Part shown: positions 1 to 64,000 of the stretch, piece by piece
Numbering within the stretch: position 1 is the stretch's first letter
Layout of the letters: every line of letters starts with the position of its first letter
Origin: an uncultured Nitrososphaerota archaeon
GTDB taxonomy: Archaea > Thermoproteota > Nitrososphaeria > Nitrososphaerales > Nitrosopumilaceae
DNA length: 64,000 nt
Reading direction: 5' to 3'
Assembly (NCBI GenBank): GCA_963824385.1
Contig: CAWGPD010000002.1
Coordinates: 64,001 to 128,000, forward strand
The notes under the pieces: generated by a model
Seen by the model: the letters and a program-made list of their open reading frames with translations, nothing else
Database searches by the model: none
What the model was told of the DNA's origin: nothing
Program-made: the position numbers and the translations under genes

Positions 1-640
1 TCCCAATTCCGCAGTTAAATGAGATATCATATTTTTGTTTCACAATTTCAAGAAACTTTGTTATTTCATCTTTATTCACACTTGAACTTATTATCATAAA
101 ATTATCGCCCCCCATGAAAAATGCAAGTGAATTTCTTTGTAGAAAAAATTCTGACATTTCTGAACATAATTTGATAATAAGTAATGATACTTCATATGGT
201 GACTTTTTTGCTGAGACTGAAGTAGAACCATCTACATCCATGTGTATAATCTGAACTGAATTTTCATCTGTTCCTAGAGGAAAGCCGAAAATATTATGAT
301 CCTTATTTAATATGGTATTAGTGCGTCGTGCCTTGTCAGCAATTAAACTTGCTTCAAATGGAGTTTTACCTTGTCCTATAGACATTGACAAGCTCAACTC
401 AAAGGACTTTACTAGTTGTTTTTGAATTTCTATATGATCATCAATTGAAAGACTGTTAGTTATAACAAATATTTCATCAAATCTGTTAGGAAATGCAAGA
501 CAGTTTTTTTCTGAAAACAAATTTTGTATTTCTTTGTATAATGATGCTTGTAGCATCTGAAGTCTATGTTCCCGATCACTACCTAAGGTTAGAGTCCATG
601 GTCCGTATCCAGTGATCTTAATTATTGTCAGTTGAATCAT
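1..640 (-). CDS. gch3: GTP cyclohydrolase III/IIa (runs off the left edge of the window)
   Basis: Not in the ORF track. Manual translation from ATG at 640 gives MIQLTIIKITGYGPWTLTLGSDREHRLQMLQ...RFDE, typical of archaeal GCH III. Overlaps the ribH stop. Confidence 0.85.
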   Translation of the reverse strand, partial: MIQLTIIKITGYGPWTLTLGSDREHRLQMLQASLYKEIQNLFSEKNCLAFPNRFDEIFVITNSLSIDDHIEIQKQLVKSFELSLSMSIGQGKTPFEASLIADKARRTNTILNKDHNIFGFPLGTDENSVQIIHMDVDGSTSVSAKKSPYEVSLLIIKLCSEMSEFFLQRNSLAFFMGGDNFMIISSSVNKDEITKFLEIVKQKYDISFNCGIG

Positions 641-1052
641 TTTTAATTTTCTCCAGCTCGTCAGATAATTTCTTTACAGCCTCCACAGCTCTCTCAGATA
701 CTGGTCGTATTCTTTGATGTGCCTGTCTATCGCTCATTCCAGGTCCTGTTATTCCTAATGTTACTGGTTTTTGATATTTAATTGAGAGATCTACAAGTGT
801 TTTTGCAGTAACATTTGAAATTAGTTCATCATGTTTAGTTTGCCCTTTGATTACTGCCCCCAGAGTAATCACAGCATCAACATCCTTTTTTTGCAATAAC
901 TTATCAATTATGAGAGGCATGTCAAACACACCAGGCACTTTACAGGTATACTTGACATTCATCTTCAACACTTTTGCCTTTTCTGTAGCTAGTTCCAGCA
1001 TTTTTGAAGTTACTTCACTGTTAAACTCTGCAACAACAATAGCTATATTCAA
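618..1052 (-). CDS. ribH: 6,7-dimethyl-8-ribityllumazine synthase
   Basis: IVVAEFN, VPGVFDMP and LGAVIKGQTKH motifs; in the riboflavin operon. Confidence 0.95.
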   Translation of the reverse strand: MNIAIVVAEFNSEVTSKMLELATEKAKVLKMNVKYTCKVPGVFDMPLIIDKLLQKKDVDAVITLGAVIKGQTKHDELISNVTAKTLVDLSIKYQKPVTLGITGPGMSDRQAHQRIRPVSERAVEAVKKLSDELEKIKNDSTDNN

Positions 1053-1054
1053 AA

Positions 1055-1735
1055 TTAATGCTCCCTTGAGAATTTAACAAGCTCAGTTCCATCAAAATAT
1101 GGTATTGCATTATCTGTAGAATACTGTTTGGCTTTTTCAGTAGATAGCGCATTATATGTTTGAGAATCCAACATTTCACAAATTGCTGCCACGGGTGTGA
1201 GTCCTGCAAGTTTCATTAAATAAATTGACATCTCAGTATGTCCAAGTCTATTTGATAATAACCCTTCTGAGGCAATAAGCATTGGAACATGACCAGGTGT
1301 CTTAAAGGTAGAAGTGAATGATTCTTTCTTCTTATTATTTTCAAGGTTGTATAATCTTGCCACTTCAGAAATTGTTAATGCTCTATCTTTATCAGTTATT
1401 CCAGTAAATGTATTTTTATGATTAATCGAGATTGAAAAAGAAGGTCTGTCTCCATATGGAGCAGTACCAATGATCATTTTTTTTGAATCTGAATCAAATT
1501 TTTGAGAATTAAATAGAATTTCATGCATATAGTCAAGACCTAAACTAGTTGCAAATTCATGATTTATTGACATACAGATTAGTCCTCCAGCATCATTGCG
1601 CATACGTGCTACATGCTCAGGAGTTACAAATTCTGCTGCAATTACCATATCTACTTCATTTTCACGTTTACCCCCATCATGTAGTAAAATAAAATCACCT
1701 CGTCTCAGAGATGTAATAGCTTCTTCTAAGGACAT
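1055..1735 (-). CDS. ribB: 3,4-dihydroxy-2-butanone 4-phosphate synthase
   Basis: RENEVDMV, TGITDKDRA, PGHV, GHTE and ICEM motifs. Confidence 0.95.
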   Translation of the reverse strand: MSLEEAITSLRRGDFILLHDGGKRENEVDMVIAAEFVTPEHVARMRNDAGGLICMSINHEFATSLGLDYMHEILFNSQKFDSDSKKMIIGTAPYGDRPSFSISINHKNTFTGITDKDRALTISEVARLYNLENNKKKESFTSTFKTPGHVPMLIASEGLLSNRLGHTEMSIYLMKLAGLTPVAAICEMLDSQTYNALSTEKAKQYSTDNAIPYFDGTELVKFSREH

Positions 1736-1807
1736 ACATGATCAGCTTTTCATTATTGTTATAAACTTTACTAGAAAATTGGTAATTACCAAAATAGTGG
1801 TAAGTAA

Positions 1808-2398
1808 CTAGTCATTAGATAAAATATATTTTCCAAGTATGTCAGTTTCAATATTAACTTTATCTCCAACTTTTTTGTAACTTAGATTAGTTACTTTCAT
1901 GGTATGCGGTATTATTGAAACAGAGAATTGATCTTTGAGTACATCAACAACTGTCAGACTAATACCATCAACTGTAACAGAACCTTTTTTGATAATGTAT
2001 TTTGATAATTCTTTTGGAACTTTTGTCCATATTTTTATTTGATTTGGTTGTTTGTCCATTTTAGAAATTACGCCCACACCATCAACATGTCCCAATACAA
2101 AGTGTCCCTCAAGTCGTTCACCAACTTTAAGACTTCTTTCAATATTGACTTTATTACCACTTTGTAGGGTTCCAAGATTAGTTTTTTGTATTGTTTCACC
2201 AATCATTTCAAATTCTGCAATATCTTTTGAAATATTTATCGCGGTAAGACATACACCATTTATTGCTACACTGTCTCCGATTTTGAGTCCTTTTGCAATT
2301 TTACCTAGTTTTATTTTCATTTTTGCAGCACTACGATTACTTGTTTTTTTATCAAATCGTATGATATTGCCCAAGCCTTCAATTATTCCAGTAAACAT
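1808..2398 (-). CDS. ribE: Riboflavin synthase (bacterial/alpha type); start trimmed to MFTGIIE
   Basis: MFTGII N-terminus and two lumazine-binding repeats (GDSVAINGVCLT, GSVTVDGISLT). Confidence 0.93.
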   Translation of the reverse strand: MFTGIIEGLGNIIRFDKKTSNRSAAKMKIKLGKIAKGLKIGDSVAINGVCLTAINISKDIAEFEMIGETIQKTNLGTLQSGNKVNIERSLKVGERLEGHFVLGHVDGVGVISKMDKQPNQIKIWTKVPKELSKYIIKKGSVTVDGISLTVVDVLKDQFSVSIIPHTMKVTNLSYKKVGDKVNIETDILGKYILSND

Positions 2399-2496
2399 GA
2401 TTAATGAATTCTTATTTGTATCTAGATGATTTATGTTTATCAAATAATAGTTATATCTTCAACTAGGCCATATATTCAACTTTCTTGTTATATTGA

Positions 2497-3354
2497 TTAT
2501 TTTTTTACTGAATTTGATAGAGTTATGGCTCTCTTGTAATGTACTTCATCAATCATTTTTCCGTCAACTGTTGTAGCCCCTTTTTTATTTTTTTTGGCTA
2601 AATCATATGCATTGATAACTTTTTTTGCCCATTCTATTTCTGAGTGAGTTGGATAGAATACTTTATGAACAATATCGATTTGATTTGGATGAATAATGCT
2701 TTTGCCTACATAACCCAAGTTTTTGGCTGTGATTGAATCATGTTCTAATCCTGCAGTATCATCAATGTCTTGCCAGATTGCATCAATTGCATATTTTCCC
2801 GCAGCCTTTGCATCTACTGGAATTTTTGTTTTGGAATATACAGCTCCTTCTGGATTCTTGACATACTCCACACCTAGATCATTTAACAAATCAAACACTC
2901 CAAAAACCAATGCAGAGACTCTTTTACTGGATGAAGCTATGGCATAAGAGTTTACAACTCCTTTAGTAGATTCTATTGATGCAATGATCTCAATAGGTTT
3001 TAGTTTACGTTTTTTTTCCAATCCAATCATGGTTTTTTCAATTTTTTTTATATCACTTGCAGTGTCTACTTTTGGAATAACAATACCATCAACACCTTTT
3101 TGAATAATTTCTTTTAGATCATCAGGTATTAGTCCAGATATTGGAGAATTTGTTCTTACATAGATTTCGGAATAATACTCTGACCTATTTTGTAGTGCAT
3201 TTTTAATCAAATTTCTTGCTGCTTTTTTTTCTTCAAGGGGTACAGAATCTTCTAGATCAAAACAAATAATGTCAGCACGTAGTGATTTTGCTTTTTCTAA
3301 AAAGCGGCTATTATTACCTGGAACAAATAAGAGACTACGAAGGAGTCTTGCCAT
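2497..3354 (-). CDS. CitE/HpcH-family CoA-ester lyase (citrate lyase beta / malyl-CoA lyase-like)
   Basis: RSLLFVPG, DLEDSV, IPKV, IES, IHPNQ and GKMID motifs. Confidence 0.88.
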   Translation of the reverse strand: MARLLRSLLFVPGNNSRFLEKAKSLRADIICFDLEDSVPLEEKKAARNLIKNALQNRSEYYSEIYVRTNSPISGLIPDDLKEIIQKGVDGIVIPKVDTASDIKKIEKTMIGLEKKRKLKPIEIIASIESTKGVVNSYAIASSSKRVSALVFGVFDLLNDLGVEYVKNPEGAVYSKTKIPVDAKAAGKYAIDAIWQDIDDTAGLEHDSITAKNLGYVGKSIIHPNQIDIVHKVFYPTHSEIEWAKKVINAYDLAKKNKKGATTVDGKMIDEVHYKRAITLSNSVKK

Positions 3355-3367
3355 AAATAAAAACTAT

Positions 3368-4417
3368 TTATGGTTTGAGTAGGATTTTGCCGACTAACCC
3401 TTTTCCAGTAAGCATTTTTGTATGTGCTTCTGCGGCATTTTCAAAGCTATATTCGGAATCTATTATAGCTTTAATTTTCTTTTTACCCATCCAGTATAAT
3501 CCTTGTTCTAATTCTGCTTTTGTTCCCTGTGTTGATCCTAAGATGTTTGTTCCTTTGAAGAATATGTGTCTCAAGTCTGTTTTTGCATCATATCCAGTTG
3601 TTGCTCCACATGATACCAAAGTTCCACCGTACTTTAGTAAAGTGAGTTGGTCATTCCAGTGAGTTTGACCTATATGATCAAATGATATGTCTATGCCACC
3701 TAACGGTTTTGCAATTTGTCTTACTTCTTTACTCCAATCTGGTTTTCTATGATCAACAGCAAAATCTGCTCCAAGTTCTTTTAGTTTGTCTAGTTTATCT
3801 GGACTTCCTGTAGCGATAACATTACAATTATACAGTTTTGCAATCTGGATTCCAAAGCTTCCTACACCAGAACCTCCTCCCATGATAAGGACTGTTTGGC
3901 CAGGATGAATTTTTGCTCTTCCTACTAACATGTGCCATGAAGTAAGTAATGTCATAGAAGCTGCTGCAGCTTCATCAAAGCTTACACCTTCTGGAATTTT
4001 TGCAACATTAACTTCAGGTAAGTGAGTAAATTCAGAGAATGCACCCCACAATGGTCCTGTTTGGAATCCCCAGATTGTTCTCTTTAGACAATCAAATTCT
4101 CTTCCATCAGTACATGCTTCACAAACTCTGCATGACATATTTGAATGTGAAACAACTCGGTCACCAACTTTGAAGTTTGTAACATCTTCTCCTACTGCAG
4201 TAACTTCACCTGCTGCATCAGAACCAGAAATATGTGGTAGTGGAACTGGAACTGGTTGTCCACGCATTCCCCAAATATCATTATAGTTTAAGGCGGCTGC
4301 CTTTACACGGAAAACAACTTCGTTTGGCTTTGGTTTTGGATCAGGTACTTCTTTTACACTTAGAATTGATTTGTAATCATCATTTGGAGCATATTTGTCA
4401 TAAACAACTGCTTTCAT
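3368..4417 (-). CDS. Zinc-binding medium-chain dehydrogenase/reductase
   Basis: GroES-like N-domain, structural Zn site CRVCEAC...C, GGGSGVG Rossmann motif and GKILL end. Confidence 0.88.
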   Translation of the reverse strand: MKAVVYDKYAPNDDYKSILSVKEVPDPKPKPNEVVFRVKAAALNYNDIWGMRGQPVPVPLPHISGSDAAGEVTAVGEDVTNFKVGDRVVSHSNMSCRVCEACTDGREFDCLKRTIWGFQTGPLWGAFSEFTHLPEVNVAKIPEGVSFDEAAAASMTLLTSWHMLVGRAKIHPGQTVLIMGGGSGVGSFGIQIAKLYNCNVIATGSPDKLDKLKELGADFAVDHRKPDWSKEVRQIAKPLGGIDISFDHIGQTHWNDQLTLLKYGGTLVSCGATTGYDAKTDLRHIFFKGTNILGSTQGTKAELEQGLYWMGKKKIKAIIDSEYSFENAAEAHTKMLTGKGLVGKILLKP

Positions 4418-4460
4418 ATTTGTAACCGTTCTATTTACCCCTAATATATTTTCCCTAGAA

Positions 4461-4739
4461 CTACTTGCGGTTAATCTTGAAATCTCGCTTTGGTTGTTGA
4501 ATAGACAGTAAAATTTGCTTTAATTGATCGTCTGAGATTTGTGAATTTAGTCTTCCCTGAGATGCCAATCCTAAGAGATAATTTTCAACCATTGCTGCAA
4601 GTTCCGGTTTAACCATTCTGACATTATTTAGTCTCATTCTTGCTTCAGCAGTTAGGAGAGTTTTTAGTGCATTATCCTTCATGGTAGAAACTTCTGCATC
4701 GCTTGGATTTCGTTCATCATTTGGGTTATGAGAGCTCAT
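4461..4739 (-). CDS. PDCD5/TFAR19 family DNA-binding protein
   Basis: LTAEARMRLNNVRMVKPELA motif; canonical position next to rps19e. Confidence 0.9.
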   Translation of the reverse strand: MSSHNPNDERNPSDAEVSTMKDNALKTLLTAEARMRLNNVRMVKPELAAMVENYLLGLASQGRLNSQISDDQLKQILLSIQQPKRDFKINRK

Positions 4740-4746
4740 AATACAA

Positions 4747-5199
4747 CTAGGAATATTTCTTTAGATTTGGATTTTTTGCAATTAATTCATTTAAGATCTC
4801 AGTTGATAGACGATCAAGTTTTTTCATACCCTCATGGGATATTGTTCTACCCTTTCCTTCAACTTTATCTAAATAACCTAATTTTTCTAAACTATGTATG
4901 GCTGTTCTAATTATTGAACCACCCGCATCTTTGTGATGTGCTCCTCCATAACCAACAGGTTTTGCACTTCCATACATTGATCTTAGATCATTTACTCCAA
5001 TAGGGCCGTGCAAGTAAATTTTTCTTAGAAGAGACGCACATCTTGTGTAATACCAATCGCTCTGTTGCGGAGGCTTTACTGCATGTGCACCAGTTTTAAC
5101 AAATGGAATCCAACTTGGTTGTACAATATCCTCATTTTTTAGAGTATCAGATAATTTACCAATCAACATATCTGCTGGTACATCATATGCCTTTGCCAT
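4747..5199 (-). CDS. rps19e: 30S ribosomal protein S19e
   Basis: VKTG...DWYYTRCASLLRKIY and GGSIIR motifs. Confidence 0.97.
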   Translation of the reverse strand: MAKAYDVPADMLIGKLSDTLKNEDIVQPSWIPFVKTGAHAVKPPQQSDWYYTRCASLLRKIYLHGPIGVNDLRSMYGSAKPVGYGGAHHKDAGGSIIRTAIHSLEKLGYLDKVEGKGRTISHEGMKKLDRLSTEILNELIAKNPNLKKYS

Positions 5200-5230
5200 A
5201 AAAACCAAAATTCAAAGTTCGTCTTATAAA

Positions 5231-5551
5231 TCATTGACCTATTGGAATTTGTTTTTTAATTATCTTTCTGTATGTATGATTACAAAAACCACAGGTAATA
5301 CGTATTGATTTGAGATTACTCCTTCCTATTCTCACCCTTGCTGAAAATCCGGGTACAATAAACTTCTTACATTTCTTACAAAAATGCATCCTCAACTCAT
5401 AGGGCATTCTAATCCTATATTTTGTACAAAGTCTCTTGGCAAGTGCTGCTTGTCTTTCTGCCAACTCTGGATTAGATCTTGCATAAGATATGGCATTTTT
5501 AATCAGAATTTGCATCCTTTCTATGAGAAGGTCTTTAATCGCAGGTTTCAT
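5231..5551 (-). CDS. rnp4: RNase P protein Rpp21
   Basis: ERM..L helix and FCKKC...ITCGFC zinc ribbon. Confidence 0.92.
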   Translation of the reverse strand: MKPAIKDLLIERMQILIKNAISYARSNPELAERQAALAKRLCTKYRIRMPYELRMHFCKKCKKFIVPGFSARVRIGRSNLKSIRITCGFCNHTYRKIIKKQIPIGQ

Positions 5552-5585
5552 GTTGTTTAATAATTCCTACCCTTAAAATACAATC

Positions 5586-6254
5586 TTGCTCTCGCTGATA
5601 ATAGCAGAATCTGCATTAGAATTAGTACCTAAAGAACTACAGAGGCATAATTCAGTTATAGCATCGGCTAGAAGATTTAACAAAAAACCATCTGAAATTT
5701 TACTTGATATATCATGGCATTTTGCAGCAATGAAGGGAATCAAAAATGAGATAAAAAGAGGAAGGCCAGACCTTGTTCATTTTTCTTTACTTGAAGCTTG
5801 TAGTATTCCTCTTTATTTTGAAAACAAACTAGATATTTTTGTTCATACTATTGATGATAAGGTTATTTCTGTAGGTCAAAATGTTAGATTACCAAAGTCA
5901 TATCACAGATTCATAGGACTGGTTGAAAAATTATACGCTACTGGAAGAATTGAAGAAAACAACAATACACTTCTTGAAATACAGGAAATGAATTTTGGAG
6001 ATCTAATTAAAAAAATCAATCCAAAACAAACAATTGCACTTTCAAGTAAAGGTATCATAAGCTCTTATCAAAAAGTAGCAGAGGAATTGAATGATAATAC
6101 TTGTCTTGTTGTTGGAGGATTTTCAAAAGGTCAATTTTCTGATAAAAACAAAGATTATTTTAACAAAAAAGTATTAGTAGACAAAAATCCACTTGAAGCT
6201 CATATCATAATTTCACGTGTACTCTATGAATACGAAAAAAGAATTATTATGTAG
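5586..6254 (+). CDS. nep1: rRNA small-subunit pseudouridine methyltransferase Nep1 (SPOUT)
   Basis: AESALELVP, RGRPDLVH, VRLPKSYHRF and VGGF motifs. Confidence 0.93.
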   Translation: MLSLIIAESALELVPKELQRHNSVIASARRFNKKPSEILLDISWHFAAMKGIKNEIKRGRPDLVHFSLLEACSIPLYFENKLDIFVHTIDDKVISVGQNVRLPKSYHRFIGLVEKLYATGRIEENNNTLLEIQEMNFGDLIKKINPKQTIALSSKGIISSYQKVAEELNDNTCLVVGGFSKGQFSDKNKDYFNKKVLVDKNPLEAHIIISRVLYEYEKRIIM

Positions 6255-6274
6255 GTCTAAGATTGGCACAGTGA

Positions 6275-6348
6275 GCGGTCGTAGTATAGTTTGGTTAGTA
6301 CACTGGCCTTCCAAGCCCGTTACCCGGGTTCAAATCCCGGCGACCGCA
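6275..6348 (+). tRNA. tRNA-Gly (TCC), intronless, CCA not encoded
   Basis: Acceptor stem GCGGTCG/CGACCGC, T-arm CCGGG-TTCAAAT-CCCGG, anticodon loop CTTCCAA. One mismatch in the anticodon stem (CTGGC/GCCCG). Confidence 0.93.
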
Positions 6349-6379
6349 TCTAATTTTTTTATTAAGAGATTATGACATT

Positions 6380-6586
6380 CTATGAATTATACAAGAAAGT
6401 ACGTGATAGTGATTTTTGAAAGGTCTGAATTATATCTGATGCATCTTTTTTTGTTGCATTAACTGCTTTAAACTGAACAAGTACCTGAGTAATACTATAC
6501 TTTTCTTCTTTAATTGGAGGTTCGAATAACGCAAATGTATCCGCTTCCTTGGTTTTAATAGTAAAAAACTGTCTCACATACTTCAA
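6380..6586 (-). CDS. Small hypothetical protein or gene remnant
   Basis: 68-aa ORF between the tRNA and the glycosidase-like gene; no recognisable motif. Confidence 0.3.
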   Translation of the reverse strand: MKYVRQFFTIKTKEADTFALFEPPIKEEKYSITQVLVQFKAVNATKKDASDIIQTFQKSLSRTFLYNS

Positions 6587-6613
6587 TAAATGAAAGTTTG
6601 CCTAATTCTACAA

Positions 6614-7745
6614 TTAGGAGTTAGGAATAGATTGTACTTGTTTGTTAAATTCATCCCATGCAGGTTTTGGATTTTTATCTACATCAATCAAACCAGAACC
6701 ACATAGATACGCAGCAGTATTATTCATGACTATATCATTGGCAAACATAGTATCAGTAGCTTTGTTTAATGAATTATAGCATGTATCAAATGGTCTATCA
6801 TATTGTCTATACCAAGTTAGAAACTCAAAATCAGATTGGTTTTTCTTGTAAAAATCAAATACAGTATCTACAAATTTTTGTTGGTCTTCTACTGTACCAT
6901 TAATTGATTTGTCAGTACTCCAACCAACTTCCATTAATGCTATTTTCTTTCCATTTGCATAATCAATCATCTTTTGTAGATTAGCTCCTTCATTTTCTGT
7001 GCTATTACCTTCATAGTATGTCATGTCAACTGGAGCATAAGAATATGCTACAAAGTCACCTTGGTTTAGCTTCCCTACCATATCTCCTTCATAGTGATTT
7101 GCATACATCATTTAATGAAAACCAATTTCCAAATTTGACGTCAGGGTGTTTTACTTTTAATTTACTATATACACCATTGAAGAAATCTACGTATTGTGGA
7201 ATCTCATCTGGATGTTGTCTAAAGTAACTATCAATATTTCCACCAATTATCACATAATCTACTATGTAATACCTTGAAAGCATGGCATCAAGAATGGCTA
7301 CTGTATGATCTTGGAGTTTTTGATCAAGTTGTGGTTTTCCCATCCAATCTGGAAATGGTCCAAAGTCTAGATTATTTATTACTGAAAAGTAAAGTGTAAC
7401 ATTGAGGTGTTGTTCACGATTCAACCCCATCAAGATATCGGAATAACTCCAGTTGTAATTTCCTTGTGTGGGTTCCATCAAAGGCCAAGAAAGATAGACA
7501 TTGCTTCTTCCTATTCCTGTTGATGCTGCCTGAGCATATGCATCCTTGACTTCTTGAAGAGTTGATTTTTGGGTAGGAGGTATAATTACAAGGCCAAGTT
7601 TTATGTTATGAGGAATATTTGCAGTTTGAGTTTGCGATATATTCTGAGGCATAGTTTGAGGTTGCAATTGTGGTATCAATATCAGAAAAACTGCTGCAAT
7701 AGTTACTGCATCTCCAATACCAACACCAATAATTTTCTTATTCAA
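6614..7745 (-). CDS. Membrane-anchored glycoside hydrolase-like TIM-barrel protein (one +1 frameshift near 7110)
   Basis: Removing one base joins ORFs 7089-7745 and 6614-7111. N-terminal hydrophobic anchor, WPLMEP..G.YNW, IALMEVGW nucleophile-like motif and GLID..KNPKPAW end, resembling clan GH-A. Confidence 0.65.
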
Positions 7746-7800
7746 TAATACTTTTAGAAATCTAAGATACTAAAAGAGTTTTGATTTAGATAAGAATATT

Positions 7801-10459
7801 CTAGCCGGATGTACAACCGCTGTATCCACATTCAATGCATACACTGCATCCCTCTGCAAATACCAAGTTGTTTTTACATGTAGGACAGAGTCTCTCTTCC
7901 ATTTGTTCTGGTGTAAGTGTTGGCGTTGGAGCAGATACTACATTATCTGGAATTTTTATCTGAAGTGCTCGTTCTATCTCAGTTTTTAGATATGCATTTG
8001 TGACATTCTTTGAGATATAGTCTGTAACAAATGGACTTGGAGTAACTTGGAAATTCTTTTGGACATCCTTTCCAGTCATGTGTAATACTTGTTCATGTCT
8101 TGAACCATCTCTAAAGACAGTAATTCCTTTTAGACCGAGGTCATGTGCTAATAGATATGCGGCTTTAACATCATCAGATGAAACGTCGCTTGGCATATTG
8201 ATTGTCTTTGCAATTGCATTACCTATCCATTTTTGCCATACTCCCTGAGCCATTAGATGGTCTGCCCAGTGAATGTCCATTGCTGTAACAAATATCTTCT
8301 GCATCCATTCTGGGATCTCAGCGATTCCTTTTACAGAACCGTAGTTATTTGCAATCTTCTCCAGAATTTGCTCGCTGTATAGTCCATGCTCCTTGAGTAC
8401 TGCTTCAAATATTTTATTTGTATAGAAGAATCTGCCTACTGTTACTCTCTTTTCAAAGACCAGGGCAAACATTGGTTCCATTCCATTTGAGCAATCAGTG
8501 TATCATTGATAGTGTACCAGTAGGAGCAACTGTAGTTGTTAGAACATTTCTAATGCCATGTTTCTGAATCTTGGCAATCAAAGCATCCCAATCATAAGTA
8601 CGAGCACTTTTTGGTTTCTCATAATATCCAGCAATAGGAATCTTAGCTTCTGGATATTCTGTTTTTGAGCACAGTGGAAATGATCCTCGTGTCTTTGCAA
8701 GTGCAATACTTTCTTCCATTGAATAATATGTTAATGCCTCAGCAAGTTTCTCTTGGAATTCGTATCCTTCTTGGGAATTGTATGGAATTCTTAATTTGAA
8801 TAAGAGATCAGCAACTCCCATTACTCCAAGTCCGATTCTTCGAGAATCTTTAGATGCCTTGTCAATTTCCGGAATTGGATATGTATTAACATCAATTACA
8901 TTATCAAGGAATCTTGTTGTTTTTCTTATTGTTTCTTCATATCGTTGCCAGTCAAATTCGTATTGACCATCTGCTTTTCTCTTGACATAGTTAGATAGAT
9001 TGATGGAACCAAGATTACATGATTCGTATGGATAGAGACTTTGTTCACCACATGGGTTGGTAGCTCTAATTGGTCCACCTCTTGCTTTTGCAAATACATT
9101 GTATTTGTTAATAATATCAAAGAAGATTAGTCCTGGTTCGCCACTCTTCCATGCAGAAAGTGCAATCAAGTCAATCAGATTATGTGCATTTATTTCTCTT
9201 ACAGGAGTTCTCTCTTTTGGACTTCGAAGGACAAATTTTCCATCCGCTGAATTAATTAGTGCTTCCCAAAAGTCTTCCCAAATTCCTACACTTACATTAA
9301 AGTTTTCTAAAACTCCTGGTTTTGTTTTTGCAGTGATAAATTTCTCAACGTCTGGGTGCCATGCCTCAATGATTCCCATGTTTGCACCTCTTCTTTTTCC
9401 ACCTTGTTTTACTACTTCAGTAACAGTATTGATGATACTCATAAAGGAGACAGGACCTGAAGTTACTCCAGATGTTGAGGCCACCATATCTCCTTCTTGT
9501 CTTAAATCTGAATAGTTGATACCAACTCCTCCACCTGACTTGAAGATCAATGCAGCGTCAGAAGACGATTTCATTATTCTTTCCATGTCATCTTCCATTG
9601 CTAGGACAAAACACGCAGAAAGTTGTCCTAATCTTGCACCAGCATTCATCATAGTTGGTGAATTTGGTAGAAAGTCCTGAGCAATCATTAGATCAGTATA
9701 TTCCTGAATTCTTTCAGCATATTGTTCAAACTTATTTGCAGCCAACATAGTCAACAGTTCACGGAAGCTGACTTTCATCTGGCCGTATTTTTCTAAATCA
9801 ATATAGTGATTTATCAATGATCTAAAGTGATACTTGTTTAGATAGTATTTTCCTACTTTGAATTTATAGTCAAAGTCATCAAGTTTTTCTAGATACTTTG
9901 CTGCCTCTTCAATACTATGAGTATAGCCACCTTCAATTTGAAATACAGATGGATCTCTTATGATATCCGCAATGCCTACAAGAATTGCAACTCTTTCAAA
10001 CATTTCACCTGGACTTTCAGTTATCTGACCTTTGTTATTTCTAAGTAAATATCGGGATGCTAAAACTCGTAAGCAATTAAGATCGAATTTTTTTGCTACA
10101 CTATCAAGAGCCTTTGATTCTAGAACCTTCATTTTTTCTTCTCTAAGTCGTCTTCGTTCATGTCTATACAGGATGTACGCCTTTGCAATCTCTCCTAGTC
10201 CTTCCTCAATCAGAGTAGACTCTACCATATCTTGGACATCTTCTACGCTTGGTGCTTCTGAACCAGAAAATCCACGGTTGACAAGTTTTGTAAGAACATG
10301 ATTTGCAAGCTTGTCTGCTAGTCCATGATCTGATCTTCCGCAAGCTACGAGTGCTTTGTATATCGCGCTTGAAATTTTATCTCTTTGGAAATCTGATACT
10401 CGACCATCGCGTTTCTTTACTTGAAGGATCGAATTCTCTATTTGTGAAAAATCTGTCAA
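7801..10459 (-). CDS. nrdJ: Class II (adenosylcobalamin) ribonucleotide reductase with N-terminal ATP cone (one +1 frameshift near 8497)
   Basis: VKKRDG ATP cone, FLPNSPT, SACFV, TNPCGEQ, ESCNLG, VAPTGT and a C-terminal Cys cluster. The two ORFs join across MI(x)DCSNGMEP. Confidence 0.95.
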
Positions 10460-10462
10460 CTT

Positions 10463-10498
10463 ACTCCCCGTACCCCTATCAAATGGGAGTTAAATAAA
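10463..10498 (-). promoter_or_regulatory. nrdJ promoter: TATA-like TTTATTTA plus inverted repeat ACTCCC-N16-GGGAGT
   Basis: TATA about 30 nt upstream of the TTG start; 6-bp inverted repeat between the TATA and the start. Confidence 0.4.
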
Positions 10499-10748
10499 CA
10501 CTGCGGCAAAAAATAATTTTCTAAAGCTAAACTTTGGATCAATTTTGTTGACACCATTACGATTTTCATAGTATGAGATCACTTGAAGAATTACACATAA
10601 AAATTTAATCTACGCCTGAGATCAAATTTTCAGTTTAGCCCTTGGATCACAAATAACAGTTCGAAGAATTATTCATTAAAAATTCAAATAAAAGTTTAGT
10701 TTGATTGAAAAATTTTAATCTGATTATCAGTATTTCCTAAGGTGAGAG

Positions 10749-12845
10749 TTATGCAAGTATGTAAGGCGATTTGCATACTGAACATTTTTCGGCGATCTTT
10801 TCCTCTTTGAGACCACAGTTACTACATATGGGTACTTTTCTAATTGGTCTGAAAGATCCTAATAGATCACCTGCTTTTTCAATTGCTTTCTTAATTCCTG
10901 AAGAATCCATTGCGTCTGGGATCTTTAATTGAACTAGTAGTCCGCCGTTGAGTATCTTTGAGAAATAGTTTGATTCTACAATCTTTTCATTCTTAGGATT
11001 CATCTCTGTTATCTCAGAGGCATCAAGTACAATTCCTTCAGAATAGGACTCGCCCATGACATGTTGATTAATTGATGTCTTGCCATATTTTTCACCGTCA
11101 AGCGAGGAGAAACGGCTCGCTGCATCACTCTCAGTCATAGTTACGATAACATTATCTCCCATTTCCTTTCCTTTCTTTGTGGCTACTTCCATAGCAGTGT
11201 TTATCACTTTAGCCAGGATTTCGTGTCCAGCCTTGTTGTTTTCAAATCCTAAAATACCATAAACTGCCTCTTTGAGTCCTATTAGATTAACAACTAGAGT
11301 TACTGATCCCTTTTGCATATACTGAGTATTGTTTGCAAGAATTGGATTAAGACCACGTCTTGTTAGATCAGATATTTCCTTCTTTCTCAAAGACATGGCT
11401 GCAAGTGCTGGTTTCATCAATAGTGCAAGTCTTGCTCTGAAATAGGTTTCATCTTTGTTAGATTCAAAAGCCAATCTTGGCATATTGATTGATAGAGATT
11501 CTAAATTAATAGAGGTTGTTCCAACGTTCTTTGTATCTATTCGTGCCAAGCCTTTGTTAGATACCAAGCCTTTAGCAAACATAATGTGTCCTCCTAATGC
11601 AATTATATCTGCCAAAATTTCTGAATAATCACTTATCTTGGCTTTTTCATAATCAACTATCAATCCTATTGAAGGAATTGGTGTTGACTTTACATATTTT
11701 TTGTAGGCTTGAAGAATAGTATTAACTAATTTTGGTTCTGTTCCAATAGAAATTCTAAATGAAGTAAGTGTTCCATTCTTTCCGTATTTAGATCCTGTAG
11801 ATATTTTTGCAAAGCAGCTTGCAAGTTTTTCTTCAATTTCAGGTAAATTCTTGGAATATTTTTGTAATACAGCAACTAATCCGTCCATTATTACTTCTTG
11901 TGATGCTTCTTTTATGAGAAGACTTGTCAATAGAGACAGAGATGTGAAGAGATCATCTAGTGAATTTGGTGGTGATGTTCTTGTAACACCCAAGAATTTT
12001 CCTCGCAGATCAACACCATCCTCTATAAGTTCCTTAATGTTTACAAATATGGTATCTGGAAGAAGTGACCATAATCCAGCATTTGTAATATGAAGATCTC
12101 CTGAGAGATGAGAGTCAGCAACGTCCTTGGGTAATGTGTTTAAGACAAGATATTCACCAAATACTGTTTGTCCCGTTTTAAACAATAGACCCTCCACGCC
12201 ATTATGTATACCATCTACGTTGGTTAACAATTCATGAATATCATAGCCAGGTAATCCAAATCTTGCAAGTTTGTGCCTATAATCTTCGTGTCCTTGTTCC
12301 AAGAGGACAGAGTTAACCATCTCACGTATGAGTGAGGATGTAAGGTAAGATGTCTGGAATTTGTATATTCTATTCTCTACTTCCTCAGTTATCTTTTGAG
12401 CAAGTTCAAGTGGAAGGCTGCCTTCGCGAACCAGGGATTGGATAATTTTATGAGAGTTGAATTCTTCTATTGATTCATGTGAAGTTCGTACATACATTTT
12501 GCCACTTTCAATGATAGATCGCTCTTCAATCTGTCTTGCAAGACTTAGGACTAGTTTTCCCAAGTTAGTAATTGTGTATCTTCTTTCAGACTTGTTTAGA
12601 GCTACAAGAGATTGTCTTAGTAATTTTCTTAAATGATATGCAAACTTACCACTTTCCTTTTTTGATTTAAAGCCAGCTAGAGATTTTAGTTCAGAATAAG
12701 TAAGAGGTCCTTTTGAGTTTAAGATACGTAAAATATCAATTCTGTTTGGACTTGCCATAACAGAGAAAATCATTCTTACACGCTTTGATGCTGATTGTAA
12801 TATTCCACCACGTTTTGGATCTCCAAAGTCTTCACTTAGCTCCAT
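10749..12845 (-). CDS. wHTH (ArsR-like) + ATP cone + degenerate class III RNR (NrdD-like) fusion protein
   Basis: N-terminal RIDILRIL..LTYSEL..FAYHLRKL wHTH, MYVRTS..EEFN..KI ATP cone, NrdD-like ADSHLSGDLHI, INMPRLA, RF..LD.EKYG and GG motifs, C-terminal CxxC-CxxC. No glycyl-radical motif. Confidence 0.8.
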   Translation of the reverse strand: MELSEDFGDPKRGGILQSASKRVRMIFSVMASPNRIDILRILNSKGPLTYSELKSLAGFKSKKESGKFAYHLRKLLRQSLVALNKSERRYTITNLGKLVLSLARQIEERSIIESGKMYVRTSHESIEEFNSHKIIQSLVREGSLPLELAQKITEEVENRIYKFQTSYLTSSLIREMVNSVLLEQGHEDYRHKLARFGLPGYDIHELLTNVDGIHNGVEGLLFKTGQTVFGEYLVLNTLPKDVADSHLSGDLHITNAGLWSLLPDTIFVNIKELIEDGVDLRGKFLGVTRTSPPNSLDDLFTSLSLLTSLLIKEASQEVIMDGLVAVLQKYSKNLPEIEEKLASCFAKISTGSKYGKNGTLTSFRISIGTEPKLVNTILQAYKKYVKSTPIPSIGLIVDYEKAKISDYSEILADIIALGGHIMFAKGLVSNKGLARIDTKNVGTTSINLESLSINMPRLAFESNKDETYFRARLALLMKPALAAMSLRKKEISDLTRRGLNPILANNTQYMQKGSVTLVVNLIGLKEAVYGILGFENNKAGHEILAKVINTAMEVATKKGKEMGDNVIVTMTESDAASRFSSLDGEKYGKTSINQHVMGESYSEGIVLDASEITEMNPKNEKIVESNYFSKILNGGLLVQLKIPDAMDSSGIKKAIEKAGDLLGSFRPIRKVPICSNCGLKEEKIAEKCSVCKSPYILA

Positions 12846-12913
12846 GAAATTACCTAATTGGCATCGGTAATTAAGATTTTTGACTGATTTGATCTCTACG
12901 GAAGCTTTTTAGA

Positions 12914-13075
12914 TCAGTTTTTCTGTACGTCTACACTAAATTCAGATGGAGATAGACTCTGCCCACATGAGGGACATTTACTGTTATACGGTCTCATCAC
13001 ATCTTTTATTGATTTTAGCATACGCATATTTGCAATTTTAGCTCCACATTTTCCACAAACAACATCTACAGACAT
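12914..13075 (-). CDS. Small zinc-ribbon protein (53 aa)
   Basis: Below the ORF-track cutoff. MSVDVVCGKCGAKIANMRMLKSIKDVMRPYNSKCPSCGQSLSPSEFSVDVQKN with two CxxC motifs. Confidence 0.8.
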   Translation of the reverse strand: MSVDVVCGKCGAKIANMRMLKSIKDVMRPYNSKCPSCGQSLSPSEFSVDVQKN

Positions 13076-13147
13076 TTCAAGTTATGTCAGATCAAATATT
13101 ATAAAAGAGATTTTTTGAATTTTTTTAATCAGTTTAATAAATTTAGT

Positions 13148-13513
13148 TTATTGTTTCTCGATTATGATTCCACGTTGATCGTAACCGGTTATTTTTACTC
13201 TTGTTCCAAGAGGAAGATCCGCGGGGGAATTTATGCCTGCCATAAAACCTGAGATCCTCAATTCAGACTCGTCTAATTTCATAACTACCCATGCATATGG
13301 AACATATTCTTCGTATCCTTCAGGTGCTACAGTGATTATTGTATAGGTTACAATGTAGCCTTTACCATCAATTACAGTATTCTCAAATCCTTTGTTTCCA
13401 CAATTTTGACAATAATAAGTCGTTACTAGATGAAGATGACCACATTTAGTACATTTTCTAGTGAGAACTTTTCCCAGTTTTGCATTGTTGGCGAATTCTT
13501 CTTTTGTGAGCAA
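13148..13513 (-). CDS. DUF35 Zn-ribbon/OB-fold protein (thiolase partner)
   Basis: CTKCG..CQNCG followed by GYIVTYT..VAPEG..PY OB fold. Likely TTG start right after the thiolase stop. Confidence 0.88.
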   Translation of the reverse strand: MLTKEEFANNAKLGKVLTRKCTKCGHLHLVTTYYCQNCGNKGFENTVIDGKGYIVTYTIITVAPEGYEEYVPYAWVVMKLDESELRISGFMAGINSPADLPLGTRVKITGYDQRGIIIEKQ

Positions 13514-13514
13514 T

Positions 13515-14669
<1,155 letters not shown>

Positions 14670-14732
14670 AAATCTCGCTGACTAGATTCCATATAAAAAT
14701 TCTTCAGTAGTTTCTTTAATTCGATAACCAGT

Positions 14733-15200
14733 ATGATATCATCATTGAATGACATTACTCAGATGACAGTAGTCAAAAAACGATCAGATTCAAGAAATTC
14801 TGTTAAAATTTCAAAGAAAAAGGTCGGCAGGATTCAGAGTGAGGTAAGACAATACTATGACAAGAATGGATATCTTTCATGGTCAGAGAAGAAGAGAAAA
14901 TATGTCATTCTAGGGACAAATACTCCTGTTAATGGTCTTGTGGAATGTCCAGATTGTCATGTAGGAAAACTTCTCATCATCAGATCTCGCAAGACAAAGA
15001 AGCGATTCATTGGTTGTTCAAATTATTATAATGGTTGTAGGGCATCTGCTCCATTAGTACAAAGGGGAATGATTTGTGCAACAAAGATGCCTTGTAAAAT
15101 TTGTCTTTGGCCAATTATTTTATTGCGATATTCCAGAAAACAAAAATGGGTAAGACAGTGCTCTAATATGCGATGTGAAAGTAGAATTTCTAAATCTTGA
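14733..15200 (+). CDS. Stand-alone topoisomerase I-type C4 zinc-ribbon protein
   Basis: CPDC..G.L.....RFIGCSNY..GC and CKIC...CSNMRC repeats; no catalytic topoisomerase domain. Confidence 0.75.
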   Translation: MISSLNDITQMTVVKKRSDSRNSVKISKKKVGRIQSEVRQYYDKNGYLSWSEKKRKYVILGTNTPVNGLVECPDCHVGKLLIIRSRKTKKRFIGCSNYYNGCRASAPLVQRGMICATKMPCKICLWPIILLRYSRKQKWVRQCSNMRCESRISKS

Positions 15201-15999
15201 GATCTTTGTAAATATCAGTACGTCTATTGCGTAATAGTGGAAGTCTTTGTCTTACTTGCTTGACTTGATCTAATGAAATATCAACAATTCCTATTCCTTC
15301 TCTTTTTTTCATATCAAGTAGTATCTTTCCGTAAGGATCAACTACAATACTTCTTCCACAGTAAATGTTTCCCACCTGATCTGGAGAAATTACATAGCAA
15401 CCATTCTCAATTGCTCTTGTCTTGTTTATAGTCAACCAATGTTCTTCTTTCATTTTTCCTTTAACCCATGCAGAAGGTACTACTAGAACTTCAGAACCTG
15501 ACGAAGCCAAGATTCTAGACATTTCAGGAAATCTAAGATCATAGCAAATCATCATACCCATTTTACCTACACTAGTTTTTACTGGTTTTGCAATTGAGGA
15601 ACCAGGATAAAGTTTTACGGATTCTTTAAAGCCAAGTGCATCATAGAGGTGAATTTTTCTATATGTTGAAATCACTTTTCCGTTTTTATCTACAAGAAAT
15701 GATGTGTCATATACTTTATTTGGTTTTGGACTTTTTTCATATAGAGTACCAACAACTTGAATTGAGTTTTGTTTTGCTACTTTAGATATGGATAAGACAA
15801 ACTCACCGTCAATCTTTTCAGCAATACTTGCAAGCTCCAAAGGAGATTGGGAAGGTGGAGTATAACACATCATAAATTCAGGAAATGTGCACAGAACTGC
15901 ACCTTTGTGTGCTGCTTGTGAAATATATTTTAGAATTTTTTTTAAATTATCTTTCTTGTCTGCTTCAGCTCGCATTTGAACTACAGCTATCTTTGCCAC
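15190..15999 (-). CDS. Carbon-nitrogen hydrolase (Nit family)
   Basis: FPE, YRKIHLYD and ICYDLRFPE catalytic E-K-C triad. Confidence 0.93.
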   Translation of the reverse strand: MAKIAVVQMRAEADKKDNLKKILKYISQAAHKGAVLCTFPEFMMCYTPPSQSPLELASIAEKIDGEFVLSISKVAKQNSIQVVGTLYEKSPKPNKVYDTSFLVDKNGKVISTYRKIHLYDALGFKESVKLYPGSSIAKPVKTSVGKMGMMICYDLRFPEMSRILASSGSEVLVVPSAWVKGKMKEEHWLTINKTRAIENGCYVISPDQVGNIYCGRSIVVDPYGKILLDMKKREGIGIVDISLDQVKQVRQRLPLLRNRRTDIYKDLKI

Positions 16000-16034
16000 A
16001 AGCTTGTTTGATTAGTATTAAAATAAAAATGTGT

Positions 16035-16211
16035 TTAGAGGGGATTTCCTGCCATATACCAGTTTTCTTTTGGATTATCTTCAAAAATCACAATCACGTG
16101 ATTCTCTTTTGTTTTTAGAATCTCCACTGCTGATTTTGTAATGGCTTTTGCAAATTCCTCTTTTTGTTGAACAGTTCTGCCTGGATACATTGACACTGTT
16201 ATGATAGGCAT
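16035..16211 (-). CDS. 4-oxalocrotonate tautomerase family protein
   Basis: Starts MP (catalytic Pro1); GRT..QK and ENW..AG motifs. Confidence 0.88.
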   Translation of the reverse strand: MPIITVSMYPGRTVQQKEEFAKAITKSAVEILKTKENHVIVIFEDNPKENWYMAGNPL

Positions 16212-16285
16212 GTTTTTCAAGGAATTAGTATTAGATTTATTCTTTGATACTAGAGAATTATTAGATAAATAATAAAGAAAAAAGT

Positions 16286-17878
16286 TTAGTATCTTAGAAT
16301 TCTAGTCTTTACAGTAAACACTACAACACTCAATACAGCAATTGCAAGAATTATTGATGCTACTGGACCAAATTCTGGTACGGTTGCATTATTGCTAGAT
16401 GTTACATTACTTGCTGTTACATTGGCTGGTGGTGACGTGGTTGTCATATTTGACATTTGTTGCATTGGTGCTGTTGTATTATTGACTGGTGCTACATTAG
16501 TTGGTTGGCTACCTGATTGTGCCAATACATCCTGTTCTTCTGATACAGTAGAAGGTATCACTATGTTTCCTCTAGCCATACCTATTCTAGAAGTATCTGG
16601 AAAACCATTGGTTGTAATCGATTTTACTTTAACAGTAATTTCATAGATTCCGTTACTAGGCAAGTTTACAGTTTGAGTATCAGAACCTTGTGAGGCAATA
16701 GCATCAGTCTTTGACCATAATACGCTTTGATCTTTGTCAAGTATCTGAATATCATAGTCCACATCTCCTGTTACCTGTTGTTCTGTAAATGAATCATAGA
16801 AGTTAATATTCAAGTTATTTTGTGAATTTGCAGTCAAGTCAGTAGGATTCCATCCCAGCTTTACGTGCCACCCCCCAAAGTCTGTTAACATTGAAGCAGA
16901 TGTTTGCACATTGGGGTTTTCTGGAGCTACTTTGAATTCAATATCATTTGTTCCAGGCGAGATAGTCTTTGACATGTTTACCAAATCAAGCTTGTTTAAG
17001 AACAAATGAACTATCATGTAATCACCAATTGTATACGGGTCCACAATGACTCGTCTTCCAGAAAGAGTAAATCCTTCTGCACTTGCGGCATATGATGGTG
17101 TATCTGAGAAGGCAGAAAGTGACTTTGGAACTCTTAATTCTTCATGTATGAATATTGGTCTATCTATGAATCTATTAACATCCCAATCAAATGGCATCTT
17201 CCAAGAAAATTGTTTTGTGGATTCATCAAAATTAAAATCAGATGTCTTGTCATAGTAAGAGATTAGTGTTGTATTATATGGATTATTTTGATAAGTAACA
17301 TCTTGGTTTGATACATCACCAACACTAAGATACGAATCAAATTTTGGTGGATTTGTTCCGTTAATTAGAGTATTAGCATAATCAAGAGCTAAAAGAGACA
17401 GATTAAGATGGTAAAGACCTCCCTCTGTAAGTATTGGTGCTATAACGTTTACGTCATCATCTTGTGACATCCATCCACCCAATACTGGATCTTGATCACC
17501 CTGTACTGTCCATTTACCTGGCTCACCTCCTGGTAAGAAATGTATTGTAAGAAATCCTGTGTGAGTGTAAAAAAGATCATACATTAAATTTTGATTTCCT
17601 TTTGTTGCGTTGATGTAAAATGATACATTTTGTATTGTTGTATTTGTGTTTGCGTCAAAAAATCTAAAAAATATAGACTTGTCAACTGTAGTATCAGAAG
17701 TTATAATTGGAGGACTGAGTTTGATAAATGTTGTAATCACTCTATTTCCAATGCTTGCCTGTACATTTTCCTGAGTAAATCCATCACCATATGCTTTCTG
17801 TGGATTAAACGAAGATGCAGATGAAAAAACTATCAAGCCAAAAATTAGTACTAATACAGTCTTTGCATAAAGTTGCAT
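16286..17878 (-). CDS. Large secreted PEFG-CTERM surface protein
   Basis: Signal peptide, S/T/N-rich linker, C-terminal VPEFG + TM helix + basic tail. Confidence 0.85.
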   Translation of the reverse strand: MQLYAKTVLVLIFGLIVFSSASSFNPQKAYGDGFTQENVQASIGNRVITTFIKLSPPIITSDTTVDKSIFFRFFDANTNTTIQNVSFYINATKGNQNLMYDLFYTHTGFLTIHFLPGGEPGKWTVQGDQDPVLGGWMSQDDDVNVIAPILTEGGLYHLNLSLLALDYANTLINGTNPPKFDSYLSVGDVSNQDVTYQNNPYNTTLISYYDKTSDFNFDESTKQFSWKMPFDWDVNRFIDRPIFIHEELRVPKSLSAFSDTPSYAASAEGFTLSGRRVIVDPYTIGDYMIVHLFLNKLDLVNMSKTISPGTNDIEFKVAPENPNVQTSASMLTDFGGWHVKLGWNPTDLTANSQNNLNINFYDSFTEQQVTGDVDYDIQILDKDQSVLWSKTDAIASQGSDTQTVNLPSNGIYEITVKVKSITTNGFPDTSRIGMARGNIVIPSTVSEEQDVLAQSGSQPTNVAPVNNTTAPMQQMSNMTTTSPPANVTASNVTSSNNATVPEFGPVASIILAIAVLSVVVFTVKTRILRY

Positions 17879-17969
17879 TAGTTGAAAAAGTATTCTATAA
17901 CCTATTTAATTCTTGAGTAAGATCTGCATCTAACATAAAATTATTAACAAGATACAATAGAATTATGAA

Positions 17970-19088
17970 ATGAAAAGGCTGTCAAAAATAACATATATTT
18001 TTGCAATATCGGCTTTTGTATTGGTTTTGTATCTTGTATTAAACTCTGGAATTTACCACTCTATAAATTCTGTATTTGCACAAAATTCATCTCTTACAAT
18101 AATCTCTCTTTCAAATGATAACAAGTTGATCGGGGCAGGTCAATTTGTCATATCACCCAATCCCTTTACAGGTTCAGGAAATTATACAATTGTAGATAAT
18201 GGTCCAGATGATACTGAAAAAGACAAGGATGGTATAATCACTTTGTCAGGAATAAAAAATGGAAATTATATCATAATTCAAACGAGTACAATGCAAGGAT
18301 TTAGTGTAGACCAGATTCAAAAGACAGTGCAGGTAAATAATTCATCAGGTGTTGCAACTTTTATGGATTTGCCCATCAATAATGCTGTGCAGACAAGTTC
18401 TTCAAGCAGTGTTACATATACAACCAAGTTTGAATGCGGTTCCATATACGCAGGAGAGGGACCACTAAGACCTGGTCATTATGATACTGACATTAGTTTG
18501 TATAATAAGCAAAAATTCCAGACTCAGGTTCTATGGAATTCTGTACCTACTAACGGTTCAAGTTCAAATGCCATGTTGATGAAAATGGATTCTGAAACTG
18601 CAAAGAGTATAACTTGTAAAGATATCAGAAATGCACTTGGAGATTATGATGAAAATTTCATTGAAGGGTTTACCATCATCAATGTTCCATTAGATTCAAT
18701 ATTGAATAGTGGAATGGCAACAAGTTCTGCCTCAAATGATATTAATATTTTAGATGTTCAAGCATTTTACACTGCAAATGCTTTGGATATGCTTCCACAT
18801 GAAGTGATTGTTGATAAAATTTCATTTTACATAACACAAGATCAAAGTGGAAAAATTCCAGCTAACTTGATAAATAAGACTCTTGACATATCCATGCCAT
18901 CAGGTCTAAATCAAATATCAGACACTGAAAAGAAAGTAAAAGATGCTCTTGCTAAACAATATACTCTTTCTGATGACGACTTGACAAAAATTGTTATCCA
19001 GATAAAGGATGTAGCAGTTGGAGTTGGAGTTCTAATAGATGATCATGCCATATCATTATCTACAGTAAAACCAGAACTAGGTTCTTAG
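17970..19088 (+). CDS. Secreted/membrane-anchored hypothetical protein (beta-rich, YTTKFECG motif)
   Basis: N-terminal TM segment, prealbumin/SpaA-like segment (DGIITLSGIKNGNY) and two Cys. Confidence 0.65.
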   Translation: MKRLSKITYIFAISAFVLVLYLVLNSGIYHSINSVFAQNSSLTIISLSNDNKLIGAGQFVISPNPFTGSGNYTIVDNGPDDTEKDKDGIITLSGIKNGNYIIIQTSTMQGFSVDQIQKTVQVNNSSGVATFMDLPINNAVQTSSSSSVTYTTKFECGSIYAGEGPLRPGHYDTDISLYNKQKFQTQVLWNSVPTNGSSSNAMLMKMDSETAKSITCKDIRNALGDYDENFIEGFTIINVPLDSILNSGMATSSASNDINILDVQAFYTANALDMLPHEVIVDKISFYITQDQSGKIPANLINKTLDISMPSGLNQISDTEKKVKDALAKQYTLSDDDLTKIVIQIKDVAVGVGVLIDDHAISLSTVKPELGS

Positions 19089-19110
19089 AAAAATAAAAGG
19101 AAAGTTGATT

Positions 19111-19674
19111 TTAGAATCTAGGAATTACTCTAGTCTTTGCAGCAAACACTACAACGCTCAATACAGCAATTGCAAGAATTATTGATGCTACTGGACCAAA
19201 TTCTGGTACGGTTGCATTACTTGCTGGCATTGAACCACTCGTCATGTTTGACATTGGTGCTGTGGTACTCGCTGCTGCTCCACCTACGATTACTTCACCT
19301 GTCATCCATGGATGGACAGTACAAAAGTAATTGAATGTGCCTGCATTTGCAAAAGTAAATTGGTATGTACCTGCTGGTTTGATTAAATTACCGCTATCAA
19401 ACACAGTTCCGGTTGTGTTATCGGATGGTTTACCGCTTGTCACATAGTGACTTACAGTATCAGTGTTTTTCCAAGTTACTGTTGTTCCTGGTGCAACATT
19501 CAGTGGATTTGGAGAGAAGCAATTATTTGCTACAACACAGGGTGCGCTTGCACTTGCGCCTGCACCTGGTGTCATATCAATTTCATTTGCTGCTTGACCA
19601 AATGCTGGTACTACACCTAAGATAGCAACTAGAGCCAATAGACCAAATAGTGCGCCAAATGGTTTTGACTTCAT
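19111..19674 (-). CDS. Blue-copper cupredoxin with PEFG-CTERM anchor (copy 1)
   Basis: Type-1 Cu ligands SHYVT...YFCTVHPWM, signal peptide and VPEFG tail. Confidence 0.92.
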   Translation of the reverse strand: MKSKPFGALFGLLALVAILGVVPAFGQAANEIDMTPGAGASASAPCVVANNCFSPNPLNVAPGTTVTWKNTDTVSHYVTSGKPSDNTTGTVFDSGNLIKPAGTYQFTFANAGTFNYFCTVHPWMTGEVIVGGAAASTTAPMSNMTSGSMPASNATVPEFGPVASIILAIAVLSVVVFAAKTRVIPRF

Positions 19675-19816
19675 TATATGATGTGATCCAGAGCTACTAT
19701 AAAAATCTCTCAAGCAAGTAGGTACAACTAAGAGAACTTTATACTAGAAAATCGTTCATGATAATTTCCTAATAATATAATCTAGATAAATAAAATAAGA
19801 AAAAGGAAAGTTGATT

Positions 19817-20431
19817 TTAGAATCTAGGAATTACTCTAGTCTTTGCAGCAAACACTACAACGCTCAATACAGCAATTGCAAGAATTATTGATGCTACTGG
19901 ACCAAATTCTGGTACGGTTGCATTACTTGCTGGCATTGAACCACTCGTCATGTTTGACATTGTTGTATTAGCTGGTGCTGTATATGGTGGACCTAGTGGA
20001 ATTCCAGTTTGATTTCCTGGTGCATTTTGACCTAGTGGACCTACAATTACTTGACCTGTCATCCATGGATGGACAGTACAAAAGTAATTGAATGTGCCTG
20101 CATTTGCAAAAGTAAATTGGTATGTACCCTGTGGCTTGATCAAATTACCGCTATCAAACACAGTTCCGGTTGTGTTATCAGTTGATAGACCGCTTGTCAC
20201 ATAGTGACTTACAGTATCAGTGTTTTTCCAAGTTACTGTTGTTCCTGGTGCAACCATATCTGGGTTTGGAGAAAAGCAATTGTGTACTGCAACACAGGGT
20301 GCGCTTGCACTTGCGCCTGCACCTGGTGTCATATCAATTTCACTTGCTTCTTGACCAAATGCTGGTACTACACCTAAGATAGCAACTAGAGCCAATAGAC
20401 CAAATAGTGCGCCAAATGGTTTTGACTTCAT
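19817..20431 (-). CDS. Blue-copper cupredoxin with PEFG-CTERM anchor (copy 2)
   Basis: Near-identical paralog of copy 1 with a longer Pro/Gly linker. Confidence 0.92.
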   Translation of the reverse strand: MKSKPFGALFGLLALVAILGVVPAFGQEASEIDMTPGAGASASAPCVAVHNCFSPNPDMVAPGTTVTWKNTDTVSHYVTSGLSTDNTTGTVFDSGNLIKPQGTYQFTFANAGTFNYFCTVHPWMTGQVIVGPLGQNAPGNQTGIPLGPPYTAPANTTMSNMTSGSMPASNATVPEFGPVASIILAIAVLSVVVFAAKTRVIPRF

Positions 20432-20567
20432 TATATGATGTGATTCAGAGCTACTATAAAAATCTCTCAGCTAGTTCCCTGAATTGAACTTGCTTGATAC
20501 TAGAAAATTGCTTATGATAATTTCCTATAATATAAGATCGCATTTTGAAATAAAAAGAAAGTTGATT

Positions 20568-21140
20568 TTAGAATCTAGGAATTACTCTAGTCTTTGCAGC
20601 AAACACTACAACGCTCAATACAGCAATTGCAAGAATTATTGATGCTACTGGACCAAATTCTGGTATGGTTGTATTGATTAATGCAACTTGAGAAAAACTA
20701 AGTACTTCACCTTTAACACCTGTCCATGTGGATGGATCTGTTGTCGGAAGACCAACACCTAGAAGTGTCATCTGGATATTGATTTGATCAGTAGATAAAA
20801 GATTCTGAGTAACCTGAATATCCATTCCAGTATGTGTATGTGCATGGGGATTTAATAATATAGTATTATTATCTTGTATGACAGTAATTGCATAATTCTG
20901 ATGCTTTACAAAATTTCCATTACTGTCATTGAATTCAATTCCTAATACTAATGGTTGTCCACTTGTAAAAGCTGTTGTAGTTATTACAACAGTTGTACCA
21001 TCAGAAGCTTTTGCGGTATATTCCATATTAGCATTTACAATATTACCTGATGAATCAATTTGCCCAAATGCTGGTGCTACACCTGCAACAGTAATTATAG
21101 ATAATAGACCAAATAGCATACCTAATGTTTTTGGCTTCAT
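20568..21140 (-). CDS. Secreted PEFG-CTERM protein with HAHTH motif (putative metal-binding)
   Basis: Signal peptide homologous to the cupredoxins, H.NY..V.Q and HAHTHTG motifs, IPEFG tail. Confidence 0.8.
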   Translation of the reverse strand: MKPKTLGMLFGLLSIITVAGVAPAFGQIDSSGNIVNANMEYTAKASDGTTVVITTTAFTSGQPLVLGIEFNDSNGNFVKHQNYAITVIQDNNTILLNPHAHTHTGMDIQVTQNLLSTDQINIQMTLLGVGLPTTDPSTWTGVKGEVLSFSQVALINTTIPEFGPVASIILAIAVLSVVVFAAKTRVIPRF

Positions 21141-21390
21141 TGTTTTGTATGCCCTAGACTTTGATAAAAACATGATTCTATCTCAATTGTTTTAATATCA
21201 AATTATTACTCATAGAATATATCATAAAGATCAAAATTTGATTTTGTAATTAAATTTTATAACATTCAGTAGTTTTTAGTACAAATTTGTTTCTTAATCT
21301 CAATGATTTTATTCTAAAATACTTGCAGATTTTCTTTCTATCAAGTGATAAAAAAATTAAACGACATATCTTTTTTGTATTAACATCCAA

Positions 21391-22260
21391 TCACTGAAAA
21401 TTAGTCTGATAAACTTTCTTTGGTTTAATTCTTTGATAAACAAACCTGACAAACAAGTAGAAAACAAACACTATACTTGTTATGAAAAAACTTACTGGAT
21501 ATGGCTCATAAAATGAAATAAAGAGCCCCAACCATGTTGCCATTAGAGCAATAATTACAGAGATTATGATAACTCGCTGTGGTCGTTTTGCTAATCGTTG
21601 AGCAGTTGCCGCTGGCGTAACCATTAATGAGAAAATAAGAAGGACACCAACTACTTGAACGGCAATTGATGCTGCAACTGCAACTAAAAGCATGAAAACA
21701 ATACCAAGTAAAAGCACAGGCATTCCCTTTGCCTCTGCTACTTCTTCATCAAGTGATGAGAATAATAGTGGCCGATATACAACTGCAACTGCAGTTAAGA
21801 TTATTGAACCAGTAACAAGTGTCAAAAGTACATCGTTGCTACTAATGCCCAGTATTTCTCCAAACAAGATAGAGTATGCCTCAGTAGCATAACCAGTATA
21901 GAGACTGATGAATAATACACCCATACCTAGCATAAATGCAAGAACTATACCGATCTGAGTATCACGATGGGCTGCACGAGGACCAAGTATGGCCATTACA
22001 AAGCCACTGACACTTGTAGATAATAAAAGACCAAAAACAGGCCTGATTCCAAATAATACTGCCCCTGCTGCACCAGCAAAACCAATGTGAGCAAGGGCAT
22101 GCGCTGCAAACGACGAACGACGCAAGACAACAAAGTAGCCAATAATGCCTGCTATGATTGCAACTATTGTTCCTGCCTCAAATGCATGTTGCATAAACTC
22201 GAACTGAAACATTTTTTGCAGATCTGCAATTAAATTAATGCTGAAGGGGATACTATTCAT
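21391..22260 (-). CDS. znuB: Zn/Mn ABC transporter permease
   Basis: VVLRRSSFAAHALAHIGFAG, DEEVAEAKG and VVGVLL motifs. Confidence 0.9.
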   Translation of the reverse strand: MNSIPFSINLIADLQKMFQFEFMQHAFEAGTIVAIIAGIIGYFVVLRRSSFAAHALAHIGFAGAAGAVLFGIRPVFGLLLSTSVSGFVMAILGPRAAHRDTQIGIVLAFMLGMGVLFISLYTGYATEAYSILFGEILGISSNDVLLTLVTGSIILTAVAVVYRPLLFSSLDEEVAEAKGMPVLLLGIVFMLLVAVAASIAVQVVGVLLIFSLMVTPAATAQRLAKRPQRVIIISVIIALMATWLGLFISFYEPYPVSFFITSIVFVFYLFVRFVYQRIKPKKVYQTNFQ

Positions 22261-23048
22261 GACCATGACTGTCCTCAATACCTATAATTGCAATATTTCC
22301 CTTGGAATCATTTAGTACCTCAATGGGAACCCCATACAAAGCAGTAAGAGACTCGGATGTCAGGACTTCTTTTGGTTTCCCAGTTGCTAGCTTGCCATTG
22401 GCGATGTAAACCACTTTATCAAGAAATGGTAAAAGAGGATTGATGTTATGAGCTATCAGTAATGCTGTAACGTTACGAGAACGAACTACGTTATTTACAA
22501 GTTGCAACAATTCTTTTTCGCGCCTCATGTCAAGATTTGATAATGGTTCATCAAGCAACAATATATCGGGATTACTTACCAATGCTTCTGCTAGAAATAT
22601 TCTTTGCAGTTCTCCACCTGACAATACACTGAGTGGATGATGTGCTAGCTCTTTTGCTCCAACAGCTTCCAGTGCATCAAAAGCAGCTTTACGATCTTTT
22701 TGGGAAAATAAATTAAAACCCCACTGTTTGCCGGAAAAACCTAATCGTACTAACTCAAGAGATTCAACATTAGTTTCGCTGTCAATTGTATGACGCTGGG
22801 GCACATAACCAATCTGCGGATTTCCACGCTTAGGAGGGGCATTAAATATCTTAATAGTACCGCTAATTGGTTGCTGCAAGCCAAGAAGTAGACGAAATAG
22901 AGTTGTCTTGCCTGCTCCGTTAGGACCAATAATTGCCACAAACTCACCTTGATCAATATCAAAACTGGCGTCACTCCAGACGGTCTTGTCCTGATAACCG
23001 GCTACTACATGCTCAGCATGTAATGATCTTGGAATGCAATGTACTCAT
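22253..23048 (-). CDS. znuC: Zn/Mn ABC transporter ATPase (+1 frameshift near 23017)
   Basis: GPNGAGKT, GYVPQ, LSGGE and LLLDEP. The true N-terminus MSTLHSKII... is recovered by removing one base. Confidence 0.88.
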
Positions 23049-23051
23049 TCA

Positions 23052-24022
23052 TCATTGTCCGAGGGCTTGGGCATTAAGTGCGTTTTGGAGAGAGAGTAAT
23101 TCTCCATTCATCCAATCTTGGAATGTAGTATCAGGTGGTTGTATGGTTTCCGTTACACCAACAATCGGAATGCCTTGTTTAGCAGCAAGTGCCTTGATAC
23201 TTTGCGTGAGCGGTGTTACTGTTTGTTCGTTGTATACCAATACGGTCACATTTCCACCCTGACCTTGTAGACTGCTGCTGAAATTGTACAACACTCTGTG
23301 CAGGTGGATCATTTCCTTCAGCGACAGCCTCCATAAATTCAGGAGGGGAGACAAGGTCAAGGCTTGTAGCATTTGCCAGATACTCAAAAATGCTCTCTGT
23401 GGATGCTACTCTTGTGCCATGGAACTGCTGCTTGATCTCGTTAATTCTACTATTATATTGTCCAAGTGATGCATTCAAGTTAGTATACTGTTGTGTATAA
23501 TATGCAGTATTAGTAGGATCGATAGAAACAAGATTTGAATACATCTTATTCACAGTTTCATTCACATAAACAGGATCATACCAGAAATGAGGATTGTCAC
23601 CATTTTTTTTTCCGATAAGATCTGCAACATTCAAAACTTTCTGATTTGGATTATTGCTTGCTGCAATAATTTTTATAGCCCAATCGTCATACCCGGCTCC
23701 ATTAACAATTACAAAATTAGCAGTTGCAATTGCTTGGGCATCGGCATTGTTGCTTTCGTATTCATGTGGATCTGCATTAGGATCTGAAACAATACTCAGC
23801 ACTTGGACATGTGTTCCTCCAAGCTGAGATACTAAACTACCCCAAAAATTTTCAGCTGCAACTATTTGTATCTTTGATGTTGAATTTAGATTAGCAGATG
23901 ATATTGTACTTTGTGTGTTTTGCTGTTGAGAAATACTAGTACTTGTCAAAACAACAACAGTCTATAATTATTGCAGCTGCAATTCCTCCGCCTATTATTG
24001 CAATCTTCTGTCCAGATTTCAC
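23052..24022 (-). CDS. znuA: Zn/Mn ABC transporter substrate-binding protein (two +1 frameshifts, near 23962 and 23272)
   Basis: GTG start with TM anchor; AAENFWG, DPHEYE, NPHFWY and TE metal ligands; ORF pieces 23179-23949 and 23052-23387. Confidence 0.88.
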
Positions 24023-24036
24023 ATTGAGGATATAAT

Positions 24037-24066
24037 ATTAATAACTTATAATCTTTTGCTATTAAT
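24037..24066. promoter_or_regulatory. Imperfect inverted repeat ATTAATAAC-N12-GCTATTAAT bracketing the znuA BRE/TATA
   Basis: The spacer reads AAAAGATTATAA on the minus strand, about 25 nt upstream of the znuA GTG. Confidence 0.4.
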
Positions 24067-24142
24067 TTCTATATTATAGATTGTTATAATTTATTAATTA
24101 TTCCATACTAACTTTATATACAGTTAATAATCATAATTCTGC

Positions 24143-24526
24143 ATGGGAATTATTAGCATATCTCTTAATGATAATATCTTAAAAGAAATGGATGATCTTC
24201 AGAAAGAATTTGGCTTTACAGGTAGGTCTGAATTAATAAGAGCAGGAATAAGGATGCTTTTGTCAGATAAACTAGAAAAAGAGAAACAAACTGGTGACAT
24301 TGGATGCGTCTTGACAGTTACGCATGAAGAAGATGACGAAGAATCTGTGACAAAAATAAAACACAGATATGAAAACATAATACAGACACATCTTCATTGT
24401 AAGATAAAGAATAACAAGTGTCTAGAATTGTTCATACTCAACGGCAAGGCAGTAAAGATCAATGAAATGTCACGTGAATTCCAAGCAAGTGATGAAATGG
24501 AACATGTAAAATTGACTACTACTTGA
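24143..24526 (+). CDS. NikR-family ribbon-helix-helix metal-responsive regulator
   Basis: IISISL...GRSELIR RHH and the C-terminal THLHCK..CLE metal site; divergent from znuA. Confidence 0.88.
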   Translation: MGIISISLNDNILKEMDDLQKEFGFTGRSELIRAGIRMLLSDKLEKEKQTGDIGCVLTVTHEEDDEESVTKIKHRYENIIQTHLHCKIKNNKCLELFILNGKAVKINEMSREFQASDEMEHVKLTTT

Positions 24527-24771
24527 TTTCAATTTGAAATTTAGCAATTTCATTAAAATTTAGAAATTTTTTGGTCATTGGATCATATGATCTTTAACTA
24601 AAATTTGTTTTATTTATTCAGCTTTTGTAAAGAAATCTTTTGGTGTTGACATAATGTCATTCATTACATAGTAGAAAATAAAAATTGATCTAGTTTGAGC
24701 ATCAACAAAAGTCTTAACAACTTTTGTGATACATCATTTTTTCAATTGTAAAAATATGTATTTTCTTTTGA

Positions 24772-24945
24772 TTATTTTTTTGCTTTTGACGCTTCATCAT
24801 TTCCCAAGATCCTAACAACTCTAATTCCCGTAACAGAGCTTTTCCCAACTACCGCCCATCGCTTGTTTTTTAGTTGAACTATTTCTGGATCCAGAATCTT
24901 TACTTTCTTTCTTGCTTTTACGTCATATGCTTCCCATTCAGTCAT
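24772..24945 (-). CDS. Small basic CC1/DUF5679-like putative chromatin protein
   Basis: MTEWEAYDVKARKKV...LKNKRWAVVGKSSVTGIRVVRILG resembles crenarchaeal CC1 (FYDIKAK...AKSPYTGIKVYRLLG). Confidence 0.7.
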   Translation of the reverse strand: MTEWEAYDVKARKKVKILDPEIVQLKNKRWAVVGKSSVTGIRVVRILGNDEASKAKK

Positions 24946-25064
24946 TAAACACCATATCATAAATCACTATATTAATTTTTAATAAATTCTTATTATATAT
25001 TATATTTTAAATCATATATTAATAATAAGAATTATATAGTAAGCGATTATTAAGTAATAACAAG

Positions 25065-25319
25065 ATGACCAAAATGATCTCTGTAAACATTGAGACAAAC
25101 GGATATGGCGCATCAGATCCAAAAGATTGGGCAAATGAATTATCCAACGTATACGCAGATGTTGAACTTGCAGACCTTAGCGTATCAGGAAATATGATTT
25201 TGTTCAAAATGGGGTTCTCAGGAATGGATGATACCAGTCCAGAAGACGTCAAGATGAAGATAGAAGAATACCTGACAATGAATGAGGCATTTGAGACGAG
25301 GAATATTTCTTGCCACTAA
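25065..25319 (+). CDS. Small acidic hypothetical protein
   Basis: Clean 84-aa ORF with an upstream TATA-like element; very acidic. Confidence 0.7.
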   Translation: MTKMISVNIETNGYGASDPKDWANELSNVYADVELADLSVSGNMILFKMGFSGMDDTSPEDVKMKIEEYLTMNEAFETRNISCH

Positions 25320-26047
25320 ATCCTTTTTTATTATTTATTACTGCAATATTGGTCCTATTCCCAATGGGGCAAGTAACAAAGGTTTTTGGTGTTGAGCAAA
25401 ATGTAAATCTAAACTCAAACGAAAATACTTCTGTAACACCACCAACAAAACTTTGCAACATGAAATTACATCCAAGTGTGGACTTGAGCAACTGTCATTG
25501 GTATAATCTTAGTATTCATAATGCTAATATGTATGGCGCTAATATGTCCGGAAGTGTTTTTGTAAACGCAGATTTGTTTGGTGTCAATCTTCAAAATGCA
25601 GATCTCCAAAATGTAGACTTAAAGGGTGTAAACCTTTCAGGTGTAAATCTTTCAGGTACAAACCTTCGTGGTGCTGACCTTAGATATGCAGTTATTTGGT
25701 CCACAAATTTTAATGGCGCAGATCTTAGAGATGCCAAGTTTACTGATTCTACATTTCCATGGTCCACCTTTCAAGATGCAAACATGCAAGGTGCAATATT
25801 CACACAAGCCCAATTCAATGGTGTTGATTTTACAAATGCAAATTTGGCAGGTGTAGATCTTTCATATTGTGTATGTCAGACTTCTACTTTTACACGTGCT
25901 AATCTAGAATATGCGAACCTTTCTGATGCATCTCTTGTCGGGGACATCTTCCACCTTGCACACCTTCATGGTGCTAACACACAAGGATCTGATATTTCTG
26001 GTATTGATAACTCATGTTATGGAAACGAAATATGTACTTTCAAATAA
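25310..26047 (+). CDS. Secreted pentapeptide-repeat protein
   Basis: Signal peptide, A(D/N)L repeats and flanking Cys caps. Confidence 0.9.
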   Translation: MPLNPFLLFITAILVLFPMGQVTKVFGVEQNVNLNSNENTSVTPPTKLCNMKLHPSVDLSNCHWYNLSIHNANMYGANMSGSVFVNADLFGVNLQNADLQNVDLKGVNLSGVNLSGTNLRGADLRYAVIWSTNFNGADLRDAKFTDSTFPWSTFQDANMQGAIFTQAQFNGVDFTNANLAGVDLSYCVCQTSTFTRANLEYANLSDASLVGDIFHLAHLHGANTQGSDISGIDNSCYGNEICTFK

Positions 26048-26066
26048 TTTTATTATGTGGAAAAAT

Positions 26067-26462
26067 ATGAGTACAATTTACAAGTTAATATCAAAGACAA
26101 AATTTCATTCATACAAGCTTGAAAGCGAGAATAATCTTTTTACATGTATTCTAGATTACCGTGGTTCTAATACCACTACAATCTTTCAGATTGGCTTTAC
26201 AGATATTTTTTACAAACCATTGTATTTCTCTGATGGAGATCTTACTGATATCAACATCTATTATGTAAAGAGTAAAAATCTAAAAGATGCAACAGAAGTA
26301 AGCAAGGTAATCAAGTTCAATCCTGGAACTTCAGAATGGCATCCTGCAAAAGATGACATTGAAGATACACATGGATGGATATTCATTTCTAGAGTCTTAG
26401 ATACATCATCAACAGAAATACAACAGATACTTCAACTTGAGGAAAAAATAAATTCAAAATAA
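26067..26462 (+). CDS. Hypothetical protein
   Basis: ORF trimmed to ATG 26067; ends 3 nt before the ClpP-like gene. Confidence 0.55.
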   Translation: MSTIYKLISKTKFHSYKLESENNLFTCILDYRGSNTTTIFQIGFTDIFYKPLYFSDGDLTDINIYYVKSKNLKDATEVSKVIKFNPGTSEWHPAKDDIEDTHGWIFISRVLDTSSTEIQQILQLEEKINSK

Positions 26463-26465
26463 GAT

Positions 26466-27034
26466 ATGACACAAGAACTAGAATCAAAATCTGTTGCAAT
26501 TAGACTAAATGGTCCTATCAATAATTCTACAATCAATTCATTAATGAGTACAATTGACAACAAGATGAAAGAAGGAATAAATGATTTTGTACTTCTTCTT
26601 TCTTCACATGGAGGAGATACTGCCGCAGGTTTGACAGGATATAATTATCTAAAAGGCATTGCCTGTGAAAATAACTACCTGCAACATTGGAACTGTATCA
26701 TCCATAACAACAGTGCTTTATTGTACCGGCAGTAGACGTATTTCAGTACCGCATGCAAAATTTTTGATTCATGAACCATACTGGACATTTGAGCAATCAA
26801 GTTTAAATGAAGGAGAGGTTGATGAGATATTAAAACGGTTAACAGCATACAAACAAAATGTAGCAAAGGTCATAGCAATCAACACAGGAAAGACTACTCT
26901 TGAAGTTCTAAACATTATGCATCAAAGAACTACGTTTACTCCAGATGAGGCTGTAACGTGGGGATTAGTACATGAAAATCAATTCAGAATTATTCAAAGA
27001 ACATTCAGAAGTCATTTCAATCATCAAGGATTGA
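26466..27034 (+). CDS. ClpP-like serine protease subunit (two +1 frameshifts, near 26658 and 26975)
   Basis: LNGPI, LLSSHGG, G.VSS (catalytic Ser), FLIHE (catalytic His) and FTPDEAVTWGLV. Confidence 0.8.
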
Positions 27035-27100
27035 TCTATCATAATTTCAAAAACTTGTAAAACTAGTTGCAATGTAAAAAATTTTATTTTTTTAATATAA

Positions 27101-28033
27101 CTATATTCCATTTTCATTAAGAATTAGTGCGAGAAGTGCGGCACGTGTATCTTTTCCATATTGTGCTTGTTTAAAGTATTTGGCCTGTTTTGTAGAATCT
27201 ATTTCTGGAGATATCTCATCAAGACGAGGTAGTGGATGCATTATGATAGCATCATCTTTTATTTTCTTTACAAGTTCTGTACCAATTTTATAGCTTCCTC
27301 TTACTTTAACATATTCTTCAATGTCAGCAAATCTTTCTTTTTGTATTCTTGTTACATATATTACATCTAGGTCTTCAAGATTTTCTTCCAGATCACTAGT
27401 CTCAGTGTATTGAAGTTTTTTTCTTATTTCATAAGTTGAATCAGATCGAATTTTAAGTGAAGGAGGAGATATCAATTTTACATCAACATTGTAATTGCTC
27501 AAAGCATGTAAAAGAGAGTATACTGTTCTTCCATATTTTAGGTCACCAACAATTCCTATTTTGAGACCATCAATTTTCTTTTTTTCTTTTCTAATTGTAT
27601 AAAGATCAAGAATTGCCTGTGTTGGATGCTCTTCTGTACCACTTCCTGCATTTATCAGTGGTTTTTCTGAAATTTCAGCAGCAAATCTGCTAGAACCATC
27701 AAGTTGATGCCTAAGAACCAAGACATCAGAATACAAAGACATAATTTTTACAGTATCTGCAAGGCTTTCGCCCTTTTTCGCAGAAGATGATGAGGCATCA
27801 GATATTCCAAGGGATGCTCCCCCGATTGAGGCCATTGCTGCCTCAAAGCTTAGTCTGGTTCTAGTGCTAGGTTCAAAGAATAGATATCCAAGTGTCTTTC
27901 CACGTACAAGTTCTCTTTTCTCATTTGGGTTCATCTCAATTATTTTATCAGTTGCTTGGAAAACAGTTTCAAACTTTTGTTTATCAAAATCTCTCACTGA
28001 GACAATATCTTTTTGGAAAAAAGAATTGCTCAT
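27101..28033 (-). CDS. pyrB: Aspartate carbamoyltransferase catalytic subunit
   Basis: FFEPSTRTR, HPTQ, GDLKYGRT and HPLPR motifs. Confidence 0.97.
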   Translation of the reverse strand: MSNSFFQKDIVSVRDFDKQKFETVFQATDKIIEMNPNEKRELVRGKTLGYLFFEPSTRTRLSFEAAMASIGGASLGISDASSSSAKKGESLADTVKIMSLYSDVLVLRHQLDGSSRFAAEISEKPLINAGSGTEEHPTQAILDLYTIRKEKKKIDGLKIGIVGDLKYGRTVYSLLHALSNYNVDVKLISPPSLKIRSDSTYEIRKKLQYTETSDLEENLEDLDVIYVTRIQKERFADIEEYVKVRGSYKIGTELVKKIKDDAIIMHPLPRLDEISPEIDSTKQAKYFKQAQYGKDTRAALLALILNENGI

Positions 28034-28076
28034 TAGCAATTCACTATTATATATGAGTAGTATACAAACTATTCCA

Positions 28077-28538
28077 ATGTCAGAATCTGATCTTATTGTA
28101 AGAAGAATCAAGAATGGAACTGTAATTGATCATATTGAATCCGGAAAAGGACTAAAAGTATTGAGTGCATTGGGAATAGACGGTAGAGACGGTAATGTAA
28201 TTACAATTGCATTAAATGTTCCAAGTTCCAAGGTTGCAAAAAAAGATATCATAAAAGTTGAGAACAAGTTTCTACAAGATACAGATACTAACAAACTTGC
28301 ACTTATTGCGCCAAAAGCAACAGTGAACATAATTCGAGATTACAAATTAGTTGAGAAGAGACGTGTTGCCTTGCCAAATCAAATTGAGAGAATTTTCCGA
28401 TGTTCAAATCCAGATTGTATAACAAACAGTGATGAAGATATTCAACCCATCATGGACGTTGTTGACAAAACAGGACTTGTTCTAAGATGCAGATATTGTA
28501 CAAGAACTTTGGATGTTAATGAATTAAAATATTATTAA
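28077..28538 (+). CDS. pyrI: Aspartate carbamoyltransferase regulatory subunit
   Basis: IKNGTVIDHI and CSNPDCIT...CRYC motifs. Confidence 0.96.
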   Translation: MSESDLIVRRIKNGTVIDHIESGKGLKVLSALGIDGRDGNVITIALNVPSSKVAKKDIIKVENKFLQDTDTNKLALIAPKATVNIIRDYKLVEKRRVALPNQIERIFRCSNPDCITNSDEDIQPIMDVVDKTGLVLRCRYCTRTLDVNELKYY

Positions 28539-28543
28539 AATTT

Positions 28544-30559
28544 CTATTTCTTTTCTATTTGCATTTCATATTGGTCAAAAGTAAACTTTCTTGCAGTTCC
28601 AAATGGTTTGAATGCTCTTCCGTTACCATGATAGAACTTTGAGAAGAATTCAACATAGATCAACCTAGCTCCCTGAATACCTGGTTCAAAGACACCAATT
28701 ATGATATTGAATATGTGGCCTATGAATAGTATCATTGTTCCAAGAATAATGAAAGGAATTCCATGATGTAGTGTTTTGAAAAAGATAAAGTCAATTACAT
28801 CAGCCAAGATTACAGATGCTAACAAAATACCAATAAGTCTGGTGTATGAGAGTATGTGACTTACAATAGATGGCAACTCCATGATTGCCCTTGGACCCTC
28901 TCCAACAAACATCAGTCCAATTCCACCTATCATCAAGCCAATGTAGGCTGCACCTTGTGTACTATGTACTGGATTAACGTGTTGATGATGCATTAGTGCA
29001 AGGCCAAAGAGTACTACACCCCAACCAAAGAGTAACCAGCCCACTTTACCAATTGCATGTTTTTTGAGACCTTCACGCATACTGTTCAAAATACCAAGAA
29101 TTAGACCAAATGAAACCATTCCAAGACCAATGTATCCACTGATGAGCAATAATTTTCTTAGACTAGTAATTGGACTGAATATTGTTCCATCTGCTGGAAG
29201 ATGCAGGCCAAAATGGCTATTGAGAAAACCAAATAGATAGCCGTTAAGATGGAATCCAAAGTAGAGGTTAAACACAAATCCTAATCCTATTGCAATGATA
29301 GCACCTGGTGTCATTGCTTTTGCAAGTTTTACCATCTGACGTCTTTTCAGTATATTCAACGCAAAATTTTTCAGCATGCCAGGCATTATGTTGATGTCTT
29401 TTTTTCCACCTTCGATTCTTCGGATAACCCACCGACAAACTAGAAGTATAAAAAGTCCATATCCTGCATCTCCTACCATCATACCATAGAATATCGGGAA
29501 GAGTAAACCAAAGATGAGTGTAGGATCAAATTCTTTGCCTTCGGGTAAAGAATAGAACCTGATAAAGGCCTCAAACAGTTTGAATCTTTTTGGATTATCA
29601 AATTGTGTAGGTGGATGCTCATCTGTTTCAAGTTCAAACAGCATTGTACCTTTGGTATTTTTTTCAAATACTGCTCTTAGTTGATTTACCTTTAATTTTG
29701 GTACCCAGCCTTCAAGTGCAAACGAGTCGGATGTAACTCCCAAGTTATCAATGACTTCAAGTTTTCTATTCTCAATTTCGAGTTGCTCCTCTACGCATAC
29801 AATATCAACATAATGAGCCTTTGAGATTTCATCTAGTTGTCTCTCAACTTCTTTTAGTTTTTGTGAGATCTCGGATTGTTTTGTTTTTAGTTTTTGAATT
29901 AGCTGGTCTGCCTTTCCATCTAGTTTTGGAACTGCCTCCAACTTTACATCATATTCTTGAACTATAGTGGCAAGTGCATGTGGCGGAAAGTTTGGAAATG
30001 TGACAAGAACCATACTTGTGTTATCTTTTCCTTCCTTAGTATTGATAAAAACATCTTGGCTGTTAACATCAAGTGCCTTTTTGAAAGCAGAATAGTTCTT
30101 TGAATTCATCCTACCAAAGTAAGAGTGGGCCATCTTTAATTGAAGAACACTAAAATCCTCTGCAAAAAATGAGAATTCTTCAACTAGTTTGATATTGTTT
30201 TCTGTTTCATTGAATTGTGTTAGAAGACTTTCCTTTTCTTTTTCCAAGGTTGCAACGTTGCTATCGATATCAATAGATTGCGCAGCTTTCATTATTTGGT
30301 CTACGGAGGTAAATCTCTGACATTGTGTAGCTGCAATTGGGGGAAGAATGGTTCTCAGAGCCTTCATTCGTAAAAGTTGATCTGAAACTTGTCTGAATAG
30401 ATCATTGTCACGCTCATTTCTTAACATAGGGATAACATCTTTTGAGAGCGGTTCTAGCTGTACAACATTAAGATCGTGTAAAATAGATACTACAATCTGA
30501 TTTTCTTTTCGCAATCCAAGCACTGCAATTTTTTGCATTGGAGTTGGTTTTAGAACCAA
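28544..30559 (-). CDS. atpI: A/V-type ATPase subunit I (a)
   Basis: EGWVP, DPT, GDAGYG, SYTRL and RLIYVEFF motifs. Confidence 0.95.
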   Translation of the reverse strand: MVLKPTPMQKIAVLGLRKENQIVVSILHDLNVVQLEPLSKDVIPMLRNERDNDLFRQVSDQLLRMKALRTILPPIAATQCQRFTSVDQIMKAAQSIDIDSNVATLEKEKESLLTQFNETENNIKLVEEFSFFAEDFSVLQLKMAHSYFGRMNSKNYSAFKKALDVNSQDVFINTKEGKDNTSMVLVTFPNFPPHALATIVQEYDVKLEAVPKLDGKADQLIQKLKTKQSEISQKLKEVERQLDEISKAHYVDIVCVEEQLEIENRKLEVIDNLGVTSDSFALEGWVPKLKVNQLRAVFEKNTKGTMLFELETDEHPPTQFDNPKRFKLFEAFIRFYSLPEGKEFDPTLIFGLLFPIFYGMMVGDAGYGLFILLVCRWVIRRIEGGKKDINIMPGMLKNFALNILKRRQMVKLAKAMTPGAIIAIGLGFVFNLYFGFHLNGYLFGFLNSHFGLHLPADGTIFSPITSLRKLLLISGYIGLGMVSFGLILGILNSMREGLKKHAIGKVGWLLFGWGVVLFGLALMHHQHVNPVHSTQGAAYIGLMIGGIGLMFVGEGPRAIMELPSIVSHILSYTRLIGILLASVILADVIDFIFFKTLHHGIPFIILGTMILFIGHIFNIIIGVFEPGIQGARLIYVEFFSKFYHGNGRAFKPFGTARKFTFDQYEMQIEKK

Positions 30560-30562
30560 GAT

Positions 30563-30886
30563 CTATACCTCTTTTAGTAAAATGTCAATTATTTCTTTAA
30601 CTGTATGAGAATCAATTTTTGAAGAAATTGTTTTTGCCTTATTTTTTGCTTCCTCGACAATTTTTTCTGTTTCAGCATTTGCTTTCTTTCTTGCCTGATC
30701 TATAGATGATTCAACTAATTTTTCTCCATCTGATTTTGTAGTTGTAATTGATTGAGTAACATGAACTTCTAAATTTCTTAATTCCTCGGATATTTTCTTC
30801 TTTTGTTCATCAATTTCTTTTTGAATGCTATCTTCTGCTTCTTTAATTTTTGCAAGTGAATGTACGTATTTTTCTGATGTAGACAT
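30563..30886 (-). CDS. atpH: A/V-type ATPase subunit H/G (peripheral stalk)
   Basis: Coiled-coil IKEAE...ARKKA...IVEEAK; upstream of atpI. Confidence 0.8.
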   Translation of the reverse strand: MSTSEKYVHSLAKIKEAEDSIQKEIDEQKKKISEELRNLEVHVTQSITTTKSDGEKLVESSIDQARKKANAETEKIVEEAKNKAKTISSKIDSHTVKEIIDILLKEV

Positions 30887-30887
30887 T

Positions 30888-31013
30888 TTAGACTCCCAAA
30901 AAGTGCTTACCTGCGTATAGTGCTAAAGCAACAGTAGCAAGAATATTTCCTAGCTTAAATGCTCTAATTATCATAAAGAATCTTCTCTGTTGGGAATTTA
31001 CAAATCTAGGCAA
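30888..31013 (-). CDS. Putative 41-aa membrane microprotein inside the ATPase operon
   Basis: TTG overlaps the atpD stop and TAA ends 1 nt before the atpH ATG. Sequence MPRFVNSQQRRFFMIIRAFKLGNILATVALALYAGKHFLGV. Confidence 0.55.
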   Translation of the reverse strand: MPRFVNSQQRRFFMIIRAFKLGNILATVALALYAGKHFLGV

Positions 31014-31674
31014 GAATTTCTTTCTCCTTTTTCAGTAAGGCTTCTTGTTCTCTCTCCCCCATCTTTCGTTTTACAGTCTTTAGCATCATGAAGGTATCTC
31101 GTTCCATCTCATCTAGTCTGAATATGATGAATTTGATTGCAGCTAACAATCTTGGGATGAATACATTTTCAATAGCATTAGATTTTCTTTTTGTTTTTTC
31201 GATTTCAAGCAATAGTTTACGAAGTGTTGTTTCTTTTTCAGCAACATCAAGAACCATCTTGTGTACATTCTGAAATGCTTTGATTGCTTCATTAATTGAT
31301 GGAGGCAATTCCAAGAGATGTTCTGTAAGCGCTTGATTGCTTTTTCCACCCTCAATCTTTGGAATTCGAACACCCATAACGTTCTTTGGAGTAATATGTA
31401 ATTTATTTAATTGTGGTATCTTCATGGCTTCATTTTCTAGTCTCATAGCGCCAGCAAGCATCTCGGCCATTCGAATGGCTTGGTATCCTTTTACTAGTTC
31501 TGCTTGAAGACCGCTTCTAAGTGAGGCTACACTCTTGCTGGTGTTAAAGAACTCCAAAATTAGTGCCTGTCTTTTTAGCTTGAGTAATTTCAGACCTTTT
31601 TTTGCAACAATAATTCTTCTTTTTGTACGGATGTATTCAAGACGGGTTGGTCTAATGTTAATTACTGATGGCAA
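31006..31674 (-). CDS. atpD: A/V-type ATPase subunit D
   Basis: PTRLE, G.KLLKLKR, NVMGVRIP and EIEKTKRKSNAIE motifs. Confidence 0.95.
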   Translation of the reverse strand: MPSVINIRPTRLEYIRTKRRIIVAKKGLKLLKLKRQALILEFFNTSKSVASLRSGLQAELVKGYQAIRMAEMLAGAMRLENEAMKIPQLNKLHITPKNVMGVRIPKIEGGKSNQALTEHLLELPPSINEAIKAFQNVHKMVLDVAEKETTLRKLLLEIEKTKRKSNAIENVFIPRLLAAIKFIIFRLDEMERDTFMMLKTVKRKMGEREQEALLKKEKEILA

Positions 31675-31676
31675 TT

Positions 31677-33065
31677 TTATGCACCTGCACCAGATTTCTT
31701 TCTGTACTTCTCGATTAATTCTGGCTTGATACGATTAAGTTCAGAGTCTGATAATTCACTTAGTAGTTCCCAGCCAATATCCAAAGTTTGTTCAATTGAA
31801 CGGTTCTCGTCCATTCCTTGGTTGACAAACTTTCTTTCAAAGTCATTAGCAACTTTCATGAATTTTCTATCAAGGTCACTAAGAGCCTCTTCACCAACTA
31901 TTGCAGCCAATGATCTTGCATCCTTACCCTGTGCATAAGATGAGTAGAGTTGGTCTGCAAGACTTCGGTGATCTTCTCTTGTACTTCCTTTTCCAATACC
32001 TTGGTTCATCAAACGTGAAAGACTTGTCAAGACATCTACTGGAGGGTGAATGTCTCCTCTGTGCAGATCTCGACTCATGACAATCTGTCCTTCTGTAATG
32101 TAACCAGTAAGATCTGGAATTGGATGTGTGATATCGTCTGCAGGCATTGTAAGAATTGGAATCTGAGTAACAGAACCGTTTCTTCCCTTGATTTTTCCTG
32201 CTCTTTCGTATAATGATGACAAGTCAGTGTACATGTAACCAGGATATCCTCTTCTTCCTGGAACTTCTTCTCTTGCAGCAGAAATTTCTCTTAATGCTTC
32301 ACAATAGTTAGTCATATCAGTCATGATTACTAGAACATGCATGTCTCTTTCATAAGCAAGATATTCTGCAGTAGTTAATGCAAGTCTTGGAGTAAGTAGA
32401 CGCTCCATTGATGGATCAGATGAGAGATTTAGAAATAGTGCAGTTCTTCCAAGTGCTCCACTTTCTTCAAATTGTTTTACAAAAAAGTTCGCTTCTTCAC
32501 TTGTAATTCCCATTGCTGCAAAGACTACAGAAAAGTTCTCTGAACCTCCAAGCACTTTTGCCTGTCTTGCAATCTGTGCTGCAAGTAAGTTATGAGGAAG
32601 ACCCGCACCTGAAAATATTGGAAGTTTCTGACCTCTGACTAGAGTATTCATTCCATCAATGTTAGACATTCCAGTCTGGATGAATTCAGATGGTTCTTCT
32701 CTTGAATATGGGTTAATACCAGAACCTACCAAGTCAACTTTGGTTTTAGAAACAATTTTTGGACCATTATCTTTTGGATTTCCAAGACCGTCAAATACAC
32801 GACCCAACATTTCGTCAGATACTGCCAACTGTGCAGTCTCTCCAAGGAATCTTACTGATGTATCACCTATGTTAAGACCTAGTGTTGCACCAAAGACCTG
32901 AACAACTGCAAGACCTTGTCTTGTATCAAGAACTTGACCTTGTCTTCTTTCACCGTTTGGTAGTTTTATCTCTACCATTTCACCATAGGCTGCATTTTCT
33001 ACACCCTCTACAAACATTAGAGGACCTGCAATCTTTGAAATTGTCTTGTATGAAATATCTGTCAT
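31677..33065 (-). CDS. atpB: A/V-type ATPase subunit B
   Basis: [19 protein letters not shown] and [17 protein letters not shown] motifs. Confidence 0.97.
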
Positions 33066-34829
33066 TTATCGTAATGCCTCCGTTGATAATGTTGAAAATT
33101 CTTGTTGCATTTTGCTCATTGTATCTTTTACTAGTTGTTCAACCTGATCTTCCTTTGTCCATTTAATTTTTGAAATCATTTTTCTTGATTCTAATTGGCC
33201 AATCTTTACAGATGTAATTCCTTTCTTGATTGCATCTGTTTCCATCTTACCAAATTCTAAGATTGTGGATAGCATTAGGAATTGTTTTCTTATTGATGTG
33301 TATGTATCTACATCATCATATGCACTCTGCTGTAGATAGTCTTCTCTAATTGATCTTGCAGTATCCAGTACACCTTTTTCTGGTTCTGGAAGTGCATCAT
33401 AGCCTACAAGCTGGACAATTTCTTGCAACTCAGATTCTTTTTGTAAAATTTCAAGTGCTTCTTTTCTTGATGCAATCCATGTTGCTGATACATTTTTCTT
33501 GTACCAATCTCCCATGCCGTCTGCATAAAGTGAATAGCTGGTTAACCAATTAATTGATGGGAAGTGTCTTCTTGATGCCAAGCTTGCGTCAAGTGCCCAG
33601 AAAACTCTTGTTACTCTAAGTGTGTTTTGGGATACTGGTTCTGAAAAGTCACCACCTGGTGGAGATACTGCACCTACAAGTGTAAGAGAACCAACACGTT
33701 CTTCAGGTGAAATTACAACTGCCTTTCCACCTCTTTCATAAAATTCTGCCAGTCTTCTACCAAGATAGGCTGGATATCCTTCTTCACCTGGCATTTCTTC
33801 TAGTCTACCAGAAATTTCTCTGAGTGCTTCTGCCCATCTTGAAGTACTATCTGCCATTAATGCAACACCATATCCCATATCACGATAATATTCTCCCATT
33901 GTAATACCAGTGTAGATACTTGCTTCACGTGCAGTGACTGGCATGTTAGAAGTATTAGCAACAAGAATTGTACGCTCCATCAAAGGTCTCTTTGATTTTG
34001 GGTCTTCAAGTTTTGGGAATGTTGTAAGAACCTCAGTCATTTCGTTTCCTCTTTCTCCACAACCTACATAGACAATGACATTGCTATCTGCCCATTTTGC
34101 AAGCTGTTGTTGAGTTACTGTCTTCCCACTACCAAATGGACCTGGAATTGCAGCTGTTCCGCCCTTTGCAACTGGGAAGAAAGTATCAAGTACTCTTTGT
34201 CCAGTAAGCAATGGTTCCTCCGGAGGTAACTTGCGAAGAACTGGTCTTGGAGTTCTTACAGTCCACCAGCTTGATAGACCAATCTCTGTCTTGGTTCCAT
34301 TTTGTATGGTTGCTACAATATCATTAACAGTATACTTGCCTTCAGAAATATCAGTCAGTGTTCCTTTAACGTTGTAAGGAACCATTATCTTGTGCATGAT
34401 AAGTGGAGTTTCTTGAACTTCACCAATTATCTCTCCAGGAGAAACATGATCTCCTTTTTTCTTTAATGGAACAAAGTCCCATTTTATTTTCTGGTCTAGT
34501 GCAGGAATGACTTTTCCTCTACTGATAAAGTCACCACTTTGTTCTCTTAGAATATCCAGTGGTCTTTGGATTCCGTCATAAATTGATTTTAATAAACCGG
34601 GTCCAAGCTGCATTGAGAGTGGTCTTTTTGTGTTGATTACCTTCTCACCTGGACGAAGACCAGTTGTATCTTCATAAACCTGAACTGTTGCCTTGCTTCC
34701 TTCGATTCTAATTATTTCTCCTACTAGTCCCATATCACCAATACGAACAACATCAAACATTTGTGCGCCTTCAAGGCCACTTGCGATTACTACAGGACCT
34801 GAGATTCTTGTGATTATTCCTTCAACCAT
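33066..34829 (-). CDS. atpA: A/V-type ATPase catalytic subunit A (no intein)
   Basis: GPFGSGKT, GCGERGNE and DSTSRWAEA motifs. Confidence 0.97.
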   Translation of the reverse strand: MVEGIITRISGPVVIASGLEGAQMFDVVRIGDMGLVGEIIRIEGSKATVQVYEDTTGLRPGEKVINTKRPLSMQLGPGLLKSIYDGIQRPLDILREQSGDFISRGKVIPALDQKIKWDFVPLKKKGDHVSPGEIIGEVQETPLIMHKIMVPYNVKGTLTDISEGKYTVNDIVATIQNGTKTEIGLSSWWTVRTPRPVLRKLPPEEPLLTGQRVLDTFFPVAKGGTAAIPGPFGSGKTVTQQQLAKWADSNVIVYVGCGERGNEMTEVLTTFPKLEDPKSKRPLMERTILVANTSNMPVTAREASIYTGITMGEYYRDMGYGVALMADSTSRWAEALREISGRLEEMPGEEGYPAYLGRRLAEFYERGGKAVVISPEERVGSLTLVGAVSPPGGDFSEPVSQNTLRVTRVFWALDASLASRRHFPSINWLTSYSLYADGMGDWYKKNVSATWIASRKEALEILQKESELQEIVQLVGYDALPEPEKGVLDTARSIREDYLQQSAYDDVDTYTSIRKQFLMLSTILEFGKMETDAIKKGITSVKIGQLESRKMISKIKWTKEDQVEQLVKDTMSKMQQEFSTLSTEALR

Positions 34830-34838
34830 TTATCATCA

Positions 34839-35180
34839 TCAACTCGAGGGTATACTTATTCCTAACACTCTCTTTGCAAGTACAGCAATAGATTCTTCTT
34901 GAATATTACCTTGTAAAGCGGGCATAAATATTACCAAAGGTTCGATTGAAGCCTCGATCTTTTTCCTAAAGATCGCAGGGAGACTACTTCGAACAGTATC
35001 ACTTACAATAATTAGACTATAGTTACAGGATGCAAAGAGATCTTGAATTATTTTGCTTGCCTCTTCACCACTTGTAATGAAGGTGTCTTCTATTCCTAGA
35101 AGATTATATCCAATAGCAAGTTCTCGCTCTCCTACTACAGCTATTTTTCCAGTGGATTCGGATTGTTGTTGTTTTGACAT
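34839..35180 (-). CDS. atpF: A/V-type ATPase subunit F
   Basis: KIAVVGERE..IG..L.GI and KRVLGI motifs. Confidence 0.9.
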   Translation of the reverse strand: MSKQQQSESTGKIAVVGERELAIGYNLLGIEDTFITSGEEASKIIQDLFASCNYSLIIVSDTVRSSLPAIFRKKIEASIEPLVIFMPALQGNIQEESIAVLAKRVLGISIPSS

Positions 35181-35184
35181 TTTC

Positions 35185-36252
35185 TCACTCTATTAATAAT
35201 AATGAATTAATGTATTCTGCAGACAGGTTATAGCGTTTACCATAAGCGATCCTTTTGATATTTTCACGCTCGTGTTCTGTATTGATGATAAAGTAGAATA
35301 TGGTACCAATCGAAAGTGCAATATTTTTCAATTTTTTGACATATTCAGAATTTATGAATTTATCTAATGCAACTTCAAAGTCAATCAGACTCTTTGATTG
35401 TTTGTATTGTGCTAACGCATTGACAAGCATGAATCTATTTTCAATTCTGCCAACAATTTCTGCCACATCTTTTGCTCCATAGACATCTAACAATTCATTT
35501 TTGGTTAGTTTTCCACCTTCGACTAGATGTTTGCTTACTATATCCTTATCAAGTTCAGATTCTTTAGCTTTAAGAATACTGAGGACATTCTTTTTGTCAA
35601 TTTCTGTTCTAATCAGATCACGAATTATTCCCTCATCACCTTGGAAAAATTTGAGTGACTCTAGCAAATTGCGATAATAGAAAGACTGGAGTGCAGACAT
35701 CATAGGTCCAAGATCGCCTGTCTTTTGATATGCTTCTAGATGTTGCATCAAAACTGTTCCATAATTGTATTTTACAAGCTGATGTACAACACCATCAACT
35801 CCAGTTTGAGATAAAATTATCTTCATCTCATCATGTGAGATATTTCCAGCTGATATTCCTGCAGGAACATTTCTGCTTGAGACAAGAAATGATTCTGTTT
35901 CTGAGATTGGTCTTCCCATACTCTTTGCAGAAAGTATAAGCTCAATATTATAAATATCCCATTTTGAAAGATATGCCCTAACTGCAGACTTGCCACTAAA
36001 TGGAGTAGCCTCTAATGCAGTCTTGTTGATATAGACAAGATGTCTGTTAAGTGCAACTTCTAACAATTCGGATTGTTTGAAAATTGTTGCAGCCTTTTCA
36101 ATTTCTGTTTTATACCAAGTAGACTCGAGGGTCTTTACCATCTCAGTCTCGTCTTTTGCCTTCATTAGGTTTTGTATTGCTTCCTTTGAAAGAAGATTAA
36201 GTGAAATTGCCTGTAGTCTACCAAAGGATGATGCATATTGTGATGTTGGCAT
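35185..36252 (-). CDS. atpC: A/V-type ATPase subunit C
   Basis: Starts MPTSQY; KWDIYNI, EIDKKN and ERENIKRIAYG motifs. Confidence 0.9.
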   Translation of the reverse strand: MPTSQYASSFGRLQAISLNLLSKEAIQNLMKAKDETEMVKTLESTWYKTEIEKAATIFKQSELLEVALNRHLVYINKTALEATPFSGKSAVRAYLSKWDIYNIELILSAKSMGRPISETESFLVSSRNVPAGISAGNISHDEMKIILSQTGVDGVVHQLVKYNYGTVLMQHLEAYQKTGDLGPMMSALQSFYYRNLLESLKFFQGDEGIIRDLIRTEIDKKNVLSILKAKESELDKDIVSKHLVEGGKLTKNELLDVYGAKDVAEIVGRIENRFMLVNALAQYKQSKSLIDFEVALDKFINSEYVKKLKNIALSIGTIFYFIINTEHERENIKRIAYGKRYNLSAEYINSLLLIE

Positions 36253-36808
36253 TACATCTTCTCCGAGAGGAAGCTTCTTGACTTGGTCTTCATTGGTTCT
36301 AAGTAGTTCTTCAAAAGTAAGGTCCAATTCTCTTGTTCCTTCTTTGTTTTCTGCAATGATTCCACCAAGTGTCTTGATTGACTTGCTTGTGGTTACTCCA
36401 AGTTCTTTGAGAATTGATTTGTCTTCTTCTCGGCAATGAACGATAATATTTTGACCAAGTTTCTTTTTTGAATTGCTAACCATAGTTTCAAGAGCTTTCT
36501 TGTATTGTGGACTCTTTGTGTAATTTTCAATCTCTTGTTGTATTACAGCAAAAGCAGATTGCATGTTGGCATTTATAGCATCAAACATTATTTTCTTTGC
36601 TTGGAGCTTTGAGGCTTCTATTATTCTTGCTTGTTCTCTTTCTGATTTTACTTTAGCCTCAGTTGAAAAACGTTCTTGAATCTCTTTGATAGTGTGGTTC
36701 ATCTCTGATTGGAGCTTTGATTTTTTTTCAGCTGAGATCTTTTTCAAGACCATCAAGCTCTTTTCGCTTTCTACTCTCTATCTCTTGAATGAACGTTTCA
36801 ATGCTCAT
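36252..36808 (-). CDS. atpE: A/V-type ATPase subunit E (two +1 frameshifts, near 36733 and 36275)
   Basis: MSIETFIQEIE... N-terminus and LGGIIAE..G..ELDLTFE. The corrected frame ends SFLSEKM-TAA overlapping the atpC ATG (TAATG). Confidence 0.85.
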
Positions 36809-36820
36809 TACTGAAAACCA

Positions 36821-37171
36821 CTATAGTATGCCAAGTAACAATATGATTCCTAATACGAAACCAATGATCCAAAGAGTTTCTGGAATGACAAAGAAGAATA
36901 ATACCTGACCAAACTTCTCTGGTTTCTCAGCAATAATACCCATACCGGCAGCACCAATACCTTGTTGTGCATTACCAGTACCAATAAGACCACCTGCGAT
37001 TGCAATTGCGGCTGCAATTGCCAAAAGTGGTTTTGTTAATCCGCTACTAGTAGTAGAAGTGTCGGCTGCAAATGCTGGAGTTGTTGACACAAATGTTGAT
37101 AGTGCAATTGTCAATCCCGCAGCTATAACTAAAAGCGATAATTTTGAACGCTTGTTAAGCACCATCACCAA
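36821..37171 (-). CDS. atpK: A/V-type ATPase proteolipid subunit K (c) with N-terminal leader
   Basis: GNAQQGIGAAG..AEKPE and IPETLW (carboxylate Glu); signal-like N-terminus ending AFA. Confidence 0.93.
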   Translation of the reverse strand: MVMVLNKRSKLSLLVIAAGLTIALSTFVSTTPAFAADTSTTSSGLTKPLLAIAAAIAIAGGLIGTGNAQQGIGAAGMGIIAEKPEKFGQVLFFFVIPETLWIIGFVLGIILLLGIL

Positions 37172-37276
37172 GGCTCATTGAAAGAGGCTATATTAATCTA
37201 ATTCTTGCAAAGTAAATTTTATGTTTTAAAAATTTACAAGTATGCGATCATCGTACATTATTTTATAATAATTAGA

Positions 37277-38062
37277 TCAAGTTTTTGGAAGCTCTATTGG
37301 CAAGTCAAGTCTGTTTCCCCACTCGCCCCAAGAACCAAGATAGACCTTGACATTTTTAAAACCAAGTATTTTTAGTGCTACAAAAGAATTTGCTGCGCGA
37401 TATCCTCCTTGACAATATGTTATAATTTCATCATCTTTTGAAAAATCATACATCTTGGAAAGATCTTCATTTGGTTTCATTGTACCGTCATTATTGATAT
37501 TTAGCATCCAATCAATATTGATAGCAGTTGGGATGTGTCCCTTTCTTGCAGCTCGGATTGTGACTCCGTCGTATTCATCTTTGCTTCTTGCATCAAGAAG
37601 TTTGATTTTGCCAATCTTTTTGTTGACGTATTCATAACCTGCAATTAGATCTTTGTTAATCTTGCCTGAAAATTTTTCTGGTTTGAATCCATTTGTCTTA
37701 GTTTCTGTAACAAGGCTTAGACTCTTCCATTTCTTAAAGCCTCCATCTAACATGAATACATTAGGATGTGAAAAGTACATCAGAGTCCAGACACCCCTTG
37801 CTGCACTCATTCCAGAAACTTCATCATAGAATACAACTGTCTTATTATTTGTCACACCCAAAAAAGAGAGAAGATGCTCCATCTGTTTTTCAAATGATTT
37901 TATTCCATCTTTTGAGGTATCAGACCAATGATAATAGAAAAAATCAAGATTTACTGCACCTGGAATGTGTCCTTCTGAATAATCCTTGTATGATCTTGAA
38001 TCAACAAGAATTAGATCTGGTTTTTCAATCTTCTTTAACAATTCAACAGGTGAGATTATCAT
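37277..38062 (-). CDS. Tandem-domain rhodanese / thiosulfate sulfurtransferase
   Basis: GHIPGA, LDGG, YCQGGYRA and YLGSWGEW motifs. Confidence 0.93.
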   Translation of the reverse strand: MIISPVELLKKIEKPDLILVDSRSYKDYSEGHIPGAVNLDFFYYHWSDTSKDGIKSFEKQMEHLLSFLGVTNNKTVVFYDEVSGMSAARGVWTLMYFSHPNVFMLDGGFKKWKSLSLVTETKTNGFKPEKFSGKINKDLIAGYEYVNKKIGKIKLLDARSKDEYDGVTIRAARKGHIPTAINIDWMLNINNDGTMKPNEDLSKMYDFSKDDEIITYCQGGYRAANSFVALKILGFKNVKVYLGSWGEWGNRLDLPIELPKT

Positions 38063-38330
38063 ATTTCACATCTAAGATAAGGTAATCTAAATCCCTTTCA
38101 CATTTGCCAAGTAAATTAGGTTAAGAAAATGAAAAACATATGGAATTTTTTCATAAATACATATAGATCATATTTGAAGAAAGAGAAAATTATTATAATT
38201 TTCACATGTCGCAAATTCTTATATCTTGGTAAAATAGGATAATATCACAAAATGGAAATTCTAGATTATCAAACCAAGAAAAATTTTGAGATTGTAATAC
38301 AAGAGTCATTTTAAAAAATAGTGATCAACA

Positions 38331-39011
38331 ATGACAAAGATAAAAAAACAAAGTCCAAGTCTATCAGTCTTTCAGACTTTTAAGACAAAGAACAAGGAGT
38401 TTACAGGTGAAGCGATGCGACAGCGAGGAATAATCATTCATCTTGCGGCTGAGACTTTACCAACAAGAAAGACACGTACTGCAATTGCACACAAGCTTGC
38501 TGAAATAAACGGAACAACATGGCAAAATATCTACTCTGGAATTTTTAGAGATTTGGACGAAATTCTTCTTCCTTTGGAATTAGTAGAAGAAGCTGGGAGA
38601 CTACCAATAAAGCGCGGCCCAAAAGCGCTCCAAGAACAGGGAGTTCCATATTACCAACTAACTGACAGCGGTTTGCTTGTTGCAGCTTCTGTATCAGAGA
38701 CAGACAAGGAAAGAACTCAAATTATGAATAAATTTCTTGAAAAAGATTCTAACATTAGGGAGAAGGATCTGAAGAATGCAATTATTACATTACTTGACAT
38801 TGCGCCAAATTTTATTTTGTTAGTATTAAGAAGATATGTAGAGTCATACAGTGATGGAAAGATCGATAAACTTGTTCCATTCAACACGGACCACATCAAA
38901 AAGGCCTTTGATGATACATTAAATGCTCAAAGAGAGCTCTTGGAAGGATTTGTGTCGTTATCCAATCATGATAAAGAGCCAATCATAAATTTCCTCAAGA
39001 AAGTAGGCTAG
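38331..39011 (+). CDS. Conserved hypothetical protein, probable winged-helix DNA-binding N-domain
   Basis: TRTAIAHKLA..WQNIYSGI and PYYQLTDSG wing-like motif. Confidence 0.65.
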   Translation: MTKIKKQSPSLSVFQTFKTKNKEFTGEAMRQRGIIIHLAAETLPTRKTRTAIAHKLAEINGTTWQNIYSGIFRDLDEILLPLELVEEAGRLPIKRGPKALQEQGVPYYQLTDSGLLVAASVSETDKERTQIMNKFLEKDSNIREKDLKNAIITLLDIAPNFILLVLRRYVESYSDGKIDKLVPFNTDHIKKAFDDTLNAQRELLEGFVSLSNHDKEPIINFLKKVG

Positions 39012-39102
39012 TCTCTCAATAATAATTAAAATCCCTTTCCAAAAGAGCTTGATAATGTTGATAATGTCATCTAAAGCCGCTTGTGGCAACTCAAGTCGTT
39101 AG

Positions 39103-39675
39103 ATGACCAGTATGACAGATGAACTAATTGACTATGTGGTACACTTGATAGATTCTAAGAAAGGAGATATTGGAAGACTCAACTATATGCTAGAGACATT
39201 ACAAGATGGTAAATCACTTTATAATTCTGATAAAAAATATCTTGATTCACTGATTGCAACATACATGGGCTCCTCGAAGAAAAATGGAGAGCAAAAATCT
39301 GTTGAAGAACTCAAAGTAGAGATTGTAAGAGTAAAAAAGAGACTAGAAAAATTTGAGAAACGTGGATACAAGAAACCTGTTGGAAGAAAAGCTGGATTTT
39401 TCTTTGTTACGTGTTTTTTTGGATGGCATGCCATCATTACACTACTTGGCAGAGTATCTCTGATCAACATACAGAATATCAATCCATATCTCCTACCACT
39501 GTATTATTTAGAAAAGGTAATTCCAGGACAATATCTGAACTACGTCTATCAACTCAATCTAACCATACCAAAGATTGTAGAACTTGCATGGATAGCAATG
39601 ATGTTTACTTGGATAATACTTGGTTTTGTCTATTTAGGAAAGTTCATTCGTTCAAGATACAATCCTAATCGTTAG
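39103..39675 (+). CDS. Hypothetical membrane protein
   Basis: GD.GRL..LYNSDKKYL N-domain, coiled coil and two TM segments. Confidence 0.65.
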   Translation: MTSMTDELIDYVVHLIDSKKGDIGRLNYMLETLQDGKSLYNSDKKYLDSLIATYMGSSKKNGEQKSVEELKVEIVRVKKRLEKFEKRGYKKPVGRKAGFFFVTCFFGWHAIITLLGRVSLINIQNINPYLLPLYYLEKVIPGQYLNYVYQLNLTIPKIVELAWIAMMFTWIILGFVYLGKFIRSRYNPNR

Positions 39676-39685
39676 GAATTAATTT

Positions 39686-40237
39686 TTATTTAAAATCAAA
39701 ATCTTTGGAGTAGCTGTCTCCAGCAAGGGGTGTATGTGTTGAATAATATGTAGTTCCGTTAATTCTAATCTGTGCCTTACCGCTTTGAAGTGCTGACCAA
39801 ATCTGCGGATTATTTCCATCATTGATTAGTTGTGCCTGATTTGTAATTATCTCAGAGTTGTGCTCTGTAAGAGGCAAGTATGTTGAGTTATCTGATGCTC
39901 CTTCATATTTTTCTCCATACTGTCCGTGTCCAATCGAAACACCGTTTACATAAATATCATAGCTTAACATTTCAATAATCAAAGTATCGTCATTTGGATT
40001 TGTCAGATTAAATTTAGTCTCTATTGTTGCAGCCCTGTTTGTTACTGACAATACAGATGAGCCATTGTATTGCATATCAAGTGGTTTTACTTGGGTTAAT
40101 ACCGATGTTAATGCAGATGGGGTATTTCCATTATTAGACATCATATTCTTAAGACCTGAGCCTGAAAGAACAACAACTAAACCAAGTATAGCAACTAAAA
40201 CTCCTATAGCAACATAAACTAAAATTTTCTTCTCCAT
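39686..40237 (-). CDS. Membrane-anchored LEA_2/WHy-like protein
   Basis: N-terminal TM segment and F.LTNPN...L.I..LSYDIYVNG..IG.G motif. Confidence 0.75.
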   Translation of the reverse strand: MEKKILVYVAIGVLVAILGLVVVLSGSGLKNMMSNNGNTPSALTSVLTQVKPLDMQYNGSSVLSVTNRAATIETKFNLTNPNDDTLIIEMLSYDIYVNGVSIGHGQYGEKYEGASDNSTYLPLTEHNSEIITNQAQLINDGNNPQIWSALQSGKAQIRINGTTYYSTHTPLAGDSYSKDFDFK

Positions 40238-40312
40238 GAATATTTTACTATTTGTTCAATTCTTAAATGTTGAGTTGAAAACGCTTATAGTAAAAGTTTC
40301 AAAAGAAAATCT

Positions 40313-40630
40313 ATGCAATATCATCAAGCAATAAGAATAGGTCAGGAAAGATCAAGAAAATCACAGATGACTCTATTCTCACATGCAGGATTTGCCATGC
40401 TTACACTTACTGTAAAAAAATCTCAAGGAATATTTGTTCCTGTGGGAGAAAAAGAACTTGTGGCCATTATTGAAAAACCACAAGAAGGCTGGCTTGTGGT
40501 AATAGTTGATGAAGAAGGATATGCCAAGTCACAATCTAAAGTTCTTAAAGAGGATGAAGCAAAAGAAATTTTGAAAAAAGCTACTTCTGCAGGAATTCCA
40601 CAATATGATGGACAGATTAGACTAGTGTAA
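40313..40630 (+). CDS. Hypothetical protein
   Basis: Clean 105-aa ORF with an upstream TATA-like element. Confidence 0.7.
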
Positions 40631-41294
40631 TTTCAGTGCCCTCTGGGCTTCCTTTGAATGCCTTTTCTAATGTTTTTATGTCTGCTTTGAGTATCCGTGT
40701 CTTTAGCTTTGAACGCTCAATCACTTTTAGTGCTACAATATCCATTAGGTCATATCCTCCTGCAATAGAATCCTGATGAACAAGCATAGAACGTAGTTTC
40801 TTTATCGGTATTTTTTTAAATTTAGTTGCATTCTTGTTTTTATTTGGATCAGAATCATATACACCATCAACATCTGTTGCATTCAAAAATATGCCTGCTC
40901 TTACCTTTTCTGCAATAAGTGCAGCAGTAGCATTTGTGCTCTGTCCAGGATGAAGACCTCCTGTGACAACAATCAATCCTGTATCCGCAGCATCTGCAAC
41001 TTCTTTTAGATTAATTGGAGGATGAGGATAAGCTTTTTCTTGTAATGCATAGATCAAAAGTTTTGCGTTAAGTCTTGAAACCTCGATTCCAAGCTCATCA
41101 AGTGTTGATTCATCTGCTCCAGAGGATCTGGCGTGTGAGATGTAGTGTCTTGCAATTTTTCCTCCTCCTGCAATTATGATTGGCTGACAGATTTTACTTA
41201 TCCTGACAAAAAACTCAGCATATTGCTTTAATGTTTTTGTGTCCTCAAGACCAAACAAACTTCCAGATAATTTTATTACAATTCTTTTTTTCAT
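40617..41294 (-). CDS. pyrH: UMP kinase
   Basis: VIKLSGS, GGG.IAR.Y, PGQST and TDVDGVY motifs. Confidence 0.95.
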
Positions 41295-42538
41295 TGCCTG
41301 TTTTCACCAAGAATGATGTGTGCTGCAATTTCAACCTTTTTTCTAAATTGTTGTCTTGTATAGACTCTAAGTGTATCCATAAAGCCAGAAATTGCAGAAA
41401 CCAGTGGAATCTCAGATATTGGAAGTTCATATGATTCCTTTGGACCTTCTCCTTTCTTTGTAGTAAGAATAATTGAATGTGATTCTTTTTTTGATGGAGA
41501 GAGTGGAATAGAGGGAGTCTTGGATATATCAATAAAGACTTCACATTCATCCACCTTTGATTTTTTGGCAATCTCTTTTTGAAGTTCTGGTACGTTTACT
41601 TTGCCCATTCGTGGACGTGTAAATATTTTTTCATAAACACATTTGAGCAATTTTCGTTCTTGATATTCTATAGCAAGCTGTCTTGCTCTTCGAAGATCTG
41701 CATTTCGTGGTGTAAGTGAGATAAGCTTTGAAATTACAAATTCATCGGTAAGTTGTACATATTTTTCTAGATCATCAGTTGTGAGATCAAGTTCATTGTC
41801 TGCAAGAAGCATTGACTCAAGCAACATTACTTCTGCAGATCTTACTGTCTTGTGAAAATAGACTGCCTTGAACATTTGATATCTTGAGATCATCATTGAT
41901 TCAAAAGAGTGAAGGGCTGATCTGTCAAGTGAAAGTTTTTTGTTATGAACATCAAGTGAATGGATTATTCTCATAAAATCTACTTTAGCATGTTCTGAAC
42001 CTGTAAAATATCCATCACGGAGTAAATAATCCATCATATCAGCACTCAATCCCCCAGAGATAATTTCATTCATAAATTGATTTTTGGAATTTCCAAATGC
42101 AAGTTTACCAAGAAATCTTTTGTCAAATCCTGATTTTGTTATAATGTCACCAATTTCAGATTCTAGTATGAGTCTTTGTCCCATATCTTCATGAGAAATT
42201 TTCTTCTTTTTTTGTAGAACTTCTTCGAAGAGATGTGAAAATGGACCATGACCTATATCATGCAACAAGGCAGCCATTCGAATATTTTCAGAATCTTTAG
42301 CATCAAGATATCCTTTCTCTTTGAGAACATTAGCTGTCTGACTTGCAATGTGCATAGTTCCAAGTGAGTGTTCAAATCTAGAGTGCTGTGCACCTGGATA
42401 TACAAGATGAGCTCCTGCAAGTTGTCTGATTCTTCGTAGTCTTTGAAATACTGGAGAGTCTATCAGTTCAAGTTCATGTGGATATACAGTGATAAAATCA
42501 TGAATGGGGTCTACAATCTGGAGATATTTTCTAGCCAT
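41291..42538 (-). CDS. HD-domain phosphohydrolase (SAMHD1/dGTPase-like)
   Basis: [35 protein letters not shown] and DYLLRD motifs. Confidence 0.92.
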
Positions 42539-42542
42539 GTTC

Positions 42543-43124
42543 TCATTTGATGTGTTTTAGTACATTATCTCTTACTTGTTGATGAACTTGATCTTTGCTT
42601 TGTGATGCATTTACAATGTACCAGCCATATTTTTTTGCAAGTTTTCTGTATGTATTAGCAATTTTGAGTGCAAATGTTTTATCTTTCTCAAATTTATCAC
42701 GTCTTTGTTTTTTTCTAGAAAATGAATCTGAAACCTTGACATCAAGTAAGATGACCATGTCTTCTTTTGGAAGACCCTTGTCTAGATTTTCAAGCCACTT
42801 CAAGTCAAGTCCGTTTACTGTTCCATATACCAAATTAGATTGATAATAGCGATTCATGATAACAACATAATTTTTTGAGAGAGCATCTTTGATATCTTTT
42901 GATCTTTCCCATCTGTTTGCGGCAAGAAGACAATGTATTACTTGTGGAGGAAACTTTCGCTTACCACTAAGAAAATTTTTGATCTCTTTTCCAACAGGAG
43001 TGGTATAGTCTGGAAAACTAAATGTTATAGATTTCTTGTGCTTGGTTTTTAAAAAATTTCCCAATAATTTTGATTGGGTTTTTTTTCCAGCCTGATCAAA
43101 GCCTTCGATAACTATAATCATCAA
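42543..43124 (-). CDS. tmk: Thymidylate kinase
   Basis: IEGFDQAGKKTQ, FPDY.T..G and NRY..S motifs. Confidence 0.93.
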   Translation of the reverse strand: MMIIVIEGFDQAGKKTQSKLLGNFLKTKHKKSITFSFPDYTTPVGKEIKNFLSGKRKFPPQVIHCLLAANRWERSKDIKDALSKNYVVIMNRYYQSNLVYGTVNGLDLKWLENLDKGLPKEDMVILLDVKVSDSFSRKKQRRDKFEKDKTFALKIANTYRKLAKKYGWYIVNASQSKDQVHQQVRDNVLKHIK

Positions 43125-43201
43125 ATCCTATTGAATTGAGCAGTAGATAAATTGTGAATTGAACTAAGGTTTAATAATAAAAAAGCGCTAAACACTACTA
43201 A

Positions 43202-43585
43202 ATGGGCTTTGGTAATTACATGGTAAAAGAAGTCATGAAAGAAATAGGTAACAAATCACGCGAGTTCTATGAATTCATTCTTCCTCCTGTAGACATGATT
43301 TTACAAAATGATAGCCTCATAGTAACAATTGACATGCCAGGCTTTGACAAGAAAGAGATAAAGCTTAGGCTAAATGGAAACATCCTTTCAATTAATGCAA
43401 AAAGAGAAGATGAGATAGAAGGAACAGTCATCTGGAGACAGAGACCCAGATTAATTGATAAAAAAGTAAGACTCCCAATTGAGGTAAAAGATGATGAAGA
43501 TCCAGGTGCATCTGCAAAATATCATGATGGTGTACTCACCTTTACTATTCCAGCAAAGACTGGAAAAAATATCACAGTAGAATAA
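43202..43585 (+). CDS. Small heat-shock protein (Hsp20)
   Basis: DMPGF.K..I and AKYHDGVL motifs. Confidence 0.9.
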   Translation: MGFGNYMVKEVMKEIGNKSREFYEFILPPVDMILQNDSLIVTIDMPGFDKKEIKLRLNGNILSINAKREDEIEGTVIWRQRPRLIDKKVRLPIEVKDDEDPGASAKYHDGVLTFTIPAKTGKNITVE

Positions 43586-45143
43586 TTAATGTTCTCTTAG
43601 TATTACAGAGATTCCCATAATTACAATAGAGCCAATCATTCCAATTTCTCCAGCTAGATAATTTATTGAATACAAAATTGTAGATCCAACAAAGACTGCT
43701 GCAGAGAGAATACTGCCAGAAAGTAAAATGGTTCTTGATTTTGGTTTGTTTGCTTGCATGTTTTTATTTTGTTCCAAGAATTGTCTAATTTCTGGAACTA
43801 TAGCAATTGCAGAATCTATTGATTTTACAAATTTGTTAAATGAGATCTTGAGTTCTTCAACGTATGCATCTCGTATAATATTTTCTTCTTCTAGAATATT
43901 TTGCAATACATTGATGAATCTAAAGTTGACTTTATGTGTCAAGTATATTCCTTCAAGTATTGATGTCATCCTCATGTAAAGTGCAAGGTGTTTTGGAAGC
44001 TTGAAAGGAAATCTACTCATTGTTTTGTTTGCAAGATCCATCAGTGCCCTGACTTCCATTCTATCTACTTTTGTTCCATGAAAAGCTTGAATTGAAAGTG
44101 CAATTCCTTTTTCTATAATATTTCTGTCAAATCCCGGCATGAGCATGCCAAGATCGTCCATCGCAGCAACTGTTCTTGCAGGCTCTCTTTCAATTAGTGC
44201 AAGATAGAGTCTGATCAATTTCAGACGAGTTTTGCTGTCAAGTCTTCCAACCATGCCAAAATCATAAAGTATCAGCGAGCCATCATTTGCAACAGTGATG
44301 TTTCCAGGATGAGGATCTGCATGAAACAGATCATGCCTTAACAACATCGTAAAAAACACCTTGTGTGCTCTCACAACAAGCTGTTCCCTATCAATTCCTG
44401 CCTCATCAAGGGCTTTTACATTGGTTATCTTGATACCTGGAAGGTATTCCATGGTGAGTATGTTCTGGCTTGATCTGTCATCTATTACAGATGGAATTCT
44501 TAGTTTAGGATAACCTTCCATGTTTTTCTTTATAGCTTTAAGATTTTTAGATTCAATTCTATAGTCCATTTCTTCATGGATCGTCTCAATAAACTGTGAA
44601 AGCATTGCTTCTGCAGAATATCTAAGATTTGGATCAACAAACTTCATTGCAAATGGGATAATTTTTTTAAGAACATGGATATCTTCTTCAACTACTTTTT
44701 CAATTCCTGGCCTTTTGACTTTGATTATAACATCTTTGCCTCGCAACTTTGCTTTGTATACTTGACCAAGTGATGCACCAGAAATTACAGTAGTATCGAC
44801 AAATTCAAAATTCTGATCCATCGGTCCCAGATCTTTTTCTATGATTGGTCTTACTTTGTCAAATGATTCAGCAGGAACTTCATCTTGGAGCTTTGCAAGC
44901 TCTTCAAGATATGGTTGCGGTAAAATATCTGCTCTTGATGATAACCATTGGCCTAGTTTTATGTAAACAGGACCAAGTGATATGAATGTCTTAAGAGGCT
45001 CTTCTTGCGTTTTTTTGATATCTTTTAAGATCAACATTTTTTCCTTGTTTTCTTACCCATTCTCTCCTATCTTTCCTTAAAGCAAATACAACTGGCATGA
45101 GTTTAAGAAAGGTTCGAATTGTATGAAATTGTGAAATCGTAAT
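43586..45143 (-). CDS. ABC1/UbiB atypical kinase (+1 frameshift near 44996; start uncertain, about 45137-45143)
   Basis: LGPVYIKLGQ, ASLGQVY, HADPHPGN and DFGM. An upstream frame (ALRKDRREW) joins after removing one base. Confidence 0.88.
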
Positions 45144-45149
45144 TCCCTC

Positions 45150-45542
45150 CTAGAATTCTTTCAGTTTTTTTACGAAAGAATAACTTGCGTATCCTGTTAT
45201 TGCAGATACAACTAGTCCTGCTAAAATAGATGTACTTTTTGATAGAGGCATATTTTTTTGTAATTTGTAAATACTTGATGCAACTTTTTTTCCAGTAATG
45301 ATTCCACTTGCTATACCAATTAGAATTTCAGGGGCATCATGTATAAGATGACCTAATGGATCTTGTCTTGGATCAACTTTGTCCATGTGAACAAGATACT
45401 TGTCATCATATTCTCGAATGTGTAGATTTCCATAGCGATATTGTTTTGTTGCACCATTTTTTTGACCCAAGACTGTTTCTTTGGCTTCTTCAGGCATAAA
45501 ATGGCGAACCTCTTTTGGGATTTCAATTTCATCCCATGTCAT
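45150..45542 (-). CDS. Conserved archaeal membrane-anchored hypothetical protein
   Basis: QYR...LHIREY...H.DKVDP..DPLGHL motif plus C-terminal hydrophobic helices. Confidence 0.7.
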   Translation of the reverse strand: MTWDEIEIPKEVRHFMPEEAKETVLGQKNGATKQYRYGNLHIREYDDKYLVHMDKVDPRQDPLGHLIHDAPEILIGIASGIITGKKVASSIYKLQKNMPLSKSTSILAGLVVSAITGYASYSFVKKLKEF

Positions 45543-45575
45543 GTATAAAAAAATGTCTTTCGAGTAAATATACCC

Positions 45576-47225
45576 TTAGCTTGAGTTTTCTACTTTCTTT
45601 TCTAATGGAATTTTTTTCTTTTTTACTTTGAATACAATTCCGCCAATTCCTGCTGCAATTGCAACAAGAATTACTAGCTGTGGTTGGAATATTCCATTGG
45701 ATTGTGCTACTACTGATTTTCCAAATGATACGGTGTCTATTTGAGTAAGTGTGTGAGGTTGTAAAAGTGAATCTTTGTATGTTAAGGTTACCAGAACCTT
45801 TTGATCTCCTGATAATAATGCTCCTGTTGTTGAAGTTACTGGTACGTTAAATGGAGTTGGGGCATCAGTATCAAGGTCGCCCATATATTGGGAGGATTCT
45901 ATTATGGTTGAACCTTCTAGTGGATCAATTGTCACTTGCCCAAACTGACCCAGAGTGTTTCCTTGGTTGAGCACATTTCCTATTATCATTTGCTGGCCGG
46001 CAATCTCTTGTACTTGTACGCCGTAAATTGAGATATCAATCACTGGTCTGATAAATGTGGCAAAGTTTTGCGATTCAATAATTGTAGAACCATCTTTGGT
46101 ATACTGCATGTTCACAACAAAGTTAACGGCTTGATTTTCGATATTTTGATCTGCAAAGACTGGAATTTGTATAGCACTGGTCTCCAATGGATTTATTGAC
46201 TTTACAAACCACTTGTTGTCTTGTAGAATCTTAAAGTCTTGAGAGTTTGCCGTAACTGTAATAGATATGTCAGAAATTTTTGATGGAGACATGTTCTGCA
46301 ATCCCATAGTAAGATTTTGCATCACTCCCATAAGGACATAAGATGGTGTTGAAAGTTTGATCATAGAAGTAGTTGCAGGTCCTACAATAAGATCAACAAT
46401 TCTTGTATCTGATATTTGATTTCCTTGACCGTCAAAGTAGCTCAATAGAAATGGCATATGCAATGTACTGCCTGCTAGATTCTGTGGCACAAATATGTTA
46501 AACGAGTATGGACCTGATGATGCTGCAGGTACAGTACCTATATTCCAATGATGTTGATCTATTACAACATTTTGCAAGTTAGAACCTGCATCGGATGAAT
46601 TTGTTTCAGGAGTTAATGTAATGTCTACATTATTGAGACCGGCAGTACCTGTATTAGAGACTTCAACTGTAACTTGATTATTTGTTGCTGGCTGTAAGAA
46701 TGGATCATCTGCTTTTATGTTAAGAAGTCCTTTTCCTGTTAGCTTGAAATCAAAGTCAAAGAAGACTTGTCGTAGACCAACTTCTCTGACTACAGTATAA
46801 GTTAGTTTTACTGTTCCAGAATAGTCATGCACAGGTAACGACTTGTCTACATTTAGATAAAATGTTAATGTAAATGAACTGCCAGCAGTTGCAGCTTGCG
46901 CATTGTCTGCCTCAATTAGTCCTCCTGCTGAAGTGGCGGGTGTGAATTGTGTAGGCAAGTCTAGAAATCCATTGATTCCAGTAATATCTTCTGTACCAAC
47001 ATTTGCAAATACCATTGTAAATGGAACATTTTTGTCTCCTGGTTGGACTTCAATTTTTTGATTTGGATATCCAAAGTATGAATCAAGAATCTTGACGTCT
47101 GCAAATTCATGCTCAAATGGAGATCCTCCTGGCACAAGCTGTTCTGGTGCACTTTGTGCATAAATTGGTATTATTAATTGTCCTCCAAGTAATACTGCAA
47201 TCAGAATAATTGTTTTGTATATCAT
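45576..47225 (-). CDS. S-layer-domain (COG1361-like) secreted protein
   Basis: Signal peptide, repeated Ig-like N.GT motifs and C-terminal TM + Lys tail; operonic with an ABC transporter. Confidence 0.8.
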   Translation of the reverse strand: MIYKTIILIAVLLGGQLIIPIYAQSAPEQLVPGGSPFEHEFADVKILDSYFGYPNQKIEVQPGDKNVPFTMVFANVGTEDITGINGFLDLPTQFTPATSAGGLIEADNAQAATAGSSFTLTFYLNVDKSLPVHDYSGTVKLTYTVVREVGLRQVFFDFDFKLTGKGLLNIKADDPFLQPATNNQVTVEVSNTGTAGLNNVDITLTPETNSSDAGSNLQNVVIDQHHWNIGTVPAASSGPYSFNIFVPQNLAGSTLHMPFLLSYFDGQGNQISDTRIVDLIVGPATTSMIKLSTPSYVLMGVMQNLTMGLQNMSPSKISDISITVTANSQDFKILQDNKWFVKSINPLETSAIQIPVFADQNIENQAVNFVVNMQYTKDGSTIIESQNFATFIRPVIDISIYGVQVQEIAGQQMIIGNVLNQGNTLGQFGQVTIDPLEGSTIIESSQYMGDLDTDAPTPFNVPVTSTTGALLSGDQKVLVTLTYKDSLLQPHTLTQIDTVSFGKSVVAQSNGIFQPQLVILVAIAAGIGGIVFKVKKKKIPLEKKVENSS

Positions 47226-47923
47226 ATCAAACTTGCCTCCAGCTCTTCTCCTTCAAGAATTTTACCGTCTTTTATTGTTACTACTTTGTCAACCTCACCA
47301 AATTGTGGCCTTTCATGTGTGATTATGATAAAAGTCTGGTTAAGCTTTTTGTTCAATGATTTTAGAAGTTGTACTGTAGTCTCTGCTGATATAGAGTCTA
47401 AGGCTCCAGTTGGTTCGTCAGCAAGAACAATGGCGGGCTTGTTTATCAAAGCTCGTGTGATAGCAACCCGTTGAGCTTGTCCTCCAGATACTTTATTTCC
47501 AAATTTATTAAATTGTGATTCAAGTCCGACGGTTTTGAGAAGTGTCTTTGCTTCTTCCTCTGAGCCTTCAAGAGAGCCATGAATTTTTCTTGGTAATATG
47601 ACATTCTCCAAAACTGTCAAGTCACTTAATAGATTTGAGAATTGGAATATGAATCCAAGCTTTGAATTTCTAAATGATGCTAGTTGGTCATCATTGAGAC
47701 TTGAAGTGTCTACTCCATCAATTAGTATAGTGCCGCTTGTTGGCCTGTCAAGTAGGCCTATCATGTTCAGTAGTGTTGTTTTGCCACTACCGGAGCTGCC
47801 TACCACCAGCATAAATTCGCCTCGCTTAACGGTGAGATTGATATTTTTTAATGCCCTAACTGCGGTTTCGCCTTCACCGTACACCTTCTCCAGATTACGA
47901 ATCTCTAGTACGTTATCAGGCAG
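47222..47923 (-). CDS. MacB/LolD-type ABC ATPase (probable CTG start)
   Basis: GSSGSGKT, GFIFQF, SGGQ.QRVAI and ADEPTG. The reading frame extends to CTG 47923 with GGAGG upstream. Confidence 0.9.
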   Translation of the reverse strand: MPDNVLEIRNLEKVYGEGETAVRALKNINLTVKRGEFMLVVGSSGSGKTTLLNMIGLLDRPTSGTILIDGVDTSSLNDDQLASFRNSKLGFIFQFSNLLSDLTVLENVILPRKIHGSLEGSEEEAKTLLKTVGLESQFNKFGNKVSGGQAQRVAITRALINKPAIVLADEPTGALDSISAETTVQLLKSLNKKLNQTFIIITHERPQFGEVDKVVTIKDGKILEGEELEASLI

Positions 47924-49115
47924 TTCGCATCGCCTCCACTGGTTGCAGTTGTGTAGCCTTGAATGCAGGGTATATTGATGCTATTATAGTAAGCGTAAAT
48001 GCCAGAATATCAGTTTGAATTAGGCTTGGCCAGTTGTATGAGACCTCCAAAGCTAGACTTCCATTAAATCTCATGTGAGTCTCTTTTGCATAAGTGGTAT
48101 ACCCTATTGCCATGGCTGTTCCCACAATGACTCCCAAAGTGCCTATTACTATTCCCTGAAAGATAAATATCAGTAAAATATCTTTTCTCTTGGCACCGAT
48201 TGCCCTTAGTACACCAATATCACGAGTCTTGTTTGCTACTTGCATCATTTGGATTGTTACAACACCAAAGGCAGATGAGACCATTCCGAAAAGTCCTACT
48301 AGATTAATTAATGCAATACCTGACCTGAAACCGCTAAGTTGTGTTTCTGCTGCTTGTTGTATTGTCTGAGCTTTGAAATTATCAGCGCTTGATGGAAATG
48401 CGTCAAGGAAAAGTGTCTTGGTAAAATTTGCCTTTGTTGGATCATTTAGTTTGACAAGAATTTCTGAGGTTTGGCCAGGTCTTTGTAGCATTTCTCGCAT
48501 TGTATCAATGTTTATCATTACACCATTATCATATCCGTTATTTCCAGCAGTCTCTGATGTTCCAACAATTACAAATCTTTTGAGTACATCATTACCAAAT
48601 TGATCATGAATTTTTAGTTTTACAGTATCTCCAATCTTTGGGTATCCAAGATCCCTGTCAACAAGTATTCCTAAAACTATCGAATCCCTTGTTGAAACAT
48701 AATGACCTTTTACAGCTTGAAATAAGGTAGATGCTTGTTCATCCCATACTGGATTTACTCCCACCATTTGAAATGGAACATTAATGTCCTGAATTAGTTG
48801 GCCATTTACGGTCGAGTTTATGGAATATACTTGTGTGAATAGTCTTGGTGCTGCTCCTTGAACCCACGGAATTCTATCAAGCCAGTTTACTAACATAAAA
48901 TCATTTCTTGAAATGAAATCTCCTCTTTTTGTAATGTACACATTTCCATACCTATAGTTGACCAAATCTCTCACAATAGCATCATACAAACCTTGGAAGA
49001 TTACAGAATTTACCGAAACAACCAGTATAGCAATAGCAATTGCCAAGCAGGCTGCAATCAAACTGCCTTTTTTTCTTGTGATAAATCTAATGCCTATCTG
49101 GGCTCTATAATCCAC
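47916..49115 (-). CDS. MacB/LolE-type ABC permease
   Basis: Four TM segments, a large periplasmic-like loop, RDIGVLRAIGA and ASIYPA..A..L.PVEAMR. Confidence 0.9.
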   Translation of the reverse strand: MDYRAQIGIRFITRKKGSLIAACLAIAIAILVVSVNSVIFQGLYDAIVRDLVNYRYGNVYITKRGDFISRNDFMLVNWLDRIPWVQGAAPRLFTQVYSINSTVNGQLIQDINVPFQMVGVNPVWDEQASTLFQAVKGHYVSTRDSIVLGILVDRDLGYPKIGDTVKLKIHDQFGNDVLKRFVIVGTSETAGNNGYDNGVMINIDTMREMLQRPGQTSEILVKLNDPTKANFTKTLFLDAFPSSADNFKAQTIQQAAETQLSGFRSGIALINLVGLFGMVSSAFGVVTIQMMQVANKTRDIGVLRAIGAKRKDILLIFIFQGIVIGTLGVIVGTAMAIGYTTYAKETHMRFNGSLALEVSYNWPSLIQTDILAFTLTIIASIYPAFKATQLQPVEAMRTA

Positions 49116-49232
49116 AAATGATAAAGTAATAGTCTGATATTTAATGTTATAGTGTAATAATTCTAACATATCAGACATTTATATATACAAGATGTTTATT
49201 TTGATATAATTAATGAGGTATTGCTATAAGAT

Positions 49233-50138
49233 ATGGACAAATTAGACATACAAATTCTCTCACATTTACTCAATAATTGTAGAAAACCAGATCGCCAAAT
49301 AGGTAGTGAGATTGGCATCTCAGGTGTTGCTGTAAAATCAAGAATACAAAAAATGATTCAAAATAAAATAATTGAAGAATTTGCCTTGAAAATTGAACCT
49401 CCTGTTTTGGGGTTTAGCGTCTTGTATTTTGTGGTAATAGGAAAAGAGATGGACCATATTTTAGATCAAATAAGATTGATCGGAGAACCATTTTATGTTG
49501 TTCCATGTGTTGGTGGAGTTACTGTTTGCAGTATTGTAGTAAAAGAAGATCCTGCAAAAAAAATGGAGCTTGCACAAAACTTGTTACGTGATGTTAGAGT
49601 GCTTAGTATATTTGAAGCAAAAAATCCAGAGATAAGATCAGATCTGACGAAAACAGATATTGAGATAATTGATATCTTGCTAAAAGATCCAAGATTGAAG
49701 ATAGAAGTGATTGCAAAGAAATCTGGTTTTTCAACAAAGACTATAGCTCGCTCACTTGAAAAATTACAAAATGATGAAGCAATACAATTTACGGCAATAT
49801 ATAATCCAAAAAATATGGGCGAGTTTATTCCATTTGCAGTTTTGGTTACAGTAAAAGGAGAGATCAAAACAACACTTGTAAAACTTGATAAAGTATTTTC
49901 AAAATCATTTTTACAAAAGCCATTTGTTCATATGAACCAGATTGTTCTATTCATGTATACAAATAATGTGTACAAGATGGATGATCTTGCTCAAGAGGTA
50001 CATGAAATTGATGGGATACAGTCAGTTGATCTTTTTATGCCAAAGAATATAACATTTCCACAAAAATGGGCAAGAGATGCAATTGTACAAGCAAAGAAAT
50101 CAAAGAGACTTCACCTTATGTCTGAGATACATTCATAA
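49233..50138 (+). CDS. Tandem Lrp/AsnC-type HTH transcriptional regulator
   Basis: Two LD..IL..L..(N/D)xR HTH repeats; divergent from the ABC operon. Confidence 0.85.
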   Translation: MDKLDIQILSHLLNNCRKPDRQIGSEIGISGVAVKSRIQKMIQNKIIEEFALKIEPPVLGFSVLYFVVIGKEMDHILDQIRLIGEPFYVVPCVGGVTVCSIVVKEDPAKKMELAQNLLRDVRVLSIFEAKNPEIRSDLTKTDIEIIDILLKDPRLKIEVIAKKSGFSTKTIARSLEKLQNDEAIQFTAIYNPKNMGEFIPFAVLVTVKGEIKTTLVKLDKVFSKSFLQKPFVHMNQIVLFMYTNNVYKMDDLAQEVHEIDGIQSVDLFMPKNITFPQKWARDAIVQAKKSKRLHLMSEIHS

Positions 50139-50162
50139 CATATTATTTTATAATTTCATAAA

Positions 50163-50675
50163 ATGAGAAAAAATGTCTTCAAGGGAAGAGTTCTCTCACT
50201 AAGTCTTTACACTTTATCCATCAACAAACGCAAAGTTACAAGAGAGGTAATAGAGCATCCAGGTGCAGCAGCAATACTTGCCATCGAGGATGGCAAGGTA
50301 CTTCTTGTGAGACAGCATAGATTCCCGCATGGGTATGTGCTTGAAATCCCTGCAGGAACATTGGAAAAACGAGAAAAACCTCTAAAGTGTGCCTACAGAG
50401 AACTTCGTGAGGAGACAGGACATACGGCAAAGAAGATGACCCCATTGATCAAGTACTATCCTTCAATTGGTTACAATACAGAAATCATCCATTGTTATCT
50501 GGCATCAGGAATCAAAAAAGTAGGTAATCTGCAGCTTGATCATGATGAGATAATGTCTGTAGTCAAGATGGATTTTAAAAAAGTAATCAGGATGATAATG
50601 GCTGGAAAAATTACCGACTCAAAGACAATATGTGCAGTCTTGACATATGCAATAAAGAAAAAATATCAAGTATAA
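50163..50675 (+). CDS. NUDIX hydrolase (ADP-ribose pyrophosphatase-like)
   Basis: EIPAG...RELREETG Nudix box and D.KT motif. Confidence 0.92.
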   Translation: MRKNVFKGRVLSLSLYTLSINKRKVTREVIEHPGAAAILAIEDGKVLLVRQHRFPHGYVLEIPAGTLEKREKPLKCAYRELREETGHTAKKMTPLIKYYPSIGYNTEIIHCYLASGIKKVGNLQLDHDEIMSVVKMDFKKVIRMIMAGKITDSKTICAVLTYAIKKKYQV

Positions 50676-51643
50676 ACTGGTTTTACCAAGTCTGCAACAT
50701 CTGCCCAACATCTTGACAATTTTTCAAATGCAAATACAAGATTTATCAATTGCATTGACCCTTGTTTTTTTGGATCAAGTGCTGAACCAACATCTGACAT
50801 CTTTTTCTGATAATTTCTATGAAGTGTTATTGCCTCAATTGCAAGTTTTCTATTGTTTTCAATAAATGATCTAATTGATTTTTCATGGACATCCTCTATC
50901 TCAGTTGCAACATTATAGAGTTTTTTCATATCAGCCTTTGGCATTGGCAACTCCGAGATAGAGTGTGCTAGTTCAATAATTGTGTCCCCTGCAGTTTCTA
51001 GTAAGTTTGCTGCTATCCTATAATCTAGAATATCTATATTTCCCAAATTTAGTGCAGTGGCAAGTTTCTTGTCAACCATTGCACTTCGAATTAATCTTAC
51101 AAGCAAAAAATACTGTCTGTCAATCTCATCATCTCTGCTTGACATTGTTTGCAATACTGACTTGTCATCCGATATGAGACACAATATTGTATCACGAAAC
51201 ATTCCAAGAACAATCGAACTCATTCTCTTGAGAATTTTATCTGGACTTAGTGTTGTTGCATCTAATAGAAATTGTACATTTACATTTGATGTGTCCTCCT
51301 CAACTATTTCCATTCCAACAAGTCTACGCATTAATCTTCGAATCTTTTCTCTGTCTTCTATTGAGATTGATGATTTTCCTTTTATCTTGATTATATCGTA
51401 ACCGATTAGATATGCACCTGTAACATATGCACTAATGTTTTCTTGTTTTGAAACGGGATATTCTATTACAACTTCATTTGGAGGTCTGCTACCACCAGTT
51501 GGAGTAATTGAGACACTATTGGTTCCGGTTTCAATCTCTACCTCATCACTTTTTTCAAGTTTGTTTGCTTGAACCCACTCTATTGGAAGAGATACCAAGA
51601 TACTGCTTCCAATCCTTTGTAGGCGTCGAATAAATTTAGTCAA
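50666..51643 (-). CDS. AbrB + PhoU-domain phosphate uptake regulator
   Basis: RRLQRIGSS..VSLP.EW and RDDEIDRQYFL..R motifs. Confidence 0.88.
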   Translation of the reverse strand: MTKFIRRLQRIGSSILVSLPIEWVQANKLEKSDEVEIETGTNSVSITPTGGSRPPNEVVIEYPVSKQENISAYVTGAYLIGYDIIKIKGKSSISIEDREKIRRLMRRLVGMEIVEEDTSNVNVQFLLDATTLSPDKILKRMSSIVLGMFRDTILCLISDDKSVLQTMSSRDDEIDRQYFLLVRLIRSAMVDKKLATALNLGNIDILDYRIAANLLETAGDTIIELAHSISELPMPKADMKKLYNVATEIEDVHEKSIRSFIENNRKLAIEAITLHRNYQKKMSDVGSALDPKKQGSMQLINLVFAFEKLSRCWADVADLVKPVYT

Positions 51644-51705
51644 TTTATACTAATTTATATTATTTAATGATCATTTTTATATTTTTTCATTAGTTTAAGC
51701 TATTC

Positions 51706-52590
51706 ATGCAAGCAGTAGCCTTTGCACCAGGTCACATTACAGGTTTTTTCAAAGCAGAAATAGAGCCAAGAGAGCCTGAGCAAAAGGGTTCAATTGGTGC
51801 TGGATTTTGTATTAAAGAAGGTGTAACTACAAAGGTAAAGGTTACAAGCTCTGATAAACCTGGATTTAAGATTACAGTAACTGGTTACAAGTCAGATAAT
51901 ACTCAAGTTTCAGAATTTGTCGTAAAGGAATTTTTTAAAATTGTAAAAGGAAATTATTTTTTAGATATTGAACATGATACTACAATTCCAGTGGGCTTTG
52001 GTCTTGGCTCAAGTGGTGCTGTTGCTCTAAGCTTAGCGTTTGCTTTAAACAAGGCACTTGAGACTAATTTATCCAGAACAAAAATAGGTCAGATTGCACA
52101 TAATGCAGAAATTTACTGCAAGACAGGACTTGGAACTGTATTATCATCATATCATGGAGGATTTGAGATCAGAACAAAACATGGAGCTCCTGGAATTGGT
52201 AGCCTACAAAAAATTCACACAGATTATTCTGCAATTGTAATTTGCTTCTCTCCAATATCAACAAAACAATTTATCAAGACTGAACTTTCAAAGATTAACG
52301 GTCTTGGAGGAAAGATGGTTATAAAATTATTAAAGTCAAGAGATCAGATGGAATTTTTAGACATGTCACTTGAATTTGCAAAGTATGTTGATGTCATTAC
52401 ATCACAAATGCAGCAAGTAATTGATGACCTGGCCCAGAATGGATTCAAGTCAGGAGTTGCAATGTTTGGAGAGACCATCTTTACGCTAGTTCCAAAAAGA
52501 AAAGAATCTCAAGTAATAAAAATTTTAGAAAAATATGATGGAATGATAATAAAGACAGAAATAGACAAAAGTGGAGCTAGAGTCTCCTAG
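51706..52590 (+). CDS. Pantoate kinase (GHMP family)
   Basis: FAPGHITGFF, GSIGAG, PVGFGLGSSG and AHNAE..TGLG motifs. Confidence 0.92.
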   Translation: MQAVAFAPGHITGFFKAEIEPREPEQKGSIGAGFCIKEGVTTKVKVTSSDKPGFKITVTGYKSDNTQVSEFVVKEFFKIVKGNYFLDIEHDTTIPVGFGLGSSGAVALSLAFALNKALETNLSRTKIGQIAHNAEIYCKTGLGTVLSSYHGGFEIRTKHGAPGIGSLQKIHTDYSAIVICFSPISTKQFIKTELSKINGLGGKMVIKLLKSRDQMEFLDMSLEFAKYVDVITSQMQQVIDDLAQNGFKSGVAMFGETIFTLVPKRKESQVIKILEKYDGMIIKTEIDKSGARVS

Positions 52591-53336
52591 TGTTAATTCC
52601 AAAAACACATCCTAGGGCTGCATCCCTGTATATCAGAGAAAAGCTTGTTCAAGGATTCAGAGACGGTCTGGTTGTAGAAGAAGGTCTTTTGGCCCATGGA
52701 AGAGGTGAGATGTTTGATTATCTCATAGGAGAAAAGACATCAAAGACTTCTCACAAGGCAATCAAGGCTGCTGCAAGAACACTTGTCATGGCTAAATTAC
52801 CTGTAATATCAGTAAATGGTAATCTTGCTGCACTCTGTCCAAAAGAGATAATAGAATTATCCAAAGATTACAGGCGCAAAAATTGAAATAAATCTGTTTT
52901 ATGCAAGTGAGAAACGAAAAAAAGTCATTGCCCAGACCTTGAGAAAAAATGGTGCCAAAGAAATATTGGGAATTGATCCTAAATTTTCAAAGAGGATTCC
53001 GAAACTTGACAGTGCAAGAAGGATTGTAGACAAACGCGGAATATTTTCTGCAGATGTTGTTCTAGTGCCATTGGAAGATGGAGATAGAACAATTGCATTA
53101 AAGAAATTTGGAAAAAAAGTAATTGCGTTTGATTTGAATCCAATGTCACGAACTGCACAGACTGCAGATATTACAATTGTAGACAATGTTATTAGAGGAA
53201 TGAAAATATTAATTGAGGTTTGTAAAAGATTATCAAAAGAAGAACTGGTGGAGAAATAAAGTTTGACAACAAAAATAACTTGAAAAAATCAATTCTTACC
53301 ATAAGAAAAAACTTGAGGAAAATAGCGAATGCCTAA
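52590..53336 (+). CDS. 4-phosphopantoate--beta-alanine ligase (phosphopantothenate synthetase); two frameshifts
   Basis: IPKTHPR, AHGRGE.FDYL.GE, ISVNGN, VPLEDGDR and DLNP.SRT motifs split over frames. Confidence 0.9.
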
Positions 53337-54163
53337 ATCTGTTAGAGATATATTATTGATGAAAAATTCTAAAAAAATTACAGTTATCACTGCATATGAT
53401 TATACGACATCTCAACTTTGTGACAAATCTGGTGTTGACATGTTACTTGTAGGTGATAGTGCTGGAATGGTGATGCTTGGATATGACAATACAATTCCTG
53501 TTACAATGGACCAGATGTGTCTTTTTACAGAGGCTGTTGCAAGGGGAAGACAAAACGCACTTGTTGTTGCAGACATGCCTTTCATGTCATACCAATCTAG
53601 TAAATCACAGGCAATTGAAAATGCTGGAAGGCTGATCAAAGCAGGGGCAGATGCAGTAAAACTTGAGGGTGGAGTTGAGATTAAAGATACAATACATGCA
53701 ATTGTTGAGATTGGAATTCCTGTGATGGGACACATTGGATTTCAGCCTCAAACTACAACATTACAAGAAGGCTACAAGGTTCAGGCAAAGACAAAAGATG
53801 CTGCAGTAAAGCTGAATTGAATCAGCCAAAGCCCTTGAGAAGGCAGGTGTATTTAGTATAGCACTTGAGATGGTGACAAAAGAAGTCTCAAAGATTATTT
53901 CAAACTCTATTGTAATACCAACAATTGGTATAGGTTCTGGTCCTGACTGTGATGGACAAGTGCTTGTAGTTCATGATGTCTTGGGCTTGTATGAAAAAAT
54001 TAAACCAAAGTTTGCAAAAAGATACTTGGAGTTATCTTCTGATATTGTAAAAGCTGTCGAGTCTTACAAAAATGATGTAGTATCAGGCAAGTTTCCAAGT
54101 ATAGAACACTCTTTTTCCATGGATAAATCTGAATTAGAGAGGCTGAAAAAAGAACTTGTCTAA
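53329..54163 (+). CDS. panB: Ketopantoate hydroxymethyltransferase (+1 frameshift near 53812)
   Basis: TAYDY, LVGDS, VKLEGG, GHIG..PQ and IGIGSG..CDGQVLV motifs. Confidence 0.93.
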
Positions 54164-55390
54164 AAAACATCCTTCTTTGGATATAATAGGCTCTGATGGT
54201 ACTGAGCTTTCAGGAAAGAAAATTATTTTGTGCATATCAGGAAGTGTTGCAGCATACAAGTCAATTGAACTGGCTAGATTGTTGATGCGACATGGAGCAG
54301 ATGTTACTTGTGTTGCAAGTAAAGTCTGCAACTGACTTGATAAAACCAAGTGACTTCAAGTGGGCGACAGGAAATGAAGTAATTACAAAATTAACTGGAG
54401 ATTTGGAGCACATCAAGGTTGCAGATTATAAACAGTCTGATTGCATTATAGTATACCCATGTACTGCAAATACACTTGGTAAATTAGCAAATGGAATTGA
54501 TGATACGCCAATCTCTACTGTGTTAAGTGTTGGATTGGGTTCCAAGATTCCAATTGTTATAGGACTTGCAATGCATCAGGCAATGTATGAAAATCCTGCA
54601 GTTGTAAAAAATATTGAATTTCTAAAAAATAAAGTTGATTTTATTTCTCCAAACTTTGTTGAGGGAAAGGCAAAAGCTGCTGAACCTGAAGAGATACTTG
54701 ATTATACATTACAAAAGTTTGGCTCTTCATCTGTTCTCAAGGGAAAAAAAGTGCTTATCACTGCAGGTCCTACCATAGAGTATATTGATCCTGTTAGGGT
54801 CATAACAAATCAAAGTACAGGCAAGACCGGAGTATTACTTGCATCAGAATTTGTCTCAGCAGGCTCCAAGGTTACTATGATTTATGGCTCTGGAATGAGA
54901 ATCTCCGCCAAAAGGTGCCAAGATAGTACGAGTGGAGACTAGTGAAGAGATGAGTAATGCAATAAAAAAAGAAATGAAGCAAAAGTTTGATATTGTGATA
55001 CTTGCAGCAGCAGTTTCTGACTATACACCAGAAAAGCCAAGCAAAACTAAACTTGACAGTGATCTTCTCAGGATCTCTTTGAAATTAAAAAGAGTGCCTA
55101 AGATGATTAATGATGTGAAAAAAATCCAGAGTGATGCATTTCTTGTTGGATTCAAGGCAGAAGCTAATGTATCAAAAAAAGATTTGATAAGCAAAGCAAG
55201 AGAAAAGTTGAGTCAATCAGGCTGTGATCTTGTAATTGCAAATGATATAGGCACTAAATACAAGGAAAATCCAGATTACAACAATGTGATAGCTGTTAAT
55301 TCAAAAACTTCTATCGAATCAGGATGGAAGAGTAAATCCAAAGTTGTAAAGTTTATCAGAAATGAAATAGAAAAACAAATTTCACACTAG
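54156..55390 (+). CDS. coaBC: Bifunctional phosphopantothenoylcysteine decarboxylase/ligase (two +1 frameshifts)
   Basis: SGSVAAYK, PCTANTLGK, ITAGPT.E.IDPVR and AAAVSDY motifs across three frames. Confidence 0.92.
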
Positions 55391-55620
55391 AGATCATATT
55401 GTAAAGGCCTAATTAGTTTGAACTTTCCATCTGAATCCATTTCAAATAATTGAGAAGATTCACTTGGATTACCTTGCTTATGCTTTGACAAAAATACCAT
55501 ACAGGTGTATTTATTCAGATATGGACATGCTTTGATGAGTTCATTTAATGAGAAAGGTTCCATTAACTTGCCTGACTTTATTGTCCTAACAATTGTTCTG
55601 TAAATAACATGTACTGCCAT
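55387..55620 (-). CDS. Small hypothetical protein
   Basis: ORF with EPF, FLSKH..GNP and KFKL motifs; convergent with coaBC. Confidence 0.55.
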   Translation of the reverse strand: MAVHVIYRTIVRTIKSGKLMEPFSLNELIKACPYLNKYTCMVFLSKHKQGNPSESSQLFEMDSDGKFKLIRPLQYDL

Positions 55621-55657
55621 ACTATTCAGATACACTAGTACTGTTTGAACATTGGCT

Positions 55658-56722
55658 TTAGATTACAATCAATTCTTTTGTGAATTTGTGCATAACTTCG
55701 ACCTTGTTTCCAACTATAACAGAATCTTCTATTCTCACACCAAACTTTCGTGGAATGTATATTCCAGGTTCTACAGTCACTGCCATGTTTTTTAATAATA
55801 CAGCCTTGCTTGATGGACCAAGATTTGGAAGCTCATGCACCTCAAGTCCTATACCGTGACCTGTAGAGTGGATAAAATATTTTCCATACTTTTTCTTTTC
55901 AATTAATTTTCTACAAGCATCATCCACAGATTTGCATGATACATTTGGTTTAACAGCTTTGAGTCCTGCCTCTTGTGATTGTCGTACAATCTCATAGACT
56001 TTTTTTGCTTCGGCTGATACTGAGCCAAGGCCAAATGTTCTAGTTGCATCAGTAACATATCCTTTGTATCGTAAAGTAAGATCAACTACAATCATGTCAC
56101 CGTTTTTGAATTTTCGATCAGTTACCTGTGCATGTGGTAAAGAACCATTTGGACCACCTGCAATGATCAATGGATGTAGTGTTGACTTGTATCCAGTAGA
56201 AAACATTCCTCTTTCCATTGCATATTGCATTAATATGGTTTGAAGTTGAGCCTCTGACTGGCCTATCATTAATTCATCTACACACATCTCGTACATTTCA
56301 TCTAGTATCGAAGATGCCTTTCGTAATAGAGTAATCTCTTGCAAGTCTTTTACTTGTCTTGCATGATAAAATGGATCAGTTGAAGACCGTACCGAAGTAA
56401 GGGATCTCTTTAGGCTCTCTACTATGTTGTAACTGTCACTGTCTGTACACACTTTTCTTCCTCTTAACATCTTGACAAGTGTAGCAAGAGAGCCCTTTCC
56501 ACGTTCAGACTTGACTACGTCACAACCAGTGGACTCGTCCTTTGCACGTCCCATCTCAAGTTCTGGGGATACAATAGTACAGCCATTTTTATCCAATATT
56601 CCAATTGCTTCGCCCCAAAATCCAGTCATGTAAAATAGATTTTCAGGTTCAAATGCAACTAGCGTATCACATCCTATATCATTACAATATTTTAGTAGAT
56701 TCCTTCTGCGTTGATTCAACAC
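55658..56722 (-). CDS. Xaa-Pro aminopeptidase/prolidase (M24)
   Basis: DATRT, HSTGHGIGLEVHE, TVEPGIY and GVRIED motifs. Confidence 0.93.
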   Translation of the reverse strand: MLNQRRRNLLKYCNDIGCDTLVAFEPENLFYMTGFWGEAIGILDKNGCTIVSPELEMGRAKDESTGCDVVKSERGKGSLATLVKMLRGRKVCTDSDSYNIVESLKRSLTSVRSSTDPFYHARQVKDLQEITLLRKASSILDEMYEMCVDELMIGQSEAQLQTILMQYAMERGMFSTGYKSTLHPLIIAGGPNGSLPHAQVTDRKFKNGDMIVVDLTLRYKGYVTDATRTFGLGSVSAEAKKVYEIVRQSQEAGLKAVKPNVSCKSVDDACRKLIEKKKYGKYFIHSTGHGIGLEVHELPNLGPSSKAVLLKNMAVTVEPGIYIPRKFGVRIEDSVIVGNKVEVMHKFTKELIVI

Positions 56723-56751
56723 AACAATTCTAACTCTTTACTATTTTACAT

Positions 56752-57798
56752 TTGCTGGAAGGTTTAGATATTGGAAAAAGACTTTCTGGATTTGTGGAAG
56801 AGAAAAAGAAAGTTGTAGCATTACTATCAGGAGGACTAGATAGTAGACTAGCAGTAAAAATGATGCAAAATCAAGGATTTGATGTTACTGCTGTTGCGAT
56901 AAAAACTCCGTTTTGTGATTTTGATTGTGGAAGAGGTTGTGGATTTGAAATTAGAGAGACTGCAGACTCACTAGGTGTTGATCTAAAAACTGTATATCTT
57001 GGTGATGATTATATTGAGATGTTAAAAAATCCAAGGCACGGTTACGGTTCTGGTATGAATCCATGCATTGATTGTAGATCAATGATGTTCAAGGCTGGCA
57101 AAAAAGTAATGGACGATATCGGTGCAGAATTTATCATATCAGGTGAAGTTCTTGGTCAAAGACCAATGAGTCAATTTGCTCCAGCTTTGAAAACAATAGA
57201 AAGAGAATCCGGACTGGAAGGAATCATAGTCAGACCACTTTCTGCAGCATTGTTACCACCAACACAGCCTGAAATTGATGGAATAATTAAAAGAGAAAAT
57301 CTTGGAATGATCCGTGGACGTTCAAGAAAAGAACAATTGAAGATGGCTAAAGAATTTGGTTTTGATAATCCACCAAATGCAGGAGGAGGATGTTTACTAA
57401 CTGATCCAGCATTTGCAATTAGAGCAAAAGATCTTTTTCATCATATCGAGACACCGACAACAAACGATATTGATCTTTTAAAGATTGGAAGACATTTTAG
57501 ATTTGATGAGAAGACAAAATTAATTGTTGGAAGACATAAGGATGAGAATGAAATGCTAAAAGCTCTTGCATTACCTGGTGATGTTTTATTTGATACAAAG
57601 GATCATGTCGGCCCAATCTCAATGTTACGTGGTGAGGATTCTGAGAAAAATCTCAAATTAGCTGCAGCTATCACATTACGATATTCTGATGCACCAAAGG
57701 ATATGCCATGTTTAGTACTAACAGAAAAGAATGATACAAGGTCAGAGATTTCTACTGCTTCGGTTACAGAATCAGAATACCTCCAGTATAGAATTTAG
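56752..57798 (+). CDS. PP-loop tRNA sulfurtransferase-like protein (ThiI/MnmA-related, DUF814 C-domain)
   Basis: LLSGGLDS, NPCIDCR, GEVLGQRPMSQ, GGCLLT and GRHFR motifs. Confidence 0.85.
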   Translation: MLEGLDIGKRLSGFVEEKKKVVALLSGGLDSRLAVKMMQNQGFDVTAVAIKTPFCDFDCGRGCGFEIRETADSLGVDLKTVYLGDDYIEMLKNPRHGYGSGMNPCIDCRSMMFKAGKKVMDDIGAEFIISGEVLGQRPMSQFAPALKTIERESGLEGIIVRPLSAALLPPTQPEIDGIIKRENLGMIRGRSRKEQLKMAKEFGFDNPPNAGGGCLLTDPAFAIRAKDLFHHIETPTTNDIDLLKIGRHFRFDEKTKLIVGRHKDENEMLKALALPGDVLFDTKDHVGPISMLRGEDSEKNLKLAAAITLRYSDAPKDMPCLVLTEKNDTRSEISTASVTESEYLQYRI

Positions 57799-57870
57799 TC
57801 ATACTACCCAATCTGTGAATTGCATTTGACTGCAAAGACTTTTTGAGGGAGTTGATCGCTTACAAATGGT

Positions 57871-58149
57871 ATGCAGACACAAAAGGCTCCCACTTACCTC
57901 AAAGCAATAACTTTGAGGGACTATAGTGATGTTCATGGTGTTAAAGAGGATATCAAAAAGGGAATGATTCTAGTTCTCAGGGTAACCCCACTTGCACAAA
58001 AAAATGTGGATGAGCTTAGAAAGGCAGTAGAAGAGATTTACAATATTGCAAAGAATGCAGATGCAGATATTGCAAGACTTGGCGAAGAGAGGATCATTGT
58101 TACTCCGTCTGGAGTAAAGATCTGGAGAGCCGAGTACGATCTAAAGTAG
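57871..58149 (+). CDS. sepF: Archaeal SepF (DUF552) cell-division protein
   Basis: G.ILVL...L...DIARLGEE.IIVTPSGVKI motif. Confidence 0.85.
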   Translation: MQTQKAPTYLKAITLRDYSDVHGVKEDIKKGMILVLRVTPLAQKNVDELRKAVEEIYNIAKNADADIARLGEERIIVTPSGVKIWRAEYDLK

Positions 58150-60073
58150 TCTGATTCCTTCTTGTACCTGTGGACAGGTTGTTGCAATCCTAAACATTCT
58201 ATGTACTGAGCTTGCCAAGTTTTCACACTTGCGTCGTTCACCATGATTTACAATTACTCTTCTAAGTTTTGGTCTGAGTCGGTGGATATAGGACATTAAC
58301 TGATTGTAATCACTGTGACCACTAAATCCATCAAGTTTTTCAGTTGAACAGTTGATATTGATTACTTCAATTTTTCCATCCTTTCCAACAACAGATACTT
58401 GTCTTGAGCCATCAAGAACTCTTCTTCCCAAAGTTCCGTTTACTTGGTATGATACAAACAAGATCTTGTTTTTCTGAACTGGTGCAATATTTTTAAAGTA
58501 TTCAAGTACTGGTCCACCTTCTAACATACCAGACGTTGCCATTATTATAGATGGTCCTTCACGTAATGGTTCTTCTCTCGCATCAGAGTGTTCAATATTT
58601 GTAAAATATTCAGAATCAAATGGATTATCATCTGTCTCAAGGATCTTTTGTCGAAGTTCTCGTGCAAGATATTCTGGATATGATTCATGAATTGCAGTTG
58701 CCTCTGAGATCATTCCCTCTGTAAATACAGGAGCTTCCATTAGTTGTCCTTGTTTCATGTATTGATCTATCACCATCATTAGTTCCTGTGCACGGCCTAC
58801 TGCAGGAATTGGAATAAGCACTTTTCCGCCATTTCGTAATGTTTCATTTACTGATTTGATAAATGCGGCTTCTACTTCTTCTCTGGTTGACTGGATGTCT
58901 TCTTTCGCACCATAAGTACTCTCAATTAGCAAGGTTTCAACTCTTGGAAAGTTCCAAGAAGCACTCTCAAATAGCATGGATTTTCCATATTTTAGATCCC
59001 CTGTATAGACAAAGTTGTGATTACCGTTTCCTATATGGAAGTGGCAGCTTGCAGAACCCAAAATGTGTCCTGCATTTGAGAATACTAGTTTGATATCAGG
59101 TGATATGTCAGTTACAGTTCCATATGATAACGGTATAGTCTGCTTCATGACCTGTTTGACATCACGCTCAGAATATAGTGGAACTCTACCTTGTGCTGCT
59201 GCAACTTTTATCGCATCAAGTCTGAATTAGATTCATCATAGGTAGGGTTGGCTCTGTACAATAGATAGGACCCTTATAGCCATACTTGAACAAAACCGGT
59301 AGAAATCCCGTGTGGTCTAGGTGAGCATGGCTGATTACAACGGCATCAAGTTCGTCTAGTGTTATGTTTGGCCAGTCAAGTCTAGGATATGCATCTATTG
59401 GATTTCTTGCACCTGGGTTTATTCCACAGTCAATTAGGATCTTGCTTTCATGAGTGGTAAGCAACATGCAGGATCTTCCTACCTGACTAAATCCTCCCAA
59501 TGTCATCAGTGAGACTTCTGCATCCTCAGAGAGTTTTGGTCTGAATATTTGTTCACCGACCTGTCTGAGGTGTTTGCTTCTCTCAGTTGAAGAAATTTTT
59601 AGATTATAATTGATAGTTTGAATTGTAGAAGATTGGCTTGCAGTTGTCTTTCTAATTCGTACTCTCCATCCAGTCTTTGAGACAATCTCTGGCATGTTAA
59701 AGGCTTCAAGATTGTTAAGAAGCCATGGCCGCTTTACATCAACTGTCATTTCACCTGTTGCAGTATCAAAGAAAGTTCCTCCAAGTTCTGCTTCTTTTGG
59801 AAGCATTTGAGTTAGAATCTGTCTTGATTCTTCCTCATTTTTTCGGATTGATTCTTCTGTTCTAACTACAATTCTTTTTTTGATAACATTTACCATGTTA
59901 GAGATTACTTCGTTGTGTTCCATCAGATATTTTGGATTCTTTGTGTAGATTGCAATCCTTGGTCCTTCATAATCTATCTTAGTTACATCAGCTTCCTTTG
60001 GTATACTTTGCAGTATTGTTGCCATTATGTTTTGGGCTGGAGATAGTTCACGTGGTGCTAATTTTCTTTGCAT
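58141..60073 (-). CDS. KH-domain beta-CASP ribonuclease aCPSF1/FttA (+1 frameshift near 59221)
   Basis: EGP KH region, LGG..QVGRS, SHAHLDH, AGHILG and GFSGHSD motifs. Confidence 0.93.
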
Positions 60074-60080
60074 TAAATCA

Positions 60081-60713
60081 CTAAAGCGTAATTATGGCCT
60101 TTTTCTGGTCTTTTGTTAAGAGTCTATATCCCTGTTTGTCGATTATTGCGACATTAATTCCATCACCGGTTCCAATGTTTCTTGTGATTGCAGCTTTTAC
60201 TGCTCTTAGGGCTATTATTTTTCCTTCCTCTACTGTTAGGCCATCACGATACTCATTTTCCAAGAGACCGTATGCTACTGGAGAACCACTTCCAGTTGTC
60301 ACAAATGTTTTCTTATCAAGTGATCCAAACATGTCAATGTTGTAAAGTGCTGGACCCTGTTGGTCATATCCTCCAACTAGGATATCAGCCATAAATGGAT
60401 AGTATCTATTTTGGAAGAAGATCAATGATGCAAGTCTTGCAATTGATTTGATTGGTAGAACTTCTTGTTTTTCTATTCTATGAATGTTTGAATGATATCG
60501 TAACATGTCTGTAACATTTTGTGCATCTGCAACACCACCTGCAATTGTCATTCCTGCATGATTATCGATCTTTTGGATCTTCATAGTATTGTTATTTGCT
60601 ATAAAATATCCTGCGCTAGCTCTCATATCTGCGCATAAAACTACTCCGTCGGTACAGTGTATTCCAACTGTAGTTGTTCCGTGGTATGTGTGTTGTTCGA
60701 TATAGTCTGACAA
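60081..60713 (-). CDS. psmB: Proteasome beta subunit
   Basis: Propeptide-G/TTTVG, AGGVAD and TGSGS motifs. Confidence 0.96.
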   Translation of the reverse strand: MSDYIEQHTYHGTTTVGIHCTDGVVLCADMRASAGYFIANNNTMKIQKIDNHAGMTIAGGVADAQNVTDMLRYHSNIHRIEKQEVLPIKSIARLASLIFFQNRYYPFMADILVGGYDQQGPALYNIDMFGSLDKKTFVTTGSGSPVAYGLLENEYRDGLTVEEGKIIALRAVKAAITRNIGTGDGINVAIIDKQGYRLLTKDQKKAIITL

Positions 60714-60818
60714 ATAACTTACTCCTAACTTGAGATACTGTCAGTTTGGAATTCACCCGCTTAAATAACTTTGGATCATCTAGGATATCGATAAATAACC
60801 AAGTTTCAAGTGAAAACC

Positions 60819-61858
60819 ATGGCTTCTCATATAATGGAGTACCAAGAAAGATACTCATAGGTGAGAATAACATTTCAGATGTAGGAAATTTTCTCGTAGG
60901 CCTATCAGATCCAAAGAAGGTTTCTCTAGTTTCAGGCGACAAGGTAAGAAAAATTACAGATAAGAAAATTTCAACTTCACTCTCAGATTCAAAAATCAAG
61001 TTTGTGTGGCATCGTAGTATTAGCAATGATGTCAAAGCTGCAAAAAAAACACTTTTTGATATAAAGAAAGACAAAAGCGACTTGATTATAGGAATTGGTG
61101 GAGGCAGATCTGTTGACATTGCAAAAATGATTGCGTTTACATTAAGGAAACCATTTGTAAGCATTCCAACCTCTGCTTCACATGATGGTATTGCAAGTCC
61201 TTTTGTTTCCTTGCGTGGGGACAAGCCATATTCTATTATTGCAACAGCACCACTTGGAGTCTTTGTAGATATTGCAATTCTAAAGAAAGCTCCAAGAAGA
61301 CTCTTAGCTAGTGGTTGTGGTGATCTAATGGCCAAAGTTACTGCAGTACGAGATTGGGAACTTGCAAGAGATGAAGTTGGAGAATATTTTGGAACTTATG
61401 CAGCAAATTTAGCATCCATGAGTGCAAAGATAGTTATCGATAATTCAAAAAATTTCAAGAAAAATCCAGATGTTAGAATGATTGTTGAAGCTTTGATAAG
61501 TTCAGGTGTTGCTGCCTGCATTGCAGGAAGTAGTAGGCCATGTTCTGGTGCAGAACACTTGTTTTCTCATGCAGTTGATCATATCAAACCAGGCATTGGT
61601 CTACATGGAGAAAAGTGCGGTATTGGTGCAATATTGATTGCAAAGATTCAAGGTCAAGACTGGAAAAAAATAATTCAGATGCTAAAAAATGTTGGAGCGC
61701 CAACTAAAGCAAGAGAGATCGGACTTGAACCAAAGATTCTTGCAAGAGCATTGACAATTGCTCAATCATTAAGACCTGAAAGATATACAATTCTAAGTAA
61801 GGTAAAAATGAATGAAGAAAAAGCTATAGAGATTGCAAAAAGTACTGGTGTACTATAG
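60819..61858 (+). CDS. egsA: sn-glycerol-1-phosphate dehydrogenase (-1 frameshift near 60840)
   Basis: GGGRSVD, PTSASHDG, SRPCSGAEHLFSH and LHGE. ATG 60819 (MASHIME) is one base out of frame. Confidence 0.93.
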
Positions 61859-61860
61859 TT

Positions 61861-62598
61861 CTAAGCTGCTTTTGGCTCAGCTGGCTTTGCTTCAGCTGGT
61901 TTTTGTTCTGCTGGTTTTGGTTTGTTGTAGGTATCTACAAAGTTAACTTTCTCTAGTTTTGGTACAAACTTGAAAATTTCATTTGCGATTGCACGTTTAA
62001 CAATTTGGAGACCTTCCATCATCATTGCTTCTTCAGGGATATTAACATCAAGTTCTGTTCCTTTAATCTCAAACTTGATCTTTGATTCTTCAATTGGAAA
62101 TCTTCTTTTGAGTAATCCCAAGACTTTGTCTTGGTCTGTATCTAGTGACTTGATAACATTAAGATCATAAACGATTGTTCTTCCTGCAAATCTGTGATTA
62201 AAATCGACTTGGACTCTTCCAGAACCGATAAATCTTACAATTCCAGTCCTTTCATCTAGTTCTATGGTATCTCCTACGTTTACTTTTTCTGCATCTTCTC
62301 CAAGTTTTCTAAGTGGAACCATACGAATTTTAGCTGGATCTCTTGTTCCAAATCCTTTCTCTGGTGGAACTTCGATTGAAAGTTTGTCACCTACTTTGGT
62401 ATTAGCAAGTGCATCATCCAGACCTTTTAGAACCCACGACTCTCCTACAGAAATGAGTCTTGGTTGATATTTGACATTTGCATCATAAGTTGAATTTGAT
62501 TTAGCATCAGCTTCTCGTGTTGTCTCAAAGATCTCGTTTGAATCTTTAACCTTTGCAGTATAATCTACAAGAACTAAGGTGCCTTTTTGGAAAGCCAA
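61861..62598 (-). CDS. Long-type FKBP peptidyl-prolyl isomerase
   Basis: VDYT...FETT, GLDDAL, PPEKGFG and VDFNH motifs; C-terminal KPAE repeats. Confidence 0.92.
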   Translation of the reverse strand: MAFQKGTLVLVDYTAKVKDSNEIFETTREADAKSNSTYDANVKYQPRLISVGESWVLKGLDDALANTKVGDKLSIEVPPEKGFGTRDPAKIRMVPLRKLGEDAEKVNVGDTIELDERTGIVRFIGSGRVQVDFNHRFAGRTIVYDLNVIKSLDTDQDKVLGLLKRRFPIEESKIKFEIKGTELDVNIPEEAMMMEGLQIVKRAIANEIFKFVPKLEKVNFVDTYNKPKPAEQKPAEAKPAEPKAA

Positions 62599-62641
62599 CG
62601 TGATCGATCCTTTAACTTCCTTATATTAAGTTAACACGAAA

Positions 62642-63785
62642 TTATAATGACTTTAGTTTATCTTCAGCAACTTTGAGTGCTTCTGGATTTGTTTTGTGTC
62701 CCATCATTTCAAGTGTAGATGCTATTGCAGAGATTGTTCTCATGACATGGTATTTGTGGACTTCACCCATGCATCCAACTCTGAATACTTTACCTTTCAA
62801 TTCGCCAAATCCACCCGCAACAAGAACTCTGAATTTTTCAGAGAGTGTTCCTCTGAATGTCTTATCATCAAGACCTTGGAGATAATTTAGTGCAATTACA
62901 ACTGTAGAACGTGCATCTTCTTTGGCAAATGGAGATAATCCTAGTGTACTTAGTCCACTGTAAAGAGCATCAGAGCAAACTCTGTGCCTTCTAATTCTAT
63001 TTTCAATTCCTTCTTCTAAGATAATGTCAAGTGCCTCTCTGTATGCATACAGTAATGGAATAGCTGGAGTGAATGGTGTTTCTTTTGAATCATCATAATA
63101 CTTGAAGTATCTTGCCATGTTAAAGTAGAATGTGGGTGGTGGATTTGCAATCATGTGTTTCTTTGCTTTCTGGCTAACTGCAATTGGTGAAATTCCTGGA
63201 GGAGCAGCAAGTGCTTTTTGTGCACCTGTTACACAAACATCTACCCCCCATTTGTCCATATGAAATTCTTCTCCGCCAAGTATTGAAACTCCATCTACTA
63301 CATAGAAAGAATCATTTCTTGCGGTGAGATCTTTTACTTTATCAAGATACTTTACCATTGTACCAGTTGAGGTTTCATTCCAAACAACATAGAATGCTTT
63401 TACATCCTTATTGTTGTCAAATGCCTCTTTTACTTGGTCAAAAGTTGCATTTTGTCCAAATGGTGTTGTAAGACGAATAACATTTGCACCAGCCCATTCT
63501 AACATTGTTGAAAGTCTGCTGCTAAATTCACCGTTAACTGGAATTATCACCTTATCGCCTTTCTTTATCATGTTTACAACAGATGCTTCCACTGCTCCAG
63601 TACCAGATGCACTAAGAGTCTACTACGTCACTTGTTGTATCAAAGATTTTCTGACTCTTTTCAATTGTATCTACGTATAATTTTACAAAATCTTTACTTC
63701 TGTGATTTATCATGTGAGTAAACATTGCGCGTGTTACTCTTTCTGGAACATTTGTTGGACCAGGTAGCATTACTAAATATTCCAA
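62642..63785 (-). CDS. Class V PLP aminotransferase (serine-pyruvate/alanine-glyoxylate type; +1 frameshift near 63619)
   Basis: TTG start MEYLVMLPGPTNVP, NHRS, NETSTG, DGVS, AQKAL.APPG and FRVG.MG motifs. Confidence 0.92.
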
Positions 63786-63790
63786 ATAAA

Positions 63791-63808
63791 TTCTCCAACT
63801 TTGGAGAA
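63791..63808. promoter_or_regulatory. Perfect palindrome TTCTCCAA-CT-TTGGAGAA between the TATA and start of the aminotransferase gene
   Basis: 8-bp arms with a 2-nt spacer; minus-strand TTATAAA at 63821-63827. Confidence 0.45.
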
Positions 63809-63827
63809 AGTTAACCGCTATTTATAA

Positions 63828-64000
63828 TTAAAGAATCTTGGAAAGCCTGTTTTTTGTGTCTATTTTCAAGAGTACGTTCTTAGTTCCTTCAGGAACAAGG
63901 TCAAACCAGTCTTTGTCATTTACGATCATTTCCCGAATATTTGTTCCTGAAATTATATCTCTCTTCAATAGAGGAACTTCTATGACATTTTTTCCCCTTT
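63828..64000 (-). CDS. Nicotinamide-nucleotide adenylyltransferase, C-terminal part (runs off the right edge)
   Basis: Manual translation ...RDIISGTNIREMI..DKDWFDLVPEGT...RLSKIL-stop. Confidence 0.8.
   Translation of the reverse strand, partial: RGKNVIEVPLLKRDIISGTNIREMIVNDKDWFDLVPEGTKNVLLKIDTKNRLSKIL

Follow-up and report, generated by a model that had tools for sequence, protein, structure and literature searches.

We found that the 698-aa protein encoded at positions 10749..12845 (minus strand, stop codon at 10749-10751) of the 64,000-nt stretch of DNA analysed here (the window) is a catalytically dead paralogue of NrdD, the class III ribonucleotide reductase (RNR), with an N-terminal winged helix-turn-helix (wHTH) and a cone-fold domain. 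On balance, the protein appears to be a transcription factor, which would bind DNA, sense a ligand and adjust the expression of RNR and nucleotide-metabolism genes. Its gene lies 289 nt upstream of, and on the same strand as, nrdJ, the sole RNR gene of the host genome, as the earlier note had indicated; the host is Nitrosotalea-like, in keeping with the ammonia oxidiser presumed there.

An ArsR/SmtB-type wHTH, supported by Pfam and fold matches, occupies residues 26-100 (12546..12770, minus strand) and is followed by an ATP-cone-fold domain (residues 117-195; 12261..12497, minus strand), an NrdD-like alpha/beta barrel body (residues 196-670; 10836..12260, minus strand) lacking the catalytic Cys, the NxN flap, the loop-2 motif and the TPAE loop, and a C-terminal Zn ribbon (C674, C677, C688 and C691; 10752..10835, minus strand) with no glycyl-radical domain, only seven residues lying beyond the last ribbon Cys. 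The motifs previously quoted for this ORF were all located: MYVRTS at residue 117, RFGLPGYD at 195, ADSHLSGDLHI at 243, LPDT at 262, SINMPRLA at 452, RFSSLDGEKYG at 578 and CKSPYILA at 691. Pfam searches returned DUF7347/HTH_20 at 26-100 (HTH_20 above its cut-off), ATP-cone at 117-189 (39.9 bits versus a cut-off of 25.8) and NRDD at 442-693 (E 5.7e-24). With the AF2 model of the protein (pLDDT 87.9, pTM 0.80), the top Foldseek matches were all class III RNRs (9d3x at E 2.4e-20, then 8p2c, 4col and 1hk8), and a search with the family profile retrieved NrdD chains at E 4e-40 to 6e-31, its HTH part matching HlyU/NolR. The model of residues 15-114 has the fold of ArsR/SmtB repressors (PagR, Z 11.7; SmtB, Z 11.5; also CzrA and NolR), and that of residues 115-197 has the ATP-cone fold, superposing on the cone of S. 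coelicolor NrdR 7p37 (Z 10.9, rmsd 2.1, 82 residues) and also matching the cones of NrdB 5olk and NrdD 9d3x. Together with the alignments described below, these matches bear out the proposal of a catalytically dead class III RNR derivative.

The loss of catalysis was evident from an alignment of the catalytic columns with nine true NrdDs of the same phylum and with 21 short and 27 long HTH-bearing forms. Three Cys columns and one Gly column were invariant in 9/9 true NrdDs, whereas the strand-A Cys column reads T265 in the 698-aa protein (the T of LPDT, as had been noticed), the thiyl Cys-Cys columns read N430/K431 where an MGCR-like loop had been reported missing, and the protein stops short of the S-R-x-x-G-Y columns. 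The glycyl-radical loop is indeed absent, no R[VIT]xG[YF] pattern being present anywhere along the protein. Since four of the five cysteines (674, 677, 688 and 691) belong to the Zn ribbon, only C344 lies outside it, again as first observed. When the commonest residues were tallied over the short and long HTH forms, the catalytic residue was missing at all of these columns with one exception, a Gly at the glycyl-radical column in 6/27 long forms; the Zn cysteines were retained in both, and in the profile alignment the thiyl 'mGCR' of NrdD aligned with 'kGLR' of the family. It might be argued that the protein has kept enzymatic activity, as an unusual reductase or other nucleotide-transforming catalyst working without a glycyl radical, given its annotated name and an intact barrel fold modelled with high confidence. 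However, all thiyl-radical residues and the activase are gone, the sole non-ribbon Cys is off the catalytic columns, the substrate-phosphate motifs are degraded and the score against the NCBIfam NrdD equivalog model is 76 bits versus a cut-off of 326, so that this very improbable reading is close to refuted.

The putative ligand-binding sites have also changed. In the barrel the NxN flap is gone, HxHD has become H-I-T-N, with half of the motif lost, and TPAE has become T-ES; the loop-2 motif R-x-G-x-Q of true NrdDs is kept in 0/48 HTH forms, and about 30 residues following the loop-2 position are deleted in the short forms. Retention of the specificity site, as proposed in the earlier note, is thus not supported, and with these motifs degraded there is little ground to expect that the barrel senses dNTPs. 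The suggestion that an ATP cone reads ATP/dATP fared better as to the fold, but its nucleotide-reading part is weakened: the hairpin (V-R-T-S) carries T121-S122 where canonical cones have a Lys-Arg pair, which, according to PMC12662201, contacts the nucleotide phosphates in the cones of Escherichia coli NrdA and S. thermophilus NrdD. The ligand may therefore not be ATP/dATP.

Neither an assembly error nor a truncation artefact accounts for the absence of the glycyl-radical loop, since orthologues of full length were present in 43/43 sampled Nitrosopumilaceae genomes; NrdG2 scored above its cut-off in 0/61 genomes of this family. The absence of NrdG from the window, reported earlier, extends to the whole host genome, in which nothing reaches the cut-off; the best candidate, outside the window, is a QueE-like protein. 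No true NrdD was found in the 43 Nitrosopumilaceae genomes, and no NrdR in the host genome (estimated completeness 86%). The HTH-form family was matched in 215/301 sampled genomes of the phylum and, far from being confined to aerobic ammonia oxidisers, is widespread, often upstream of a real nrdD. There are more than 4000 homologues, the best 120 of which are mostly 697-703 aa; longer HTH forms (about 750 aa), encoded immediately before a genuine nrdD or nrdJ in 9/40 loci, have a decayed glycyl-radical tail, their catalytic residues gone too, and in still shorter relatives (545-600 aa) the HTH and cone persist without the Zn ribbon. In the phylogenetic tree the HTH forms constitute a single clade (SH-aLRT 99), the sister of which is a subclass of true NrdDs with the same V-R-T-S cone, adjacent to HTH forms. 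Our literature search found no paper describing this family, and public annotations name the protein 'anaerobic ribonucleoside-triphosphate reductase'.

Across 30 Nitrosopumilaceae genomes with overall identities of 59-100%, residues 26-150, which take in the HTH and half of the cone, show 100% identity, whereas the barrel is 50-65% identical, with an island at 451-500 reaching about 90% identity within the family. The estimated completeness and the frameshift of the adjacent nrdJ in the same assembly could suggest a pseudogene in decay or an artefact of assembly, but this reading is refuted: the frame is intact in every sampled genome, the 125 N-terminal residues are invariant, independent DNA contigs match at no less than 99%, and the frame of nrdJ is broken by a single extra base missing from other runs. 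The same pattern of conservation bears on a second possibility, that the dead subunit acts at the protein level by binding, sequestering or scaffolding another protein (NrdJ, a redoxin or, in anaerobes, an NrdD) or by buffering nucleotides, with the HTH as a nucleoid tether. Retention of the whole NrdD barrel and Zn ribbon over a very wide phylogenetic range, the conserved island and the dimeric nature of NrdDs, which makes a heterodimer with the neighbouring enzyme conceivable, would fit such a role, as would the anaerobes that encode the protein together with nrdD and a glutaredoxin or thioredoxin. We nevertheless consider it improbable, as the strongest conservation is in the HTH and cone, Nitrosopumilaceae offer no NrdD for pairing, and the shorter relatives progressively lose the barrel.

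The neighbourhood of the gene favours a transcription factor acting on RNR expression. In Nitrosopumilaceae the gene adjoins nrdJ in 121/121 loci with room to tell, one of them divergent: nrdJ was directly downstream in 30/30 loci of one set, adjacent in 20/20 of a second (f1; 19 co-oriented and one divergent) and directly downstream in 71/80 of a third, the other nine contigs ending too early to tell. A second family, f2, likewise has the gene beside nrdJ (loci L061 and L063). A gene for a separate 53-aa Zn-ribbon protein (CxxC...CxxC; 12914..13075, minus strand) is conserved directly upstream, in Nitrosopumilaceae only. Outside this family, 9/40 loci have nrdD (seven) or nrdJ (two) directly downstream, some accompanied by a glutaredoxin or thioredoxin; in the other 31/40 no RNR gene lies within about 8 kb, which counts against an RNR regulator, and pyrB/pyrI lies beside 17/40, a UMP-kinase-like gene beside 6/40 and a dCTP deaminase gene beside 1/40. 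These counts would suit a DNA-binding regulator of a broader or different regulon (pyrimidine or nucleotide metabolism, replication or the cell cycle), its RNR adjacency being a relic of nrdD tandem duplication, as would the 545-600 aa forms; the sister relationship of the HTH clade to adjacent true NrdDs means that the adjacency could be historical, and, to judge from the pyrBI and mevalonate-gene neighbours, some of the synteny may simply reflect ancestral gene order. We regard this alternative as rather unlikely. A duplication relic hardly accounts for Nitrosopumilaceae, in which no true nrdD was found and yet the gene sits beside nrdJ, of an unrelated class, in every informative locus, nor for the repetition of the arrangement in f2. 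A conserved repeat unique in the host genome to the upstream region of nrdJ also counts against this alternative.

The class II RNR gene nrdJ (ATP-cone and barrel; 7801..10459, minus strand, TTG start at 10459) is split into ORFs 8495-10459 and 7801-8481 because of the extra base, located at 8499/8500. Its promoter is probably, judging from position and conservation, the TATA-like TTTATTTAA (10490..10498, minus strand), followed by GGGGAG (10464-10469) and the TTG. Footprinting on 27 distinct intergenic sequences, plus 20 f1 loci, revealed a candidate operator block, GATCTCATACTATGAAAATCGTAATGGTGTCAACAAAATTGATCCAAAG (10532..10580, minus strand), conserved across the Nitrosotalea clade. Within it, 97 nt upstream of the nrdJ start, is the inverted repeat GTGTCAA-N5-TTGATCC (10536..10554, minus strand; ancestral form GTGTCAA-N5-TTGACAC), which is the sole match at ≤2 mismatches in the 64-kb window and at ≤1 mismatch in the 1.68-Mb genome. 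The repeat occurs at -87 to -98 in 25/27 Nitrosotalea-clade and 9/20 f1 intergenic regions; that, at ≤3 mismatches, only 9/20 genomes across the family have it despite the invariant HTH counts against the regulatory reading. A second palindrome, TATGAA-N-TTCATA, is exact in 7/20 intergenic regions, accounting for all seven exact matches in 318 kb; its degeneracy in the window itself (two mismatches) also counts against this reading. The gene's own promoter block, TCAAAAATCTTAATTA (family consensus TCAcAAgTCTTATTTA; 12868..12883, minus strand), 23-38 nt before the ATG, may represent a BRE/TATA, the leader being short or absent. No second site for the GTGTCAA repeat was found across the host genome, and autoregulation is therefore unsupported.

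The data are best explained by a model in which a duplicated nrdD acquired an N-terminal ArsR-type wHTH and shed all that radical catalysis requires; the vestigial glycyl-radical tail would then have been cut off in Nitrosopumilaceae, yet the protein kept beside the only RNR gene, nrdJ. The product most likely acts as a dimeric DNA-binding transcription factor, which would bind the block with the conserved inverted repeat, about 80-120 nt upstream of nrdJ, and perhaps also the promoter of its own gene; the invariant cone-fold domain would read a small ligand to tune RNR and nucleotide-metabolism expression, and the main part of the dead barrel would be that of a scaffold for dimerisation and signal transmission. 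In archaea, a site upstream of the TATA box fits activation better than repression, and the position of the candidate site upstream of the putative TATA thus fits activation of nrdJ better.

Several known systems share parts of this design. Like NrdR, the bacterial RNR-specific repressor (Zn ribbon and ATP-cone), the protein joins a small cone-fold domain to a DNA-binding domain and is encoded by a gene linked to RNR genes, the presumed logic being nucleotide-dependent control of RNR transcription. Unlike NrdR, it has an ArsR-type wHTH instead of a Zn ribbon as DNA-binding domain, a cone without the Lys-Arg hairpin and about 500 residues of dead NrdD after the cone, and its candidate site, rather than overlapping the start site, is placed about 40-60 nt upstream of the TATA-like box. 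The same wHTH topology is found in ArsR/SmtB repressors (PagR, SmtB, CzrA, NolR and HlyU; Z 10.7-11.7, rmsd 2.1-3.5), but these are about 100 aa and sense metals or redox with the HTH domain itself, whereas the HTH of the present protein makes up the N-terminal tenth of 698 aa and the presumed sensor is the cone or the dead enzyme. With class III NrdDs (T4 1h7a/1hk8, T. maritima 4coi, P. copri 8p23 and S. thermophilus 9d3x) it shares the barrel, the N-terminal cone and the C-terminal Zn ribbon, and its family is sister to one true NrdD subclass, but it differs in the added wHTH and in lacking the glycyl-radical domain, the thiyl and second Cys, the NxN flap, the loop-2 motif, an undegraded HxHD and an activase alongside. 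Enzyme-derived transcription factors include the ROK-family repressors (from sugar kinases), BirA, PutA and NadR, several of which are still catalytically active; as in these, an enzyme fold would be reused as sensor or scaffold in a DNA-binding protein that regulates the enzyme's own pathway, but to our knowledge none of them derives from a ribonucleotide reductase. NrdR is described in PMC9110341 as rare in archaea. An ammonia-oxidising archaeon thus keeps a catalytically dead anaerobic RNR, equipped with a DNA-binding domain, before its only RNR gene, and the protein most likely represents a hitherto undescribed type of regulator of DNA-precursor synthesis.

The putative regulator gene, an ORF read at positions 10749-12845 on the minus strand, encodes the 698-aa protein in which the earlier note had recognised a dead NrdD body preceded by a winged helix-turn-helix (wHTH) and an ATP-cone, and we found every motif quoted for it in its place. 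Pfam searches located DUF7347/HTH_20 at residues 26-100 (DUF7347, 40.8 bits against a cut-off of 27.6; HTH_20, 32.6 against 27), the ATP-cone PF03477 at residues 117-189 (39.9 bits; gathering score 25.8) and NRDD at residues 442-693 (E 5.7e-24), whereas with the NCBIfam NrdD equivalog TIGR02487 the protein scored 76.2 bits and did not reach the cut-off of 326.35. An AF2 model built from a 76-sequence alignment (pLDDT 87.9, pTM 0.80) had only class III ribonucleotide reductases (RNRs) as its top Foldseek matches, namely Streptococcus thermophilus 9d3x (E 2.4e-20), Prevotella copri 8p2c/8p28, Thermotoga maritima 4col and T4 1hk8/1h7a, with a probability of 1.0 and TM scores (target) of 0.55-0.67, and class I R1 proteins ranked far lower. 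A family profile searched against the PDB matched the same NrdD chains (E 4e-40 to 6e-31), so that profile and model agree on an NrdD-type alpha/beta barrel, and its N-terminus matched HlyU/NolR. The profile was needed, since phmmer against the PDB gave only marginal NrdD matches for the single full-length sequence (E 0.02) and only chance rows for the cone region alone (E 0.47 and worse). In a separate model of residues 1-200 (pLDDT 86.5), residues 15-114 resembled ArsR/SmtB/MarR-type repressors (PagR, Z 11.7, rmsd 2.1; SmtB, Z 11.5), an ArsR/SmtB-type wHTH thus being found by profile and by fold, and residues 115-197 resembled ATP-cones (NrdR 7p37, Z 10.9, rmsd 2.1, 82 aa; NrdB 5olk, Z 10.8; NrdD 9d3x, Z 10.6, rmsd 1.6), with a predicted four-helix cone fold and its N-terminal hairpin.

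To the alignment we admitted 21 short (~700 aa, no glycyl-radical tail) and 27 long (~750 aa, decayed tail) HTH-bearing homologues together with nine true NrdDs of the same phylum, Thermoproteota, a true NrdD being one that lies above the NrdD cut-off or has a full-length Pfam NRDD domain. The column of the second active-site Cys, which follows the H-x-x-G-x-x-H strand, is Cys in all nine true NrdDs and T265 (of LPDT) in the window protein; here the commonest residues of the 21 short forms were T (13) and V (4), followed by A and S. The Cys-Cys columns of the finger loop, home of the thiyl-radical Cys, fall on N430/K431 in the MAFFT alignment, and an HMM alignment set the family's 'kGLR' opposite the 'mGCR' of 9d3x and 8p23. 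In addition, the E-N-A-N flap of the true NrdDs has become N-V-D-G, HxHD has become H252-I-T-N, with the second His and the Asp gone, and T-P-A-E reads T-ES. All of these positions (the Cys columns, E-N-A-N, the second His and Asp of HxHD, and T-P-A-E) are invariant in the true enzymes, and neither HTH group has kept them; for what the NxN flap, HxHD, loop 2, Cys416 and Gly711 do, we followed PMC11226230 and PMC12662201. The S-R-x-x-G-Y columns of the glycyl radical are missing from the short forms, and in the long forms they have decayed: 22 of the 27 retain R, only 6 retain G, and Y is lost. The window protein stops seven residues past its Zn ribbon, of which the CxxC...CxxC is retained (C674, C677, C688 and C691, the only cysteines besides Cys344); it ends in CKSPYILA, and R-(V/I/T)-x-G-(Y/F) is absent from its whole sequence. 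The loss of the glycyl-radical loop is real, the 120 best homologues listed being mostly 697-703 aa long. Judged from its sequence, the 698-aa protein is a catalytically dead relative of NrdD. The earlier note had also supposed a retained specificity site; no HTH form of the alignment has the R-x-G-x-Q-x-x-F that marks loop 2 in true NrdDs, and the short forms carry an additional deletion of ~30 residues after its position, so this part of the proposal is not supported.

We rejected the explanation that the ORF is a pseudogene or an assembly artefact because a match is present in all 43 sampled genomes of the family Nitrosopumilaceae, 30 family genomes share 100% identity over residues 26-150, which span the HTH, the linker and the cone's first half, and independent contigs match. 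In the same 30 genomes, identity over the barrel is 48-65%, rising to ~90% in an island at residues 451-500.

True NrdD (TIGR02487, E 1e-30 or better) was detected in none of 43 family genomes versus 166 of 301 genomes in the phylum; NrdG2 was above its cut-off in none of 61 family genomes, and NrdG in no ORF of the own genome, estimated to be 86% complete, where the best NrdG-like ORF is QueE-like. NrdR (TIGR00244) is also absent from the own genome, the best match (19 bits against 124.65) being the cone of NrdJ; NrdR is described as rare in archaea in PMC9110341. The two proteins differ in architecture, NrdR having a Zn ribbon and then the ATP-cone (TIGR00244), and the 698-aa protein a wHTH before the cone. 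A third ATP-cone ORF, besides NrdJ and the regulator, lies outside the window at G000:C1:9771-9977 (38 bits, in a 306-aa open frame).

Downstream on the same strand lies the class II RNR gene nrdJ (ATP-cone plus Ribonuc_red_lgN/lgC; NrdJ_Z, 541 bits), the only RNR barrel gene of the 1.68-Mb genome. It was read as two ORFs on the minus strand, 8495-10459 and 7801-8481, because of an extra base at 8499/8500 (junction sequence ...ATGATACACTGATTGC...). In 20 relatives the two nrdJ BLAST pieces share one frame with a gap of 18 nt, as against 19 nt in the window, and the relatives' nrdJ is a single ORF; one base at 8499/8500 is missing from DNA contigs of two public sequencing runs (X4, at least 99%; X5) and from RNA-library contigs of a third (X16). 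The extra base is probably an assembly error, or else a variant of this assembly, and further indels of this sort may have contributed to the estimate of 86% completeness. Synteny with nrdJ, as the earlier note had anticipated, was upheld: nrdJ is directly downstream in 30 of 30 family loci and adjacent in 20 of 20 loci of a second set (19 co-oriented and one, in genome G020, divergent), and it follows in 71 of the best 80 named loci, fewer than 600 nt of contig remaining in the other nine. These 80 loci are all from Nitrosopumilaceae (Nitrosotalea, Nitrosopumilus, Nitrosarchaeum and Nitrosotenuis), and the orthologue of Ca. Nitrosotalea devanaterra shares 96% identity with the window protein.

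Other arrangements were seen in 40 loci (L049-L088) that represent many families other than Nitrosopumilaceae. A true nrdD lies directly downstream in seven, with a glutaredoxin gene in between in three of them and a thioredoxin gene after in one; nrdJ is downstream in two loci, both of a second family, f2, and a dCTP deaminase gene lies 13 nt downstream in one (L084). The gene is flanked by pyrB and/or pyrI, mostly convergent, in 17 loci and preceded by a UMP-kinase-like gene in six, and 31 loci are free of RNR genes within ~8 kb. The nucleotide-metabolism neighbourhood of the long forms is thus conserved across many families. Upstream of the regulator in the window, at 13148-14669 on the minus strand, are a DUF35-type (zf-ChsH2/OB_ChsH2_C) and a thiolase-like gene; the same pair precedes long forms in L079 and L080, suggesting that part of the neighbourhood is probably old gene order, and with HMG-CoA reductase or synthase genes upstream in L064 and L068 this looks like a long-standing linkage to genes of the mevalonate pathway. 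Immediately upstream of the regulator gene, a 53-aa Zn-ribbon gene (12914-13075, minus strand; CxxC...CxxC with invariant MLK and SxEF) was found in every locus of two Nitrosopumilaceae sets (20 of 20 and 80 of 80) and in none of the 40 loci of other families. No family assignment was obtained for its product, and a complex prediction of the 698-aa and 53-aa proteins, run without controls (score 0.00), speaks neither for nor against an interaction.

The homologues number more than 4000; of the 301 genomes sampled in the phylum, 215 gave a match. Among the best 150 of 1138 representatives, those of at least 540 aa have no canonical glycyl-radical tail motif, one of them having an incidental 'RTIGY' ten residues before its end. 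In the Atlas, the Pfam triad recurs in clusters that bear the labels Nitrososphaerota, Bathyarchaeota, Promethearchaeota and Thermoproteota, and a related HTH + NRDD cluster is labelled Nanobdellota, labels that serve as leads only. A quick maximum-likelihood tree (LG+G4) of 57 rows, with three canonical-cone NrdDs as the root, united the 48 HTH forms in one clade (SH-aLRT 99). Its sister group (100) consists of the six true NrdDs whose genes adjoin long forms in the loci sampled; the short forms were one clade (100) on a long stem, emerging from within the long forms. We regard the family as ancient, widespread and of an origin beside a real nrdD. The simplest history would be a tandem duplication of nrdD, followed by fusion to a wHTH and loss of catalysis, with the vestigial glycyl-radical tail being lost later, in the lineage leading to Nitrosopumilaceae. 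The stages are still alive, as proteins of ~760 aa with a decayed tail beside the parent enzyme, of ~700 aa without a tail, and of ~600 aa or less without the Zn ribbon, and the family clearly illustrates how an entire radical enzyme can turn into a pseudoenzyme, most likely a regulatory one. Separately, a 75-aa stretch in locus L096 (genome G012, 458-682, minus strand) encodes a protein 100% identical to residues 20-94 of the window HTH; it has stops on both sides and its first Met three residues in, lies 6.3 kb from the full-length gene of G012, and may represent either an incomplete copy of it or a small HTH gene in its own right. Two matches each were also seen in three other family genomes.

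The domain has the fold of a cone, but its hairpin departs from the canonical form. The Lys-Arg pair (Lys9/Arg10 in E. coli NrdA), which according to PMC12662201 sits at the nucleotide phosphates in E. coli NrdA and S. thermophilus NrdD, is replaced by T121-S122 within V119-R120-T121-S122, S122 being invariant in the family and R120 preceding the position, and the helix-1 Lys-Ile (Lys21/Ile22 in E. coli NrdA) is kept as K133-I134. The canonical-cone true NrdDs of the set (L043, L045 and L057) read V-R-K-R-D-G. Among 76 sequences, V119, F129, I134 and E141 do not vary and R120, S122 and E127 hardly do, and a 36-sequence N-terminal alignment has R120, S122, I134 and E141 without variation, indicating a conserved site, although not necessarily one for ATP/dATP. 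The V-R-T-S variant occurs as well in three catalytically intact NrdDs (L064, L076 and L077), each adjoining a long-form gene; the hairpins of the six true NrdDs of the sister group comprise three V-R-T-S and three V-R-x-T-D-G.

Candidate cis-elements were found before both genes. The regulator gene has a conserved promoter-like block, TCAcAAgTCTTATTTA (12868-12883, minus strand), 23-38 nt before its ATG. Upstream of nrdJ, footprinting of 27 distinct Nitrosotalea-clade sequences outlined a near-invariant block at 10532-10580, followed by TTTATTTAA (10490-10498) and GGGGAG. Inside the block, a candidate dyad, the inverted repeat GTGTCAA-N5-TTGATCC (10536-10554, minus strand), is present in 25 of the 27 regions and is perfect, GTGTCAA-N5-TTGACAC, in one Nitrosopumilus-type genome. 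At two mismatches or fewer it has a sole match in the 64-kb window, and all eight matches in 318 kb of relatives' loci lie at -87 to -98 from the nrdJ start. In the whole genome there is no second copy at one mismatch or fewer, and two mismatches gave 20 matches against 7 for a reversed-pattern control, none obviously meaningful. A second dyad, TATGAA-N-TTCATA, lies slightly farther upstream, at -106 to -133; seven of 20 loci have it in exact form, these being all the exact matches in the 318 kb, and the window has it with two mismatches. Such dyads would suit a dimeric wHTH protein, and their position upstream of a TATA-like box would fit activation. A simple operator picture is weakened, however, in that no more than 9 of 20 family genomes have a recognisable GTGTCAA repeat, despite the invariant HTH. 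Intergenic k-mer counts were swamped by A/T-rich words and were not decisive.

Other elements were also noted. In L112, a metagenome-assembled genome, the regulator-nrdJ intergenic region is 597 nt long, with an insertion of ~300 nt that holds a second, slightly diverged nrdJ promoter block, complete with TATA-like box and GTATCAACAAAATTGATCC repeat. Clusters of GATC repeats (TGATCC/TGATCT), up to nine per 250 nt and a local maximum in 16 kb, precede the regulator gene, within 250 nt, in roughly 10 of 19 family loci (for example, L092, L094, L095 and L102) and in none of the window's genus; we did not take them for the operator, as they are absent in other loci, with a density in the window no higher than elsewhere. 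Likewise, 'CACAAGT-TTAT', shared by both promoters in other genera, is missing in the window's clade and was set aside as general promoter sequence. Metatranscriptome contigs (runs X15 and X16) align at 90-99% identity with parts of the regulator gene (11030-12801) and of nrdJ. Since DNA can occur in such libraries, they hint only weakly at expression, and the bins left uncovered (10681-10860 and 12841-13200) are uninformative.

The earlier note's reading of a pseudoenzyme regulator tied to RNR therefore stands in outline, but nucleotide sensing as then envisaged fares less well, the cone being non-canonical and the nucleotide sites of the barrel largely degraded. A wider proposal, which we put forward tentatively and regard as rather doubtful, is that the family is an archaeal counterpart of NrdR, a transcription factor made from a fossil RNR, across Thermoproteota (Nitrososphaeria and Bathyarchaeia) and, by the Atlas leads, Asgard and DPANN archaea; the allosteric logic of RNR (cone and dimeric barrel) would have been turned to nucleotide-pool-dependent control of RNR genes of any class and of pyrimidine genes, with the V-R-T-S cone reading a ligand other than, or besides, ATP/dATP. 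Full-text searches, which did not cover subscription journals, found no paper on a wHTH/cone/NrdD-like protein, and the available parts of PMC3019208 and PMC2795772 do not mention the family; a prior description is possible.

Transcriptional control of RNR in archaea is largely unknown, and a conserved, dedicated candidate with a defined candidate operator makes it directly testable, with relevance to the globally important ammonia-oxidising archaea and to uncultured anaerobes. The 120 best homologues are named either 'anaerobic ribonucleoside-triphosphate reductase' or 'ArsR family transcriptional regulator' in their sources; the former label is a frequent misannotation in the aerobic Nitrosopumilaceae and could mislead metabolic reconstructions as to their anaerobic capacity.
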